NCBI GenBank assembly: GCA_024278765.1
Contig: JAJRSM010000034.1
Location: 12,051 to 76,050, forward strand
DNA length: 64,000 nt
Direction of reading: 5' to 3'
DNA from: Deltaproteobacteria bacterium
GTDB lineage: Bacteria; Desulfobacterota; GWC2-55-46; DRQE01
Shown: positions 1-64,000 of the stretch, piece after piece
Layout of the letters: every line of letters begins with the position of its first letter
Position numbering within the stretch: position 1 is the stretch's first letter
Notes under the pieces: generated by a model
What the model was told of the DNA's origin: nothing
Database searches by the model: none
The model's input: only the letters and a program-made list of their open reading frames with translations
Translations under genes and position numbers: made by a program

Positions 1-368
1 TAGAGCTTACCGTGCTGCTCTTTAAGGTACTTGGCAGGCTCGTTGCCGGTGATTTATCGATGAAAAGCCTGGGTGGGCCGATTATGATAGCGCAGGTAGC
101 AGGACAGGCCGCATCATCAGGGGTTATCGAGATACTCTCTCTGCTTGCATTTTTGAGTCTTCAGCTTGGTATTATCAACCTTTTCCCTGTACCCGTCCTT
201 GATGGTGGGCATTTATTTTTCTGCGGTATCGAGGCGATACGCGGTAAACCAATAAGCGAGCGCATTCAGGGGCTGGCGCAGTATGCCGGGATGGTCCTTT
301 TGATAGCCTTGATGGTCTTTGTGACGTGGAACGACCTGTGGCGTATCTTTGGCGCAAATTTTGGATGA
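1..368 (+). CDS. rseP: RIP metalloprotease RseP (site-2 protease), C-terminal portion; 5' end lies outside the window
   Basis: ORF 12..368 ends with the hydrophobic C-terminal TM region typical of RseP/YaeL ('LFPVPVLDGGHLFF...' LDG motif); the frame is open to the window edge. Family assignment is by recognition, not by search. Confidence 0.65.
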   Translation, partial: ELTVLLFKVLGRLVAGDLSMKSLGGPIMIAQVAGQAASSGVIEILSLLAFLSLQLGIINLFPVPVLDGGHLFFCGIEAIRGKPISERIQGLAQYAGMVLLIALMVFVTWNDLWRIFGANFG

Positions 369-454
369 CGATTTCATAGCTTCCGACGTCCTGCATTTTT
401 CTGGCGGCGTCTCGGTCTAACAACCCTTGATTACAAAGCAGTTATTTGGGTCGG

Positions 455-485
455 CGAGTCCTTTACCTGACAGGTAAAGGACTCG
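455..485. repeat. Perfect 31-bp palindrome (15-bp arms CGAGTCCTTTACCTG / CAGGTAAAGGACTCG) in the rseP-tsaB intergenic region
   Basis: Read directly: the arms are exact reverse complements around a single central base. No T-tract follows on the + strand. Confidence 0.8.
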
Positions 486-509
486 TGGCCATACCTTGGA
501 AGATTTCTT

Positions 510-1262
510 ATGAGTGAAGAATCAGATTACCTAGATATGCTCTTGTCCGGTGAAGAGCCGTCTGGCCAGAGGATACTGGCTATCGATACATCCTCGACCT
601 CTGGCTCTGTAGCCCTTGTTGAGGGCGGCACTGTCATCTCCGAGCTGAAGATTTCCCGGGTCAGTACGCATTCAGAGTGGCTTATGCCTGCGATAGAGTT
701 GTTTTTAAAGGATTGCAACCTAGGGGTCTCTGAGATAGATCTTTTTGCCGTGGGGAGCGGGCCGGGTTCTTTTACAGGGCTTCGCGTGGGGGTCAGTACC
801 TTAAAGGGGTTGGCCTGGGCGGTGTCTCGCCCTGTTATCGGTGTTTCTACCTTGCAGGCTCTAGCCATGAATATAAAAGAGCAGGACGCGCTAATATGTC
901 CTGTTCTTGATGCACGAAAGGGGCAAGTCTATAGTGCGCTCTTTATGTTGAGTTGCGGAGAGCTGGAGCGAGTCATGGAGGATGCCGCACAGTGTCCGGA
1001 AGAGGTGCTGGAGGTCTTGACCGATACAGGTCTTGTCAATGAGTCCATGCCGCTTATTTTTGTAGGTCATGGCTTGACGGTCTATGGGGATCTGATAAAG
1101 TCTGAAATCGGCGAATCCATCTTTGCGCCGGAAGAATTATGGGACGTAAGTGCTGGCAATATTGGGCTTATTGCAGGCGATAGATCGGACGAGGTCATAA
1201 CTCCCGTAGAACTCCTACCTACCTACCGCAGGGTCTCTGAGGCCGAGTTTAAAAGAAATTAA
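510..1262 (+). CDS. tsaB: tRNA threonylcarbamoyladenosine biosynthesis protein TsaB (inactive Kae1/YeaZ homologue)
   Basis: 250 aa with an N-terminal 'ILAIDTSS...SVAL' motif and 'GPGSFTGLRVG', both typical of the YeaZ/TsaB family. Confidence 0.75.
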   Translation: MSEESDYLDMLLSGEEPSGQRILAIDTSSTSGSVALVEGGTVISELKISRVSTHSEWLMPAIELFLKDCNLGVSEIDLFAVGSGPGSFTGLRVGVSTLKGLAWAVSRPVIGVSTLQALAMNIKEQDALICPVLDARKGQVYSALFMLSCGELERVMEDAAQCPEEVLEVLTDTGLVNESMPLIFVGHGLTVYGDLIKSEIGESIFAPEELWDVSAGNIGLIAGDRSDEVITPVELLPTYRRVSEAEFKRN

Positions 1263-1315
1263 AGTTATGAAATTTAGAATCTTTATCGGTTACTATGGCT
1301 TAAGATATAGTCTAG

Positions 1316-1344
1316 TTGACTTTCCCTTGCCTATGGGGTAAAAT
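1316..1344 (+). promoter_or_regulatory. Sigma70-like promoter (TTGACT-17 bp-TAAAAT) upstream of the DUF465 gene
   Basis: -35 TTGACT at 1316-1321, an exact 17-nt spacer, -10 TAAAAT at 1339-1344. The AGGAGG RBS follows at 1376-1381 and the ATG at 1390. Confidence 0.45.
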
Positions 1345-1389
1345 TTAACTTGCATAGGTGTTAAAATTTCCAAGCAGGAGGGCTCTTTT

Positions 1390-1608
1390 ATGAACAAGAA
1401 CAGTAGCCGTGTACCAGAGGGGGAATTAATGCAAAACAGGGAGCTGAGGCAGGCGTCCTTGGCACATGACGAGTTTGACGAGAAGGCAGCAAGGTTGGAG
1501 AAACAGGTCACACTTAGCGAGACTGAAAGTATAGAGCTTAAGAAGATCAAAAAGAAAAAATTAGCGATGAAGGATAAGATGGAGAGTATAATCAGCGAAG
1601 CGGGCTGA
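1390..1608 (+). CDS. DUF465 (YdcH-like) small protein
   Basis: 72 aa; the '[16 protein letters not shown]' segment matches the conserved DUF465 core. Strong AGGAGG RBS. Confidence 0.55.
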
Positions 1609-1630
1609 TCTTCCATATATAAAAACATAC

Positions 1631-3295
1631 ATGCGTAGCGATAGAGTTAAGAAAGGGGCTAATAGAGTTCCCCAAAGGGCACTACTTTATGCTACGGGCG
1701 TGCCCCGTAGCGAGATGAAGGCTCCTTTTATAGGGATTGCCACGAGCTTTACAGATCTTATACCTGGCCATATTGGTATGAGGGATCTGGAGAGGTTTAT
1801 CGAGAAGGGTGTGCACACCGGAGGTGGGTATCCTTTTCTCTTTGGTGTTCCAGGTATCTGCGACGGTATCTCGATGGGGCACAGGGGTATGCATTACTCT
1901 CTGCCCTCTCGCGAGCTTATAGCCGATTTGGTTGAGAGCGTTACCGAGGCGCATGCTTTGGACGGCTTGGTGTTGCTTACCAACTGCGATAAGATTACCC
2001 CTGGTATGCTTATGGCGGCGGCGCGTCTTAATGTGCCGACCGTAGTCGTCACGGCCGGGCCGATGATGACTGGGCGATATAAGGGGGCTCGTACTTCTTT
2101 TATACGTAATACATTCGAAGCGATGGGTCGCTTTAGCGAGGGTAAGATTACTAAGGACGAGCTTGAGAAATGCGAGCTTGGAGCTTGCCCGGGTGCGGGT
2201 AGTTGTCAGGGCCTTTATACGGCCAACACAATGAGCTCGCTGACCGAGGCCATGGGGATGAGTCTTCCCGGTTGTGGCACTGCGCCGGCGGTAACGAGTG
2301 AGAAAAGACGTATAGCCTTTGATAGTGGCGTGAGGATAGTCGAGCTTGTACGTAAAGATATAAAACCTCTGGATATCCTGACAAAGAATGCATTTGAAAA
2401 TGCCGTCCAAGTTGATCTAGCCCTTGGCGGATCTTCCAATACTGTGCTGCATCTTCTGGCTATTGCCCATGAGGCTGGTGTTGACTTACCGCTTGATACC
2501 TTTGATAGGCTTGCTCGCACTACGCCGCATCTGGCTTCGTTAGAGCCGGTAGGTAATTATTATATGGAAGACCTGCACTGGGCCGGTGGCATCCCAGCCG
2601 TAATGAGCCGGATAAAGAGCGGGATAAAGAATAATATAACGGTCTCTGGCCTTAAGGTCAAAAAGATTATCGAGGCAGTTGATTTTATAGATGATGACGT
2701 TATCAGGACTCGCAAGCAGGCCCATCATAAAGAGGGTGGGATCGCGATCCTTAAAGGTAATATCGCTCCGACCGGAGCTGTCATTAAGCAATCCGGCGTT
2801 AGTGCTAAAATGATGAAGTTTACTGGTAAGGCTCGCGTCTTTGACTCGGAAGACAAGGCCATGCGTGCTATCCAGGGTAAGGCCGAGCGTAGAGTCAAGG
2901 CAGGCGATTTTGTCGTCATCAGATACGAAGGCCCAAAAGGAGGCCCGGGAATGCGCGAGATGCTCGCACCGACGGCTGCCATTATGGGCCAGGGTCTGGG
3001 CGATTCCGTAGCACTCCTCACCGATGGTCGTTTCTCCGGCGGCACACGCGGGCCTTGCATTGGGCACGTATCTCCTGAGGCAATGGAGGGCGGTGTTATA
3101 GCCCTTATTAAAGACGGTGATATTATCGAGCTCGATGTGAAGAAAAGAAAGCTGGAGCTTAAGGTCACGGCTGCCGAGCTTAAGAAGAGACGAGCAAAGT
3201 GGAAGGCCCCTAAGCCGAAGATAACCACCGGGTGGTTATCAAGGTATGCAAAGGTCGTAACATCGGCTGATACCGGGGCTGTCTTGAAGGCCTAG
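1631..3295 (+). CDS. ilvD: Dihydroxy-acid dehydratase
   Basis: 554 aa; '[18 protein letters not shown]' and the C-terminal '[16 protein letters not shown]' are IlvD/EDD-family signatures. Confidence 0.95.
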
Positions 3296-3365
3296 AACGA
3301 CCATTAAGAATTAACTGCCGTCAAGAATTTAAAAAACTGATACCGGGGCTGTTTTGAAGGCTTAA
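3263..3365. repeat. Direct 29-bp duplication of the ilvD 3' end (CTGATACCGGGGCTGTYTTGAAGGCYTA) flanking a 42-bp A-rich spacer
   Basis: Copy 1 at 3263-3291 lies inside ilvD and includes its stop. Copy 2 at 3337-3365 is intergenic. There are 2 mismatches. Confidence 0.7.
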
Positions 3366-3547
3366 AGCGGCGAAATAATCTGGTCTTATTATATTATAAA
3401 GAACGGCGGTACTATATTTAAGTCAATAAAACTCCCTGCCCTCTTCCTTTGTAAAAGGGGAGTGTTTTATATTGTTATTTAGATGATTTTGGTGTTTTCG
3501 TACCATCTTGAGAAATAATAATCAATTATCAGGATAATTTACTGACT

Positions 3548-5236
3548 ATGAAAAAAAGCGGTGCAGAAATATTTTTAGAATGCCTTAAAAAAGAAAAGGT
3601 AGATACCATATTCGGCTATCCCGGCGGAGCGGTCTTGCCGATCTACGACGTCCTTTATAAGGCCGATATGAGGCATATCCTTGTTCGTCATGAACAGGGT
3701 GCGGTCCATATGGCAGACGGGTATGCAAGGGCTAGTGGTAGGCCAGGTGTTGTGCTGGTTACCTCAGGCCCCGGTGCAACGAACACGGTAACAGGGCTCG
3801 CTACGGCCTATTCGGACTCGATCCCTATGGTGGTCTTTACCGGTCAGGTACCTACGGCACTTATCGGCAACGATGCCTTTCAGGAGGCCGATATCGTAGG
3901 TATTACAAGGCCTTGCACAAAGCATAACTATCTTGTTAAAGACGTTAAAGACCTGGCCAGAATCGTAAAAGAGGCCTTTTATATCGCAACGACCGGCAGA
4001 CCCGGCCCGGTGCTTATAGATCTGCCAAAGGACGTGCAGACCGCTGTAACTGATTTTAGCTACCCGGATAATGTAGATATTCCTAGTTATCAGCCAAACC
4101 TGAAGGGGCATTCAGGGCAGATAAAGAAGGCCTTGAAGCTGATACTGGCCTCTGAAAGACCGGTAATATACGCAGGTGGCGGCGTGATTAGCTCTAACGC
4201 AGCGGCCGAGCTCACGAGCTTTGTCAGAAAGCTCGGTATACCTGTTACCAATACCCTTATGGGGCTTGGCGGTTTTCCAGGTGATGATCCGCTCTTTATG
4301 GGAATGCTAGGGATGCACGGAACATATGCGGCAAATATGGCGATGACAAATACAGATTGTCTGATTGCCATTGGTTCGCGTTTTGATGATAGGGTTACAG
4401 GCAAGATCGACGAGTTTGTCCCTTACGCAAAGATTATTCACTTAGATGTCGATCCGACGTCTATTAGTAAGAACGTCGCCGTTGATATCCCTATAGTAGG
4501 GGATATTAAGAATGTCCTGAAGGTAATGCTAAAAGAGCTTACCGGTGCCGCAAAGTTCAAGCGCAGCATCAAGGCGTGGCGCACCGAGATCGATGGTTGG
4601 GCAGCGACACATACGCTCTCGGCCAAGCAGGATAAAAAGAAGAAGATCAGGCCTCAGTATGTCGTTGATAGATTGTATGCGCTTACAAAGGGAGATGCCA
4701 TCATAACGACCGAGGTCGGGCAGAACCAGATGTGGAGTGCGCAATTTTATAAATATAAAAACCCTCGAACCTTCCTTACAAGCGGCGGTTTGGGGACTAT
4801 GGGCTACGGCCTGCCAGCGGCCATTGGTGCGCAGGTGGCCTTCCCGGAGAAGACCGTTATAGATATCGCCGGAGACGGCTCGATACAGATGAATATACAG
4901 GAGCTGGCTACAGCGGTTGATCAGAAGTTGCCGGTTAAGATCGCTATACTAAATAACCGTTTCCTCGGAATGGTCAGGCAGTGGCAGGAGCTATTTTTTG
5001 ATAAGCGGTACTCATCGACCTGCATAGGGAATAAGCCGGACTTTGTTAAGCTTATAGAGGCCTACGGTGGTGTCGGGCTACGCGCCAAGACACCTGATGA
5101 AGTCGATAATGTTATTAAGCAGGCCCTGAAAATAACAGACAGGCCTGTGCTTATGGATTTTGTCGTGGACGCAACAGAAGATGTCTACCCGATGGTTCCG
5201 GCTGGGCAGCCGCTCAATAAGATGCTGCTAGTTTAA
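3548..5236 (+). CDS. ilvB: Acetolactate synthase large subunit (biosynthetic, ThDP-dependent)
   Basis: 562 aa; N-terminal '[30 protein letters not shown]' and the TPP-binding '[12 protein letters not shown]' motif. Confidence 0.95.
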
Positions 5237-5302
5237 GCAACAGGATAGAATATACTAACCAACGAACTTTGCTCGTAATGTAGTGAGCAAGACAAGGTAG
5301 CT

Positions 5303-5800
5303 ATGGATAAAGGTGTAAGACATACGATTTCAGTATCGGTAGTAAACGAGTTCGGGGTGCTCTCGCGGATAGCGGGGTTATTCTCTGGCAGGGGCTTTAA
5401 TATCGAGAGCCTGTGCGTGGCAGAGACGCTGGACCCGAAGGTCTCGCGTATGACTATTGTTACGACAGGTGACGATAGGATTTTGGAGCAGATAACAAAG
5501 CAACTCAATAAGCTTGTAAATGTCATTAAGGTATATGACCTGACCGGTGAAGAGTACTTTGAGCGAGAGTTGGCCCTGATTAAGGTCAATATCAAGCAGG
5601 ATACAAGGACAGAAATCCTGAGTATCGTTGATATCTTCAGGGCAAAGATAGTTGACGTAAGCCCCAGGAGTTATACCCTTGAGGTTACGGGTGATGAGAA
5701 TAAGATACGCGCTATAACCGAGTTGCTCCGTCCTTTCGGGATTAAGGAGATAGTAAGGACCGGGCGCATAGCACTTGGAAGAAGTCCAAAGGCCAAGTAG
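5303..5800 (+). CDS. ilvN: Acetolactate synthase small (regulatory, ACT-domain) subunit
   Basis: 165 aa; 'ISVSVVNEFGVLSRIAGLFSGRGFNIESL' is the ACT-domain signature of IlvN/IlvH. Lies immediately after ilvB. Confidence 0.9.
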   Translation: MDKGVRHTISVSVVNEFGVLSRIAGLFSGRGFNIESLCVAETLDPKVSRMTIVTTGDDRILEQITKQLNKLVNVIKVYDLTGEEYFERELALIKVNIKQDTRTEILSIVDIFRAKIVDVSPRSYTLEVTGDENKIRAITELLRPFGIKEIVRTGRIALGRSPKAK

Positions 5801-5846
5801 CTTTACTGTAAATATAGAAGAGTGGATGATAAAACGGAGGAAGTAA

Positions 5847-6863
<1,017 letters not shown>

Positions 6864-6871
6864 ATACCGCC

Positions 6872-7555
6872 TTGGAGACTATATATAGAAAAGAAATAAT
6901 GCCTGGAGGAATTCTTCAGGTGGCGCGTGAGGGCTATCCATTTATATTGATAGCCCTTGCTCTTAATGTGCTTACTGGCTGGTTGGAGATTTACTGGCTC
7001 TTTGGTATAACCTGCGTTCTTACGGCATGGGTCGTCTGGTTCTTCAGGGATCCGGTTAGGCAGGTGCCATCGGGTGGGGCTTGGACTATAGTGAGCCCTG
7101 CGGACGGCGTGGTCATTAAGGCCGAGCCTGTGCAGGAAGATAAGCTGCTGAATGCCGAGGTCATTAAGGTCAGTATCTTTATGAACGTATTTAATGTACA
7201 TGTCAATAGGACTCCGATATACGGACGTGTTTTAAAGGTCGTTTATAGCCCGGGAAAGTTCTTTAACGCGAGCTTTGATAAGGCTTCGCTTTATAACGAA
7301 CAGAACGCGATACTTATGGAAGGCTACGGCGGTCGTCGCATCGTATTTACTCAGATCGCGGGGCTTGTCGCGCGGCGTATAGTATGCCGCGCTAAAGAAG
7401 GTATGGAGCTTAACTGCGGAGAGCGTTTTGGTCTGATTCGGTTTGGATCAAGGCTTGATGTATACCTGCCGCTTGATACGGAGATAGCCGTTAAGGTTGG
7501 TGATAAGGTAAGGGCTGGCACTAGTATTATCGGACGCTGGCAACAGGTACAGTGA
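6872..7555 (+). CDS. psd: Phosphatidylserine decarboxylase proenzyme (short, archaeal/delta-type Psd)
   Basis: 227 aa; the self-cleavage 'FGSR' (GS) motif sits in 'LIRFGSRLDVYLP'; N-terminal TM segment. The TTG start at 6872 is uncertain and an ATG at 6899 is also possible. Confidence 0.75.
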   Translation: METIYRKEIMPGGILQVAREGYPFILIALALNVLTGWLEIYWLFGITCVLTAWVVWFFRDPVRQVPSGGAWTIVSPADGVVIKAEPVQEDKLLNAEVIKVSIFMNVFNVHVNRTPIYGRVLKVVYSPGKFFNASFDKASLYNEQNAILMEGYGGRRIVFTQIAGLVARRIVCRAKEGMELNCGERFGLIRFGSRLDVYLPLDTEIAVKVGDKVRAGTSIIGRWQQVQ

Positions 7556-7558
7556 CCT

Positions 7559-8359
7559 ATGATAGATCGAGACGTAAGCAGGCGAAGGTCTAAGAAAAGA
7601 AGAGACGGGATGAAGAAGGGGGTATATCTTCTTCCAAATCTATTGACTTCGGCGAGCCTTTTTGGTGGTTTTTACTCTATTGTCGCAGCTCTGGACGGCA
7701 AGTACGAGATCGCGGCTATCGCAATACTTATCTCTGCCGTGCTGGATTGTCTGGACGGGCGAATAGCAAGGCTTACCGGTACTACGAGTCGTTTTGGTAT
7801 GGAGTATGACTCGCTTGCCGATCTTGTCGCATTCGGATTGGCTCCGGGGTTTCTGATATTTGTCTGGGCTGTTCGTCCCTTTGGCAGGTACGGCTGGCTC
7901 GCGGCCTTTTTGTATGTCGTCTGCGGTGCGTTGCGTCTGGCGCGTTATAATGTCGAGGCTCCGAGCGTTGGTAGCAAGCGTTTCAATGGCCTGCCGATTC
8001 CGGCTGCAGCTGCATTTATCGCGGCGACCGTATTGCTCTTTCACTATATCGGGCAAGGCCAGATCCCAAAGCATATAGCCATACCTGTTATAGTTTATTG
8101 TCTGGCGTTTTTGATGATAAGCAATGTTAAGTTTCACAGTTTTAAGGAGCTTAACTTTACCAAGAGAATGCCCTTTATACTTTTGGTTGGTGCGGTCTTT
8201 TTATTAATACTTATTGCGGCCGAGCCGCAGGTTATGTTGTTTATCTTGACCTTTGGCTATGTTGTCTCAGGCCCTGTAATGTGGATTGTCGGTAAGCGTA
8301 AGAAAGAAGTCAGCTACGTCCATGATGACGACGAAGTCGTAGCCAAAAAAACCAAATAA
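7559..8359 (+). CDS. pssA: CDP-diacylglycerol--serine O-phosphatidyltransferase (CDP-alcohol phosphatidyltransferase family)
   Basis: 266 aa multi-TM protein with the CDP-OH-P-transferase motif '[28 protein letters not shown]'. Confidence 0.8.
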
Positions 8360-8376
8360 AAAAAGAGAGTTGTGAT

Positions 8377-9918
8377 ATGAGTGAGTTGGTAAGGATATTT
8401 GATACCACACTTAGAGACGGCGAGCAGTCGCCCGGGGCCTCGATGAATGTCGAGGAAAAGCTCCGAGTGGCTCATCAGCTTGCACGTCTTGGTGTTGACA
8501 TTATAGAAGCGGGTTTTGCAGTTAGCTCTCCCGGTGACTTTGATGCGGTACGCCGAATCGGCCAAGAGGTCGAAGGCCCGGTGGTCTGCTCCCTTGCGCG
8601 TGCCATTGCAAAGGACATCGATGTTGCATGGGATGCACTAAAAGGTGCGTCAAAGCCTCGTATTCATACATTTATTTCGACCTCTGATATTCACTTGAAG
8701 TATCAGTTTAAGCTCTCCAGAGACGAGGCCTTAAAGCGTGCCGTAGATATGGTAACGCATGCAAAGGGTTACGTAGATGACGTAGAGTTTTCTCCGATGG
8801 ATGCTTCACGCACAGAAGAGAGCTATCTTTTTGAGGTCTTGGAGGCCGTAATAGAGGCCGGTGCAACGACCGTGAATATCCCTGATACCGTTGGCTACGC
8901 TCTGCCAAAGCAGTTTGGCGAGCTTATAAAAGGGATAAAGGAAAAGGTCCCTAATATCGATAAGGCCGTTATATCGGTTCATTGTCATAACGACCTGGGC
9001 TTGGCAGTTGCCAATGCCTTAAGTGCCGTAGTAAACGGCGCTCGTCAGGTCGAGTGTACGATAAACGGAATAGGCGAGCGTGCAGGAAACTCTTCACTTG
9101 AAGAGATAGTTATGATACTTAAGACCAGAAGAGATCTGCTGGACCTTGATACATTAATTAATACAGAGCAGATAATCGCATCCAGTCGCTTGATAACAGG
9201 CATAACAGGGATGACCGTCCAGCCGAATAAGGCGATAGTCGGAGCAAATGCCTTTGCCCATGAGTCGGGTATTCATCAGGACGGGCTTTTAAAAGAAAAG
9301 ACTACCTATGAGATAATGAGTCCCGAGTCGGTTGGGCTCTCTAAATCAACTCTAGTCCTTGGTAAGCACTCGGGGCGTCATGCCTTTAGGACCAGACTTG
9401 AAGAGCTTGGCTATAACTTAACGGACGGCGAAATTAATAAGGCCTTTGAACGTTTTAAATCTCTGGCAGATAAAAAGAAAGAAGTCTTTGATGAGGATTT
9501 AGAAGCGATTGTACAAGACGAGGTCTTAAGCCTTGCCATACCTGAACGGTATAAGATCGTTAGTCTTACAATTGAGAGCGGTACTGAGTCTCAGCCGCAT
9601 GCCTTGGTCCAGTTGGAGGTAGACGGCTCGCTTAGAAGGTTTGAGGCTGTGGGTGACGGTGCTGTAGACGCCGCCTTCCGTGCGATTGCGAATGCTACAG
9701 GTACTGGGAGTAAGCTCTTGCATTACGCGGTAAATGCCATAACCGGCGGCACCGATGCGCAGGGCGAGGTCACGGTTAGAATCCAGGAGCGTGAGGATAT
9801 CGTCATTGGTCAAGGTGCGCATACCGATATTATAGTCGCCAGCGCAAGGGCCTATATAAATGCTCTAAACAGGCTTGAGCATAAAAAGAAGCAGGGTGAT
9901 ATGCTGGACTTATTCTAG
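8377..9918 (+). CDS. leuA: 2-isopropylmalate synthase
   Basis: 513 aa; '[17 protein letters not shown]' HMGL-like signature and the LeuA dimerisation/regulatory C-terminus. Confidence 0.95.
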
Positions 9919-9990
9919 CACCTGCGGTGCGGCACCAGTCCAGTAGTAAGGTATGAGCCGTGCGTAGTCAGTAATTACCAAGGTGGATTT
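9919..9990. repeat. Stop-adjacent CACCTGCGGTG-containing element, copy A (directly 3' of leuA)
   Basis: 'CACCTGCGGTGcGGCaccAGTCCAGTAgtaAG...GCGTAGTcAgTAAT' aligns with the element directly 3' of pyrC (37498-37570). Short hairpin GCACC-tgc-GGTGC. Confidence 0.55.
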
Positions 9991-10352
9991 GCTGTACGCA
10001 GTACCACCTTCTTTGGAAAAAGGGGATTGAGGGGGACTGTTTTGTTTTGGTTTGGTTATGAAACGACGTGATAATCTCGTACTTGTTTTAAATAAGCGGT
10101 TTGTGATGTTTTGGGGTAATTTTTTTAAAGAGAGTTATCCCGGGTCGATTACGGTACTGTTGCAGTAACGTAGGGCAAGGCTTTAGCCTTGCGGTCTTTA
10201 ACGTCGTGTTGGCATTAAAAGACGCAACCCTGAAGGGTTGCCCTAGATAGACCTTACTGTTTTTGAGAACGGGATAGAAGCGGATTTGTTTTTGTATTTA
10301 AATCTATAAATGAGTTAGTAGAATAACTATAGAAAGAGAGGCTAATCTAATT

Positions 10353-11651
10353 ATGGCTGGAAGAGTTAAGAAGCAATCGATGACGATAACCGAGAAGATC
10401 CTTGCAAAGCACGCGGGGCGCAAATCAGTCAGTGCCGGTGAGTTGATAAATGCCAAGATCGATATAGCACTAGGCAATGATATTACAGCACCTATTGCTA
10501 TCTCGGAGTTTAAAAAGGTCGGTGCCAAGAAGGTCTTCAACCGAAATAAGGTCGTTCTTATTCCCGATCACTTTACGCCGAACAAAGACATTCAGTCTGC
10601 TACGCAGTGTAAGATAGTCAGGGAGTTTGCCAAGGAGCAAAAGCTTAAGCATTATTACGAAGGCGGCGAGGTCGGCGTAGAGCACGCGCTCTTGCCGGAG
10701 AAAGGAATAGTCGGCCCGGGTGATGTAGTTATCGGTGCTGACTCTCATACCTGTACTTACGGCGGCTTGGGCGCATTTGCAACAGGTGTTGGCTCGACCG
10801 ATCTGGCTGCTGCGATGGTAACGGGTGAGGTTTGGTTTAAGGTGCCTGAGACTATGAAGTTCGTCTATCACGGTAAACTGAATAAATGGGTAAGTGGTAA
10901 GGATCTGATCTTGCGCACTATCGGTGATATTGGCGTGGACGGTGCGCTGTACCGCGCAATGGAGTTTACAGGTTCTGTAATCGATAAGTTATCGATGGAC
11001 GGGCGGCTTACTATGTGTAATATGGCTATCGAGGCCGGTGGTAAGAGCGGAGTTATTGCGCCTGATGAGACGACAAAAAAATATACAAGAAACCGTTTTG
11101 AACGTAAGGCTGTTTATTACGAGAGCGATGCGGATGCTAAATATGTAGAGGTTATGGACTATGATTGTCGTAAAATCGAGCCTCAGGTTGCTATGCCTCA
11201 TCTGCCGGAAAACACAAAGAACGTAAGTGAGGTTGGTAAAATCTCTATTGATCAGGTAATTATTGGTAGCTGCACAAATGGCAGAATGGAGGACCTGGAG
11301 ATAGCCGCAAAGATTCTGCGTGGCAAGAAAGTATCCAGCAATGTACGGTTGATTGTTATCCCTACGACCCCGAAGATCTACGCCGATGCGATGAAGAAAG
11401 GCTGGTTTGATATCTTCCTTAAGGCCGGGGCTATTATCAGTCCGCCTACATGCGGGCCGTGCCTTGGCGGGCACATGGGAATACTCGGCCCGGGCGAGCG
11501 AGCCGTGGCGACGACCAATAGGAACTTCATCGGAAGGATGGGAGACGTCACAAGTGAGGTCTATCTCTCTAACCCGGCCGTGGCCGCAGCATCGGCTATA
11601 CTCGGTCGCGTAGCAGGCCCGGATGAAGTTATGAAAAGGAAAAAGAAGTAG
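10353..11651 (+). CDS. leuC: 3-isopropylmalate dehydratase large subunit (archaeal-type/short LeuC)
   Basis: 432 aa aconitase-family protein; 'GADSHTCTYGGLGAFATGVG' and 'GSCTNGR' are Fe-S cluster ligand motifs. Confidence 0.95.
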   Translation: MAGRVKKQSMTITEKILAKHAGRKSVSAGELINAKIDIALGNDITAPIAISEFKKVGAKKVFNRNKVVLIPDHFTPNKDIQSATQCKIVREFAKEQKLKHYYEGGEVGVEHALLPEKGIVGPGDVVIGADSHTCTYGGLGAFATGVGSTDLAAAMVTGEVWFKVPETMKFVYHGKLNKWVSGKDLILRTIGDIGVDGALYRAMEFTGSVIDKLSMDGRLTMCNMAIEAGGKSGVIAPDETTKKYTRNRFERKAVYYESDADAKYVEVMDYDCRKIEPQVAMPHLPENTKNVSEVGKISIDQVIIGSCTNGRMEDLEIAAKILRGKKVSSNVRLIVIPTTPKIYADAMKKGWFDIFLKAGAIISPPTCGPCLGGHMGILGPGERAVATTNRNFIGRMGDVTSEVYLSNPAVAAASAILGRVAGPDEVMKRKKK

Positions 11652-11756
11652 TCTTTACTGCTCTTTATCTATTTGTTTATATTACGATTTTATAGCTACG
11701 AGCGGCAATGTGCGAGCTTGTGCTAATTAAATAAAATTAAAAAATAAAGGTGGACT

Positions 11757-12251
11757 ATGAAGGTTAAGGGAAGTGTTTGGAAGTTTGGAGCTGATGTTGA
11801 TACCGATAGGATAATTCCTGCCAGGTACTTAAATACCTCTGACCCAAAGGAGTTGGCAAAGTGTTGTATGGAGGATGCCGACCCTGAATTCAGCAAGCAT
11901 GTCGAAAAGGGAGACATCATAATGGCCGATAAAAACTTCGGTTGCGGGTCTTCGCGCGAGCATGCGCCTATATCAATAAAGGCCAGCGGCGTTTCGTGTG
12001 TTATTGCAAAAAGCTTTGCCCGTATCTTTTACAGGAATTCTTTTAATATGGGGCTGCCTATCCTTGAATGCGCCGAGGCCGTTGACGGAACAAAGGCCGG
12101 AGACAAAGTAGAGGTTGACATGGGCAAGGGAGAGGTATATAACATAACTCGAAAGAAGACTTATCAGGCACGCCCAGTGCCACCCTTTATGCAGGAACTG
12201 GTAGGGGCCGGAGGCCTTATGAAATGGATAAAAAAAAGGGGGAAGGTATGA
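11757..12251 (+). CDS. leuD: 3-isopropylmalate dehydratase small subunit
   Basis: 164 aa; 'GSVWKFGADVDTDRIIPARYL' and 'NFGCGSSREHAP' aconitase swivel-domain motifs. Confidence 0.95.
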   Translation: MKVKGSVWKFGADVDTDRIIPARYLNTSDPKELAKCCMEDADPEFSKHVEKGDIIMADKNFGCGSSREHAPISIKASGVSCVIAKSFARIFYRNSFNMGLPILECAEAVDGTKAGDKVEVDMGKGEVYNITRKKTYQARPVPPFMQELVGAGGLMKWIKKRGKV

Positions 12252-12523
12252 GAAAGGAGAACGCTAAAAGCACTATTCTTTACACTGACAAGCTCCATAT
12301 TGAGAGCAAGACTCTTTTTCTTGATCTAAAGGAAAATGCCGGCGGTAAGTTTCTCCAGATAGCTGAGCTATCGAATGCAAGAAGAAGTACGGTCGTTATA
12401 CCCTTAAGCGGCTTTAATGAATTTATGCAGACCTTGCAGAAGATGTCTATTGAGCATCGCATCAGCGAGGGTGAGTTAGACGAAAAAGAGATCAGTGGAG
12501 AGGGAATCCTTGAAGAAGTATAA
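12248..12523 (+). CDS. PUR-alpha-like single-repeat nucleic-acid-binding protein (DUF3276 family)
   Basis: '[29 protein letters not shown]...[19 protein letters not shown]' fits the PUR-repeat pattern (Bpur/DUF3276). The ATG at 12248 overlaps the leuD stop as ATGA and follows an AGGGGGAAGG RBS. The ORF track starts at 12224. Confidence 0.55.
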
Positions 12524-13604
12524 CATACTGGCCCTGCCCGGAGACGGAATAGGCCCTGAAATAGTCAATGAAGCACTTAGAGTATTAGGTAAGGTCGCAG
12601 CACGGTTTGATGCAGAGTTTACGGTAAATGCGGCACTTGTTGGCGGAGCATCGATTGATCAGAGCGGCATGCCGCTTATGCCCGAGGTTTTAGCGGCGGC
12701 AATAGACGCGGATGCCGTCTTGCTCGGTGCCGTAGGTGGGCCGAAGTGGGAGGCCATGGATTATTCCATCCGCCCCGAGCGTGCCCTGCTTGCTCTGCGT
12801 AAAGAGCTTGGCCTTTTTGTGAACCTGCGCCCGGCAAAGGTCTACGGTCCGCTCATTGATTCCTCTACGCTTAAGCGTGAGGTCATCGAGGGCGTTGATA
12901 TAATGGTTCTGCGTGAACTTACCGGAGGTATCTATTTTGGTGAGCCCAGAGGCGTTGAGACGCTCCCAGACGGCACGGAACGGGGAATTAATACGTATGT
13001 CTATACAACACCAGAGATCGAGCGTATAGCGCGTGCAGCCTTTGAGGTAGCGATGAAACGTGGTAAGCGTCTTACCAGCATCGACAAGGCAAATGTCCTG
13101 GAGGCGACCGAGCTCTGGCGTAAAGTCGTCATTGAGGTCGGCAAAGATTATCCCGAGGTCGAGCTTAGCCATATGTATGTCGATAACTGTGCTATGCAGC
13201 TTGTGAGGAATCCGGGGCAGTTTGATGTCTTGGTGACCGGCAATATGTTCGGCGATATTATATCAGATGAGGCAGCGATGCTTACCGGTTCTATCGGTAT
13301 GTTGCCGTCTGCGAGCCTAAGTGCTGGTAATAAGCATGCAATGTATGAGCCGATCCACGGCAGCGCACCTGATATAGCAGGGCAGGGGATAGCTAATCCG
13401 CTTGCGACGATCCTGTCTGTCGCGATGATGCTCAGATATTCCTTTAATATGGAAGATGCTGCGGTATGGCTGGAGAGTGCCGTCGATGACGTCCTTGATA
13501 AGGGTTACAGAACCCCTGATATCTTTACCGAAGGCATGCGTAAGGTCAATTGCACCGAGATGGGCGATGCCGTCCTTGCGGAGCTTGAGGCATTGGTTAG
13601 TTAA
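12495..13604 (+). CDS. leuB: 3-isopropylmalate dehydrogenase
   Basis: 369 aa; '[14 protein letters not shown]' and the '[26 protein letters not shown]' IDH/IMDH signature. Confidence 0.95.
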
Positions 13605-13635
13605 GTCTTAGATTTTTATATCTGAATTGTTTGAA

Positions 13636-13670
13636 GCCCCCCTAAACGGTGTTTAGGGGGGCTTTTTTTT
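13636..13670. terminator. Rho-independent terminator, bidirectional (12-bp perfect stem GCCCCCCTAAAC/GTTTAGGGGGGC followed by T8)
   Basis: Read directly. Lies downstream of leuB on + and of the minus-strand accessory operon. Confidence 0.8.
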
Positions 13671-13698
13671 GCTTAGGAAGGAGAACTCGTTTTAAATG

Positions 13699-13884
13699 TT
13701 ATAATTTTTCAGGATCAAATCTTTTGCTAAATTCACCCCTTATATCTTCGAAACGTGTAAAGCCTTCTTCTTCCATATGTTGTGCAAAATCAATGCTTCG
13801 CTCAGTGCCGCAAATTGCAGACCAATAATACTTTACCTTACCAAGAGCATCTCTACCAAGAGCATCTCTTTTATTCAGCCGCAT
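13699..13884 (-). CDS. Hypothetical small protein (61 aa); in frame with a 34-aa ORF upstream (13894..13995) across a single TAA
   Basis: ORF with an AAGGAG upstream at sub-optimal spacing. Contains a 15-bp tandem duplication (TACCAAGAGCATCTC x2), seen as DALGRDALG in the protein. No family recognised. Confidence 0.3.
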   Translation of the reverse strand: MRLNKRDALGRDALGKVKYYWSAICGTERSIDFAQHMEEEGFTRFEDIRGEFSKRFDPEKL

Positions 13885-14028
13885 AATAGTTTATCTGACT
13901 CCTTGCTTTAAATTATTAGCAGTATTTGGAGACCTTAAAATCGGCTCAAAGACATTCTTATTAAGAAAAAACATTATCTCTTCATCTTTTGTCATGGTTA
14001 ACTACTATTTAGTTAATGGTTGATTTTA

Positions 14029-14280
14029 TTAAACTGCTCTTTCTTCAGGGTATACATAGACAGGGACAGTAACGGTTTTCTCTGCCTCTTCCTTTGTTAG
14101 TATCTTATGTTCGATTTCTTTTGATACTTCTGCAATCAGATATTTTTCACCACATTGTTGGCATACCCCTGCAGGTACGTCTTGGAATATGTATAATTGT
14201 TCTTTGTAGCGGTAGTCCAGCTCGACTTTTTCCGGGCTTACTTGACCTCCGCACTGTGAACAGTCTCCGTATTTATGCAT
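14029..14280 (-). CDS. YgiT-type zinc-finger protein (MqsA-like N-terminal domain), putative antitoxin
   Basis: 83 aa with two CxxC pairs ('CSQCGG...CQQCGE'), matching the YgiT-type zinc-finger family (N-terminal zinc-ribbon domain of MqsA antitoxins). Starts 6 bp downstream of the DUF4258 gene. Confidence 0.6.
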   Translation of the reverse strand: MHKYGDCSQCGGQVSPEKVELDYRYKEQLYIFQDVPAGVCQQCGEKYLIAEVSKEIEHKILTKEEAEKTVTVPVYVYPEERAV

Positions 14281-14285
14281 TTTAT

Positions 14286-14597
14286 TTACTCCTTTTCGGT
14301 TCTCGTTCTGTCGTTAGTCCATTTCGGTTTTTTTGGTAAATAGACCGTTAGTATCCGAATCCACTGGTTAGTCGAATATCCACATACTATGTGTATGGGT
14401 TTATTGTCAGAATAGCCTAAGATCAGACAGCTTTTTCCTCTTTGGTCATTAGGATAGTTCTCTAATATTTCGCCGTTTAAAATAGCTCTTTCCAAATCCT
14501 CTATTGTTATATCTTCTGCGTATCTTTCTTTTTCGCCGTGGAGGCTAATCTCATATTTGTTGGTTTGTATCTTTAATTTAATCTCTGCCATCTCCAT
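14286..14597 (-). CDS. DUF4258-family protein, putative toxin partner of the YgiT-type antitoxin
   Basis: 103 aa; the size and the 'SCLILGYSDNKPIHIVCGY' core resemble DUF4258 proteins, which are usually encoded immediately upstream of YgiT zinc-finger genes. Confidence 0.5.
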   Translation of the reverse strand: MEMAEIKLKIQTNKYEISLHGEKERYAEDITIEDLERAILNGEILENYPNDQRGKSCLILGYSDNKPIHIVCGYSTNQWIRILTVYLPKKPKWTNDRTRTEKE

Positions 14598-14641
14598 CTT
14601 AAGTTTATATCATATTTCTTGGATTTTAACAATATAGCAAG

Positions 14642-16933
14642 CTACCTCCCCAGCCATCTCTTCAGCACCATAATCGCCGTTCTTTTATCCAGCGGTTCGT
14701 TGTTGTTACCGCAGTGGGGGTCCTGGGTGCACGACGGACACGAGACCACGCAGGGGCAGTCCTCCATAAGTTCTAATGTCGCCTCAAACCAATGTTCGAC
14801 CATATCAAAGCCACGCCCTGTCAGGCCTATACCACCCTCAACGCCGTCGTAGATAAAGATCGCCGGCTGCTCTAGGTCAGGATTAATCGGGAAGTAACTG
14901 ACCCCTCCCAGATCATTGCGGTCACAGATGGCAAAGAGCGGCAGGGCTGCGATCTGAGCGTGTTCAAGGGCGTGCATGCCTCCTGCGCCGTCGTAGCCGA
15001 GCTCTTTGGCCTCAAGCAGTATATCTTCACCGACCGTCATCCAGACGCCCTTTGTCGTAAAGACATGCGGCGGCAGGTCCAGATAGATCTCGTCTATAAC
15101 CTTCCTTGTATTTATATCTTTTTTCATATAACCCAACACAGTCTCGGTCGTCCTTAGCGTACCTCGGCTTATAACAAGGCCGCCAGAGCCAACTGATTTT
15201 TCGCTGTCGATAGACAGAATCTCGGTATCCTCGTCACTAAGCGGGGTTGTGTAGTAATTCAGATCGACCTCCTGGCAGAAGACCTCTTTATCGCCCAGAT
15301 GCAGGCCCGTTACCTTATACTGCGAGCCACGGTGCAGGTAGATCGCACCCGGGTGCAGCTCTCGCAGGACACGCGTAGAGTCGGCCTCACCGAGCAGCGT
15401 CTTATCGTCTGCGATTATCCTGAAGGCACTTCCCGTGCCTCTAATCGATACGCCGTTATGTGGACGGCGACTGCGAGTTATCCATGTTTTTTTAACCGGC
15501 AGATACAGAACCCTTTTATCGCGCGTGAGTGTTTTTAGTGCCGGCTCTATATCTTCCCGATCAAAGACCTCTTCGGTGCTCTCCATCGGAACCTCGCTAA
15601 AGGCGCAAGGCAGGTGTGCTTCCAGTATTGGCAGGTTTGCTGTATCCAAAGTTGCGGCCTCTACGTTACGTCTGAAAAAATCAGTCGGATGGCGCATAAA
15701 GTATTTATCTAGTGCGTCTTCTATGGCGATCATTATAATAAGGGACTCTCGTCCTTTTCGTCCGACGCGTCCGGCGCGTTGCCATGTAGAGCTTATAGTC
15801 CCGGGATAACCGATCAGTATGCATACGTCAAGGCCGCCGATATCAACGCCTAATTCCAGTGCGCTCGTTGTGATCACTCCGTGCAGTTCGCCGCTGAAGA
15901 GTCGCGCCTCGATCTCTCGGCGTTCTTCGGGCAGGAAGCCCGAGCGGTAAGAGCTTACTACTTGGGTAAGTTCAGGGCGGCCCTGCGAGACCCACCGATA
16001 TATAAGTTCTGTAATTTTACGAGACTTTGTAAAGGCAATCGTCTTAAAACCCTGTTCGACCGACTCGCAGAAGAGTTTTGTCGCAACCGAGTAGGGGCTC
16101 TGGCCTTCTTCCGGGTCAATGAAGATAAAGTTGCGTTTACCCTGCGGTGCGCCGGACTCGGTTATGGCCTGAAACGGCAGGCCTGTGAGACGCTCTGCGA
16201 GTTCTATTGGATTTGCTATAGTCGCTGAGCAGGTTATGAACTGCGGGTCTGCATCGTAAACGGCTGCGATTCTGCGAAGTCTTCTGATAAGTTGCGCTAC
16301 GTGCGAGCCAAGCACACCACGGTATGTGTGGAGTTCGTCTAATACGATATACTTCAGACCTTTGAAAAACTCCGCCCAGTTCTGATGAAAGGCGCAGATG
16401 CCGAGATGGAGCATATCAGGGTTTGTTAGTAGGATGTTCGGTGGCTTCTCACGAATCTTTTTGCGCTTATAATCGGTCGTATCACCGTCGTATATAGCCG
16501 CGATATTTTTATGGTCAATCCCTTCTATTGATTTGGTGAATTCATTGATACCCTTTAGCTGGTCCTGCGTAAGGCTCTTGAGCGGAAAGATATATAGAGC
16601 GTGTGCCTCAGGGTCATTCAAGACCGCCTCAACAACAGGGATGTTATAGATCAGGCTCTTACCACTTGCCGTCGGGGTCATTACAACGACGTTCCTGCCT
16701 TCTCTGATCAGGTTTATAGCATCGGTCTGATGAGAGTAGAGTTTTTCGCGGTCAATGGCCGCAAGGTTTTGCTGGAGTGCATCCGGCAGGGGTTTTTTAA
16801 GCGCACCGTATACGGGGGCTATAGCTCGCAGTTCTTCGTGATGAACGAGCTGGCGCAGGTCTTTACGGGTCTTGAGTTCTTTAATTAGAGTTGATATATC
16901 TTTTTTCATAGCGTCAATGTATGGAAAGCTCAT
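14642..16933 (-). CDS. MrfA/YprA-like superfamily-2 DEAH helicase with C-terminal DUF1998 zinc-binding domain
   Basis: 763 aa; Walker A 'TPTASGKS', 'DELH' motif II, 'SAT' motif III, HELICc; the C-terminus 'CPCVVSCPSCTQDPHCGNN' is the four-Cys DUF1998 signature. Confidence 0.8.
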   Translation of the reverse strand: MSFPYIDAMKKDISTLIKELKTRKDLRQLVHHEELRAIAPVYGALKKPLPDALQQNLAAIDREKLYSHQTDAINLIREGRNVVVMTPTASGKSLIYNIPVVEAVLNDPEAHALYIFPLKSLTQDQLKGINEFTKSIEGIDHKNIAAIYDGDTTDYKRKKIREKPPNILLTNPDMLHLGICAFHQNWAEFFKGLKYIVLDELHTYRGVLGSHVAQLIRRLRRIAAVYDADPQFITCSATIANPIELAERLTGLPFQAITESGAPQGKRNFIFIDPEEGQSPYSVATKLFCESVEQGFKTIAFTKSRKITELIYRWVSQGRPELTQVVSSYRSGFLPEERREIEARLFSGELHGVITTSALELGVDIGGLDVCILIGYPGTISSTWQRAGRVGRKGRESLIIMIAIEDALDKYFMRHPTDFFRRNVEAATLDTANLPILEAHLPCAFSEVPMESTEEVFDREDIEPALKTLTRDKRVLYLPVKKTWITRSRRPHNGVSIRGTGSAFRIIADDKTLLGEADSTRVLRELHPGAIYLHRGSQYKVTGLHLGDKEVFCQEVDLNYYTTPLSDEDTEILSIDSEKSVGSGGLVISRGTLRTTETVLGYMKKDINTRKVIDEIYLDLPPHVFTTKGVWMTVGEDILLEAKELGYDGAGGMHALEHAQIAALPLFAICDRNDLGGVSYFPINPDLEQPAIFIYDGVEGGIGLTGRGFDMVEHWFEATLELMEDCPCVVSCPSCTQDPHCGNNNEPLDKRTAIMVLKRWLGR

Positions 16934-17061
16934 GCGGCTGGATACTGCGAAAGTAAGTCTGTGTGGCTATTTAGAAGGCCTTTAAAGGATAGCCTATGGA
17001 GCAATATGAATAGTATAAGTTCTTGTTACGTAAAGATTATTTATATCATCTTGCATTTGGT

Positions 17062-17090
17062 TTGACAAGTTTGATTTGAGAGGGTAAGAT
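17062..17090 (+). promoter_or_regulatory. Sigma70-like promoter (TTGACA-17-TAAGAT) upstream of the zinc-ribbon ORF
   Basis: -35 TTGACA at 17062-17067, a 17-nt spacer, -10 TAAGAT at 17085-17090. An AAGGGGAAG RBS precedes the ATG at 17140. Confidence 0.4.
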
Positions 17091-17139
17091 TATTAAGATT
17101 AACGGGAACGGAAAATTATCAAGGGGAAGATGAATTTAG

Positions 17140-17448
17140 ATGACGATCTTTAGATGCCAGAGTTGTAGAAGAGAATTGCCGCGTGAAGGCATAAAATACG
17201 TTGTAGAGGTCAGGAGTTTTGCTGATTTTGACGGCTATCTGGAAGAATATCCAGGTGATATTGATGATGGTTTAGAGGAACTTCTGGATGCAATGGAGAA
17301 TATAGATCCATGCACGATGGAGGACGATGTCTATATGGAGCATACCTATATCGTATGTAAGTCTTGTAGAGACCGCTTTGCAAGAGATCCTTTTCATACA
17401 GAGACCTTTGCCGAGGCAGAAGAGATCGCCAAGGGAACACTGCATTAA
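17140..17448 (+). CDS. Hypothetical acidic zinc-ribbon protein
   Basis: 102 aa with 'CQSC' near the N-terminus and 'CKSC' near the C-terminus. Has its own promoter and RBS and is followed by a strong terminator. No family recognised. Confidence 0.5.
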   Translation: MTIFRCQSCRRELPREGIKYVVEVRSFADFDGYLEEYPGDIDDGLEELLDAMENIDPCTMEDDVYMEHTYIVCKSCRDRFARDPFHTETFAEAEEIAKGTLH

Positions 17449-17478
17449 TCAAAGCTCTTATGTCAAGCAATGACCAAA

Positions 17479-17505
17479 GGGAGTCGCATAGCGACTCCCT
17501 TTTTT
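17479..17505 (+). terminator. Rho-independent terminator (GGGAGTCGC-ata-GCGACTCCC followed by T6)
   Basis: Perfect 9-bp stem and a U-tract, directly after the zinc-ribbon ORF. Confidence 0.8.
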
Positions 17506-18228
17506 GTGGTTTGCTGCGCACGGTAAAGAACAACCTAACATGTCACCCTGAACTTGATTCAGGGTCTGTATTTGTTTTTGCGCAAGGTGATAAAGCAAGA
17601 ACAGATGCTGAACTAAATTCAGCATGACAAATAGGGTGTTTAGTTATAATCGTTGCTGATAACTATCTGGCGATTTTGCGACAAAGGTGCTTTGCTCTGC
17701 GCAGGAGTTTGCCCCACCGCAGGTGGTGCTGCGCACGGTAAAGAACAACCTAAGATGCCACCCTGAACTTGATTCAGGGTCTGTATTTGTTTTTGCGTAA
17801 GGTGATAAAGCAAGAACAGATGCTGAACTAAATTCAGCATGACAAATATGGTATTTAGTTGTAATCGTTGCTGATAACTATCTGCTGATTTTGCGACGAA
17901 GGTGCTTTGCTCTGCGCAGAAGTTTGCCCTACCGCAGGTCGGCTTCCCCTAGGTGGGCGTTTGTAAGGTCGGCAAAGTGTTTTAAGATGGTTCGGAAAGG
18001 CGCGTAGCAGGGTGTGACCCAATGAATTTGTCCCACCGCAGGAGTTTGCCCCACCGCAGGTGGTGCTGCGCACGGCAAATTAATCAATATGATTAATTAC
18101 TACGCGTTGCACGGAACTTTCTGATGCGCTTCGCTCACCGCAGGTGCGCAAAGTAAATGCATTAACCAGGTTTTGTCTTTGCGGCGAAGCCGCTTTGCTC
18201 TCCGCAGGAGTGCCGCCCCGCATGGGGC
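17506..18228. repeat. Complex non-coding repeat locus. A ~215-bp unit is tandemly duplicated (17513-17727, 17728-17942), with a third partial copy from about 18065. Each unit carries hairpins CCCTGAA-cttga-TTCAGGG and ATGCTGAA-ctaaa-TTCAGCAT and multiple CACCGCAGGTG motifs.
   Basis: Read directly. Units are more than 95% identical. Minus-strand ORFs 17640..17840 and 17855..18073 are near-identical repeat artefacts. The locus lies between convergent genes. Confidence 0.75.
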
Positions 18229-19002
18229 TTATTTGCCGAGCGGTAGGCGTTTTGCATTTATATCGGGCAGGCCGGCGGCTATGATTTTTTCTGCTGTTGT
18301 TTTGAAATCATAGCCGACCAGGTGGAATTCTATTTCATATGTTGCGGAGTTAAAGGTAAGAAAGCCTGCCCTTGGATCTCCGTCTCGTGGCTGCCCTACA
18401 GAGCCCGGATTTATGAGGTATAGCTTGTCTTTTTCGATCTTGATTTTTTCTTTGTGAGGTGTTGGCAACTCTTTGATTGTATCTTCGATATGGTCAAGGG
18501 TTGAGTCTCCTGTCGGGGTTAAAGAGTATATACTCCTTCTGTGTGTATGCCCCAGAAATGCCAGAGGCAGGGTGCGGGCATCCAGCATTAGCTTGAAGGC
18601 AGCGGCTGCTGCGTATTTTGAACTTATATATTTATTTGTTATATCTTTTGGTGAGTGTAAGGCTATGAAGAGGTTGTCAACTGCGATCTCTGGTGGAAGA
18701 TCTTGTAGGAAGTCTTTATTTTCTTTTGTTAGTCTTTCCCTAGTCCATAGGATGGATTTTTCTGCTGGCTCGTTAAGGTTGTAAGGATCAGTCGTTGATA
18801 CCGCCTCTTCGTCGTGGTTGCTGGCTATGGCGGTTATCGCCAGGTCTTTTATCAGGGCCACGCACTCGTTCGGGTCAGCATTGTAGCCGACTATATCGCC
18901 GAGACTTACAATGCGGTCTACTTCCAGCTCACTGACGTGGTTAAGCACGGCGTGTAGGGCCGCAATGTTTGAGTGTATGTCTATGAGCACTGCGTAGCGC
19001 AT
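18229..19002 (-). CDS. Metallophosphoesterase (calcineurin-like, YfcE/MJ0936-type)
   Basis: 257 aa; 'DIHSNIAALHAV', 'GDIVGYNADP' and 'GHTHRR' are the metal-ligand motifs of the calcineurin-like phosphoesterase fold. Confidence 0.75.
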   Translation of the reverse strand: MRYAVLIDIHSNIAALHAVLNHVSELEVDRIVSLGDIVGYNADPNECVALIKDLAITAIASNHDEEAVSTTDPYNLNEPAEKSILWTRERLTKENKDFLQDLPPEIAVDNLFIALHSPKDITNKYISSKYAAAAAFKLMLDARTLPLAFLGHTHRRSIYSLTPTGDSTLDHIEDTIKELPTPHKEKIKIEKDKLYLINPGSVGQPRDGDPRAGFLTFNSATYEIEFHLVGYDFKTTAEKIIAAGLPDINAKRLPLGK

Positions 19003-19055
19003 AGTGTGCCTCTATATCTTTTGTTGTGGGAAGGCTGAGAGCCTTGAGTGTGAGC

Positions 19056-21746
19056 TTACAGAGTGCCTTGCGGCAAGGTGTTTTCTTCTTCCTGAGTCTC
19101 GTCTGTCCTAGGTGAGACCCTGGGTGATTGAAGGGGATCGGGCTCTGACTCAGGTGCGTCAATATCATCATAATCTTCGATGAAGGACTCGGTAGGAGTC
19201 TCTGTCGGTGCTTCCTCTGCGTCTATCATAAAGAAGTCGTCTTCGCTTGGCGTATCTACAGTGGGCGATACGCTGGTCGGTGTTGTGCCTGTCTTAAAGA
19301 CCTCAAAGAGGGCCTCTTTTGTAGATGAACTGGCCAGTAGTCCTGTCTCTTTGTCTATTCTTACGAACTCAACGCCGTCGGGGATCGGGAAGTTCTCTGG
19401 CGGTACGTCTTCCAAGGCTTTTTTCATGAACTTTACCCAGATTGGTGCTGCGGCTTTTGAGCCGGTCTCGTTCTTGCCAAGCGGCTTTTCATTGTCGTGT
19501 CCAAACCACACGCCTGCCACCAGATTTGGAACGTAGCCCATAAACCATGCGTCATTGAGGTTGTTGGTAGTTCCTGTCTTACCGGCTGCGGGTCGTTTAA
19601 GTGCGCGTGCCCTCCAGCCTGTGCCGTTCTCGACTACACCTTGTAAGAGGTTGGACATGAGGTAGGCCGTCTGTGGGCTTATGACCTCTTCTGATACCGG
19701 TGTGTTTTCTTCCAGCGTGTTGCCGTAACGGTCAAGTATCTTTGTAATGTATATTGGCTCGGTACGTACTCCGAGGTTTGCAATTGTGCTAAATACGCGT
19801 GTCATCTCCATAAGTGTTACGGCAGACGAGCCAAGGGCCAGCGAGAGATCTGGTGCTAGCTCTGAATCTATGCCGAGTTTTCTTGCGGTCTCGATTGCTT
19901 TTCTAACGCCGACGTCACGCAGGACCTTGATGGTAACGACGTTGCGGGACTTTGCCAGAGCTTGCCTGATGGTGGTAGGGCCGTGGAACTTCTTCTCAAA
20001 GTTTCTGGGCGTCCAGTCCCATGTCTCAGGCTCTTCTTCTTCGGCCAGCAGCTTGGTGGCATCCGGGTCAATAATTTCAACACCGTTTTCGTCTAGTTCC
20101 GGCTCTGGTTCTTTTTTTTGTACGATTTCTTCAAAGACGATAGGCGAATCTACTACGATAGTAGCAGGGGTATAGTCGCCGTCAAGGGCTGTAACGTAAG
20201 TGATCGGTTTAAAGGCAGAGCCGGGTTGGCGTTTTGCCTGAATGACGCGGTTAAACTGGGTCTTTTTAAATGATGAACCACCGACCATGGCCTTGACGTA
20301 TCCGGTAGACGGCTCTATTGCGACAAGGGCAGCCTCGGCCAGTGGCTCTTGGACGAGTCTAAGGTAGATCGGTGGCAGGTCTTTTATCGGTGTCTCAACC
20401 TGCGCAGGCTCTTCATTCGAGCCGGTACTCTCGCCGTGTATCGTTGCGATCTTCGGTTCAACGGGCTCTTTTGGCTCGGGGATGTAGCGGACCTTTACAT
20501 TTATAACATCGCCCGGGTTAAAGAGGGTAAGCGGATCTACGATCTTACCGCCGTCTGGGTCAAGCTTTGGGTTGGGGTTATATAGTTTTGCCCATGCAAA
20601 GTTTCTGTATTTTATCTTGGCCTTTCGGCTGCCGACGGTTACGTGGATGATCTTTCTTCTTGGGTCTACCGACCTTACCACGCCCTGGTAAACGCTGTTG
20701 AGCTTTAGCGGGTTACGCAGGAGCTTGCGGTCCATCTCTTTGCTGAAGAGCTTGATATCTTTTTCTTCGGTAAGGGTAAAGATAGGTCCTCTGTAGCCAC
20801 GCCTGCGTTCATAGCCCCTGAGCCCGTAATCTACGGCCTCGTTTGCGGCGCGTTGCATATTAATGTCAAGGGTCGTAAAGATGTGTAGTCCGCCTTGATA
20901 CAAGAGGTCTTTTCCGTAGTTATTTTCAACGTAGCGTCTGACGTGCTCGGTAAAGTAAGGGGCGACCCATAGGTTCTGGTTGCGTTTTGGCTTTAGGATA
21001 ATGTTGCGGTTCAGTGCGTTGTCGGCCTGATCTCTGCTTATATAGTTTTCTTCAACCATGCGCTGGATGACGAATTTCTGTCGTTTTCGGGCGAGTTTCG
21101 GGTTCTGATAAGGCGAGTAATTGCTGGGTGCTTTAGGAAGGCCTGCCAGCAGAGCGCTCTCGGCTATATCGAGGTCTTCGACATCTTTACCGTAATAGGA
21201 CTCGGCAGCGGCCTGAATGCCGTATGCTCCGCTGCCAAAGTAGATCTGGTTGAGGTAGAGGTAGAGGATATCTTCTTTAGAGAGGCGTTTTTCAATGCGG
21301 TAGGCTAAAATTGCTTCTTTTACCTTTCGCACCACCCGGCGCTCGGGAGAGAGAAAGAAGCTCTTGGCGACCTGCTGGGTTATGGTGCTTCCGCCCTGGA
21401 CGATCTTACCGGCGCTCATATTTTTATAGAAGGCCCTGACAATACTCAGGTAATCGATACCTTTGTGTTGAAAGAACTTTGCGTCTTCGGCAGCCAGGAA
21501 GGCTTTTAAGAGGTGGTCTGGGATCTTATTTAGCGCTACGACCTTTCTTCGTTCAATGTAGTACTCGCCGATGATGCTACCGTCTCTGGAGTAGACCTTT
21601 GTTATGAGGTTTGGGCGGTATTCATCCAGTGCCTCAATATGTGGGAGGTTTCGGGTAAAGATAAAGTAGGAGGAAGCTGCCAGTACTAAAGGAAGTACCA
21701 CGAAGATTCCGAGAATGTAGAGTGTTATCTTTTTTAGGCGTTGCAT
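19056..21746 (-). CDS. mrcA: Penicillin-binding protein 1A (bifunctional glycosyltransferase/transpeptidase) with acidic low-complexity C-terminal tail
   Basis: 896 aa; N-terminal TM segment, GT51 motifs ('EDAKFFQHKGID', 'GGSTITQQVAK'), and a transpeptidase SxxK ('SAFKP'). Confidence 0.9.
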   Translation of the reverse strand: MQRLKKITLYILGIFVVLPLVLAASSYFIFTRNLPHIEALDEYRPNLITKVYSRDGSIIGEYYIERRKVVALNKIPDHLLKAFLAAEDAKFFQHKGIDYLSIVRAFYKNMSAGKIVQGGSTITQQVAKSFFLSPERRVVRKVKEAILAYRIEKRLSKEDILYLYLNQIYFGSGAYGIQAAAESYYGKDVEDLDIAESALLAGLPKAPSNYSPYQNPKLARKRQKFVIQRMVEENYISRDQADNALNRNIILKPKRNQNLWVAPYFTEHVRRYVENNYGKDLLYQGGLHIFTTLDINMQRAANEAVDYGLRGYERRRGYRGPIFTLTEEKDIKLFSKEMDRKLLRNPLKLNSVYQGVVRSVDPRRKIIHVTVGSRKAKIKYRNFAWAKLYNPNPKLDPDGGKIVDPLTLFNPGDVINVKVRYIPEPKEPVEPKIATIHGESTGSNEEPAQVETPIKDLPPIYLRLVQEPLAEAALVAIEPSTGYVKAMVGGSSFKKTQFNRVIQAKRQPGSAFKPITYVTALDGDYTPATIVVDSPIVFEEIVQKKEPEPELDENGVEIIDPDATKLLAEEEEPETWDWTPRNFEKKFHGPTTIRQALAKSRNVVTIKVLRDVGVRKAIETARKLGIDSELAPDLSLALGSSAVTLMEMTRVFSTIANLGVRTEPIYITKILDRYGNTLEENTPVSEEVISPQTAYLMSNLLQGVVENGTGWRARALKRPAAGKTGTTNNLNDAWFMGYVPNLVAGVWFGHDNEKPLGKNETGSKAAAPIWVKFMKKALEDVPPENFPIPDGVEFVRIDKETGLLASSSTKEALFEVFKTGTTPTSVSPTVDTPSEDDFFMIDAEEAPTETPTESFIEDYDDIDAPESEPDPLQSPRVSPRTDETQEEENTLPQGTL

Positions 21747-21885
21747 AACCTAGGCAATATAACAAAAACCAGGGGCTTTAGCAAGGCGGTATTTTTACCG
21801 CTTTAGTTTTTAATTCCGGCCGTTTTCGGTCTCTAACACCTTAAGTATGTTGAAAAAAAGGACTATTTGAGGTAGAGTTGAAGCT

Positions 21886-24090
21886 ATGGTTAGGTTAGAG
21901 GATATTCTGGATAAGGTCGCGGCATATAACCCGGCGGCCGATCTTGAGATTATAAAGAAAGCGTATGTCTTCTCGGCAAAGGTCCATCACGGTCAAAATC
22001 GTCGTTCTGGTGAGCCTTACCTGACCCATCCGCTGGAGGTAGCGTCTCTGCTTGCCGACCTTAAGATGGATATCTCGGTTATCGCCACAGGTCTTTTGCA
22101 CGATACAATAGAGGATACCCATACAACGGTTGAGAAGATCCAGGAGCTGTTTGGCGACGAGGTCGCGGTCCTTGTCGATGGCCTTACAAAGCTTAGTCGC
22201 TTAAGCTTTGATAAGAAGCAGGATAGAGAGGCCGAGAACTTTCGTAAGATGATCCTTGCGATGAGTAAAGATATGCGGATAGTGCTTATAAAGCTTGCCG
22301 ATAGGCTTCACAACATGCGCACGCTCGATGCGATGACCCCGGATAAGCAATGTAGAATTGCAAAAGAGACCCTTGATATATACGCCCCTCTGGCCAACCG
22401 GCTAGGGATTGGCTGGATAAAGACCGAGCTTGAGGATCTGGCTTTTAAGTACATGGAGCCTGAGAAGTACCGCTGGCTGGAAGCCCTTGTAATGAAGAGA
22501 AAGGACGAGCGTGAGGTCTTTATCGGTAAGATAAAGGACTCGGTTACCGCTAAGCTTAGTGAAGAAAATATCAATTGCGAGGTCAGCGGCAGGGTAAAGC
22601 ATCTTTACAGTATCTATAGCAAGATGACCTCGCAGGGCCTTGAGTTCGACGATATTCACGATATTTTGGCCTTTAGGATCACGGTTGAGAGCCTTGGTGA
22701 GTGTTACGGCGTGGGGGGCCTTGTTCACTCGATGTGGAAGCCGGTGCCGGGCAGGTTTAAGGACTATATTGCTCTGCCTAAAAACAACGGCTATCAGTCC
22801 TTACATACAACGGTCGTTGGCCCCGGCGGCGACCGTATGGAATTTCAGATCAGGAGCGAGCAGATGCACAGGGTCTCGGAGCACGGCGTGGCCTCTCACT
22901 GGAAGTATAAGGATGCGGATGCAGTCGGATCTAGGCATGATAAGAGCTTTGGTTGGCTCAGACAACTGATAGAGTGGCAAAGAGATGTTACTGATTCTTA
23001 CGAGTTTTTGGAGACGCTGAAGGTCGATCTCTTCCCTGAAGACGTCTTTATTTTTACTCCGCAGGGGGAGATAAAGGTCTTTCCCGTAGGGGCTACGCCT
23101 GTTGATTTGGCATATAATATCCATACTGATGTCGGCAACCAGTGCGCTGGGGCAAAGGTAAATGGGCGGCTCGTCCCGCTCAAGCAGGTCCTGAAGAACG
23201 GCGATATCGTAGAGGTCATAACCTCTCCGCTTCAGATGCCCGGTAAGGACTGGCTGGAATTTGTGGTTACTTCAAGGGCGAGAGGACGGATAAGGCAGTG
23301 GATAAAGGCCGAGGAGCGGGGCAAAAGCCTGGAGCTTGGTCGTGATATATGCGAGAGCGGTTTTAAAAAATATGATCTGAGTTTTCAGCATCAGTTCGAT
23401 GCAGGCCTGCTGGTTAAGGTGGCAAGAGATGATCTGGGTTTTGATGATGTCGATGCCATGCTTATTCAAGTGGGGTACGGTAAGTTGTCGGTTAGGCAGA
23501 TTCTTACTAAACTTCTGCCCGAGAAGAAACTTGCCGCAAAAGACGCTGTTAAGGTATCGATGTTTGGTAAGGTCTTCGGGCGTTTTAAGGGCGGGCAAAG
23601 GCGCAGTAAGGACGGGGTCGTTATAAAGGGCATTGAGGACGTTATGGTACACTTTGCAAAGTGCTGTAACCCTCTGCCGGGTGATGATATCGCCGGTTTT
23701 ATAACGGATGGTAAGGGGATAAGCGTGCACCACGTGACGTGCCGCAATATATTAGATATTGATAGTGACCGTCGTATAGACGTAAAGTGGGAGAAAGACA
23801 GCAAGGTGTTGCGCCCGGTCCAGATCGAGGTCGTCTGTAAGGACGAGAAGGGGCTTTTGGTTGAAATGAGTAGCGCGATAATGGCGGCAGATGCCAATAT
23901 ACTGAGTGCACAGATAAAGACTACGCTCGACAATAGGGCGGCATGTACCTTTGAGGTCGGTGTTAATAGCACGGATCATCTGAAGAGTATTATAGCCTCG
24001 CTGCAAAAGGTAAAGAAGGTTATCCGCGTTGAAAGAGTCAGAGGGTTTGGCACATTAGGTGCCGGTAAGCGGATATCACGCGCAAAATAG
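21886..24090 (+). CDS. rel: Bifunctional (p)ppGpp synthetase/hydrolase (RelA/SpoT homologue)
   Basis: 734 aa; HD domain ('HHGQNRRSGEPYLTHPLEVA'), synthetase domain, TGS and ACT C-terminal domains. Confidence 0.95.
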   Translation: MVRLEDILDKVAAYNPAADLEIIKKAYVFSAKVHHGQNRRSGEPYLTHPLEVASLLADLKMDISVIATGLLHDTIEDTHTTVEKIQELFGDEVAVLVDGLTKLSRLSFDKKQDREAENFRKMILAMSKDMRIVLIKLADRLHNMRTLDAMTPDKQCRIAKETLDIYAPLANRLGIGWIKTELEDLAFKYMEPEKYRWLEALVMKRKDEREVFIGKIKDSVTAKLSEENINCEVSGRVKHLYSIYSKMTSQGLEFDDIHDILAFRITVESLGECYGVGGLVHSMWKPVPGRFKDYIALPKNNGYQSLHTTVVGPGGDRMEFQIRSEQMHRVSEHGVASHWKYKDADAVGSRHDKSFGWLRQLIEWQRDVTDSYEFLETLKVDLFPEDVFIFTPQGEIKVFPVGATPVDLAYNIHTDVGNQCAGAKVNGRLVPLKQVLKNGDIVEVITSPLQMPGKDWLEFVVTSRARGRIRQWIKAEERGKSLELGRDICESGFKKYDLSFQHQFDAGLLVKVARDDLGFDDVDAMLIQVGYGKLSVRQILTKLLPEKKLAAKDAVKVSMFGKVFGRFKGGQRRSKDGVVIKGIEDVMVHFAKCCNPLPGDDIAGFITDGKGISVHHVTCRNILDIDSDRRIDVKWEKDSKVLRPVQIEVVCKDEKGLLVEMSSAIMAADANILSAQIKTTLDNRAACTFEVGVNSTDHLKSIIASLQKVKKVIRVERVRGFGTLGAGKRISRAK

Positions 24091-24100
24091 GGGGTCTGTA

Positions 24101-24487
24101 GTGGCGGCAAAAGAGGTGAAGACAAGTAACGCACCTGGGGCGATAGGCCCTTATTCCCAAGCAGTCATCGCCGGTGGTCTTCTGTTTGTATCTGGGCAGA
24201 TCCCTATAATCCCTGAGAGCGGAGAGCTTGTTACAGGCAGCAGTGCTGATCAGGCACGGCGAGTTCTTGAAAATCTAAGGGCTGTTGTAGAGGCCGGTGG
24301 TGTCTCTATGCGCGATATCGTCAAGACCACGATATACCTGACAGACCTTTCTGATTTTGCCGCTGTAAATGAGGTCTATGGTGAGTTCTTCACTGAGCCT
24401 TACCCGGCCAGAGCGACCGTTGAGGTAAGCTCACTTCCAAATGGCGTAGCGGTCGAGATAGATGCCGTTGCCTGCCTTGCCAAATGA
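24101..24487 (+). CDS. ridA: RidA (YjgF/TdcF) reactive-intermediate deaminase
   Basis: 'SNAPGAIGPYSQAV...GQIP' RidA signature. Chosen start is GTG 24101 after an AGGGGG RBS (the ORF track starts at 24059 inside rel). Gives about 128 aa, the typical length. Confidence 0.85.
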   Translation: MAAKEVKTSNAPGAIGPYSQAVIAGGLLFVSGQIPIIPESGELVTGSSADQARRVLENLRAVVEAGGVSMRDIVKTTIYLTDLSDFAAVNEVYGEFFTEPYPARATVEVSSLPNGVAVEIDAVACLAK

Positions 24488-24549
24488 CAGGCCTCTTTGT
24501 TAAAGCTTTCCCTGAAATAGACGAAATATAATAGTACAACACTCTTGAT

Positions 24550-24897
24550 TTGATTTGCAGGTTGAACGTACTGTTAATATCTGTCTTTGCAATTAGCGTC
24601 CCTATCTTAAATGATAATTTCAGGTCTAATTGGGATCTGTCTTCCAGTAGAGCGGGAAGTCTGGTTAGTTATTTTGTAGAGAAAGCCGGCTTACCCCCCG
24701 AGCGTTTTACTGCCACCGGAATTTCACAGTACCGCCCTATAGCCAGCAACGCAACCTCTGAGGGCAGGGCCGCCAATAGAAGGGTCGAGATAAAGCTGTC
24801 GGCCCAGTATCTACTGTTGGCTCAGCAGGCGTTGGTCTTAAGGTTAGCAAATTTGTTTTTGTCCATGATAGAAATGAAAAAGCCCCGATTCAGGTGA
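24550..24897 (+). pseudogene. Remnant of a MotB/OmpA-family C-terminal peptidoglycan-binding domain (last ~85 aa only)
   Basis: 'ISVPILNDNFRSNWDLSSSRAG...NATSEGRAANRRVEIKL' matches the end of MotB/OmpA_C. Upstream in frame are TAA and TAG stops, then ridA, so the domain N-terminus and the whole N-terminal part of the protein are absent. Confidence 0.4.
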
Positions 24898-24908
24898 ATC
24901 GGGGCTTT
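24877..24908 (-). terminator. Rho-independent terminator for rpmB (stem GCCCCGATTC/GAATCGGGGC, U5 on the minus strand)
   Basis: 10-bp perfect stem, 4-nt loop, with the A5 on + giving a T5 on the minus strand. Confidence 0.7.
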
Positions 24909-24935
24909 GATATTAGATCTATTAAGCAGGGAGCT

Positions 24936-25124
24936 TTAGGCGGCCTTTGTCGTAGCTGAGCGTATGCAGCGACTGCATGCCTTAACTCTCTTTGAGACGC
25001 CGTTTTTGATAACCGTAGTCTTTTGTAGGTTCACATTCCATCTTCTCTTTGTCTTATTATGTGCGTGACTGACGTTGTTGCCTGTTGCCGGTCCTTTACC
25101 GCACATCTCACACTTTGCTGCCAT
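24936..25124 (-). CDS. rpmB: 50S ribosomal protein L28
   Basis: 62 aa; '[30 protein letters not shown]' is the L28 signature. Confidence 0.9.
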
Positions 25125-25227
25125 TGTCTTCCTCCATACTCTTTCTTTGTCTCTGATATTGATTACACAACTGAATCATATTTTTTAACACAGGGGCGTT
25201 GCCTTTGCAAGGATAATATGGCTTTTA

Positions 25228-25911
25228 TTATATTTCTATACTTTGCCCCGGCTTTATAATCTCTACCGCGACATCAAAGTCCGAGAGTTTATCTTTGAAC
25301 TCTTCTGGATCTTGTTTAATAAGGTCAAAGGTATTGTAATGCATCGGGATTACTGTCTTTGGCTTTATCAGTGCCACGGCCTTAACAGCGTCGTCTATGC
25401 CCATTGTAAAGTTATCGCCAATTGGCAGAAGTGCGCAATCCACAGGGCCGATCAAGGCCATATCAGAGAAGAGGCCGGTATCTCCGGCGTGGTATACGCT
25501 CTTGCCATTCATCGTAACGACAAAGCCGCAGGGATTGCCGACCGTCTGAGACGGGTCACCGCCAGCCCCAGTACCTGTAGTTGACCCGTGGAAGGCGATT
25601 GTTAGTTTGATCCTGCCAAATGGAAAGTCGTAACCGCCACCTATATGCATGGGGTGGCCTTCTGTGCCGCGTTCAGTACAGTAGTTGACGAGCTCAAACG
25701 GTGCGATGATAGGGGCGTTATTGGCCTTGGCGATCTCTATTGCGTCTCCGAGATGGTCGGCGTGGCCGTGGGTTACCAGGACGGCCTCGACCTTTATATC
25801 CTCTGGTTTTGAGACGGCCTGCGGATTGCCGGTAAGGAACGGGTCTATTATGATCGTGTGCCCGCCTTCTTCAATGGTAAAGCAGGAATGGCCTTGAAAG
25901 GTAATCTTCAT
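25228..25911 (-). CDS. UPF0173 metal-dependent hydrolase (MBL fold)
   Basis: Starts at 'MKITFQGHSCFTIEEGGHTIIIDPFLTGNP' (ATG 25909-25911, AAGGAG RBS). The longer ORF-track start at 26037 lacks support. 'HGHADH' metallo-beta-lactamase motif. Confidence 0.7.
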   Translation of the reverse strand: MKITFQGHSCFTIEEGGHTIIIDPFLTGNPQAVSKPEDIKVEAVLVTHGHADHLGDAIEIAKANNAPIIAPFELVNYCTERGTEGHPMHIGGGYDFPFGRIKLTIAFHGSTTGTGAGGDPSQTVGNPCGFVVTMNGKSVYHAGDTGLFSDMALIGPVDCALLPIGDNFTMGIDDAVKAVALIKPKTVIPMHYNTFDLIKQDPEEFKDKLSDFDVAVEIIKPGQSIEI

Positions 25912-26191
25912 TTGTTGCACTCCTTTTGTTTTTTTGTTGTTATGCTGAACTTGTTTCAGCATCTGTTTTGTTTTTTGTCGAATAAAGACAGATCCTGAAA
26001 TAGATCTCGTAGCCGTTTTAGATGGTCGGGATGACAAGTCTGGTATGTCTTTTGTATATTGTCGTAGCTGTCTGAGACGGTTTATCGCCAGTCTGGGACA
26101 GGTTGTCGTTATTATCTATTTTCATGTTACGTTAGTACTTTGAAGTTACTACAAAAATGGTGCTGAGGCAAGTAATCTTGAAGGGTTTTTG

Positions 26192-26668
26192 TTACGAGAT
26201 GCCGATGGTCTCTATATTATTTAGCCTGAGCAGTGCGGTCGTAACGCCCGAGCCTTCGCAGTCTTTATTACCTTTCTTTATGACAGTTACTCCGCAGGAC
26301 GGGCTCTTTTCCTTTAGATAAGCCCGAGTCGCAAGGTTCTCCCGTGCTATGCGCAGGGTCTCTTCTGCACCTTTGATGAAGCTTTCGGTAGTGTCTTTGC
26401 TGTTTACGTTCATAACTCTAGCCTTCCCGTCCAATACAGAGGCCCCGTCTGTGTTTCCTATTATTGAGCCGCCGTCGCCTGATCCTTTTATCTCGGCAGC
26501 CGGGCGAGGCGTGCCGAGCCCTCCCAGCTCTTCCGGGCAGACGGCAATGACGACCTTGCCGGCAAGCTTACTTATAAGGTCGTCGTTTTTAGAATGCCCG
26601 CCATCGTAACGCGTCGGTCTGCCGAGCAGGCAGGAGCTTACGATTACTTTCTCAGCTTTTTTTGACAT
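26192..26668 (-). CDS. DUF523 protein (TudS-like [4Fe-4S] thiouracil desulfidase family)
   Basis: 158 aa; the N-terminal 'VSSCLLGRPTRYDGG' is the DUF523 signature. Confidence 0.55.
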   Translation of the reverse strand: MSKKAEKVIVSSCLLGRPTRYDGGHSKNDDLISKLAGKVVIAVCPEELGGLGTPRPAAEIKGSGDGGSIIGNTDGASVLDGKARVMNVNSKDTTESFIKGAEETLRIARENLATRAYLKEKSPSCGVTVIKKGNKDCEGSGVTTALLRLNNIETIGIS

Positions 26669-26717
26669 TAATTATATGGGTTGTGTCTTGCTGCTTATGA
26701 GTTTTTATTTATCAGGT

Positions 26718-27353
26718 CTAGTATGTGCTGGGATCTATAGTCTTCTTTTTTACCACGACCCTGCGCCCTGCGACTTCAAGGCGGCCTTTGCTAAAGAGGC
26801 GGATTGCTTCGGGGTAGATGCGGTGTTCTTCTTTTAGGATGCGTTTGCTCAGGCTCTCGTCGGTGTCGTCGTCTTCTACAGCAACAGCCGCCTGAATAAT
26901 AATCGGGCCGGTATCGACGCCAGCGTCTACAAAATGAACGGTACAGCCTGAGAACTTTACGCCGTAGTCGATTGCCTTCTGCTGAACGCCAAGGCCCGGA
27001 AATGCAGGAAGTAGCGACGGATGGATATTCATTATGCGAAGCGGAAAGGCCTCTATAAGCGGCTTTGTGATGATTCGCATAAAGCCGGCGAGGGCTATGA
27101 GGTCAATACTATTTTCTTTTAAGATCTCGACGACCTTTTTGTCGAAAAGGTCTCTTGTCAGGTAGTCGGCCTTGGTGACGACGGCGGTCTTAATGCCGTG
27201 CTTTTTGGCGCGTTAAAGGGCGTAGGCCCCTGGCCTGTCGCTTAAGACCAGAGCGAGTTCAGCTCCGAGCGTTCCAGCCTCTGCCGCGTCTATTATAGAT
27301 TGCAGGTTTGTTCCGCCCCCAGATGCAAGTACTGCTATCCTAGTCATAGTCAT
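26718..27353 (-). pseudogene. purN: Phosphoribosylglycinamide formyltransferase PurN, reading frame interrupted by a single in-frame TAA (27213-27215) where a Gln codon is expected
   Basis: The minus-strand translation from ATG 27351-27353 (overlapping the purM stop as TAATG) reads MTMTRIAVLASGGGTNLQSIIDAAEAGTLGAELALVLSDRPGAYAL*RAKKHGIKTAVV... and continues in the same frame to 26718 ('NIHPSLLPAFPG' formyltransferase motif). The rest of the protein is intact. Confidence 0.7.
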
Positions 27354-28441
27354 TATTGGTCGCCACTGAGTCTGAGAGCGTGCTGGCCCTTTTTTCTTTC
27401 TTCTATTGTGCCGATCAGGTAGGCTCGTTCGCCGAGCTTTTCAAGCTTGTCGAGTGTCTTCTGCGCATCACGCTTTGCGACGATCAGCACCAGCCCTATG
27501 CCGCAGTTAAAGGCGCGTAGCATCTCTTTTTCATCGATATTACCGCCCTTCTGTATTATATTAAAGATAGGTAGTATTGGCCAAGAGCCTTTCTCGATTA
27601 CGGCCTTTGTGTTGTTCGGCAAAACACGAGGGATGTTTTCAATTATGCCACCGCCGGTTATATGCGAGATGGCCTTGAGCTTTATATCTTTGTTGAGTGC
27701 AAGGACGGTCTTTACGTAGATGCGCGTCGGCGTTAAGAGCTCTGAGCCGATTGTCTTTCTAAGGCCTTTCGGGCGATCTGATAATTTAAGTTTAAGTCTA
27801 TTGAAAATCACCTTTCTGGCAAGCGAGTAGCCGTTGCTATGCAGCCCGCTTGAGGCGATACCTATGATGGAATCACCTGGACGGATTTTTTTGCCGTCTA
27901 TGATCTTTGACTTATCGACGACCCCTACTGAGAAGCCAGCCAGATCATACTCGCCTGCCTCGTAGAGCCCCGGCATCTCGGCTGTCTCTCCGCCTATGAG
28001 TGCGCATCCAGCGTCCTTACAGCCGCGAGCTATGCCTCGCACAACAGCAGCGGCCTTCTTTGCGCGGAGCGAGCCGGTCGAGAAGTAATCAAGGAAGAAT
28101 AAGGGGCGGGCCCCTGTGGTGACGATATCATTTACGCACATCGCTACTAGATCTATGCCGATGCTGTCGTGTTTATCTGCCATAAAGGCGATTTTCAGCT
28201 TTGTGCCGACGCCGTCGGTCCCTGAGATAAGGACCGGGTTTTTAATACCTTTAAAATTGCCGGAAAAAGCCCCGCCAAAGCCGCCTATGCCGCCTATGAC
28301 GCCGCTGGTGTAAGTGCTCTTGGCCAGAGGCTTTATCATCTTAACAAGTCTTTCTCCCTCGGTAATATCCACGCCTGCGTCTTTGTAGGTCATTGTTTTT
28401 TTCATATTAACAAGATTAATCCATGGGCTTTTCAAAGTCAA
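27353..28441 (-). CDS. purM: Phosphoribosylformylglycinamidine cyclo-ligase (AIR synthetase)
   Basis: 'YKDAGVDITEGERLVKMIKP' and 'GGIGGFGGAF' PurM signatures. The true start is probably internal (M13 or M17 of the ORF). Confidence 0.9.
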   Translation of the reverse strand: MTLKSPWINLVNMKKTMTYKDAGVDITEGERLVKMIKPLAKSTYTSGVIGGIGGFGGAFSGNFKGIKNPVLISGTDGVGTKLKIAFMADKHDSIGIDLVAMCVNDIVTTGARPLFFLDYFSTGSLRAKKAAAVVRGIARGCKDAGCALIGGETAEMPGLYEAGEYDLAGFSVGVVDKSKIIDGKKIRPGDSIIGIASSGLHSNGYSLARKVIFNRLKLKLSDRPKGLRKTIGSELLTPTRIYVKTVLALNKDIKLKAISHITGGGIIENIPRVLPNNTKAVIEKGSWPILPIFNIIQKGGNIDEKEMLRAFNCGIGLVLIVAKRDAQKTLDKLEKLGERAYLIGTIEERKKGQHALRLSGDQ

Positions 28442-28755
28442 CGATATTAATACTTAAAATCTTTCATTAAATTGACAGTCTATACCCCTAGAGTGCACAT
28501 AAAACTGGGCGTAGGTGTGGCGATAACTGTGCAGTTTACTTGATTACTTTGCTTGTTAAAGCCCCCTCTAGAATCTAAGTCTTTGTTTTTAAAGGAGTTT
28601 GCCATATGCCAAGAAGTTGGCACAGGTATTGCATTTAAAGTATAAACAGTATATGCGACTTTTTTTGATTTTAGTACTATAAATACATAACATCGCAGAA
28701 ATATCTCCACCAAGCAACATACATTGTTACGACAGTGGGTTTTATGCGAGCAAGA

Positions 28756-28766
28756 GGGGGGGGGGG
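28756..28766. repeat. Homopolymeric G11 tract forming the spoVG ribosome-binding site
   Basis: Read directly: GAG-G11-C-ATG. It makes the ORF track extend the N-terminus artificially (MGFMRARGGGG). Confidence 0.8.
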
Positions 28767-28767
28767 C

Positions 28768-29085
28768 ATGCAGATTACCGAGGTGAAGGTCTTACCGGTC
28801 AATGGGGATGAGAGATTAAAAGCATTTGTTAGTATTAAGTTGGATGCCTGTTTTGTAGTACGAGATATGAAGATAATTGCTGGAAATAATGGACTTTTTG
28901 TGGCAATGCCTGCAAAAAAGATGAAGGATGGTACTTATAGAGACCTCATTCATCCGCTGGATCAGCAGACCAGAGAGATGGTTGAAGGGCTTGTATTGGA
29001 CGAATATAAGAAGGTTACCTCAGATAATGTCAAAAAATTCTCAGTCGTAGAGAGTACTCAGAGCAAGCATGTAGCTACTCTATAA
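28768..29085 (+). CDS. spoVG: Septation protein SpoVG
   Basis: 'MQITEVKVLPVNGDERLKAFVSIKLDACFVVRDMKIIAGNNGLFVAMP' is near-canonical SpoVG. Confidence 0.85.
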   Translation: MQITEVKVLPVNGDERLKAFVSIKLDACFVVRDMKIIAGNNGLFVAMPAKKMKDGTYRDLIHPLDQQTREMVEGLVLDEYKKVTSDNVKKFSVVESTQSKHVATL

Positions 29086-29128
29086 TTACAAGCATGGTTA
29101 CTATAATATACTAAAGCAGGGTTCAAAA

Positions 29129-29160
29129 GGGCCATCCTTATTAAGGGTGGCCCTTTTTTT
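29129..29160 (+). terminator. Rho-independent terminator (GGGCCAUCC/GGGUGGCCC stem with one G-U, then T7)
   Basis: Read directly, immediately after spoVG. Confidence 0.8.
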
Positions 29161-29216
29161 GCTGCAACGGGGGTGGGCTAAACTTCAGGTGTGTCTACTT
29201 GCATGTTAGATAGATA

Positions 29217-29259
29217 TTGACCGCGCGTTGTATTTAAGATAAAGTAAAGCCCTATAATT
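29217..29259 (+). promoter_or_regulatory. Candidate promoter for the rfb cluster (TTGACC-17-TAAAGT; a perfect TATAAT lies 9 bp further on)
   Basis: -35 TTGACC at 29217-29222, 17-nt spacer, TAAAGT at 29240-29245; TATAAT at 29254-29259. Confidence 0.35.
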
Positions 29260-29278
29260 AAAGGTTTAAGGGGGTTTT

Positions 29279-30010
29279 GTGAAGGGAATCATACTTGCCG
29301 GAGGGCTTGGCACTCGGCTTCATCCGCTTACAAAAGTTACAAATAAGCATCTACTTCCTGTTTTTCGTAAACCCATGATCTATTACCCTATTCAGTGCCT
29401 GTTGAATGCCGGAATAACCGATATTCTTATTGTTACCGGTGGTAATAATGCCGGAGATTTTCTAAAACTTCTGGGCAATGGCAAGGAGTTCGGGTTAAAG
29501 CACCTTAACTATACTTATCAGGAGGGTGAGGGTGGCATTGCCGAGGCCTTGGATCTGGCCGAGCATTTTGCCGATGGCGATAAAATATGCGTTGTTTTAG
29601 GTGATAATCTTATCGAAAAAAATATTAAGGCCGCGGTAGAAGACTTTGAGGCTATTGAGAGCGGTGCTATGGTTCTGCTCAAAGAGGTCGCCGATCCGGA
29701 GCGTTTCGGTGTTCCTGTTATAGAGGGTGAGAATATTTTGCGTATCGAGGAGAAACCTGCAAATCCCGGCTCTAACTATGCAGTAACAGGTATCTATATG
29801 TATGACAATAATGTCTTTGATATTATCAAGACACTTGAACCCTCCAAAAGGGGAGAGCTTGAGATAACCGATGTTAATAATGCCTATATTGAAAAGGGTA
29901 CTCTTGTATGGCGCGATCTTGCTGGTTGGTGGACCGATGCAGGTACCTTTGAGTCACTCTTAAATGCCGCCAATATGGTTGCCGCTTCTGGTGCCAATAA
30001 TCTGGAGTAA
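29279..30010 (+). CDS. rfbA: Glucose-1-phosphate thymidylyltransferase (short-form sugar-phosphate nucleotidyltransferase)
   Basis: 243 aa; 'GIILAGGLGTRLHPLTKVTNKHLLPV' NTP_transferase signature. GTG start. Followed by rfbD, rfbC and rfbB. Confidence 0.8.
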   Translation: MKGIILAGGLGTRLHPLTKVTNKHLLPVFRKPMIYYPIQCLLNAGITDILIVTGGNNAGDFLKLLGNGKEFGLKHLNYTYQEGEGGIAEALDLAEHFADGDKICVVLGDNLIEKNIKAAVEDFEAIESGAMVLLKEVADPERFGVPVIEGENILRIEEKPANPGSNYAVTGIYMYDNNVFDIIKTLEPSKRGELEITDVNNAYIEKGTLVWRDLAGWWTDAGTFESLLNAANMVAASGANNLE

Positions 30011-30019
30011 CCCTAAATT

Positions 30020-30925
30020 ATGAGTAAGGTTGTAATCCCTGGTCAGATGGTTCTGGTCGTAGGCGCAGCAGGTATGCTGGGCTCTGCACTAGTGCCGCTT
30101 CTTTTAAAAGACGGCTATGAGGTCGTTGCCCCTAGTATCTCTGAGCTTGATATTACGGACCTGCAAGCTACCAGAGTACTTGTGCGAGGGGTAGCACCGA
30201 GTGCTATTGTTAACTGCGCGGCCTATACTGCTGTTGACAAAGCTGAGGATGAGCGAACTAAGGCAGAGCTTATTAATTCCGAAGGGGCCGCTAATATCGC
30301 ACGCACAGCGCAGGAAGCCGGTGCAAAGTTTATCCATATCTCAACGGATTTTGTATTTGACGGCAAGAAAAACACCCCTTACGAAGAAGATGACGAGGCG
30401 TCTCCTTTAGGCGTCTACGGTAGCTCTAAACTTGCGGGCGAGCAGAGGGTTCAGGCCTTTGGCGGTGACTTCTTTATTGTTAGGACTTCTTGGTTGTACG
30501 GTCAGGGCAATGAGAACTTCGTGACAAAGATTGCAGAACGTGCCAAGTCTTTAAAAGAACTGCAAGTTGTCTTTGATCAGGTAGGGACTCCTACCTATAC
30601 TCTGGATCTGGCAGAGGCTATTGTAAACCTTATGCAGCGAGACCTTGAAAGCGGCATCTATCATTTCTCAAATGAAGGGCTTGCCAGTTGGTATGATTTT
30701 GCCGTTGCTATTGTAGATGGCCTTAAGAGGCGCGACGTCGTGCTCTCGGTCGAGACTATAAAACCGGTTTTGAGCTCGGCCTTTAAGCGCCTTGCAACGC
30801 GCCCGCCTTACTCGGTAATGGACAAAACAAAATACAAAGACAGCCTTGGTCTTACCATTAGAAACTGGAACGAGGCACTTTCTTTTTATCTCGATGATAT
30901 CGTAAGGAATGGGAGGCTAAAATGA
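30020..30925 (+). CDS. rfbD: dTDP-4-dehydrorhamnose reductase
   Basis: 301 aa RmlD_sub_bind; 'VVGAAGMLGSAL' Rossmann motif and 'CAAYTAVDKAE'. Confidence 0.85.
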   Translation: MSKVVIPGQMVLVVGAAGMLGSALVPLLLKDGYEVVAPSISELDITDLQATRVLVRGVAPSAIVNCAAYTAVDKAEDERTKAELINSEGAANIARTAQEAGAKFIHISTDFVFDGKKNTPYEEDDEASPLGVYGSSKLAGEQRVQAFGGDFFIVRTSWLYGQGNENFVTKIAERAKSLKELQVVFDQVGTPTYTLDLAEAIVNLMQRDLESGIYHFSNEGLASWYDFAVAIVDGLKRRDVVLSVETIKPVLSSAFKRLATRPPYSVMDKTKYKDSLGLTIRNWNEALSFYLDDIVRNGRLK

Positions 30926-31380
30926 TAGAGGGTGTTATTGTTAAGAATTTAGACCTTTATGCCGATGATAGAGGGTGGTTGACCGAGCTTGTTAGAAGCG
31001 ATGAACTGCCTGAGGGTTTTAAGCCTGCTATGAGTTATCTCTCGATGACTATCGCAGGGACTGTACGTGGCCCGCACGAACATAAAGAGCAGACCGATTA
31101 TTTTTGCTTTGTCGGGCCTTCGGATTTCAAGGTATATCTTTGGGACAATAGAGAGGGCTCTGCTACTAGTGGTGAACGTCAGGTCTTTGTAGCCGGTGCT
31201 GGCAACCCAAAAATAGTTGTAGTGCCGCCGGGCGTTGTTCATGCTTATAAGAATGTCGGTGAGGTAGACGGCTTGGTCTTTAACGCCCCCGATAGGCTCT
31301 ACCGGGGCGAGGGTAAGAGCGAAGAGGTAGATGAGATAAGGCATGAATCCGATACAGACTCTGCCTTTATAGTTGATTGA
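30922..31380 (+). CDS. rfbC: dTDP-4-dehydrorhamnose 3,5-epimerase (cupin)
   Basis: 152 aa; 'DDRGWLTELVRSDE' RmlC motif. Overlaps the rfbD stop (ATGA). Confidence 0.85.
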   Translation: MIEGVIVKNLDLYADDRGWLTELVRSDELPEGFKPAMSYLSMTIAGTVRGPHEHKEQTDYFCFVGPSDFKVYLWDNREGSATSGERQVFVAGAGNPKIVVVPPGVVHAYKNVGEVDGLVFNAPDRLYRGEGKSEEVDEIRHESDTDSAFIVD

Positions 31381-31399
31381 TTATTATATGTGAGGTTTT

Positions 31400-32467
31400 T
31401 TGACCGTGAATATTCTGATTACAGGCGGGGCCGGCTTTATTGGTGTTAACCTTGTTTCCTATATGGTTAACAAATATCCAGATTATAAGATAGTAGTTTT
31501 GGACGCCCTCACCTACGCAGGTAATCTGCAGAGCCTCAAATCCGTTGAGGGCAAGGCTAACTATACCTTTGTAAAGGGAGATATCTGCGACAGGACTCTG
31601 CTTGATAAGGCCTTTAACGAGCATCAGATAAATGCTGTTATGCATCTGGCGGCAGAGAGCCATGTTGATCGTTCTATTCTTAGTGCCGAGGAGTTCCTGC
31701 GTACGAATGTAATGGGTACGTACACCCTGCTTGAGGCCGCACGTAGTGCATGGAAGGACGCAGAAGCTGGCACCAAGAGATGGGTCTTTTTAAATGTCAG
31801 CACCGATGAGGTATACGGTACGCTTGGCAGCACCGGGGCATTTACCGAGCAGACCCCGTATAGCCCAAATAGTCCGTATTCGGCCTCCAAGGCCTCGGCA
31901 GATCATTTTGTGCGGGCCTTTTATGAGACGCATGGTCTTCCTACGCTCACAACAAACTGCTCAAATAACTACGGCCCTTTTCAGTTACCAGAGAAGCTTA
32001 TTCCCCTTATGATCTTAAATGCTACCGAGGGTAAAGCCCTGCCTGTTTATGGTAAGGGTGATAATGTCAGGGATTGGCTTTACGTCGAAGACCATTGCAG
32101 GGCTCTGGATCTTGCTTTGCATAAAGGGCGTTTCGGTCAGACCTATAATATCGGCGGTGAAAACGAATGGACAAATATAAAACTGGTCGGACGTATCTGC
32201 GAACTGTTAGATGAACTTCGCCCTGCCGCAGGTGGTCGGGGCTATGATTCGCAGATAACCTTTGTCCCGGATAGACCCGGTCATGATTTACGCTATGCTA
32301 TAGATGCAACGAAGATTAAAGACGAACTTGGTTGGCATGCGCAGCACAGTTTTGAGCAGGGGCTGAAGGATACGGTGCTGTGGTATTTAGATAACCTGGG
32401 TTGGTGCGAAGACGTTCGCAGTGGCGCGTACGCCGAGTATTATGATAAAAATTACATCGGGAGATAG
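31400..32467 (+). CDS. rfbB: dTDP-glucose 4,6-dehydratase
   Basis: 355 aa; '[13 protein letters not shown]', catalytic '[11 protein letters not shown]' (YxxxK). Start is TTG 31400 or GTG 31406. Confidence 0.9.
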
Positions 32468-32472
32468 AGCCA

Positions 32473-33777
32473 TTGCATATATCAGTTATAGGGACAGGTT
32501 ATGTGGGGCTTGTTACAGGGGCCTGTTTTGCGGACTTTGGCGTGAATGTAACCTGCGTCGATAAAGACGCAGCAAAGGTAGAGGCACTTAAGCGCGGAGA
32601 GATACCTATTTACGAGCCAGGCCTTAAAGAGGTCGTGGCTAGCAATATAAAGGCCGGAAGGCTTGTCTTTACGACAGATATTAAGGCGAGCATCAAGAAC
32701 TCGCTTGTTGTCTTTATCGCTGTTGGTACGCCGCCGCGCGGTGACGGCTCTACTGATATGCAGTATATAGATGAAGTGGCACGAACCATCGGCGCAAACC
32801 TAGACGGATATAAGGTTATAGTCACCAAAAGTACGGTGCCGGTCGGGACCGGCAGACGTATTGAGGATATTATTAGTGAGGCCAGCAATGGTGAGCATTC
32901 TTTTGATGTTGCATCTAATCCAGAGTTTTTGCGCGAAGGCTCTGCTGTCGAAGACTTTATGCGCCCCAACAGGGTCGTTCTAGGAGTCAGGAGCGAGCAG
33001 GTCGCGGCTATCTTGAAAGATCTTTATTCGCCGCTCTACCTTATGGACACGCCTTTTGTCGTAACGGATATTGAGACGGCTGAGTTGATAAAATATGCTG
33101 CTAATGCATTTCTTGCCACTAAGATCTCCTTTATCAATGAGATTGCAAATCTATGCGAGAGGACAGGCGGGAATGTCCAGACTGTGGCCAAGGCAATGGG
33201 GCTTGATAATAGAATTGGCCCGAAGTTTTTGCATGCAGGCCCTGGTTACGGGGGGTCTTGTTTTCCTAAAGATACGCTTTCACTTGTCAATATGGCTAAA
33301 GAACTTGGCTATGACTTTAAGATTGTCAGCGCAGTTGTCGATGTAAATAGAGAGCAGCGTTTGATTATGGTGGAGAAGATAAAAGCTCTGGTAGGTAGTA
33401 TGAAGGGTAGTGTTGTAGGTGTTCTGGGATTGACCTTTAAACCGAATACAGATGACGTCAGGGAATCGCCCTCCATAGATATAATAAATGCTCTTGTCGA
33501 AGAAGGTGCAAGCGTGCGGGTGTATGACCCGGTGGGTATGGAAAATGCTAGGCAATCGCTTCCAAAGGAAGGGGTAACTTATTGTCACGACGCATACGGG
33601 GTTGCAGAGGCCGCTGATTGTCTGGTTATTGCGACGGAGTGGAATCAGTTTAGAAATCTGGATCTGCTAAGGCTTAAAAGTCTTTTGAAGAGACCTTGCT
33701 TGATAGATCTTAAAAATATATATGATCCGCATAAACTTCGTGATCTGGGTTTTGAATATAGCTCGGTAGGAAGGTAG
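32473..33777 (+). CDS. ugd: UDP-glucose 6-dehydrogenase (nucleotide-sugar dehydrogenase family)
   Basis: 434 aa; 'ISVIGTGYVGLVTGACFADFG' and the catalytic Cys in 'GGSCFPKD'. TTG start. Confidence 0.85.
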   Translation: MHISVIGTGYVGLVTGACFADFGVNVTCVDKDAAKVEALKRGEIPIYEPGLKEVVASNIKAGRLVFTTDIKASIKNSLVVFIAVGTPPRGDGSTDMQYIDEVARTIGANLDGYKVIVTKSTVPVGTGRRIEDIISEASNGEHSFDVASNPEFLREGSAVEDFMRPNRVVLGVRSEQVAAILKDLYSPLYLMDTPFVVTDIETAELIKYAANAFLATKISFINEIANLCERTGGNVQTVAKAMGLDNRIGPKFLHAGPGYGGSCFPKDTLSLVNMAKELGYDFKIVSAVVDVNREQRLIMVEKIKALVGSMKGSVVGVLGLTFKPNTDDVRESPSIDIINALVEEGASVRVYDPVGMENARQSLPKEGVTYCHDAYGVAEAADCLVIATEWNQFRNLDLLRLKSLLKRPCLIDLKNIYDPHKLRDLGFEYSSVGR

Positions 33778-33792
33778 TCGTAAAATACGGAT

Positions 33793-33884
33793 TTTAGCAG
33801 GTAAGTAGTTGATAAGATGTTTCTGTAGGTCGGATAACCAAAGGCCTTCAACTTCATGGAGTTCCTTGGTTATCTTTAATAAAG
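33793..33884. terminator. Putative hairpin terminator after ugd (GATAACCAAAGG ... CCTTGGTTATC arms)
   Basis: Approximate coordinates. 11-12-bp inverted arms with a ~19-nt loop, followed by 'TTTAATAAAGG'. The weak U-tract lowers confidence. Confidence 0.35.
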
Positions 33885-33947
33885 GCAGTGTAAGGCCAAT
33901 TGCTGCCGGTTTTTCATTATTATTGTCTTGACTGCACTGAGGTGAAG

Positions 33948-34364
33948 ATGTATAAAATAAAGTTGAATGCAGGTCGCTGGTATAGGTCTTTACAGAGACC
34001 AGTCTCTGCAGAAAGTGGCAGGATTAAGTTAAAGCTTGTCTTATGGATATCTGGTGTGGCACTTATAGCTTATATGGCGGTTGTCTTGATACCGCCGTTT
34101 GTAAGTTATAAGATGCTAGAGTACGAAGCACGTGGCGAGGCGGATGTCGCCAACATGTACACGGATGCGCAGATCGAGAGTCGTTTAGCCTCTAAGGCTG
34201 CATTATGGTCTATAGAGATTGAATCTGGTGATATAGACGTAACCAGAGATTATGAAGAGATAGATATCTCTATAAATTATAGTATAACCTTGGTCTTTTT
34301 TGGTCGGTTTGAGCGAACTATATACTTCGATATAGAGGTAAGCGAACCACTTGAGCAGATTTGA
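33948..34364 (+). CDS. Hypothetical membrane-anchored protein (single N-terminal TM)
   Basis: The ORF track starts at 33900, but the likely start is 'MYKIKLNAG' at 33948. One hydrophobic helix ('LVLWISGVALIAYMAVVLIPPFV'). Confidence 0.4.
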   Translation: MYKIKLNAGRWYRSLQRPVSAESGRIKLKLVLWISGVALIAYMAVVLIPPFVSYKMLEYEARGEADVANMYTDAQIESRLASKAALWSIEIESGDIDVTRDYEEIDISINYSITLVFFGRFERTIYFDIEVSEPLEQI

Positions 34365-34445
34365 TATATACTCAGCGTAGCAATCGTAGAGTAGGATTGC
34401 TAATAACTTAAAATATAGACCGCTTAAACGGTCCCAGACCTTTTA

Positions 34446-35177
<732 letters not shown>

Positions 35178-35180
35178 AAA

Positions 35181-36182
35181 GTGCCGGATACATTTAACAG
35201 GAAAGATCTGCTGGGAATAGAAGACCTCTCAGTAGAAGAGATAGTAAAGATACTCGGCTCTGCCGCCTCTTTTAGAGAGGTCGCCGAGCGTGATATCAAG
35301 AAAGTCCCGACGCTTCGGGGCAAGACGATCATTAACCTCTTCTACGAACCGTCTACGCGCACACGTACCTCATTCGAGATCGCAGCGAAGCGGATGAGTG
35401 CTGATGCGATAAATATCGCCGTAGCCTCTAGTTCGATAAAAAAGGGCGAGACTCTGAAAGACACGGCCCTGAACCTAGAGGCGATGAGCCCTGACTGTAT
35501 AGTCGTTCGTCACGGGTCTTCGGGTACACCGCAGATGCTTGCCAGATATCTTAAGTGCAGCGTTATAAATGCCGGCGACGGCCTGCATGAGCACCCTTCT
35601 CAGGCCCTGCTCGATATGCTTACCGTCAGTAACAGGCTCGGTGGTATTGAAAAACTGGACGGGTTAAGGATTCTTATTGTTGGCGATGTTGCCCACTCTA
35701 GGGTGGCTCGTTCTAATATACTGGGTTTTTCTAAGATGGGTGCGCATGTTACGGTCTGCGGCCCGCCTACGATGATCCCCGTGGGGATAGAGCATCTGGG
35801 CTGTGATGTTAATCACGATATGACGGCTGCCGTAAAGGACGCCGATGTTGTTATGATGCTAAGGCTTCAGTTAGAGCGTCAGGCGGCAGGGCTCTTTCCA
35901 TCACCCAGAGAGTACGCAAAACTATACGGCCTTGATAGCCTAAAGCTTAAGAGGGCTAAAAAGGATGTTATTATTCTGCATCCAGGGCCGATCAATCGTG
36001 GCCTTGAGATCTCCCCTGAAGTCGCCGACGGCCCCTGGTCGCTGATCTTGGAGCAGGTCGCAAACGGGTTGGCCGTAAGGATGGCGTTGTTTTACTTGTT
36101 GCTCGGAGGCGTAAAGGATGGCATTTCAAACGCCAATAAGAGCCTAAACCCTGATGGTGTGAGGCTCTTGAATCTAAGGTGA
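35181..36182 (+). CDS. pyrB: Aspartate carbamoyltransferase catalytic subunit
   Basis: 333 aa; 'STRTRTSFE' and 'HPSQAL' carbamoyltransferase motifs. GTG start. Confidence 0.9.
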
Positions 36183-36189
36183 AGAATTT

Positions 36190-37497
36190 ATGAAAAGATT
36201 ACTATTAAAAGGCGGCAGGGTACTAGACCCTTCGCGTTCGGTCGATGGCCTCTATGACGTTATAGTCTTTGGCGGTAAGGTAGCTTCGATTAAGGCCTCG
36301 GATGATCAGGCCTCGCCAAGCGAGGCCGAGACAGACGCGGGTTGGGAGGGTATTGATTGTGCGGGACTTTTGATCGTCCCGGGTCTTATCGATATACATA
36401 CGCACCTGCGCGAGCCGGGCTTTGAGTATAAAGAGACGATAAAGACCGGCACCGAAGCAGCCGTTGCCGGAGGTTTTACGACGATCCTGTGTATGGCGAA
36501 TACCGAGCCTATAAACGACAATGGCTCGGTAAGCCGTTTTATAGTTAGGCAGGGGCATGATCTGAAGCTTGCAAATGTCCTGCCGATCGGGGCCGTGACC
36601 ACTGGTTTTAAAGGCTCGCAACTAACAGAGATGGCAGAGTTGCAAGAGGCCGGGTGCGTAGCCCTCTCTGATGATGGTCTACCGATAACCGATGCGGCTA
36701 TTATGCGTCGTGCTCTGGAGTACGCAAAGGGGCTTGATCTTACCGTTATCAGCCACGCCGAAGAGCCTGCGCTTGTAGCAGGCGGTGCTATGCACGAGGG
36801 TGATGTCTCAACAAGGCTTGGCCTTAAGGGGATACCATCTGAAGCAGAGTCAGTGATGGTGGCCCGGGATGTTCTTTTATCCGAACTTACCGGAGGCAAG
36901 CTGCATGTTGCGCACGTAAGCACCAAAGGTGCACTCGATATAATCCGTGAAGCAAAAAAACGTGGCGTAAACGTAACGGCAGAGGCCAGTCCGCATCATC
37001 TGATGCTTACCGATCACGCCGTCTCTGATTACGGCACTGAGTTTAAGATGAACCCGCCGCTTCGAGCCGGTGATGATAGAGCTGCGCTTCGCGCTGCTAT
37101 TAAGGACGGAACAATAGATACGATAGCGACCGATCACGCACCGCATTCTTCGATTGAAAAAGACGTCGAATTCGATAGTGCCGCAAATGGCGTGGTTGGG
37201 CTAGAGACCTCGCTTGGCGTAGTCTTGAGGCTCGTTGATAAAGGTGAACTGACGCTTGCTGAGGTTATAAGGGCTATGACGATAAATCCGGCGATTGCGA
37301 TGGGTCTTGAAAAAGGCACTCTGCAAGTCGGGCGTGACGCAGATATTACGATAATAGATCTTAATAAAGAATGGACGGTCGAGCCGGAAAACTTTAAGAC
37401 AAAAGGGCGCAACACCCCCTTTGCAGGATGGAAGCTAAAGGGCCGTGCCATAAGAACGATAGTCGGCGGGCGTACCGTCTTTGAACTCATTGCGTAA
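36190..37497 (+). CDS. pyrC: Dihydroorotase (multifunctional-complex type)
   Basis: 435 aa amidohydrolase; 'DIHTHLREPG' metal-binding motif. Confidence 0.85.
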   Translation: MKRLLLKGGRVLDPSRSVDGLYDVIVFGGKVASIKASDDQASPSEAETDAGWEGIDCAGLLIVPGLIDIHTHLREPGFEYKETIKTGTEAAVAGGFTTILCMANTEPINDNGSVSRFIVRQGHDLKLANVLPIGAVTTGFKGSQLTEMAELQEAGCVALSDDGLPITDAAIMRRALEYAKGLDLTVISHAEEPALVAGGAMHEGDVSTRLGLKGIPSEAESVMVARDVLLSELTGGKLHVAHVSTKGALDIIREAKKRGVNVTAEASPHHLMLTDHAVSDYGTEFKMNPPLRAGDDRAALRAAIKDGTIDTIATDHAPHSSIEKDVEFDSAANGVVGLETSLGVVLRLVDKGELTLAEVIRAMTINPAIAMGLEKGTLQVGRDADITIIDLNKEWTVEPENFKTKGRNTPFAGWKLKGRAIRTIVGGRTVFELIA

Positions 37498-37925
37498 CCA
37501 CCTGCGGTGGGGCTAAGTCCAGTAAGTGAGTTCCAGAGCAGCACGTAGTAATAAATTAAATTGATGGATTGGCAGTGCGCAGTACCTGTGTGAGTTAAAG
37601 CAACTTCGTCACAGTAGTAATTATATTTTACTGTCATTGCGAGGAACAGAAGCCCCGAGCATAGCGACGGGGTCTGCGACAAAGCAATCTCGTTTTGTTT
37701 GGAGGCAAACCTTCAGGTTTGCATGTTTACAGGGTTGACTGGTTTAGTGAATTGTCATTGCGAGGAACGTAGGGTCTAAGACCCGTAGAGACGAAGCAAT
37801 CTAGTATTTACTACCCCCTTTGAAAAGGAGAAATTTAAGGGGATTTGAAAGTAGGGCAAGGCTTTAGCTTTGCTTTACTATAAAGCAAAGTAATAAAGTA
37901 AAAACAACGGAGATTATTTTTAGAT
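37498..37925. repeat. Intergenic repeat cluster between pyrC and carA. Contains stop-adjacent CACCTGCGGTG element copy B (37498-37570), two copies of 'TGTCATTGCGAGGAAC-hairpin-GACGAAGCAATCT' (about 37630-37695 and 37753-37810), and a 'GTAGGGCAAGGCTTTAGC' segment shared with 10170-10192.
   Basis: Read directly. Element order and sequence parallel the leuA-leuC spacer. Confidence 0.65.
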
Positions 37926-39059
37926 ATGAAAGAACGTAAAAAAGCAATGCTTGTATTATCGGACGGAACGGTCTTTGAGGGTTATTCTTTAGGCGCGGTC
38001 GGCGAAGCACCGGGCGAGGTCGTCTTTAATACCTCGCTTATGGGTTATCAGGAAATCTTGACCGATCCGTCGTATAAGGGCCAGATAGTCACGATGACCT
38101 ATACCGAGCAGGGAAACTACGGGGTGAACCTTGAAGACATCGAGTCTTGCAAGCCATGGGTAAGCGGCTTTATCGTAAAGCAGGCCTGCGCCTACCCGAG
38201 CAGTTGGCGTAACAATAAAAAAGGCGGCATGACGCTCGACGCATATCTTAAAGAGAGCAATGTCGTTGGTATTGAAGGTATAGATACCCGTGCGCTTACT
38301 CGTCATATCCGCAAAGAGGGAGCAATGCCAGGCATTATATCTTCGGTTGACCTTGATGCAGAGAGCCTCTATAAGAAGGCCATGGCGATACCAACGCTCG
38401 CCGGGCAAGACCTCGCAAAAGAAGTCACCTGTAAAGAACCATACCAGTGGACAGAAGGGCTCTGGGATATGGAGAATGGGTATTGCGAAGACTCGGAAAA
38501 ACCAAAATATAAAGTCGTTGCCTTTGACTTCGGAATAAAATTTAATATTCTGCGCTCGCTCGTCAGTACTGGCTGCGAGGTGACGGTCGTCCCTGCCAGC
38601 ACTACGGCAGCAGAGGTTATGGAGATGAACCCGGACGGGATTTTCCTCTCTAACGGTCCGGGCGATCCCGAGCCCGTAGACTATGCACAGAAGACGATTA
38701 AGGAACTCATAGGTAAAAAGCCAATCTTTGGAATATGTCTTGGTCATCAGCTGCTGAGCCTAGCCCTTGGCGGCAAGTCATTTAAACTCAAGTTCGGCCA
38801 TAGGGGCGGTAACCAGCCCGTGATGGATCTGACGACTAGGAAGGTCGAGATAACCTCGCAGAACCACGGCTTTGCAATAGACGCAGACTCGATGGAGGGG
38901 CTCGCCGAGCTTACGCACATCAACTTGAATGACAAGACCGTTGAAGGGATTCGTGGTGAGGCCAGAAAATTATTTACGGTACAGTACCACCCCGAGGCCT
39001 CTCCCGGCCCACATGACTCGCATTACCTCTTTAAGAGGTTTACCGATATGATGGGGTGA
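37926..39059 (+). CDS. carA: Carbamoyl-phosphate synthase small (glutaminase) subunit
   Basis: 377 aa; CPSase_sm_chain N-domain plus class-I GATase ('GICLGHQLL' catalytic Cys, 'HPE'). Confidence 0.9.
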
Positions 39060-39100
39060 GGGGTTGATAAGTTTTACCTTAACTAGATTTGGAGGTTACT

Positions 39101-40189
39101 ATGTCTAAAAATTTGATTGATATTGAAGAGGCAACTTATCAAGAGGACGACTGCGATGAAGTGCCACCTACAGATATAGTAGCTTATAATGAACTACGTT
39201 CTTGTGCAGACCTTTTTAGGATGCAAACGAAAGGTATGTTAGATATAAAACCAGAGTTTCAGAGAGAGGTTGTATGGAAGAAACCAGCACAAACTCGTTT
39301 TATTGATTCACTTATGAAAGGATTGCCAATTCCTAGCATGTGTTTTAGTTTTGACCATAAGACACAAAAGTGGCAAGTGATAGACGGCTTGCAAAGAATG
39401 TATACTATTATAGCGTTTTTATCAGGATCAATAGGAACTTTATCTAAGCTGAACGATATAGATCAGAGAATTTCTGGCCAGCCTTTCTATAAATTTGAAG
39501 GTGTTGATTCAGAGTTGTATTCCTATCTTACTCGTGTTGAAAATTTAACTTTGCCAATTACTGTTTTGAGATGTGATTATAGCAAGAGAAGTCATATGGA
39601 ATATCTTTTTACTATATTTCATAGGTTAAATGCTGGAGGAATGAAGCTTAACAATCAGGAAATTAGGAACTGCATATTTAGCGGTAGTTTTAATCGTTTG
39701 CTAAATGAGTTAAACGATACTAGTAGTTGGTTGAAAATAAATAGGATTAAAAAAAGTGTGGGGCATCGTTTCACTAAACAAGAGTTGATTTTAAGGTTTT
39801 TTGCTTTTTACGATTCTTATAATAACTATGATGGAAAACTTGCACGTTTTTTGAATTATTATATGGAGGATAACAGGAATCCTAGTGATGAATTTTTAGC
39901 GAATAAGAAAGAGATTTTTCAGCAAACAGTTGACGTGCTGAATGTGAATATCTTTCAAGGAAAAGTGCCTCCTAAGCTAGGTATAACAGTGTTAGAAGCA
40001 CTACTTCTTGGGGTTGCTTTTAATCTTCGAACTATTAGAAAAAAGTCTGATTCAGAGATTAATGCAATGTACTTTAAAATATTGCATCATGAAGAATTTT
40101 CAGAGAATAAACTCATGGAAGGAATCTCACAGAAGTCAAGAGTACAAGGGAGAATCAAAGCAGCAAAACAAATATTTTCTGGTAAGTAG
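39101..40189 (+). CDS. DUF262-domain protein (GmrS/ParB-like NTPase-nuclease superfamily N-terminal domain)
   Basis: 'KPEFQREVVWKKPAQTRFIDSLMKGLPIPSMCF' and 'VIDGLQRMYTI' match the DUF262 signature (YQR..W ... IDGQQRLTT). GGAGG RBS 6 nt before ATG 39101. AT-rich relative to flanking carA and carB. Confidence 0.75.
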   Translation: MSKNLIDIEEATYQEDDCDEVPPTDIVAYNELRSCADLFRMQTKGMLDIKPEFQREVVWKKPAQTRFIDSLMKGLPIPSMCFSFDHKTQKWQVIDGLQRMYTIIAFLSGSIGTLSKLNDIDQRISGQPFYKFEGVDSELYSYLTRVENLTLPITVLRCDYSKRSHMEYLFTIFHRLNAGGMKLNNQEIRNCIFSGSFNRLLNELNDTSSWLKINRIKKSVGHRFTKQELILRFFAFYDSYNNYDGKLARFLNYYMEDNRNPSDEFLANKKEIFQQTVDVLNVNIFQGKVPPKLGITVLEALLLGVAFNLRTIRKKSDSEINAMYFKILHHEEFSENKLMEGISQKSRVQGRIKAAKQIFSGK

Positions 40190-40191
40190 AT

Positions 40192-40695
40192 ATGATAGTC
40201 AAAGGCTATATTCGTGATAATTTAGACAGGTTGGAGAACCTATATTATGTAGATTCAGCTGGTCTTGCTGGATTTCTTTACTCTAAATTGGCAATTCTTG
40301 AGCTCGGTGGTTGGGCTGAAGAGTCAATGGAAGATATTGTTTTGAGGCATGCAAAACGTCATCTAAGAAAGGAGCTTAAATTTAATAGTTTTAAGAAATA
40401 CCATGTTGATAAAAACCATGGTTTTCATTACGAGAAAAACTTTTTCGTAATGTTAATAAAACTTATTGGCATTGTCAATGTTGAGCGCATTGAAAGAAAG
40501 ATTGATTTGTTAAGATTTGACCAGATGAAGTCAGCCTTAAGTACTCTTAAGTACAGTCGTAATAGTTTAGCACATACGCACACTAAGGGAATTACTGTAA
40601 CTATAGATACACCATCTATAACGAAGAAATCTTTCGTGCGTATATTAGAAGGTTTTAAAGAGTTTGATAATATTTTAAGAACTTTAAGTTTCTAA
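40192..40695 (+). CDS. Small HEPN-like protein (Rx4H motif; resembles the MAE_28990/MAE_18760 HEPN-like nuclease family often found beside DUF262 genes)
   Basis: 167 aa, predicted helical; 'SRNSLAHTH' near the C-terminus is an Rx4-6H HEPN-type motif. The start codon is 2 bp after the DUF262 stop. Family assignment is by recollection, not by search. Confidence 0.45.
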   Translation: MIVKGYIRDNLDRLENLYYVDSAGLAGFLYSKLAILELGGWAEESMEDIVLRHAKRHLRKELKFNSFKKYHVDKNHGFHYEKNFFVMLIKLIGIVNVERIERKIDLLRFDQMKSALSTLKYSRNSLAHTHTKGITVTIDTPSITKKSFVRILEGFKEFDNILRTLSF

Positions 40696-40731
40696 TATCG
40701 ACTAAGTTTATATAAAAAGGAGCTTATAACT

Positions 40732-43700
40732 TTGCCAAAACGTACTGACATAAAAAAGATATTATTAATCGGCTCTGGTCCAATCGTAATCGGGCAGGCC
40801 TGCGAGTTTGATTACTCCGGTACGCAGGCCTGCAAGTCGCTTAAAGAAGAAGGCTACGAGGTTGTCTTGATAAACTCGAATCCGGCGACGATTATGACCG
40901 ACCCGAACCTTGCTGATAAGACCTATATTGAGCCGCTCTCAGCCGATATGATCGCAAAGGTAATCGAGCGAGAACGTCCGGATGCTCTGCTGCCGACGAT
41001 GGGCGGTCAGACCGCTCTGAACGTAGCGATTGAGCTTGACGAGATGGGCGTCCTTGAGAAGTTCAATGTCGAGCTGATCGGTGCTGGCATCGAGGCGATA
41101 AAAAAAGGCGAAGATAGAGAGCTATTTAAAAAAGCTATGGAGCGTATCGGACAAAAAGTCCCAAGCGGCGGCTTTGCAACTACATTCGATGCTGCATGCA
41201 AGGTCGTCGAGCAGTTTGATTACCCTGTGATCGTAAGGCCGTCTTTTACCCTTGGCGGCACAGGCGGTGGTATCGCCTATAACCGTGAAGAGTTTGAGAA
41301 GCTCGCAAAGCACGGAATAGACGCAAGTCCGACTGACGAGATACTTATAGAAGAATCGGTGATTGGTTGGAAGGAGTTTGAGCTGGAGGTAATGCGCGAT
41401 ACCAAGGACAATGTCGTAATTATCTGCTCGATTGAGAATCTAGATCCGATGGGCGTGCATACAGGTGATTCGATAACCGTTGCTCCGGCGCAGACCCTCT
41501 CGGATAAAGAATATCAGCTTATGCGCAACGCGTCTCTGGATATTATTCGAGAGATCGGCGTTGATACCGGCGGCTCTAATATACAGTTCTCGGTCAATCC
41601 AAAGACAGGTGGTATATATGTTATCGAGATGAATCCGAGGGTCTCAAGGAGTTCTGCTCTGGCCAGTAAGGCAACCGGCTTTCCGATAGCCAAGATCGCT
41701 GCTAAGCTCGCCGTTGGTTATACCCTCGATGAGATACCAAACGATATAACAAAGATGACGCCAGCGTCATTTGAGCCGACGATTGATTATGTCGTAACAA
41801 AGATTCCTCGTTTTACCTTTGAGAAATTCCCGCATGCCGACTCTGTCTTGACCACCCAGATGAAGAGCGTTGGTGAGGTTATGAGTATGGGGAGGACCTT
41901 TAAAGAATCATTTTTAAAGGCTCTGCGTTCCTTAGAGACAGGCGTTTCAGGGCTTGACCCGATTGTGCGCAAAGATCGCTCGGAGGTCTTTTTTGAGGTT
42001 ACAGAGGAAGAGGCCGAGGAGATCTCTACGAACCTGAAGGTCCCAAGGGCCGAGCGTATGTACTACGTTGCCGATGCCATGCGTTCCGGTATGACTGTGG
42101 AGAAGGTTCATGCCCTGACAAATATTGATATGTGGTTCTTAAATAATATACGAGAGATCGTCGAGCTTGAGGGTGAGTTATACGAGGAAAGTAAAAAAGG
42201 CGAGTTGACTAACGCCTCGATACGTGCGGCAAAGGAGTCTGGTTTTTCTTACACAACGCTTGCGCGTATTACAGGCGAGGCAGAGTCGGCTATAACAGCG
42301 CGTGCGCACAAGGCCGGAATCAGGCCAGCGTATAAGTGTGTCGATACCTGCGCTGCTGAGTTCGAGGCACATACGCCGTATCTCTATTCTACATATGAGC
42401 GGCCTTTCTATAATATAAAAGACAAGACCGAACCAGCAGTCGAGTGCGAGGCAGCACCGACCAGGAATAAAAAAGTAATGATTCTTGGAAGCGGTCCGAA
42501 CCGAATCGGTCAGGGTGTTGAATTTGATTATTGTTGCGTCCATGCAAGCTTCGCCCTTAAAGAAGAGGGCATTGAATCGATAATGCTCAACTGTAACCCA
42601 GAGACGGTATCGACTGATTACGATACCTCTGATAGGCTTTATTTTGAGCCGCTTACCTTTGAAGATGTCATGGCCGTCATAGAACGAGAAAAGCCCGACG
42701 GCGTTATCGTACAGCTTGGCGGGCAGACCCCGCTTAAGTTATGCGTAGCTCTCGAGCGTGCAGGGGTGAAGATCCTTGGCACTACGCCTGACTCAATAGA
42801 TGAGGCCGAGGATAGAGAACGTTTTGATGCGTTATTAGAGAAGCTGAAGTTAAGACGACCCGAGAGCGGGCTTGCGCGTAGCACAGAAGAGGCCGTAGCT
42901 GCTGCAAATAGTATTGGATATCCAGTTATGGTAAGGCCGTCTTACGTGCTTGGCGGTCGGGCAATGGAGATCGTCTTTAACGAAGATAGCCTCAATGAAT
43001 ATATGGCGCGTGCCGTGCAGGCCTCGCCCGAGCATCCTGTGCTCGTCGATAGATTCTTAGTAGGGGCAACTGAGGTTGATGTCGATTGCGTAAGCGACGG
43101 CGATCTTGTAGTGATCGGAGCTATCATGGAGCATATAGAAGAGGCCGGTGTCCATTCCGGCGACTCGGCCTGCTCGTTACCACCGTACTCACTTAGCAAA
43201 GAAAGTCTAGCAGAGATTACGAGGCAGACCAAGGCACTGGCAAAAGAGCTAAAGGTTGTTGGTCTTATGAATGTTCAGTTTGCGGTAAAGGACGAGGTGA
43301 TCTATATCATAGAGGTCAATCCGAGAGCCTCCCGTACCGTACCGTTTGTCAGCAAAGCAATAGGGCGTCCTCTGGCCAAGATCGCAACGAAGGTTATGAT
43401 AGGTAAGACATTAACTGAGCTTGGCTTTACCAGGCAGATCCATCCGCCGTACGTCTCTGTCAAAGAAGCTGTCTTTCCGTTTATAAAGTTCCCGGGTGTT
43501 GATACTATTTTAAGCCCAGAGATGAAGAGCACCGGTGAGGTGATGGGTGTTGGTGACGGCTTTGGCAAGGCCTTTGCAAAGGCGCAGATAGCCGCCGGTA
43601 ATACCCTGCCGCTTGTGGGTAATGTATTTGTAAGTGTCAGAGATGCTGATAAAGAAGGGGTCTTGCATGTTGCCAGAGAATTAAAAGAGATGGGTTTTAA

Positions 43701-44040
43701 TATCCTGGCGACGCGCGGTACGGTACGGTTTTTGGCCGAGCATGGCGTAGAGACCGAGTATGTTCATAAGGTAAATGCAGGGCGGCCTCATATCGTAGAT
43801 GAGATAAAAAGTAAAAAGGTTGCGATGGTTATTAATACATCCTTTGGCGCAAAGAGTGTTGCTGATTCTTACTCTATTAGGCGAAGCTCGATAGAGAATG
43901 GCGTGCCGTACTTTACTACCATCGCCGGTGCGCATGCAGCGACTCGCGGCATAAAGGCAAAGAAAAAAGAAGCCCTCGATGTTATGAGTCTTCAGGAGTA
44001 TCACGAGCAGAACGAGGCTGCGATAAAGGCCTCGCTCTGA
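40732..44040 (+). CDS. carB: Carbamoyl-phosphate synthase large subunit
   Basis: 1102 aa; duplicated ATP-grasp halves, oligomerisation domain, MGS-like C-terminus. TTG start after an AAGGAG RBS. Confidence 0.95.
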
Positions 44041-44421
44041 AAAATTGAATTTTCTCTCTTAGAGTTTTAGGTTGTAAATAATTTAAAAGATAGATATTGA
44101 CTGCTTGCAGTGGTGTTAAAGGCTGTAGGTAGATATAGCACTGCGAGTAGTAATAAGTTATATAGATTGATCTATTCGTACGCAATACTCTGAAACAAGT
44201 TCAGGGTGACAGGTTTTGTAGTTAGTGTGTACAGGCGTAAATAGGCATTGGTTTGTTTTATGATAATTAAATTTTCAATATGTCATGCTGAATTCAGTTC
44301 AGCATCTGTCTTTAAGATTTCGATAACAGTAGATCCCTAAACAAGTTAAATCAGGGTAAGAGTCGGAATAGAATGTTAAACTTCTAAATTCACAGAGGTC
44401 TTCTTTTGAGGAGTACCTTTT

Positions 44422-46590
44422 ATGCAATCCATCAATAGCGTTTTTCAAGGTCAGGGCATTACTAAGTCTCTTCAATATGTGAAGGGTATTGGCCCAAAGC
44501 TTGGCGAACGCCTTGCCAAGAAAGGCCTTACTACGATTGAAGACGCTCTGTATTTTCTTCCTATTAGATATGAAGATAGAAGCCTTATGAGCTCGATCCG
44601 TGATCTTCAGGTCGGCACAAGTGGCGGAGCTACCGGTGAGGTTATGGTAAGCGGCGAGGTTCGTTACGGCAGGCGCAGGGGCTTTGAGGTCGTTATAAGT
44701 GACGGTACCGCCATTCTTAAACTCAAGTGGTTTAACTTTAAACTCCAATATATAAAGGGTCGTTTTAAGCAAGGCACAAAAATAAAAGCCTTTGGTAATG
44801 TCACGGCCTATGGTGCGCAGAAAGAAATTATCCACCCTGACGTCGAGGTGGTCGCAGCCTCAGGTGATGACGACCTTCTGAAAACCTCTGGCGGCAACCT
44901 TGCAGGCGGCCTTGCAGGTGGCGGCCTTATTCCAGTATATTCTCAGATCGATAACTTTCATCAAAAGACAATAAGGAAAATCATAGATAGTATCGTTCTT
45001 GATTATGCAGCCGGGTTGCTTGGTGCTGTGCCTCGTGGCGTTTTGGCTGCAAGAGGCCTTTTAACTCTTGGCGAGTCTTTTACCAAGGCCCATTTGCCAG
45101 TGGCGATGGACGAGGTAGAGCTTGCCAGACGAAGTATAGTTTTTGATGAGCTCTTCTCGTTGGAGCTAGGCCTTGCGTTAAAGAGGCGAGCCATCAAAAA
45201 AGAAGGCGGCCTTGTTCAAGCCGGTGGTGACGAGACTGTTTTAAAAAAGCTTGGCGAGCTTATTCCATTTGAATTGACGCAGGCTCAGAGGCGTGTCTTA
45301 AAAGATATAAAGCGTGATATGAGATCGGATCGCCCTATGAACCGGCTTTTGCAGGGTGATGTCGGGAGCGGTAAGACCATCGTCAGTCTTATCGCAGCAC
45401 TTATCGCAATAGACTCCGGGCATCAGGCGGCGATTATGGCACCGACCGAGATCTTAGCCGAGCAGCATTATCTTCTGATTCACGGTTACGGAGAAGGGCT
45501 TGGGATAAAGGTACGGCTCTTAACAGGAAGTACAAAGAAGGCCGTGCGGGCAGAGTATCTGCACGAGATAAAGGCCGGTAATGTCGATATTGTCGTCGGT
45601 ACACACGCGCTTATTCAGGGTGACGTAGAGTTCAGGAGTCTTGGCCTTGCTATAATCGACGAGCAGCACCGCTTTGGCGTCGAGCAGCGTAGTTTTTTAC
45701 AGAACAAGGCGCGTAAGAGCCGAGACGGTAAGGTAGGTCTTACCCCTGATATTCTGGTTATGACGGCGACCCCGATCCCAAGGACTTTATCTATGACGGT
45801 CTTTGGAGAGCTCGACGTCTCGGTAATCGACGAGTTGCCAAAAGGGCGCCAGCCGATAGAGACTCGCCTTATGCGTGAGGCCGAGCGCCAAGAGGCTTAC
45901 GGCCTGATTCGTAGAGAACTGGAACGAGGCTCTCAGGCCTATCTAGTCTATCCTTTGGTGGAAGAGAGCGAGGAGTTAGAACTGCGTGACGCCACTAGGA
46001 TGCATGCGCATCTGGCAAAGGATATTTTTCCGGAATATAAAGTAGCCCTTTTGCATGGTCGTATGAAGGGTGCGGAAAAAGAAGCCGTTATGGCCGACTT
46101 TAAGGCCGGTCGTTTTGATATCCTCGTCTCGACGACGGTTATAGAGGTTGGTGTGGATGTGCCGAACGCTACCGTAATCCTAATTGAACACGCCGAGCGT
46201 TTTGGCCTTGCGCAGTTGCATCAGCTCAGAGGTCGCGTTGGGCGGGGTTCTCGTCGTTCTGTTTGCATATTGCTTGCGCAGTATACCCGCAACGAAGATA
46301 CTTGGAAACGGCTTAAGGTAATAGAGCGGACGACCGATGGTTTTTTGATAGCTGAGGAGGATTTGAAAATAAGAGGCCCTGGCGACTTTATTGGGACGCG
46401 CCAGTCCGGGATGCCGGATTTTCGCAGCAGTGATACATTCGCAGATCTCGGTCTTCTGCGTGACGCACGGGCCGATGCAACGGCCTTTCTCGAATCAGAC
46501 CCGGAGCTTACTACCCCAGAAGGTCAGCGAATAAAAGAAATACTTCGCCATAGGTGGCGCGATAGGCTCTCGCTTGCAGAGGTAGGGTGA
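44422..46590 (+). CDS. recG: ATP-dependent DNA helicase RecG
   Basis: 722 aa; wedge/OB domain then SF2 helicase ('GDVGSGKT', 'DEQHRFGV'). Confidence 0.9.
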   Translation: MQSINSVFQGQGITKSLQYVKGIGPKLGERLAKKGLTTIEDALYFLPIRYEDRSLMSSIRDLQVGTSGGATGEVMVSGEVRYGRRRGFEVVISDGTAILKLKWFNFKLQYIKGRFKQGTKIKAFGNVTAYGAQKEIIHPDVEVVAASGDDDLLKTSGGNLAGGLAGGGLIPVYSQIDNFHQKTIRKIIDSIVLDYAAGLLGAVPRGVLAARGLLTLGESFTKAHLPVAMDEVELARRSIVFDELFSLELGLALKRRAIKKEGGLVQAGGDETVLKKLGELIPFELTQAQRRVLKDIKRDMRSDRPMNRLLQGDVGSGKTIVSLIAALIAIDSGHQAAIMAPTEILAEQHYLLIHGYGEGLGIKVRLLTGSTKKAVRAEYLHEIKAGNVDIVVGTHALIQGDVEFRSLGLAIIDEQHRFGVEQRSFLQNKARKSRDGKVGLTPDILVMTATPIPRTLSMTVFGELDVSVIDELPKGRQPIETRLMREAERQEAYGLIRRELERGSQAYLVYPLVEESEELELRDATRMHAHLAKDIFPEYKVALLHGRMKGAEKEAVMADFKAGRFDILVSTTVIEVGVDVPNATVILIEHAERFGLAQLHQLRGRVGRGSRRSVCILLAQYTRNEDTWKRLKVIERTTDGFLIAEEDLKIRGPGDFIGTRQSGMPDFRSSDTFADLGLLRDARADATAFLESDPELTTPEGQRIKEILRHRWRDRLSLAEVG

Positions 46591-46752
46591 TGGGTTATTG
46601 TGCTATCCATCTGCTAAATTACAGCTATAATCTTAGTATGGACTTAAGGTTGTAGCTATAACAAATTTATTTTGTTAATTTTTTTTGCTTGCTGCCGATA
46701 TGTGTAGTGTCTGTAGTTTTGTTTTTATTACATTTAAAAAAGGAGGCTTGTC

Positions 46753-48189
46753 ATGGCTGAAGATAATATTGGTGTTGACGGAAAGTCGTTTCGTAAAAGT
46801 GTTGAAAAGATGGTCGATGAGGTCCTTCAGCTTACCGGTCTGGAGAAAGGAATCTGTGATGCGATAAAGGGTAATAACGCTGTTATAAAGTTAAAATTCC
46901 CTGTGACGATAAAGGGCAAGGTCGAGATCTTTACCGGGTGGCGAGCGACGCACAGTATTCACCGCCTACCGGCAAAAGGCGGTATACGCTACTCACTGGC
47001 CGTTGATCAGGGTGAGGTCGAGGCCATGGCGGCACTGATGACCTATAAATGTGCCATCGTTGATGTGCCTTTTGGTGGTTCAAAGGGCGGGTTGAAGATC
47101 GACCCTCGTAAATATGAGCGTGAAGAGCTCCAGCGGATAACCCGGCGTTTTGCACGGGAGCTGGCAACTGCCGGATTCTTAAGTCCTGCGATGAATGTGC
47201 CGGCCCCGGATATGGGAACAGGCCAGCGCGAGATGGCATGGATCGCCGATACCTATAAGCATCTTTATCCCAACGATATTGATTATAACGCGTGTGTAAC
47301 AGGCAAGCCCGTGCATCTGGGCGGTATAAGAGGGCGTGTCGAGGCCACGGGGCGTGGCGTTCAGTATGTCTTGCGTGAGTTCTTCCGTCACCCTGAGGAT
47401 GTAAAGGAAGCGAATATGAGCGGCGGGCTGGTGGGTAAGCGTGTTGTAATTCAGGGGCTTGGTAATGTCGGCTATCATGCCGCAAAGTTCTTGCAGGAAG
47501 AAGACGGTGTAAAGGTTATTGCAATTATTGAGCATGACGGTGCGCTGGTAAATGAGAACGGAATAAATGTAGAGGATGTACATCAGTATCTGGTCGCTGA
47601 GGGCTCAACCGGGGTAAAGGGTTTCACTGGTGCGGCGTATAGTGAGGACGGCGCGGCTGCTCTTACGATGGACTGCGATATACTAATACCGGCTGCTCTG
47701 GAAGGCGTGATTCATAAAAATAATGCCGCTGATATCAAGGCTAACCTGGTAGCTGAGGCCGCAAACGGACCGACGACCTATGAGGCAGATCAGATATTAA
47801 ATGGTAGAGGCATAGCGGTCTTGCCCGATGTATTCGTCAACGCAGGTGGTGTTGTGGTCTCGTATTTTGAGTGGGTAAGGAACCTGAGCCATATACGCTT
47901 TGGACGTATGGAACGGCGCATAGAAGAGATGCGTGGCCGTGACACAGCGCGCGCTATAGAAGAGGCTACGGGGCAGAAACTGTCGGCCAGTATTAGAGAT
48001 GGGCTTGGTCACGGCGCAGACGAGCTGGATCTGGTTCGCTCAGGGCTGGCAGATTCAATGAGCGATGCCTATAAAGAGATTCGACGCGTTAAGATCGAGA
48101 CGGAAGGAGTCTATAGCTACCGGATGGCGGCCTTCCTTATAGCTGTTAGAAAAATTGCCAAGTCGTATCTTGATATAGGTGTTTATTAG
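46753..48189 (+). CDS. gdh: Glu/Leu/Phe/Val dehydrogenase family protein (probable glutamate dehydrogenase, long N-terminal form)
   Basis: 478 aa; 'KGGIRY' and 'FGGSKGG' ELFV_dehydrog_N motifs, NAD(P)-binding 'QGLGNVG'. AAGGAGG RBS. Confidence 0.8.
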   Translation: MAEDNIGVDGKSFRKSVEKMVDEVLQLTGLEKGICDAIKGNNAVIKLKFPVTIKGKVEIFTGWRATHSIHRLPAKGGIRYSLAVDQGEVEAMAALMTYKCAIVDVPFGGSKGGLKIDPRKYEREELQRITRRFARELATAGFLSPAMNVPAPDMGTGQREMAWIADTYKHLYPNDIDYNACVTGKPVHLGGIRGRVEATGRGVQYVLREFFRHPEDVKEANMSGGLVGKRVVIQGLGNVGYHAAKFLQEEDGVKVIAIIEHDGALVNENGINVEDVHQYLVAEGSTGVKGFTGAAYSEDGAAALTMDCDILIPAALEGVIHKNNAADIKANLVAEAANGPTTYEADQILNGRGIAVLPDVFVNAGGVVVSYFEWVRNLSHIRFGRMERRIEEMRGRDTARAIEEATGQKLSASIRDGLGHGADELDLVRSGLADSMSDAYKEIRRVKIETEGVYSYRMAAFLIAVRKIAKSYLDIGVY

Positions 48190-48202
48190 AGTGGGTTCGT
48201 AC

Positions 48203-48496
48203 TCATAAATGTCCTGCGGCGTTGCCAGAACTGCAAACTCTAATCCTCAAATACCTAAAAGGTGCTCGCCGCACGGCAAATGCATTAATATGGTTTTGTC
48301 TCATAAATGTCCTGCGGCGTTGCCAGAACTGCAAACTCTAATCCTCAAATACCTAAAAGGTGCTCGCCGCACGGCAAATGCATTAATATGGTTCTGTCTC
48401 ATAAATGTCCTGCGGCGTTGTCAGAACTGCAAACTCTAATCCTCAAATACCTAAAAGGTGCTCGCCGCACGGTAAATGCATTAATATGGTTCTGTA
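48203..48496. repeat. Tandem array of three ~98-bp units (TCATAAATGTCCTGCGGCGTTGCCAGAACTGCAAACTCTAATCCTCAAATACCTAAAAGGTGCTCGCCGCACGGCAAATGCATTAATATGGTTYTGTC)
   Basis: Copies start at 48203, 48301 and 48399 and are almost identical. ORF-track entries 48209..48439 and 48307..48534 are repeat artefacts. The 'GCACGGCAAAT..ATTAAT.ATATGGTT' core recurs at 18060-18160. Confidence 0.8.
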
Positions 48497-48797
48497 CTTC
48501 GCATGGCTGCGAGCTATCTAGGATGTCATCCTGAACTTGATTCAGGATCTGTATTGGTAGTAGGCATAGAAAGATAGCTGCGTTGGCTCTGCCTCCTCGC
48601 AAAGACTTGCTTGGTGGTTTATCTTGTAAAAGGTCTATCTATGCGTCTGCATAGGCAGCAGTACCAGCCTTGCCTTTGAATATTCCACTTCAAATCCTAT
48701 TGACAAATAGCCTCATGGATAGTAATCTAATGTGCTCTGAGTCGAGTGATCTTTTCAGAGTATAGTTACGAAATACTAGAAGAAAAAGGAGTTTTAG

Positions 48798-50159
48798 ATG
48801 GCGGTAATAAAGCCCTTCAGGGCCATAAGATACAACATGGATAAGTCTCAGAACAGGGACGCAGAACTAACAAAGATTATGGCACCTCCTTATGACGTTA
48901 TATCAGAGGAGTTTCAGCAGGAGCTTTATCTGAGGCATTCTAATAATGTGATAAGGCTTATACTGGGTAAGATCCTCCCGGACGACACAGATGATTCTAA
49001 CAGGTATACAAGGGCTGCGGCCTATTTTGATAAATGGCAGGAGGACGGTACACTTGTTAGGGATCTCGCCCCTTCGATGTATGTGTATGCGCAGCGCTAT
49101 ACGCTGGACAGTGGGCATGAGCGTGAACGTAAGGGCTTTATTGCTCTAACGCGTGTCGAAGACTTCGACGGCGGTGCGGTGCGTCCGCATGAGAGAACCT
49201 TATCAGGACCAAAGGCCGATAGGCTTAATCTTATGAAGCACTGTAAGAGCAATATGAGCAGTATTTTTTCGCTCTACCCTGAGTCGGTCGAGTTGCCACC
49301 AAACGAGCGTGTTATGGGGGTGTTAGAGAGTGCTGTTAAAGGTGAGCCGCTTGTTAATGTCGTCGGTGACGATGGCGTGACCAATATGGTTTGGAAGGTA
49401 GATGACGCAGCTACAATAGAAAAGGTAGTAGAGGCTATGTCAGAGAAGGGTCTTTTTATAGCCGACGGTCATCACCGTTACGAGACTGCTATTAATTATC
49501 GTAATTATATGCGTGAGCAGACAGAGAACCCGACCGGCGATGAGCCATTTAATTTTGTAATGATGTACTTTACTTCAATGCGTGATGATGGGCTCGATAT
49601 CTTCCCGACTCACAGGGTCGTGCGTGGCCTTGAGGGCTTTGACGGAGCTGCTTTACTAGAGGACTGTAAAGAGTACTTTGATTTAGAGAAGGTTGAATTT
49701 GACGACTCCGGCGAGCCAGTTGCCAGGGCAGAGTTTATGAAACGCCTCGGTGACGGCGTAGAGGGTCATACCAGTTTTGGTCTTTATCTAAAGGGCACAA
49801 ATACTTACAATATATTAAGACTTAAAGACGTAAAGGTTATGGATGAACTGCTAGGTGCTGACCTGCCAGAGGTATATAAGAATCTAGATGTGACGATCCT
49901 TCATTCGTTGCTGCTCGGTAAGATACTTGGTATAAGTCAAGAGTCTCAGACTCGTCAAGAAAACCTTCAGTACGTAAAGAGCACAGATCAGGCTTTTGAA
50001 CTCGGGCGTAGTGCTGAAAACCAGATGGTTTTTATTATGAATCCGACTACAGTCGAACAGGTAAGGCTCGTCTCTGAGGCAGAGCTTCTTATGCCTCAGA
50101 AGTCAACGTATTTCTATCCTAAGATTTTATCGGGGCTTACCATTAACCCGCTCTGGTAG
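48798..50159 (+). CDS. DUF1015 family protein
   Basis: 453 aa; N-terminal 'IKPFRAIRY...IMAPPYDVIS' and the central 'DGHHRYETA' are DUF1015 hallmarks. Confidence 0.7.
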   Translation: MAVIKPFRAIRYNMDKSQNRDAELTKIMAPPYDVISEEFQQELYLRHSNNVIRLILGKILPDDTDDSNRYTRAAAYFDKWQEDGTLVRDLAPSMYVYAQRYTLDSGHERERKGFIALTRVEDFDGGAVRPHERTLSGPKADRLNLMKHCKSNMSSIFSLYPESVELPPNERVMGVLESAVKGEPLVNVVGDDGVTNMVWKVDDAATIEKVVEAMSEKGLFIADGHHRYETAINYRNYMREQTENPTGDEPFNFVMMYFTSMRDDGLDIFPTHRVVRGLEGFDGAALLEDCKEYFDLEKVEFDDSGEPVARAEFMKRLGDGVEGHTSFGLYLKGTNTYNILRLKDVKVMDELLGADLPEVYKNLDVTILHSLLLGKILGISQESQTRQENLQYVKSTDQAFELGRSAENQMVFIMNPTTVEQVRLVSEAELLMPQKSTYFYPKILSGLTINPLW

Positions 50160-50188
50160 CAGGCGGGTGTAGTGGGGGTTAAAGGCCT

Positions 50189-50953
50189 ATGAATAGGCGG
50201 GGCGTGAATCTAGCTGGCAGGCTTGGTGCGATTGTTGATGGCCTGGTCCTCGCTCAAGGCGTTGGTGCGTCAGATACGCAAGTCCTGGGTGAGACTCTTC
50301 AGAAGGTAACTACAGATACCCTGCTGCTCGCAGATTTTATCCTTCCTTTAAAGAATGTAAATACCATGATGGAACTAGGTGTTGGCACTGGTGCGCTTGC
50401 GCTCATAGCCGCTCGTAAAACTAGTGATCTCCAGGTGACCGGCGTTGATATTCATAGCGGTGCTGCTGCCTGCGCAGCTGAGAATGTCCAGAGCAATTCT
50501 TTATCTGATAGGGTCAGGATACTTCGCCAGGACTGGCGTGCTCTTTATGGGTCTTTTCCCGAAGGCTCTTTTGATCTAGTCGTCAGTAATCCTCCGTATA
50601 TTAAAAAAGGCACAGGCCGGGTCAGCCCGGTAGAGCACCGCGCTGTTGCGCGTCACGAAAGTTGCGGGACTCTGGCAGAGCTCGTAGGTATTGCAACGTA
50701 TCTGGCAGGTGAGCACGGACGCATCGCTTTTGTCTATCCAATTAGCAGGTACTGCGAACTGCTAGGTGAACTTTACAGGAAGGGGTTGGTGCTTAGAAGG
50801 CTTGCTTTTGTCTATACTCACTGCGTGAGGGCTAAAGCCCCTTCGGGGCGGTTAACAGATAAACCATTAAAAGGCAATAAAACTGCGAGTCTGTTTCTGA
50901 TCGAGTTTGGCCGTAGCGGTATGTTAAAGGTGGGCGAGTCGGTGTTTTTATAA
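50189..50953 (+). CDS. N6-adenine-type (NPPY motif) SAM methyltransferase, TrmN6/YfiC-like
   Basis: 254 aa; 'ELGVGTGALALIAA' SAM-binding motif I and 'VVSNPPY' motif IV. Confidence 0.5.
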   Translation: MNRRGVNLAGRLGAIVDGLVLAQGVGASDTQVLGETLQKVTTDTLLLADFILPLKNVNTMMELGVGTGALALIAARKTSDLQVTGVDIHSGAAACAAENVQSNSLSDRVRILRQDWRALYGSFPEGSFDLVVSNPPYIKKGTGRVSPVEHRAVARHESCGTLAELVGIATYLAGEHGRIAFVYPISRYCELLGELYRKGLVLRRLAFVYTHCVRAKAPSGRLTDKPLKGNKTASLFLIEFGRSGMLKVGESVFL

Positions 50954-50963
50954 TTCGGTTTTT

Positions 50964-51413
50964 CTATTTGGTTCTGTCTGTGGCGTGGCTACGTTGCATG
51001 GCCCTGATAAGGGCCTCTTTTATGGAAGGGTCTTTTACGCCGTCGGCTATTCTGTCTATTTCACTGGTTTCATGGGCTGAAAGTTTGCGTAGAGTGGGCT
51101 TGTTTTCTGGTTTTTTTTCTTTTGGAGGATTGACCCTTCCGACCTTAAAGATTAGATCCTCTACAACACCGCGCCCGAGGCCTTCTGTGAGTTTCCTGAG
51201 TATATCAGCTTTATGAAAGCTGAGTTCATTCATCCACGCAGCCGAGGTAACGCTGACGTTAAGCTTTGTGCCAAAGAGTCTGGTGGGCTCGGTCTTTTGG
51301 GCAATCGCCGGGCCTACGGCCTCTTGCCAGAGTTTTTTTATCTTGTGCTCATTGGGCCAGACCTCGCTGGCGAGCTTGCCCCATGATTTGCCAAGTACTG
51401 CTGCGATATGCAT
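50964..51413 (-). CDS. DUF721 / DciA-like protein
   Basis: 'KLWQEAVGPAIAQKTEPTRLFGTKLNVSVTSAAWMNELSFHKADILRKL' matches the DUF721 core. Start taken at 'MHIAAVL' (the ORF track starts at 51461). Confidence 0.55.
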   Translation of the reverse strand: MHIAAVLGKSWGKLASEVWPNEHKIKKLWQEAVGPAIAQKTEPTRLFGTKLNVSVTSAAWMNELSFHKADILRKLTEGLGRGVVEDLIFKVGRVNPPKEKKPENKPTLRKLSAHETSEIDRIADGVKDPSIKEALIRAMQRSHATDRTK

Positions 51414-51531
51414 GGGAGAGCCACCCTTGAGAGGCTCTCTCTTTTTGAATTTTCTTTTCATCTTGTCTTCCGAAGCGGTTCTGCGGATAATATTGTTTTA
51501 TAATAAATGATCAGATGCTGAAAGTGGGGGC

Positions 51532-51789
51532 TTAGTTGTTTTGCCTTGCCATGTATAGGCGACCTCCGACTATCTGGCCTATTATTGCCCCTGCGATTAT
51601 GATCGGGATCGTCTTGAAGCCGAGTCCGGCGAATGTGCGTATGATGAAGATAGCTGGAATGGGCAGGTGTATATATAGAAACCATTTTGCCGAGAACTTG
51701 CACGCATTGCCTCTGAAATATCCAAAAGGAAGGTTTATGATAAGTGTTAATATTGTAACGGCGGCTAGTAGCAAAATTAGTTTATCCAC
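51532..51789 (-). CDS. Small two-helix membrane protein, unknown function
   Basis: 85 aa, two hydrophobic segments; AAGGAAG RBS 5 nt upstream of the ATG. Overlapping +strand ORF 51536..51928 judged spurious. Confidence 0.45.
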   Translation of the reverse strand: MDKLILLLAAVTILTLIINLPFGYFRGNACKFSAKWFLYIHLPIPAIFIIRTFAGLGFKTIPIIIAGAIIGQIVGGRLYMARQNN

Positions 51790-52166
51790 GTGGTCTTCCT
51801 TAGTGTATCTTTCCTTTCTTTATATCTATAATTTAACAGAACTAGGGGGTTTTTGTCAATTTATATCGTCTCTATCAGATGGTTTGACTGTCTTGACACC
51901 TATGAAAAGCCTGATATATTCTATGTAAGACAACGAAGCCTCTTCTTGATTAAGCATCCTGCGAAGCAATACTTGATTAACTCTACATTTATTTTAAAGA
52001 CACGGTTGCACCGAGCTTAGCTCAGATGTGATTACACAACTGCGTCTAGTTCTATGAAAGTACGTAAAATCTCGATTGCCATATGTACTATTATTTATTT
52101 TTATCAGGATATCACCTTTTATTCGAGGATACCTTCGCAGAGGATACCCTCGTAGAGGTTTGTTTG

Positions 52167-53870
52167 ATGTATAGAGATTTTTTGATCTTTGCGCCTGTAG
52201 TGGTAGTGGCAGTTATCTTCATATGCTTTGCCACATTTGTATACCTACGGGGGCGGCGCCAGCGAACCGACCTTAAGTCTTTGACCAAGGCAACCGAGCT
52301 TATGGGCGGTGGTGCTTATGACCTAGAGATTGACTGTGATCTTGACGGCGATCTTGGTCTGCTTGCCGCGGCTTTGCACGAAGCCTCAGGTGCGATAAAG
52401 GAAAGAACTCAAAGTTGCGAGTATTTAAGTGAAGTGGTCGATGAGATGGACGCGAGCCTTATAGTAGTCGATCAGGAAGGTGATATAAAGATTGTTAATA
52501 AGGCTACTACCTCATTGCTTGGGTATAGTCGTGATGAACTTGTTGGTCAGCCCTTTATGGTGATTACAGGCAAGCGCGTAAAGGGAGAGATTGAGAGCAG
52601 TGAGGACATCAGGTATCTGAGAAAAGACGGTCGTAGTATTCCCGTTCATTTTTCGAGCTCCGAGTTGGCTGTTGCCGATGGAGAGCCCTCAGGGATGGTC
52701 TGTGTTGCAAGAGATATTAGTGAGCACGCAGCCGTGCAGGAGGCCCTAAAGTCGAGTGAAGGTAAGCTTAATGCTATTTTGCAGGCAATCGGCGATTTAA
52801 TTATTATGGTGGATAAAGATATGTCGATTATCTGGGCGAATGAGGCCGTAACCTCGGCCTTTGGTTTTGATATTGTTGGGAAAAACTGTCATGAAACATT
52901 ATTTAACCAGAGGCAGCCATGCGTGAGTGGTGCTTGTCCGGTAGTGGATGCATTTGAAGACCAACTCTCTCATACCGATGAAATAGATGTTGAGGTCTTT
53001 GGAGAAGCTAGGAGCTTTGAGTGTACCGCGAATGTCGCTACCAGAGACGAAAATGGAGCTCCTGTCGCAGTTATAGAGGTCTGTAAGGATATAACCGAGT
53101 ACAGGCGCACCGAGCAGGCACTTATTCAGAACGCCAAGCTTGCCTCTCTCGGTGAATTGGGTGCGGGCATTGCCCATGAACTGAACAGCCCGCTTGCCGG
53201 CATTTTATCGCTCGCCGAGCTTATGCTTGCGCGCATGGAGAGTACAAACGCTAACTACGTCTTTGTCGAGAAGATAAAGGACGCGACCATACGAAGCAAG
53301 CATATAATTATGGACCTTATGTCTTATTCAAGGCCTGACGCAGAGCATATGCGACTGGTCTCTGTCAATGAGGCCTTGAACTCTGTCCTTTCCCTCTTTA
53401 TATCTGAACTTAAGACCTTTCAGGTGAAGATCGAAGAAGACCTTGCACCGGACCTTCCCGATATTATGGGCAATAAAGGGCAGCTTATGGAGGTCTTTTT
53501 AAATATTATTAAAAACTCAAAGGATGCACTTGTGGGTGCGGGGAATATAAATATAAAGACCTCTAAACTTAAAATAGATGGTGAGGAGTTTGTGGAGGTA
53601 GATATATCTGATAATGGCCCGGGTATTGCTGAAGACTCGATAACGAGAATTTTTGACCCTTTTTATACTACTAAGGAAAAGGGTGGGGGGATGAATATAG
53701 GGCTCGGGCTTTCAATATCAAAGGGTATAATAGAGGCACATGATGCCATGATTAAGGTCGAGAGCACTGTTGGGGTGGGTACGCATTTCAGGATGTTGTT
53801 TCCTGTTGCGGAGCATCCGGCGCAGGCCGATCTTGAGGGGGAGGTAGAGAATGCAGAGTCATGCGGGTGA
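52167..53870 (+). CDS. Membrane-anchored PAS-domain sensor histidine kinase
   Basis: Start chosen at 'MYRDFLIF' (GAGG RBS); N-terminal TM, two PAS-like segments, HisKA 'GIAHELNSPL', HATPase_c 'DNGPGI...GLGLSI'. Confidence 0.8.
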   Translation: MYRDFLIFAPVVVVAVIFICFATFVYLRGRRQRTDLKSLTKATELMGGGAYDLEIDCDLDGDLGLLAAALHEASGAIKERTQSCEYLSEVVDEMDASLIVVDQEGDIKIVNKATTSLLGYSRDELVGQPFMVITGKRVKGEIESSEDIRYLRKDGRSIPVHFSSSELAVADGEPSGMVCVARDISEHAAVQEALKSSEGKLNAILQAIGDLIIMVDKDMSIIWANEAVTSAFGFDIVGKNCHETLFNQRQPCVSGACPVVDAFEDQLSHTDEIDVEVFGEARSFECTANVATRDENGAPVAVIEVCKDITEYRRTEQALIQNAKLASLGELGAGIAHELNSPLAGILSLAELMLARMESTNANYVFVEKIKDATIRSKHIIMDLMSYSRPDAEHMRLVSVNEALNSVLSLFISELKTFQVKIEEDLAPDLPDIMGNKGQLMEVFLNIIKNSKDALVGAGNINIKTSKLKIDGEEFVEVDISDNGPGIAEDSITRIFDPFYTTKEKGGGMNIGLGLSISKGIIEAHDAMIKVESTVGVGTHFRMLFPVAEHPAQADLEGEVENAESCG

Positions 53871-54282
53871 GGCAGTAAATACAGGGTCGAATAAACGTCT
53901 AAGTGCGGTGATGCCGGAGAACAGGGCTATTCTGGTCGTAGATGACGAGGAGACGGTTGGGCTTGGGATGAGCGAGATGCTAAAGTTATCGGGCTTTAAA
54001 TCATCTTTTGTCACCGATGGTGCCGCAGCGATAGAAGAGGTGCGAAATAGCCATTATTCGCTGGTATTTATGGATATTATCATGCCGGGTTTAAATGGGC
54101 TTGATGCATATCGGCTAATAAGAGAGATTGAGCCGAAGATAAAGGTAGTGCTATTTACCGGTTTTTATAGAGATGCAGATACCGTTATTATGGAAGGGGT
54201 CAGGGAGGGGATGATAGATGAATTTATAAGAAAGCCTTTCTTTGCCAGCGAAATTATAGATATAGCAAAAAAATATACATAG
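53851..54282 (+). CDS. Single-domain response regulator (CheY-like receiver)
   Basis: 143 aa; 'ILVVDDEE' ... 'VFMDIIMPGLNG' (phospho-acceptor Asp) ... 'KVVLFTG'. GGAGG RBS; overlaps the HK 3' end. Confidence 0.8.
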   Translation: MQSHAGEAVNTGSNKRLSAVMPENRAILVVDDEETVGLGMSEMLKLSGFKSSFVTDGAAAIEEVRNSHYSLVFMDIIMPGLNGLDAYRLIREIEPKIKVVLFTGFYRDADTVIMEGVREGMIDEFIRKPFFASEIIDIAKKYT

Positions 54283-54317
54283 TCAGATCTTCTTTGAGGT
54301 TTGATAGAGGGTTGTTT

Positions 54318-54803
54318 ATGGATATGATAGATATTGATTCCTTTGTAGAGAGTCTGGGGGGGAGCTGTGCCTTTGTCGATGACAGAGGTGTGTTGCTGGT
54401 TGCTACACCTTATTTTGAGAAGGTCTTTGGTGATAGTAAGTTTTTGGAAACCTCTTTGGAACTCTTTGAAATGGACGTGGATGGGGTGAGAAATTTACAT
54501 ATGGAAATTCTCTCGGAAATGCGTGTCGGACTAAAGGATTTCGCTGATATGACGATAAGATGGAGAGGGCAGTCTTATCTCTTGCAGTTTGTTGCATCGC
54601 GTCGTGGAGGTGTTTTTTTTGGTGCTTTGGTCAATGTCACTAATATTAGTGATAGAATAAGAGATGATGAGTGCAGTCGTAGAGAGTTGAGCGATCTGAC
54701 GCTGTTGCAAAAGATCGCTTTTGGAAGAGAAAAAAAGATGGATGAGCTAAGACAGAAGATCGAGGACTTAGCCAGGCAACTCGAGACGCGCGGAGTCGCT
54801 TGA
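54318..54803 (+). CDS. Hypothetical PAS-like protein with C-terminal coiled coil
   Basis: ATG 54318 after a GAGG RBS (the ORF track starts at TTG 54294). 'GALVNVTNISDR' resembles the end of a PAS fold. Confidence 0.4.
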   Translation: MDMIDIDSFVESLGGSCAFVDDRGVLLVATPYFEKVFGDSKFLETSLELFEMDVDGVRNLHMEILSEMRVGLKDFADMTIRWRGQSYLLQFVASRRGGVFFGALVNVTNISDRIRDDECSRRELSDLTLLQKIAFGREKKMDELRQKIEDLARQLETRGVA

Positions 54804-54938
54804 GCGGCCCGTGCCATTGTCGCCGTTGGTTTAATAAGCTCGTCTCACTGGTTATAACCCTGACCTGGCAATACCACTTTCACACCGATAAAAGCATGTT
54901 ATTTTCATCATCTCAGCAAAGAGTGAGTATAAAGGATT

Positions 54939-56642
54939 ATGGCGGAAAGAATAGGTGAGCTCCTACTTAAAGAGAAGCTTATAAACCACGAACAGCTTCA
55001 ACAGGCAGTTGATGAACAGAAAAAAGGTGGTGGCCGGCTTGGCTTTAATCTTACAAAGCTTGGCCATATAAGCGAAAAAGACCTTACGATTTTTCTCAGC
55101 AAACAGTACGGAATACCTACCGTTGAAATTGTTGAGGGAGAGTTGGATAGTGAGGTCGTCTGTTTAATCCCCGAAGATGTTGCACGCAAATACCAAGTTT
55201 TACCGGTCAGTCGTAACGGTGCCACCCTGGTCGTCGCTATGGCGGATCCTTCCAATATTTTTGCAATCGATGATATAAAATTCCTTACAGGTTATAACGT
55301 TGAGACCGTAGTTGCCTCTGAGGTCGCTATAAAGAGCGCTATTGAGAGCAGTTATCAGAGTAGCGAGATGGACCTAGCGATGGAGGACGTCCTCACCGAG
55401 TTTGACGAGGATGATATGGAGGTCATCCAGGAAGAAGACGAGGTCGATCTAGGCGACCTTAAAAAGGCCGTTGAAGACGCGCCTGTCGTTAAACTCGTTA
55501 ACTTTATCCTTACCGATGCTATTGTTAAGCAGGCCAGTGATATCCATGTCGAGCCGTATGAGAAGTCCTTCAGGGTGCGCTACAGGGTAGACGGTGTGCT
55601 TCATGAGGTTATGAGACCTCCGATGAAGCTTAAAAACGCCATAGTCTCAAGGATCAAGATCATGAGCCAGCTTGATATCGCCGAGCGTAGATTGCCCCAG
55701 GATGGCAGGATAAAGCTCAAGCTCGGGCGTAACCGCGAGATGGACTTCAGGGTCTCGGTCCTTCCAACGCTCTTTGGTGAGAAGGTCGTTATGAGGCTTC
55801 TAGATAAGAGTAACCTTCAGCTTGATATGACCAAGCTCGGCTTTGAGCGGGCAGCGTTGGATAACTTCCTTGATGCGATACATAAACCTTGGGGTATAGT
55901 GCTGGTAACCGGGCCGACAGGAAGTGGTAAGACAACTACCCTTTACTCAGCACTTTCAGACCTTAACAAAGAATCAGAGAATATATCTACAGCAGAGGAT
56001 CCGGTCGAGTTTAACCTGATGGGTATTAATCAGGTTCAGATGCATGAGGATATTGGTCTTAACTTCGCAGCGGCTCTTAGAAGTTTCCTTCGTCAAGATC
56101 CGGATATAATCATGGTTGGTGAGATAAGGGACTATGAGACGGCTGAGATCGCCATCAAGGCCGCACTCACCGGCCATCTGGTCTTATCTACCTTGCATAC
56201 AAATGACGCCCCTAGTACCGTCAACAGGCTCTTGAATATGGGAGTAGAACCTTTTCTTGTCTCTTCGGCCTGTAACCTGATACTAGCGCAGAGGCTGGCG
56301 CGCAAGATCTGTGAGAAATGCAAGGAAGAGACGACAATCTCGGAGCAGGCCTTATTGGATCTGGATATTACCGCAGAGCAGGCAAAGAAGATGAAGTTTT
56401 TTAAGGGCAAGGGATGTACTGATTGCAATGGTACGGGCTATAAGGGCAGGATAGCGCTTTATGAGGTCATGCCATTTACAGAGACCCTTAAAGAGCTGGT
56501 CTTAAACGGCGCATCTTCATCTGAGCTTAAGAAGCAGGCGATAGTCGAGGGCATGCAGTCGTTGCGTATGAGTGGACTTAGCAAGGTAGAAGAAGGGGTA
56601 ACAACGCTTGAAGAAATATTAAAGGCTACTATGGCCGATTGA
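54939..56642 (+). CDS. pilB: Type IV pilus assembly ATPase PilB (GspE family)
   Basis: 567 aa; T2SSE_N domain ('LINHEQLQQAVDEQKK'), Walker A 'GPTGSGKTTT', C-terminal tetracysteine 'CEKC...CTDCNGTG'. Confidence 0.9.
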   Translation: MAERIGELLLKEKLINHEQLQQAVDEQKKGGGRLGFNLTKLGHISEKDLTIFLSKQYGIPTVEIVEGELDSEVVCLIPEDVARKYQVLPVSRNGATLVVAMADPSNIFAIDDIKFLTGYNVETVVASEVAIKSAIESSYQSSEMDLAMEDVLTEFDEDDMEVIQEEDEVDLGDLKKAVEDAPVVKLVNFILTDAIVKQASDIHVEPYEKSFRVRYRVDGVLHEVMRPPMKLKNAIVSRIKIMSQLDIAERRLPQDGRIKLKLGRNREMDFRVSVLPTLFGEKVVMRLLDKSNLQLDMTKLGFERAALDNFLDAIHKPWGIVLVTGPTGSGKTTTLYSALSDLNKESENISTAEDPVEFNLMGINQVQMHEDIGLNFAAALRSFLRQDPDIIMVGEIRDYETAEIAIKAALTGHLVLSTLHTNDAPSTVNRLLNMGVEPFLVSSACNLILAQRLARKICEKCKEETTISEQALLDLDITAEQAKKMKFFKGKGCTDCNGTGYKGRIALYEVMPFTETLKELVLNGASSSELKKQAIVEGMQSLRMSGLSKVEEGVTTLEEILKATMAD

Positions 56643-56724
56643 CTTAAGGTTTGGGTCTTTTTCCTCGATAATAAATAGTATAGGCTACAGTATATACCGG
56701 TATATGAACGGTAAGGAGTGAGTC

Positions 56725-57840
56725 ATGTCAGAAGGCGTAAAAATGCCGGAACTCCAAGTGTTACTTAAGAAACTTGTAGAACTTAATGGTTCGGATCTGC
56801 ATATATCCGCTGCTTCTCCGCCAAGGATTCGAGTGCACGGTAAGCTTACCCCCCTTGATCTGCCTACTCTAACCGGTGTGCAGACCAAGCACATGTGTTA
56901 CTCCATCTTAACAGACGCACAGAAGCATAAGTTTGAGGATAACAACGAGCTTGATCTATCATTCGGAATGAAGGGGCTTGCGCGGTTCAGGGCGAATATC
57001 TTTGTACAGAGAGGGACGATTGCCGGAGTTTTTCGTTCTATTCCTATAGAGATTTTGACTGTGAAGGATCTTGGTTTACCGCCGGTTGTAGATGAGCTTA
57101 CCAATAGACCGCGAGGGCTTGTTCTGGTCACCGGCCCTACAGGAAGCGGTAAGTCCACGACCATCGCTGCGATGATAGATAAGATCAATACCGAGCGTGA
57201 CGAACATATCGTTACTATTGAAGACCCGATAGAGTACTTGCACCGGTCAAAGAGAGCACTGGTTAATCAGCGTGAGGTCGGTGCCGATACCTTTAGCTTT
57301 AGAAAGGCGATAAAGTCGGTCCTGCGCCAGGACCCGGATGTTGTGCTTGTCGGTGAACTTCGTGATCTCGAGACTATCGAGACCGCTCTTACGATTGCCG
57401 AGACAGGTCATCTCTGTTTTGCGACCCTGCATACAAACTCATGCGTCCAGTCAATCAACAGGATTATAGATGTCTTTCCCGCTGCTCAGCAGCCGCAGGC
57501 TCGTGCTCAGCTTTCTTTTGTGCTGGAAGGTGTTATGAGCCAGCTTTTGCTTACTAAGGCCGATGGCACGGGACGTGTACTGGCTCTGGAGATTATGACT
57601 CCTAACTCGGCTATAAGAAATCTTATCCGCGAGGATAAGATTCACCAAATCTATTCGCAGATGCAGGTAGGACAAGCCAAGTTCGGTATGCAGACGATGA
57701 ATCAGAGCCTGATAACCTTGCAGGCGCGTCGCCTGATTTCTGTGGACGATGCGCTCAACAGGAGCCCAGACCAGGATGAGTTGCGTCAGATGATGATAAA
57801 CGCAGGTGTGATGCGTAGTGCATCGGGGTCAAAGAAGTAA
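56725..57840 (+). CDS. pilT: Type IV pilus retraction ATPase PilT
   Basis: 371 aa; 'GLVLVTGPTGSGKSTT' and the 'AIRNLIRE' PilT motif. AAGGAG RBS. Confidence 0.9.
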   Translation: MSEGVKMPELQVLLKKLVELNGSDLHISAASPPRIRVHGKLTPLDLPTLTGVQTKHMCYSILTDAQKHKFEDNNELDLSFGMKGLARFRANIFVQRGTIAGVFRSIPIEILTVKDLGLPPVVDELTNRPRGLVLVTGPTGSGKSTTIAAMIDKINTERDEHIVTIEDPIEYLHRSKRALVNQREVGADTFSFRKAIKSVLRQDPDVVLVGELRDLETIETALTIAETGHLCFATLHTNSCVQSINRIIDVFPAAQQPQARAQLSFVLEGVMSQLLLTKADGTGRVLALEIMTPNSAIRNLIREDKIHQIYSQMQVGQAKFGMQTMNQSLITLQARRLISVDDALNRSPDQDELRQMMINAGVMRSASGSKK

Positions 57841-57859
57841 GTATAAGAGGTTATTATTT

Positions 57860-59083
57860 ATGCCTAAATTTGCATATTCAGGGAAAACACTCTCAGGTCA
57901 GGCGGCAAAGGGTGTTATAGAGGCTGCCAATCTGGCGCAGGCCAACTCAATGCTCAGGCGTAAGCAGGTTGTGCCGAACTCGTTATACCCTAAGAAGAGT
58001 GGGTTTGCCGCTTTAAATGAAATACAGATCCCTGGAATGGCGCAGAAGATCAAGGTAAAGGAGATAGTCGTCTTTACCCGTCAGTTCGCGACGATGATAG
58101 ATGCGGGTCTGCCTCTTGTTCAGTGTTTGGATATTCTGGCAAATCAACAGGATAATAAAGAGTTTCAGAAGGTGCTCATTGACGTTAAGTCGAGCGTAGA
58201 GGAAGGCTCTACCTTTGCCGATGCCTTAAAGAAACACCCGAAGGTCTTTGATGATCTCTTTGTCAATCTTGTTGCCGCAGGCGAGATCGGTGGTATCCTC
58301 GATACAATCCTAAACAGGTTGTCGGGCTTTATGGAGAAGGCCGAGAAGTTAAAGGGTAAGATAAAGGGTGCTCTAACCTACCCGAGTGCAGTTATAGTTA
58401 TAGCACTGATAGTCGTAACGGGACTTCTCTTATGGGTTGTGCCTGTCTTTGATGATATGTTCAAGGGCTTTGGCAGTGCTCTTCCCGCACCGACTCAGGT
58501 CGTTGTGGCTATGAGCAACGCGCTTCAAAATTACTGGTATATAATCTTTGGCACACTTGCGGCAGTTATAGTTGCTCTTAAGCAGAGTTACAAAACGCGT
58601 AGGGGCAAGCGGATTATGGACGGGGTATTTCTAAAGATGCCTGTCTTTGGTGATCTACTAAGAAAGACAGCCGTTGCGCGTTTTACGCGGACCCTTGGAA
58701 CGATGCTGGCAAGCGGAGTGCCCATACTCGAGGCACTTGAGATAGTGGCCAAAACTGCTGGTAATGTAGTGATTGAGGAAGCTATTATGGATGCAAGGTC
58801 AAGTCTTAGCGAAGGAAAGACGCTGGCCGAACCACTTGCCGCTACCAAAGTATTCCCCAGCATGGTAACTCAGATGATAACAGTTGGTGAGAGTACGGGT
58901 TCAATGGATACGATGCTTAATAAGATCGCTGATTTTTATGAGGATGAAGTCGATGCCTCGGTCGATACATTAACCTCTCTTATAGAGCCGCTTTTGATGG
59001 CCTTCTTGGGTGTTGTCGTCGGTGGTCTTGTTATTGCTCTCTATCTTCCAATCTTCTCTCTTGCCGGTGCTGCGGGCGGCTAA
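57860..59083 (+). CDS. pilC: Type IV pilus inner-membrane platform protein PilC (GspF family)
   Basis: Start 'MPKFAYSGK' (the ORF track starts at 57818); duplicated T2SSF domains. Confidence 0.85.
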   Translation: MPKFAYSGKTLSGQAAKGVIEAANLAQANSMLRRKQVVPNSLYPKKSGFAALNEIQIPGMAQKIKVKEIVVFTRQFATMIDAGLPLVQCLDILANQQDNKEFQKVLIDVKSSVEEGSTFADALKKHPKVFDDLFVNLVAAGEIGGILDTILNRLSGFMEKAEKLKGKIKGALTYPSAVIVIALIVVTGLLLWVVPVFDDMFKGFGSALPAPTQVVVAMSNALQNYWYIIFGTLAAVIVALKQSYKTRRGKRIMDGVFLKMPVFGDLLRKTAVARFTRTLGTMLASGVPILEALEIVAKTAGNVVIEEAIMDARSSLSEGKTLAEPLAATKVFPSMVTQMITVGESTGSMDTMLNKIADFYEDEVDASVDTLTSLIEPLLMAFLGVVVGGLVIALYLPIFSLAGAAGG

Positions 59084-59088
59084 CTGAT

Positions 59089-60789
59089 ATGGACCGTTCA
59101 GCGTTAAAGGCTATAAAAGACAAACTACTAGGTCTCATGATCTTGCGAGTAGTCTTCGCTCTTATCTTTCTGGGCGTTGGAAGTTGGTTTCAGCTAAAGG
59201 ACTATTACATCATCGGTCCTATGCATTACCCCATACATGTTCTTGTGGTGGTTGTCGGCGTGCTTACTGTGATCTACGGTCTTATGCTCAGGCGAGTTCG
59301 CAGAGTTTTGTTTTTTGCCTATTTTCAGGTATCAGTTGATGTACTTCTTATAACTATAGCTATATTTATTACCGGCGGTAGTGATAGTTATTTCTCCATA
59401 CTTTACTTTATAGGTGTAATCGGTTCTTCGATGATTCTTGGTGGTCGTGGGGGTTTTTTTACGGCTTTTTTATCATCGGTTCTTTTTGCTTTTATGATGA
59501 GTATGGATTTATACCGGGTCCTGCCACAGCAATTTAAAGTCTTTTATTATAGTACTGAGGTGCCTGACTGGAGCTTTGTTATGACGACGATAGCTACTCA
59601 TGCGATAGGGCTCTTTACCGTTGCCTACCTTACAGGTCGGTATGTTGAGAAGGCTGTCCGTATGGAGAAGCGTCTTGAGGAACGTGAGGTGGATCTAGGG
59701 CGTTTGGAGACCCTCAATAAGACGGTTGTCGAGAATATTCCGGCAGGTATTATGACTATTGATATAGAAGGGCGTATTACGTCTTTTAATAGGGCGGCTA
59801 CTGTTATAACAGGGTACGAGCTTCGTGAGGTATATTTGCAGAGCGTTTATGAGGTTTTCCCGCCGCTTTTAACGGCACGTCCGTGGCCTGTCGCAGAGGT
59901 GGCAAGGCCAGAGAAGGTAGTAAAGACAAAGGACGGCAGGGATATATGCCTTGGCTTTACAGTTTCATTCGGCACCGAAGGTGAGGTGACTAATATTATA
60001 ATCTTTCAGGACCTGACCGAGTTGAAATCCATGGAGGAACAGCTGCGGCGTGACGATAGGCTTAAAGCTCTGGGCGAGCTATCGGCTTCAATTGCTCATG
60101 AGGTGCGCAATCCGCTGGCAGCCATCTCCGGTTCTATTCAGATGTTAAGTCAAGATATGGACTTCAGTGGTGATAAAAAGCAGCTAATGGGTATAGTGCT
60201 TAAGGAGACTGATCGACTAAATAGACTTATAACTGATTTTCTTCTCTTTGCAAAGCCCGCTTCTACAAGTAAAAAGGCATTTATTGACATAGCTGATGTT
60301 ATAAGTGAAACTGTCGAGGTCTTCTCCAATAGTCCTCAGGCAAAAGGAATTAAAATAGAAGCAGAGCTGCGAAAGGGTTTTTTTGTAGAAGCAGATGTTC
60401 ATCAACTGTCTCAGGTTTTTTGGAATCTGTTCATTAATGCTGCTATCGCAATGGACGGAGTAGGGGCACTCACTATATCTGCGAGTCAAGCAACTGGTAA
60501 TGTGCGTGGCAAATCAAAGCCCGGTGCTGTAGGCGGCGATGAGATCGTAGAAATAACTGTGGTTGATACAGGTGTTGGTATTGCTAAGGCTGCACTTGGT
60601 AAGATCTTTGATCCTTTCTACTCAACCAGAGACGGTGGTACAGGTATGGGGCTCGCTCTGGTCCACAGGATGATAGAGGAGCATGGTGGTACTATTGATG
60701 TAATAAGCAGCGTCGGAGAAGGAACGAGTTTTATTATTTCAATGCCGAGGGTTAATCTTCAGGTAGCAGAGCGTGAGACAGCTTCGTAG
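59089..60789 (+). CDS. pilS: Sensor histidine kinase PilS (polytopic membrane N-terminus, PAS, HisKA, HATPase)
   Basis: 566 aa; about six TM helices, then PAS, 'SIAHEVRNPLAAI' H-box, 'DTGVGI...GMGLAL'. Confidence 0.8.
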   Translation: MDRSALKAIKDKLLGLMILRVVFALIFLGVGSWFQLKDYYIIGPMHYPIHVLVVVVGVLTVIYGLMLRRVRRVLFFAYFQVSVDVLLITIAIFITGGSDSYFSILYFIGVIGSSMILGGRGGFFTAFLSSVLFAFMMSMDLYRVLPQQFKVFYYSTEVPDWSFVMTTIATHAIGLFTVAYLTGRYVEKAVRMEKRLEEREVDLGRLETLNKTVVENIPAGIMTIDIEGRITSFNRAATVITGYELREVYLQSVYEVFPPLLTARPWPVAEVARPEKVVKTKDGRDICLGFTVSFGTEGEVTNIIIFQDLTELKSMEEQLRRDDRLKALGELSASIAHEVRNPLAAISGSIQMLSQDMDFSGDKKQLMGIVLKETDRLNRLITDFLLFAKPASTSKKAFIDIADVISETVEVFSNSPQAKGIKIEAELRKGFFVEADVHQLSQVFWNLFINAAIAMDGVGALTISASQATGNVRGKSKPGAVGGDEIVEITVVDTGVGIAKAALGKIFDPFYSTRDGGTGMGLALVHRMIEEHGGTIDVISSVGEGTSFIISMPRVNLQVAERETAS

Positions 60790-60832
60790 GTAAAAGATGT
60801 CTTTAATAAGAATTTTTTCATAAAGAGGTTAT

Positions 60833-62242
60833 ATGGCAAAATATAAATTGATAGTAGTTGACGATGAAGAGAGCATGCGAAATTTTTTAAGTATTATGCT
60901 TAAAAAAGAAGGTTATGATGTCTCTGCTTTCTCAACCGGTGAAGATGCTCTGGAGTTTTTCAGGGCAGAGTCTGCTGATATTGTAATGACCGATCTTAAG
61001 ATGCCGGGGATGGGCGGGGTGGCTCTCTTAAAAGAGCTTAAAGCACTGGATTCTAATGTCGCGGTAATACTTATGACGGCCTATGCATCAGTAGATAGTG
61101 CGGTGGAGGCGATGCGCGCTGGGGCGTACGATTACTTTACCAAGCCTTTTAATATCGATGAGATCAAGCTGCACCTCAAACGTGCGCTCAGGCTTAAAGA
61201 GCTAGAGCAGGAAAATATTCTGCTTAAAAAAGATATCCACTCAAGGTATGGCTTTAGTAATTTTATAGGGACCAGCCCCTTGATGTTAGAGATATACGCT
61301 CTTATTTCAAGTGTAGCCGGAACGCGTACAAATGTGCTGATAAGTGGAGAGAGTGGAACTGGTAAGGAACTGGTGGCCAGAGCCGTACATACTGAGGGGG
61401 ATCGTAAGGACAAGCCCTTTGTTACTATAAACTGCGGTGCCATCCCTGAGAACCTTCTTGAGAGCGAGCTTTTTGGTCATAAAAAGGGTGCTTTTACAGG
61501 GGCGGTAAAGGATAAGGCCGGACTTGCCGAGATGGCAGATGGCGGAACTCTTTTTCTAGATGAGATAACAGAGCTGCCGCTTAACCTGCAGGTAAAGCTC
61601 CTTAGATTTCTACAAGAGAAGACGGTCAGGCGTGTGGGTGGCTCAGTTGATAAAGTTGTGGATATAAGGGTGATAGCCGCGACCAACAGAGATATTGAAG
61701 GAGAGGTCAAGGCAGGGCGCTTCAGAGAAGATCTTTTTTATAGGTTAAATGTGCTGGGTATAGACTTGCCGCCCTTGAGAGCTAGAAAGGAAGACATTCC
61801 TAAACTCGCTGATTTCTTCTTTGATAAGTATGTAAAAGAGAATGGTAAGGATATAAAGCGTATATCAGAGGATGCTCTGGCTTTGTTGGTTGATTACGAT
61901 TATACAGGTAATGTCCGTGAGTTGGAGAATGCAATTGAGCGTGGTGTTGCACTGGAGTCGACCGATGTGCTGCGAGCGGGCTCGTTGCCGCCGGCTATAA
62001 GGGACTTTAAGGTTGCTCACTCAGTTGTTGTTGCTGGTGGAGGTGTTGCAGAATCTGACGCCGGTGCCGTAGTAATAACAGAGGCAGGACTGGACCTTGA
62101 GCAGGTTGTAGGTGAGTTTGAGCGCAAGATAATAATGGACGCCCTCAAAAAAACCGGAGGCGTTAAGAAAAAAGCCGCAGAGCTTTTAAAGATAAGTTTT
62201 CGTTCAATGAGGTATAAGATAAGTAAATATGAAGATACCTAG
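60833..62242 (+). CDS. pilR: Sigma-54-dependent response regulator PilR (REC-AAA+-Fis HTH)
   Basis: 469 aa; 'LIVVDDEE', 'GESGTGKE', 'GAFTGA' sigma-54 interaction motif, C-terminal HTH. Confidence 0.9.
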   Translation: MAKYKLIVVDDEESMRNFLSIMLKKEGYDVSAFSTGEDALEFFRAESADIVMTDLKMPGMGGVALLKELKALDSNVAVILMTAYASVDSAVEAMRAGAYDYFTKPFNIDEIKLHLKRALRLKELEQENILLKKDIHSRYGFSNFIGTSPLMLEIYALISSVAGTRTNVLISGESGTGKELVARAVHTEGDRKDKPFVTINCGAIPENLLESELFGHKKGAFTGAVKDKAGLAEMADGGTLFLDEITELPLNLQVKLLRFLQEKTVRRVGGSVDKVVDIRVIAATNRDIEGEVKAGRFREDLFYRLNVLGIDLPPLRARKEDIPKLADFFFDKYVKENGKDIKRISEDALALLVDYDYTGNVRELENAIERGVALESTDVLRAGSLPPAIRDFKVAHSVVVAGGGVAESDAGAVVITEAGLDLEQVVGEFERKIIMDALKKTGGVKKKAAELLKISFRSMRYKISKYEDT

Positions 62243-64000
62243 GACTGAACGTTCACCAATAATATATTTATTGTTATTTGCTGTTCTCTGCCTATTTATA
62301 TTTCTAGTCTCTTTTCAGAAGCAGCATTGGGATACGGATATCTTCTGGGCACTTAAGAGTGGTGAGTGGATAATAACCAATTTTAGAGCTCCTTTGACCG
62401 ATCCCTTCTCTTTTACATTCGCAGATAAGGAGTGGATCGATTTTACCTGGGGTTTTCAGGTTATAGTCTACCTTGTCTATACCTATCTTGGCGGATGGTT
62501 AGGTCTTTTCATACTGCAGTTCATTACTTTACTGGCCACTTTTTACGTCCTTTATTGTCTTTTTATGCTTATATCAGAGGGCAAGAGCTGGTTGGCAATA
62601 GCATTGCTTTACCTCGTCTTTGCTGCAACGTACCCTCGGTTCATGATAAGGCCGCATATATTTGTTTTCCTTTTTATATCGACCTACTTTTATCTTCTGG
62701 TGCTAAGTGAAAAGCAAGACAGGCTTAAGTGGCTGATTTTATTACTACCTTTACAGGTTGTATGGGCAAATATTCACTCCAGTTCTATTCTCGGCATCTT
62801 TATTGTTGGCAGTTTTGCTATCTGTGCATTTGTTGAAGAAATTAGAGGGGGGCTAGGGCGTGCCTCATCATCTTACTTTAAGCGCATCTTGGTGGTCTCG
62901 CTCCTGGTCGTGGCCGTATCATTTATCAATCCTTATAGTTGGAAGCTGGTGTTGTTCCCATTTGTTCATCAGGGTGGAAACAACCCTGATGCCCTTCGTT
63001 ATATATTAGAGTGGCAACCATTTGCTCTTACTTCTCTGCTCTACTTTATGCCAGTTCCTTTGTATAGTATCGCATTTAAAATACTTCTTTTCGGCTCGTT
63101 TGTAGCCATAGTGCTGAATAGAAGAAATCTTAAGATAAGATACTTTATTCTGTTGCTGCCTATACTCTTTGTCTCTCTTCAGCATGTTCGGATGCTATCT
63201 GTTTTTGCAGTCTTTGCAGCTCCTGTGCTTGTAATGAACCTTGCTTCTTATATGCGCAGTGCTAGACGAAGGTCAGGTTTTTTAGAGTGGGCGGCGGGTT
63301 GTATTATTCTAGGAACTATTGTTATTTTTATGGTTGGTTTTTTTGCAGGTAATTATAAGAGTTACTTTGGTCTGGGAATGCTTAAAGGGCATTTTTCAGA
63401 AGGTATCGTATCTTTTGTTAAAAATGAGAGAGTAAGAGGGAATTTTTTCAATGAATATGATCATGGCGGGTATTTGCTCTTTAATGATATAAGGGTTTCA
63501 CTCGACAGTAGGACTCCTACTGTATATTCTCCTGATTTTTATTGGATGTGGAGGCGTGCTAGAGAAAAGCAAAAATATTTTGATAGATTTACCGCCAGAA
63601 ATGCTATGGACGTTGCTATAGTCTTACCGACAATACAGTTGTGTGACAGATTATGGAAGGACAAGGATTGGCAGGCAGTGGCCTTTGATGACGTCTCTGC
63701 ACTCTTTCTTAAAAATGTAGCCTCCAATGCGGATATTATCTCAAAGTGGGGGTTAAAGAGCCTAAGTCCATGTGACCTGAGTGCTGAAGAAACCATGACT
63801 GCGCAGCGCGAAGGGCTTTTGAAGATGCGCACCGAGGCAAAGCGAATGGTTGATTATTATCAATCTGTAGGGCTTGGCGACACTGTGAGTAGGACGCATA
63901 GCCTGCTTGCCCGTGTCGAGACGGCCCTTGGTGGTGAGTATTTGCAGGGGGCTGTAGCGAACTATAGGCGTGCCATTGATGTTCGCAGTAGGCAGCGACT
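62229..64000 (+). CDS. Large polytopic membrane protein with C-terminal soluble TPR-like region (possibly Wzy_C/O-antigen-ligase-like or GT-C); 3' end lies outside the window
   Basis: I translated frame 0 from ATG 62229 (it overlaps the pilR 3' end) to the window edge with no stop (590+ aa). It is not in the ORF track because no stop falls in the window. At least 10 hydrophobic helices, then a hydrophilic region with helical repeats. Confidence 0.5.
   Translation, partial: MKIPRTERSPIIYLLLFAVLCLFIFLVSFQKQHWDTDIFWALKSGEWIITNFRAPLTDPFSFTFADKEWIDFTWGFQVIVYLVYTYLGGWLGLFILQFITLLATFYVLYCLFMLISEGKSWLAIALLYLVFAATYPRFMIRPHIFVFLFISTYFYLLVLSEKQDRLKWLILLLPLQVVWANIHSSSILGIFIVGSFAICAFVEEIRGGLGRASSSYFKRILVVSLLVVAVSFINPYSWKLVLFPFVHQGGNNPDALRYILEWQPFALTSLLYFMPVPLYSIAFKILLFGSFVAIVLNRRNLKIRYFILLLPILFVSLQHVRMLSVFAVFAAPVLVMNLASYMRSARRRSGFLEWAAGCIILGTIVIFMVGFFAGNYKSYFGLGMLKGHFSEGIVSFVKNERVRGNFFNEYDHGGYLLFNDIRVSLDSRTPTVYSPDFYWMWRRAREKQKYFDRFTARNAMDVAIVLPTIQLCDRLWKDKDWQAVAFDDVSALFLKNVASNADIISKWGLKSLSPCDLSAEETMTAQREGLLKMRTEAKRMVDYYQSVGLGDTVSRTHSLLARVETALGGEYLQGAVANYRRAIDVRSRQR

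What the first reader, a model, noticed from the sequence alone, without database searches (positions are those of the whole stretch)
27201..27227. purN carries a single in-frame TAA at a conserved Gln position; otherwise intact
Translating the minus strand from the purM-overlapping ATG (27351-27353) gives a canonical PurN N-terminus, then TAA at 27213-27215 where PurN proteins have Gln (CAA) in '...AYAL-Q-RAKKHG...'. The reading then continues in frame through the complete formyltransferase domain. Possible explanations are a very recent nonsense mutation (purT could compensate), a sequencing or assembly error, or low-level readthrough. The ORF track shows only the downstream two-thirds.
Basis: seen in the sequence. 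Interest (0 to 1): 0.5.

Follow-up and report, generated by a model that had tools for sequence, protein, structure and literature searches.

The report
Single premature stop in purN
A purine-synthesis gene (purN) in one metagenome-assembled bacterial contig has a single premature stop codon but is otherwise intact; this is either a very young knockout or a base-calling error, and in both cases it is ordinary.

Summary
On the minus strand purN runs 27353..26718. Its ATG shares one base with the purM stop (TAATG). Codon 47 is TAA (27215-27213). Read through the stop, the translation matches PurN (TIGR00639) end to end without indels, and the catalytic Asn/His/Asp residues are kept.

One detail is wrong. 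Position 47 is not a conserved Gln. In 120 homologues it is Glu 85, Lys 25, Gln 4. The four nearest relatives have GAA, GAA, GAG and CAG, so GAA->TAA is the most parsimonious change.

The gene shows no decay. Its dN/dS against relatives is 0.10-0.14, compared with 0.07-0.165 between intact pairs. It has no excess of private substitutions, and its gene neighbourhood is conserved.

TAA is not recoded: it ends 20 of the 51 other ORFs I took as genes in the window, including purM. No other gene in the window is interrupted.

The two fragments (46 and 120 aa) occur only on one 80,034-bp NCBI contig among about 15 billion proteins. No orthologue has a stop at this position, so this is not a lineage feature.

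The event is therefore very recent and belongs to one assembly. It is either a real nonsense allele, tolerated if purT or purine salvage is present, or a consensus error. Sequence alone cannot separate these two. Interest is low.

The parts
26718..27353 (-). purN (phosphoribosylglycinamide formyltransferase), 211 codons plus the final TAG, interrupted at codon 47
   Evidence: end-to-end match to TIGR00639 (234.6 bits) and PF00551; all columns that are invariant in the 23-sequence alignment A1 are kept, including N109, H111 and the SGGG-N loop.
27213..27215 (-). in-frame TAA (codon 47); TTA on the plus strand
   Evidence: Relatives have GAA, GAA, GAG or CAG at the aligned codon.
27216..27353 (-). 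N-terminal 46 codons. They carry the predicted GAR phosphate-binding loop (S11-G12-G13-G14-T15-N16). The gene caller reports them as a 46-aa product.
   Evidence: PurN positions 2-43, E 3.2e-10. (P0242, a singleton from the 80,034-bp contig).
26718..27212 (-). open frame after the stop (164 codons). It carries the catalytic N109, H111 and D147. The first ATG/GTG/TTG is at 27080 (M92), which gives the 120-aa ORF.
   Evidence: the 120-aa piece matches PurN positions 89-190. (P0241, a singleton). Residue mapping to E. coli PurN with an offset of 3 comes.
27353..28405 (-). purM (AIR synthetase), intact, 350 aa. Its TAA stop overlaps the purN ATG by one base.
   Evidence: P0121 is 100% identical, 350 aa, on one NCBI contig of 80,034 bp.
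26192..26668 (-). downstream gene of the same conserved cluster (PF04463, 2-thiouracil desulfurase family / DUF523), intact
   Evidence: The synteny is seen in L081, L082, L088 and L090.

Best explanation
A single base substitution, most parsimoniously GAA (Glu) to TAA, has very recently turned codon 47 of a previously functional purN into a stop in the population behind this one metagenome-assembled contig. Inferred: translation ends after 46 residues. That separates the GAR phosphate-binding loop (residues 11-16) from the catalytic Asn109/His111/Asp147, so no active GAR transformylase is made from this allele. Inferred and not tested: the cell survives because the step can be done by the formate- and ATP-dependent PurT, or because purines are salvaged. 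Shown: the gene identity, the single lesion, the lack of any other decay, normal use of TAA as a stop, and the restriction of the stop to this one assembly.
For: There is one stop and no indel in a full-length PurN match. The gene was under purifying selection until very recently. dN/dS of the window against four relatives is 0.10-0.14, compared with 0.07-0.165 among intact pairs. Private substitutions at conserved columns are 1, 2 and 5 at the three thresholds, against means of 1.2, 2.0 and 5.2 for 120 intact homologues. Private amino-acid changes number 7, against 4-10 in relatives, and purM as a control gives 10 against 7-11. The SpoVG | purM-purN-PF04463-MBL-L28 neighbourhood is conserved, with intact 203-205-aa purN genes in the relatives. 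The assembly looks clean: none of the other ~55 ORFs taken as genes in 64 kb is split, no base is ambiguous, and Pfam matches are full length. This lowers the prior for a base error. The stop is in the deposited contig. purN and purT are individually dispensable in E. coli (PMC2242838), and purT presence varies among the Geobacter species compared in PMC2700814.
Against: There is only one assembly of this organism, so nothing independent confirms the base. No purT lies in the window and the rest of the genome is not visible. A real null in a strongly conserved core gene is expected to be rare or short-lived. A G->T change is also a typical oxidative library artefact (my own knowledge, not tested here).
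Confidence: 0.5

Rival explanations
1. Sequencing or assembly artefact. The organism has an intact purN with Glu or Gln at codon 47. The T at minus-strand 27215 would be a consensus error, or a minority or damaged-template variant that the assembler picked up.
For: Everything except this one base looks like a working gene under selection. The fragments are singletons from a single 80-kb contig, with no second assembly. A single substitution from the codon found in relatives is enough.
Against: No other sign of base-level error appears in 64 kb. There are no split or frameshifted genes and no ambiguous bases. The site is not in a homopolymer or repeat. Polished consensus sequences rarely carry isolated substitutions (general knowledge).
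Confidence: 0.37
2. Functional stop. The UAA would be read through at a useful rate by a near-cognate or suppressor tRNA, or translation would re-initiate downstream. Either way some active PurN would still be made.
For: The codon lies at a variable position (E/K/Q/D), so several insertions would be tolerated. C follows the stop, and this is reported as a weaker termination context in E. coli (my own knowledge). A modest local fold exists around the stop (z = -2.49).
Against: TAA ends 20 of 51 ORFs taken as genes in the window, 5 of them followed by C, and one is purM, which lies 138 nt upstream of the in-frame stop. No tRNA gene lies in the window and there is no Rfam element. No orthologue has a stop at this position, so nothing indicates selection for it. 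The hairpin lies in the G-A-Y/F-A-L coding sequence, which is nearly identical in relatives that have a sense codon at this position. The first in-frame ATG/GTG/TTG after the stop is M92, with no Shine-Dalgarno-like sequence that I could see. A product starting there would lack the N-terminal subdomain.
Confidence: 0.04
3. Old pseudogene. purN would have been dead for a long time in this lineage and be decaying.
For: There is one private change at a nearly invariant column, P158A (117 of 120 homologues have Pro).
Against: dN/dS and private-substitution counts cannot be told apart from those of intact orthologues. There are no indels. The start codon, the purM overlap and the catalytic residues are kept. 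Three other homologues also lack Pro at that column.
Confidence: 0.03

Closest known systems
PurN, folate-dependent GAR transformylase (TIGR00639; solved structures 3auf, 2ywr and E. coli 1c2t/1cde)
   Same: Full-length sequence match of 234.6 bits. The nearest solved structures match at E 5.6e-69 (3auf) and 8.8e-63 (2ywr), with Glu at the aligned position in both. The catalytic Asn/His/Asp residues and the substrate loop are kept, and the gene is coupled to purM as in relatives.
   Different: The reading frame is broken by TAA at codon 47. Pro158, which is nearly invariant, is Ala.
Young single-lesion pseudogenes, or nonsense alleles, of redundant metabolic genes (for example purN in genomes that also have purT)
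   Same: There is one nonsense substitution and no other decay. The step is known to be redundant where purT is present (PMC2242838; PMC2700814).
   Different: Redundancy in this genome is unproven, because no purT lies in the 64 kb available. The allele is seen in only one assembly.
Stop-codon reassignment or programmed readthrough
   Same: The only shared feature is an in-frame stop inside a conserved gene.
   Different: TAA works as the main terminator here. The stop is not conserved in any orthologue. No suppressor tRNA or known RNA element was found.

Membership tests
PurN (TIGR00639 equivalog) | Whole-protein score above the curated cut-off, with an end-to-end alignment | tested here: met
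   234.6 bits against a cut-off of 150.1, profile positions 2-190 of 192, with the stop entered as X.
PurN (TIGR00639 equivalog) | Catalytic Asn-His-Asp (E. coli N106/H108/D144) and the N-terminal GAR-binding loop are present | tested here: met
   N109, H111 and S11/G12/G14/N16 are invariant columns, and D147 is nearly invariant; the window keeps all of them. The offset of 3 to E. coli 1c2t comes. The roles of these residues come from established PurN literature (my own knowledge).
PurN (TIGR00639 equivalog) | Uninterrupted reading frame that encodes both subdomains in one polypeptide | tested here: not met
   TAA at codon 47. The gene caller yields a 46-aa and a 120-aa product.
PurN (TIGR00639 equivalog) | Genomic context: purM-purN translationally coupled pair | tested here: met
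   Searches show the TAATG overlap. The same overlap is visible in L001. In L081, L082, L083, L088, L089 and L090 the called purM ends on the base where purN starts.
Stop-codon recoding / programmed readthrough | The stop codon is conserved at the same site in orthologues | tested here: not met
   all 120 homologues have a sense residue. The truncated products are singletons among about 15 billion proteins.
Stop-codon recoding / programmed readthrough | The codon is not used as a normal terminator elsewhere in the genome | tested here: not met
   TAA ends 20 of 51 ORFs taken as genes in the window, 5 of them in the TAA-C context.
Stop-codon recoding / programmed readthrough | A cognate suppressor tRNA or a stimulatory RNA element is present | tested here: inconclusive
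   No tRNA and no Rfam family in the 64 kb. The local fold has z = -2.49 and lies in coding sequence shared with relatives. The rest of the genome is not available.
Decaying (old) pseudogene | Relaxed constraint: raised dN/dS, excess private substitutions, multiple lesions | tested here: not met
   (omega 0.10-0.14, against 0.07-0.165 for intact pairs). (1, 2 and 5 private substitutions, against means of 1.2, 2.0 and 5.2). (7 private changes, against 4-10). (a single lesion).

The most novel reading that the evidence does not exclude
The TAA is real and fixed, and the cell still makes enough full-length PurN by near-cognate readthrough of UAA-C at a substitution-tolerant position. A variant reading is that this uncultured bacterium, whose nearest relatives in the searches come from hydrothermal-vent metagenomes and are labelled Thermodesulfobacteriota, has just become dependent on PurT or on purines from its community.
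Probability: 0.05. Interest if true: 0.35.

Novelty: already known. Interest (0 to 1): 0.1.

Why it matters
It matters little beyond annotation. If the stop is real, this population lacks folate-dependent GAR transformylase and must rely on PurT or on purine salvage. That would be a small point for metabolic reconstruction of an uncultured Thermodesulfobacteriota-like lineage. If it is an error, it is a reminder that a single-base nonsense call in a metagenome-assembled genome should not be read as gene loss. Neither outcome bears on an open question.

Tried and rejected
1. I looked for an independent copy of the same strain.
- Exact-product look-ups of the 120-aa fragment, the PF04463 protein, L28 and PurM P0121 in the contig index found nothing.
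- The genome-contig scan gave 81% identity at best.
- A degenerate 32-nt pattern spanning the codon in metagenome contigs gave 4 loci. All have GAA or GAG and none is the same species.
- The protein collection does hold PurM at 100% identity and both purN fragments, but only from one 80,034-bp NCBI contig with no accession shown.

2. I tested genome-wide recoding and rejected it on stop-codon usage. A scan for other in-frame-stop-split genes found that only purN qualifies. The other in-frame neighbours are separate genes: pyrR/pyrB, psd/pssA-like, and PD-T4-2_B/carB.

3. I looked for a suppressor tRNA or a known RNA element. None was found in the window.

4. I folded the RNA around the stop. 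It gives a modest z of -2.49, and the hairpin lies in coding sequence shared with relatives that have a sense codon there.

5. The promoter and terminator scan of 26000-28800 gave nothing that bears on the question.

6. I looked for purT in the window. It is absent from all ORFs that I scanned against Pfam. This says nothing about the rest of the genome.

7. I did not run a structure prediction. The Q- or E-substituted sequence is not a window sequence, and the PDB sequence alignment already places the residue.

Full report
**Observation.** The minus strand of the window reads ATG ACT ATG ACT AGG ... GCC TAC GCC CTT TAA CGC GCC AAA AAG CAC GGC. The TAA is at 27215-27213. The mechanical ORF list shows a 46-aa ORF at 27213..27353 (-) and, in the same frame, a 120-aa ORF at 26718..27080 (-). 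Translating 27353..26718 gives 211 codons with one internal stop, at codon 47. The ATG at 27353-27351 shares base 27353 with the TAA stop of the upstream gene.

**Identity.** With the stop entered as X, the product matches NCBIfam TIGR00639 (PurN) at 234.6 bits, against a cut-off of 150.1, over profile positions 2-190 of 192. The first 46 residues alone match positions 2-43 (E 3.2e-10), and the 120-aa piece matches positions 89-190. Pfam Formyl_trans_N is covered at positions 2-181 of 181. The nearest solved structures are PurN enzymes: 3auf at E 5.6e-69, 2ywr at 8.8e-63, and E. coli 1c2t at 9.3e-41 with an offset of 3 residues. In the 23-sequence alignment A1, the window keeps every column that is invariant. 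These include S11, G12, G14 and N16 (the substrate loop) and N109 and H111. D147 is nearly invariant and is also kept. The upstream gene is purM (AIRS and AIRS_C domains).

**The 'conserved Gln' claim.** Among the 120 best homologues the aligned residue is E 85, K 25, Q 4, D 3 and one each of T, V and G. Both of the nearest solved structures have Glu there. The aligned codons in the four nearest relatives with DNA in hand are CAG (L081), GAA (L001), GAG (L088) and GAA (L090). On dN distances, L081, L001 and L090 group together, and the window and L088 lie outside that group. The Gln of L081 therefore looks derived. GAA->TAA, a G->T transversion, is the most parsimonious origin, and CAA->TAA remains possible.

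**Is the gene decaying?** It is not. Nei-Gojobori dN/dS of the window's purN against four relatives is 0.10-0.14. Pairs of intact relatives give 0.07-0.165, and purM gives 0.05-0.09 throughout. I counted substitutions private to one sequence at columns that are at least 95%, 90% or 80% conserved. The window has 1, 2 and 5, against means of 1.2, 2.0 and 5.2 over 120 intact homologues. In the five-sequence set the window has 7 private amino-acid changes, against 4, 4, 10 and 4 for the others. purM as a control gives 10, against 9, 7 and 11. The only odd change is P158A, where 117 of 120 homologues have Pro. Synonymous divergence to the nearest relative is about 0.7-0.9. The test therefore cannot date the event finely, but it rules out a long period without constraint.

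**Context.** Four relatives share the arrangement SpoVG | purM-purN-PF04463 (2-thiouracil desulfurase family)-metallo-beta-lactamase-L28, with intact purN genes of 203-205 aa. They are 80-84% identical in PurN, come from JGI hydrothermal-vent metagenomes and NCBI MAGs, and are labelled Thermodesulfobacteriota where labelled. The window is ordinary core chromosome. It carries ilv and leu genes, relA/spoT, a class A PBP, rml genes, pyrR/pyrB/pyrC, carA/carB, recG, gdh and type IV pilus genes. A scan for in-frame segment pairs separated by one stop found no other interrupted gene; the other pairs are separate adjacent genes or shadow frames. The window has no ambiguous bases.

**Recoding or readthrough.** TAA ends 20 of the 51 ORFs I took as genes in the window. 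TAG ends 17 and TGA ends 14. Five of the TAA stops are followed by C, as here, and one of the TAA stops is purM's, which lies 138 nt upstream of the in-frame stop. There is no tRNA gene and no Rfam family in the window. The RNA around the stop folds only modestly better than shuffled sequence (z = -2.49). The hairpin next to the stop lies in the G-A-Y/F-A-L coding sequence, which is nearly identical in relatives that have a sense codon there. The first in-frame ATG/GTG/TTG after the stop is M92. A product starting there lacks the N-terminal subdomain. By inference from the established roles of the loop and the Asn/His/Asp residues in E. coli PurN, neither fragment should be active alone.

**Distribution.** The window's PurM is in the protein collection at 100% identity (P0121). 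It is a single member from one NCBI contig of 80,034 bp. The 46-aa and 120-aa purN products are also there, each a singleton from that contig. The stop is therefore in the deposited assembly. Nothing within 90% identity of either fragment exists elsewhere among about 15 billion proteins. Searches for a second assembly of the same organism failed. The stop belongs to one assembly and is not a lineage feature.

**Explanation.** Two ordinary readings remain. Both say the gene was functional until very recently.
- (a) A real, very young nonsense allele in the sampled population (0.5). I rank it slightly higher because the surrounding 64 kb shows no sign of base-level error. In addition, loss of purN is known to be tolerated where purT is present (PMC2242838), and purT presence varies among the Geobacter species compared in PMC2700814.
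- (b) A consensus error or minority variant captured by the assembler (0.37).

Sequence alone cannot separate these. Read pile-ups and the gene content of the rest of the genome would. Functional readthrough (0.04) and an old pseudogene (0.03) are disfavoured by the tests above.

**Novelty and score.** A single nonsense codon in a biosynthetic gene of a metagenome-assembled genome is a known and common kind of observation. There is no evidence of any new mechanism. Interest is 0.1.

Noticed in passing
window 39089-40695 (+): A two-gene defence system lies between carA (37926-39059) and carB (40732-44040). It consists of PD-T4-2_A (366 aa, E 5.5e-154, full length; GmrSD_N/DUF262 domain) and PD-T4-2_B (167 aa, E 7.7e-53). 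Its GC is 0.33, against about 0.50 for carA and carB, which suggests a horizontally acquired insertion that splits the car operon.
   Followed up: partly
window 17512-18211: Two tandem direct repeats of about 213-215 nt (17512-17724 and 17727-17939, 95% identical), with partial further copies at 18037-18079 and 18163-18211. They lie in the gap between a 102-aa ORF with no Pfam match (17140-17448) and a metallophosphoesterase gene (18229-19002). There is no Rfam match.
   Followed up: partly
window 14029-14597 (-): A DUF4258 protein (103 aa, 14286-14597) is followed by an 83-aa ORF with two CxxC motifs (14029-14280). The pair looks like a toxin-antitoxin module and lies next to a DEAD-box helicase with a C-terminal MrfA Zn-binding domain (14642-16933). 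Neither small ORF has a PADLOC match.
   Followed up: partly
window 12224-12523 (+): A 99-aa ORF with a PurA ssDNA/RNA-binding family match (PF04845, E 1.1e-9) sits between the Aconitase_C (leuD-like) gene and the Iso_dh (leuB-like) gene and overlaps both.
   Followed up: no
window 26880-26882 (-), purN codon 158: Ala where 117 of 120 PurN homologues have Pro. This is the only private change of the window's purN at a column that is at least 95% conserved.
   Followed up: partly
window 24550-24897 (+): The OmpA-family ORF (115 aa, TTG start) matches only profile positions 47-98 of 98. The syntenic gene in L081 is 140 aa, and L081 has an extra 68-aa ORF between it and the L-PSP gene that the window lacks.
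   Followed up: no
window 1-64000: GC skew is positive in all but one of the 2-kb windows (G 17194 against C 12969 overall), and most genes are on the plus strand. This fits a single leading-strand replichore segment.
   Followed up: no

Follow-up and report, generated by a model that had tools for sequence, protein, structure and literature searches.

PD-T4-2, the described system closest to the locus studied here, is listed as 'DUF262, HEPN' by Vassallo et al. (2022; PMC9519451). In that study, the system was functionally selected, cloned into K-12 and validated against T4, and its deletion in the native strain ECOR65 restored plaquing of T4 (PMC9519451). Only for the E. coli prototype has phage protection been described, namely against T4 and further T-even phages (PMC9519451). 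The operon association of the RiboL-PSP-HEPN family with ParB had already been noted in 2013 (PMC3710099). In the literature search, no paper was found that reports for any member of the PD-T4-2 family that it cleaves RNA, that A and B form a complex or what triggers it.

For other systems used in the comparison, the ParB-DUF262 plus ParBDB architecture of NsnA has been proposed as a DNA sensor (PMC12065111), and the DGQQR motif was assigned a role in NTP hydrolysis (PMC10952713). In DARNA, an ssDNA signal activates a HEPN tRNase (bioRxiv 10.64898/2026.02.22.705581). MAE_28990 HEPN operons include ParB and DNA methylase genes (PMC3710099), and the PD-lambda-5 entry, as given in Table S1 of Vassallo et al., reads 'ParB/HEPN, methyltransferase'.

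In the window, i.e., the whole 64,000-nt stretch of DNA that was analyzed, carA and carB are separated by a 1.67-kb AT-rich insert (39060–40731) with two genes, which is very probably a horizontally acquired anti-phage defence cassette of the PD-T4-2 type. The cassette is a clear homologue and a new copy of this known system in an unusual place. The following features were located, all on the forward strand:

37926–39059, + strand: carA, small subunit of carbamoyl-phosphate synthase (CPSase), upstream host gene (Pfam CPSase_sm_chain, 1.3e-50; GATase, 3.9e-53)
39060–39100, + strand: left junction and cassette leader, 41 nt, starting directly 3′ of the TGA stop of carA
39101–40189, + strand: gene 1, PD-T4-2A homologue, 362 aa, with a ParB/Srx-fold DUF262 domain at the N-terminus followed by a helical domain at the C-terminus
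39251–39277, + strand: PEFQREVVW motif (residues 51–59), conserved N-terminal motif of the DUF262 domain
39383–39397, + strand: DGLQR motif (residues 95–99), the variant in this family of DGQQR, the nucleotide-binding motif of DUF262/ParB-like NTPases
40192–40695, + strand: gene 2, PD-T4-2B homologue, 167 aa, predicted all-helical, assigned to the RiboL-PSP-HEPN family, presumed RNase effector
40558–40575, + strand: Rx4H motif (R123-N-S-L-A-H128), HEPN catalytic signature
40696–40731, + strand: right junction, 36 nt, AT-rich and part of the insert, defined by the sequence and the alignment with the closest relative found (L001)
40732–44040, + strand: carB, CPSase large subunit, downstream host gene (Pfam CPSase_L_D2, 1.8e-112, and related families)

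The insert is richer in AT than both flanks, as the first-pass annotation had noted, with a GC content of 0.333 compared to 0.489. Among all 1.6-kb stretches of the window the cassette represents the GC minimum (z = −5.8), and the GC content at third codon positions is likewise low, with 0.284 and 0.292 for the two cassette genes compared to 0.50–0.58 for pyrB, pyrC, carA, carB and recG. In the alignment with the empty site of L001, homology stops at the carA stop codon and starts again at TGCCAAAACG of the carB start. The start codon of carB is TTG here and ATG in L001, and the carB ribosome binding site AAAGGAG (40716–40722) comes from the inserted DNA. The leader contains a GGAGG ribosome binding site for gene 1 (39090–39094) and is too short for a long promoter region. 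Terminator-like sites were found neither between carA and gene 1 nor after gene 2, and the promoter scan was uninformative because of the AT-rich DNA. Neither a promoter nor a terminator is obvious in the cassette itself, which is probably transcribed within the pyrB-pyrC-carA-carB operon. Its orientation is that of the operon.

The start of gene 1 was assigned to the ATG at position 39101, which is preceded by GGAGG at a distance of 6 nt; homologues are also 362 aa in length. The TTG at 39089 was considered as another start and found to be unsupported. The DUF262 signature reported earlier (PEFQREVVW and IDGLQRMYTI, the latter at residues 94–103) is present, and the Pfam search assigned the protein to GmrSD_N (PF03235, 3.5e-24). 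It also matches the PADLOC model PD-T4-2_A (PDLC04027; 1.1e-153, 509.7 bits), which covers residues 3–360 with profile positions 8–362 of 363. The PADLOC model NsnA matches residues 17–360 (1.1e-56). The helical C-terminal domain resembles that of NsnA and the middle part of BrxU. Among 25 homologues, P51, R55, E56, V58 and W59 of the first motif as well as the complete DGLQR are invariant, and IDGLQRM was identified in all 8 loci examined. Since the motif is DGLQR and the canonical form is DGQQR, NTPase activity of the gene 1 product is not assured. A search of PDB sequences with gene 1 gave nothing, and neither cassette protein matches an NCBIfam model at E ≤ 1. DUF1524 was not matched by gene 1 or gene 2 in Pfam at E ≤ 1, and the neighboring genes are carA and carB, so the claim that gene 1 is devoid of a DUF1524 HNH effector holds.

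Gene 2 matches the PADLOC model PD-T4-2_B (PDLC04028) with 7.7e-53 (residues 1–164, profile positions 1–165 of 168), and two further PADLOC B models match as well. It had been described as a helical protein of 167 aa with an Rx4H motif, and the RNSLAH at residues 123–128 is indeed retained across the family: R123 and H128 are invariant in all 132 family representatives; E43 is likewise conserved in 100%, and E37, G40 and W41 in 99%. The invariance of the dyad argues for a catalytic role under selection and not for an inactive adaptor. The match to HEPN_RiboL-PSP (PF18735) has an E-value of 0.036 and a score of 14.4 bits, which is below the Pfam cutoff of 28.4, while 9 of 11 close homologues match this family with a best value of 9.3e-9. 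In the published HHpred analysis of the E. coli PD-T4-2B, HEPN_RiboL-PSP reached a probability of 97.8%, with MAE_28990 as second-best match (96.9%). The structure of gene 2 was predicted with a pLDDT of 87 and a pTM of 0.83. HepT toxins and other HEPN domains stood first in the structural comparisons, but in Foldseek against the PDB the top matches, HepT toxins, had E-values of at least 0.56 and no match was significant, and the gene 2 profile searched against PDB sequences gave only a chance match to a guanylate kinase. No match of gene 2 to the MAE_28990 family (PF18737) was found in Pfam at E ≤ 1. The earlier assignment to an MAE_28990-like family should be replaced by RiboL-PSP-HEPN; MAE_28990 is the second-best HHpred match of the E. 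coli protein, and its typical DNA methylase partner is absent here.

The tight coupling of the two genes, already pointed out before, was reproduced: the gene 1 stop and the gene 2 start are separated by 2 nt (TAG-AT-ATG), on the same strand with A upstream, and this junction is kept among the cassette loci. Seven other loci with the pair were found in unrelated contexts ranging from E. coli to uncultured, metagenome-derived contigs. In all seven, a B homologue with Rx4H near residue 123 lies directly 3′ of A, and in six of them the cassette stands alone among housekeeping genes without mobility genes. The E. coli pair has the same gene order and sizes and is located in a P4-like satellite, adjoining an integrase at ssrA; its B protein is named 'HEPN domain-containing protein' in RefSeq. 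The A and B proteins of the window are 51% and 36% identical to those of this pair, which comes from strain 2009C-3133 and may differ from the ECOR65 prototype. Across phyla, the presumed sensor A shows 60–67% and the presumed effector B 36–47% identity. Here A is the better conserved of the two, contrary to what is usual for defence systems. As a speculation, A might recognize an invariant ligand and B might diversify to escape phage inhibitors.

The proposal of a candidate anti-phage module with DUF262 and HEPN in two genes and without DUF1524/HNH is thus borne out, as both PADLOC PD-T4-2 models match over the full length. The same annotation had regarded the DUF262-HEPN pairing as experimentally uncharacterized. 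This was wrong, as the pairing is that of PD-T4-2, which was validated against T4 by Vassallo et al. (PMC9519451); as a novelty it is also already covered by the PADLOC models. The locus shares with PD-T4-2 an A protein of about 362–375 aa with DUF262, followed by a B protein of 167 aa with HEPN, the tight stop-start coupling and the DGLQR and Rx4H motifs. In contrast, the host of the window is an uncultured deltaproteobacterium-like lineage, and whereas the compared E. coli pair resides in a P4-like satellite, the copy in the window lies outside mobile elements, inside the pyrB-pyrC-carA-carB operon and behind a leader of 41 nt.

With GmrSD, BrxU and SspE, gene 1 shares the N-terminal DUF262 (ParB/Srx-fold) domain. 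However, the DUF1524 His-Me/HNH nuclease domain of these enzymes is missing and the presumed effector is a separate HEPN protein; furthermore, they carry DGQQR and gene 1 carries DGLQR. Membership in GmrSD/BrxU was rejected for lack of DUF1524. The Menshen system (NsnABC) has the same NsnA-like architecture of ParB-DUF262 and ParBDB, and an RNase is the presumed effector in both. It differs by its ABC-ATPase transducer NsnB and by NsnC with its inPIN and effector architecture, neither of which is present here, where the system consists of two components with a stand-alone HEPN protein as presumed effector and the downstream genes are HEPN and then carB. Membership in Menshen was rejected in the absence of NsnB and NsnC.

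The HEPN RNase systems HepT/MntA, DARNA/PD-T7-3, ApeA, HepS, AbiD/F and Csm6 have the Rx4H signature in common with gene 2, which is likewise predicted to fold into helices. Its partner, however, is a ParB/DUF262 protein and not an MNT protein, there is neither a fused sensor domain nor an RNA antitoxin, and at the sequence level gene 2 resembles the RiboL-PSP-HEPN family PF18735 alone. The cassette proteins gave no match to a nucleotidyltransferase domain, the partner of gene 2 being the DUF262 protein, and membership in HepT/MntA was rejected for want of the MNT nucleotidyltransferase. MAE_28990-type operons and PD-lambda-5 likewise associate HEPN with a ParB-like protein (PMC3710099, Table 1; Vassallo et al., Table S1), but no DNA methylase gene is present here and the best family is RiboL-PSP-HEPN. 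The MAE_28990 operon type was rejected, the cassette being without a methylase and without a Pfam match.

The closest relative found, L001, has a carA with 71% identity and a carA-carB spacer of 50 bp without insert. Among 185,579 species genomes no carA came closer than this 71%, and metagenome contigs reached 61%. Neither cassette gene was found in any of the 50 carA-carB loci surveyed. The absence from L001 and from all 50 loci indicates that the cassette was acquired horizontally, in agreement with the earlier suggestion, to which the foreign composition and the empty site of L001 also point. Universal presence with host-like composition had been named as the sign of a housekeeping role; this sign is absent, with the cassette in 0 of 50 loci and a foreign GC content. 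Regarding traces of integration, only short, chance-level matches were found for direct or inverted repeats flanking the insert, no conserved non-coding ends among 8 cassette loci, and no tRNA genes or Rfam families in the 64-kb window, i.e., none of these searches gave an integration signature. Collections of phages and plasmids yielded no more than remote DUF262 relatives with 25–30% identity, so no vehicle could be named.

That most bacteria have carA and carB side by side, as had been stated, could be retained in part. Of the 50 loci in which carB lies downstream of carA, 39 have a gap shorter than 600 nt, but many other lineages, among them Planctomycetes, Verrucomicrobia and cyanobacteria, have no carB within the 5–6 kb flank downstream of carA. 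The spacer had also been called a known insertion hotspot. The literature search did not confirm this, and the survey lends it limited support with inserts of more than 600 nt in 11 of the 50 loci, most of those examined containing housekeeping genes. In Neisseria the carA-carB intergenic region is large and variable. In one related MAG the insert consists of a probable type II restriction-modification pair of low GC content. This unrelated defence-like cassette in the same gap of a related genome hints at a small local hotspot. That carA-carB is, in this lineage, a recurrent integrase-free landing site for small AT-rich defence cassettes, which insert so precisely that the flanking genes stay intact and the cassettes are co-transcribed with an essential pyrimidine/arginine operon, is a speculative extension and rather improbable. 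If true, expression of the defence genes would be linked to nucleotide metabolism, and the cassette could not easily be lost.

The pair could also be mainly a selfish, toxin-antitoxin-like addiction module, in which the HEPN toxin is neutralized by the ParB-like protein and which persists because its loss kills the cell, with no real phage protection provided here. The tight coupling of the genes and the isolated position of the cassette, which lacks mobility genes at 6 of the 7 other loci, would suit such a module, and imprecise deletion from within an essential operon would come at a cost. We consider it improbable all the same, since the E. coli homologue protects against T4 both in K-12 and in the native strain (PMC9519451), and the place of an MNT antitoxin is taken by a ParB/DUF262 protein of 362 aa, as is typical of sensors in defence. 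Addiction and defence are compatible with each other. Finally, the insert could have arisen by misassembly of a metagenome-assembled genome, or its genes could be housekeeping regulators of carbamoyl-phosphate synthesis, which we regard as hardly credible. In favor of it, the window apparently derives from an uncultured organism with a best carA match of 71%, the exact proteins are recorded at NCBI from one contig of 80 kb, and the cassette runs in the direction of the operon and lacks a terminator. Against an artefact, the junctions are clean, with carA complete to its stop and carB complete from its start with a functional-looking ribosome binding site, and a chimeric join would rarely keep both genes intact. 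The absence from all 50 related loci and the foreign composition also speak against this explanation, and the occurrence of the same pair in unrelated contexts at seven other loci argues against any car-specific role.

The DNA of T4 is modified with glucosyl-hmC. As in GmrSD and BrxU, the DUF262 protein might recognize modified phage DNA, e.g., with glucosyl-hmC, and the pair would then be a modification-dependent, type IV-like restriction system with a DNA-acting effector and HEPN as adaptor or inactive protein. It would fit that T4 was the phage used to select the E. coli system (PMC9519451). Neither protein, however, has a DUF1524/HNH or other DNase domain and the Rx4H dyad is the same in every one of the 132 representatives, which leaves this reading with very little probability.

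For the preferred reading, a PD-T4-2-type defence system, it is likely that the ParB-like protein senses infection and that the HEPN RNase is the effector, and DARNA may serve, by analogy, as a working precedent for this sensor-effector logic. PD-T4-2A, with its ParB/Srx-fold DUF262 domain, DGLQR motif and helical C-terminal domain, would be the sensor or regulator, recognizing phage DNA or an infection-specific nucleic-acid state and coupling this recognition to NTP binding or hydrolysis. PD-T4-2B would dimerize to form a composite Rx4H RNase site and be kept inactive by PD-T4-2A until infection. Once active, it might cleave RNA (tRNA or mRNA) and thereby stop translation, which would keep the phage from being produced, while the infected cell would probably pay for this with its growth. 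By translational coupling over the 2 nt between stop and start, A and B could be made in a fixed proportion. With the cassette probably transcribed together with pyrB-pyrC-carA-carB, carB would be translated from its TTG by means of the ribosome binding site supplied by the insert. We infer the RNase activity and its target, the A-B complex, the trigger, the co-transcription with the operon and an abortive mode of action in preference to direct immunity.

The value of the finding lies mainly in annotation, as a false lead is removed because the DUF262-HEPN pairing is that of the validated PD-T4-2. In addition, this divergent member and the family data name targets for mutagenesis, namely the DGLQR motif of A and, in B, the residues R123, H128 and E43. 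For the family, a bare two-gene AT-rich cassette lands among the housekeeping genes of distant phyla without visible mobility genes. In the organism studied here, it is notable that the cassette, again with no mobility genes, is cleanly inserted into a pyrimidine operon that is essential.

The two ORFs that occupy the carA-carB interval, on inserted DNA spanning 39060-40731, were confirmed at the positions proposed in the first-pass annotation, and all motif strings quoted there were found. The gene order of the locus in the window is as follows.

35181-36182, forward strand, pyrB
36190-37497, forward strand, pyrC
37926-39059, forward strand, carA
39101-40189, forward strand, gene 1 (A), 362 aa, GGAGG ahead of the ATG
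40192-40695, forward strand, gene 2 (B), 167 aa, 2 nt between the gene 1 stop and the gene 2 start
40732-44040, forward strand, carB
44422-46590, forward strand, recG

No other stretch of the 64-kb window is as AT-rich as the insert, whose GC content of 0.333 compares with a mean of 0.475 for the window as a whole (sd 0.024; z = -5.8). The GC3 values of the cassette genes were 0.284 and 0.292, whereas those of five neighbouring genes ranged between 0.50 and 0.58. Long AT-rich intergenic regions are also located ahead of carA (37498-37925, GC about 0.41) and between carB and recG (44041-44421, GC about 0.35). No Rfam match was obtained for either of them, and both may be regulatory.

Both cassette proteins matched the PADLOC models of the E. 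coli anti-phage system PD-T4-2 over their full length (gene 1 to component A, 1.1e-153; gene 2 to component B, 7.7e-53). PD-T4-2 was recovered in a functional selection and is listed as "DUF262, HEPN" and validated in Table S1 of that study; in its HHpred table, PD-T4-2B is assigned to HEPN_RiboL-PSP (97.8%) and HEPN_MAE_28990 (96.9%) (Vassallo et al., 2022; PMC9519451). A 2023 review entered the system under DUF262 and also under HEPN PF18735 (PMC10952713), and RiboL-PSP-HEPN "in operon with ParB" had already been pointed out in 2013 (Anantharaman et al.; PMC3710099). The cassette thus belongs to PD-T4-2, a known and experimentally validated kind of system, and has no new architecture. Since both proteins match the published system, the suggestion that the DUF262-HEPN pairing lacks experimental characterisation was wrong; what had been proposed for the structure of the two genes was correct. 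The homologues in complete E. coli genomes lie together inside a P4-like satellite, with psu on one side and an integrase at ssrA on the other. The second gene of this E. coli pair is named "HEPN domain-containing protein" in RefSeq, and identity to the window proteins is 51% for A and 36% for B.

Gene 1 was identified as GmrSD_N/DUF262 by Pfam (3.5e-24) and no DUF1524 was detected in it, which identifies the product as a ParB/Srx-fold protein with part of a BrxU-like helical domain. Its DGLQR motif, a variant of the canonical DGQQR, was unchanged across 25 homologues. For gene 2 alone, the Pfam match to HEPN_RiboL-PSP was below threshold (E 0.036); the same model was matched by 9 of 11 close homologues (best 9.3e-9). 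The exhaustive profile search placed the relatives of gene 2 in 669 clusters at 50% identity, and nearly every relative among the matches listed is a stand-alone protein of about 165-170 aa. R123 and H128 of the Rx4H motif, together with E43, were conserved in 100% of 132 family representatives. The structure was predicted with confidence (pLDDT 87, pTM 0.83) and is all-helical. Profiles and catalytic motif lend good support to the HEPN assignment; the support from fold comparison is moderate.

Seven other loci with a gene 1 homologue were analyzed, from E. coli, a Blastocatellia MAG and contigs of uncultured organisms up to 2.4 Mb. Each of them has a B homologue directly after A, with its Rx4H motif near residue 123, and the stop-start junction measured 0-4 nt where gene calls were consistent. 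The cassette GC was below that of the ±4 kb flanks in 8 of 8 loci, window included, by 3.5 to 18 points. The pair stood alone among housekeeping genes in the six non-E. coli loci, with no adjoining integrase or transposase, and no conserved terminal sequences were found among the cassette loci. Curated phage and plasmid collections contained only distant DUF262 relatives (25-30% identity). The word-index search returned more than 4,300 A homologues; identity was 60-67% across phyla, falling to the 51% of the E. coli protein. B is far more divergent (36-47% among cassette loci). The presumed sensor is therefore more conserved than the presumed effector, although it is usually the sensors that evolve fast and the effectors that are conserved.

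The scan of 185,579 species representatives gave, as its best match to carA, a gene of 71% identity in a 'Deltaproteobacteria' MAG (L001), in which the carA-carB spacer is 50 bp. Homology to the window ends at the carA stop codon and restarts at the carB start. Neither cassette gene was found in any of 50 carA-carB loci from genome and metagenome scans. An assembly artefact or a housekeeping role is unlikely, given the intact junctions on both sides, the foreign composition of the insert, its absence from relatives and the occurrence of the same pair in unrelated contexts. No integration signature was recognized, neither flanking repeats nor tRNA genes nor conserved cassette ends. The 12-nt sequence TAACTTTGCCAA forms an exact direct repeat, with one copy within gene 1 (39546-39557) and the other across the carB start codon (40727-40738). 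A repeat of this kind is close to what chance would produce in 2 kb of sequence, yet the second copy lies exactly at the right junction.

The first-pass annotation had called the carA-carB spacer a known insertion hotspot. Literature confirmation was not found, and direct support is limited to gaps of more than 600 nt in 11 of the 50 loci and one defence-like insert. ORFs were inspected in seven of these 11 gaps, all from the genome scan. Housekeeping-type genes filled five: an S49-family (SppA-type) Peptidase_S49 gene of host-like GC in two Nitrospirota-type genomes (L016, 7055-8089; L041, 4036-5007), a radical-SAM gene (L003), an ABC transporter (L022) and genes resembling pyrG and purF (L049). 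Defence genes are therefore not the sole occupants of this gap. In a Nitrospinaceae-like MAG (L005, 7119-7991), it is filled by a 290-aa ORF without Pfam or PADLOC match and with a GC of 0.284 compared to about 0.36 in the flanks; a metagenome contig (L092) has a gap of identical length (884 nt) and GC. A different 1.76-kb insert (7149-8906; GC 0.386 versus 0.545 in the flanks) was found in another 'Deltaproteobacteria' MAG (L002, JAJCZG010000005.1; carA 65% identical). It consists of a 274-aa ORF (7178-8002) without Pfam or PADLOC match, overlapping a type II N6/N4 DNA methyltransferase gene (7980-8876; PF01555 1.5e-42, PADLOC MTase_II 4.4e-66), and is probably a restriction-modification pair.

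No published account of how PD-T4-2 works was found in the literature. By analogy to BrxU and SspE, whose DUF262 proteins are NTP-dependent switches reading DNA (PMC10952713), and to NsnA, the proposed DNA sensor of Menshen (PMC12065111), A is most likely a sensor or regulator. B would most likely be an RNase held inactive by A until infection, as suggested by HEPN defence RNases such as DARNA, in which ssDNA activates cutting of tRNA anticodon loops (bioRxiv 10.64898/2026.02.22.705581). A trigger, an A-B complex, an RNA target and either abortive or direct immunity would belong to this inferred scheme; the domain content, motif conservation and A-B gene coupling are observed. The lack of any DNase domain and the invariance of the HEPN dyad speak against a type IV DNA-restriction system. 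A toxin-antitoxin-like module that is purely selfish is the less likely reading, in view of the phage phenotype published for the homologue.

Only 41 nt precede gene 1 and no terminator-like site was found at either junction, so the defence cassette is probably transcribed together with the pyr/car operon. The carB ribosome binding site, AAAGGAG, lies within the inserted DNA (40716-40734, including the start codon), and carB starts with TTG in the window compared to ATG in L001. The insertion may have altered carB translation efficiency.

The remaining interest lies in the mechanism of the PD-T4-2 family, in the insertion of a bare cassette without mobility genes within an essential operon, and in a possible small hotspot for defence genes between carA and carB in this lineage.
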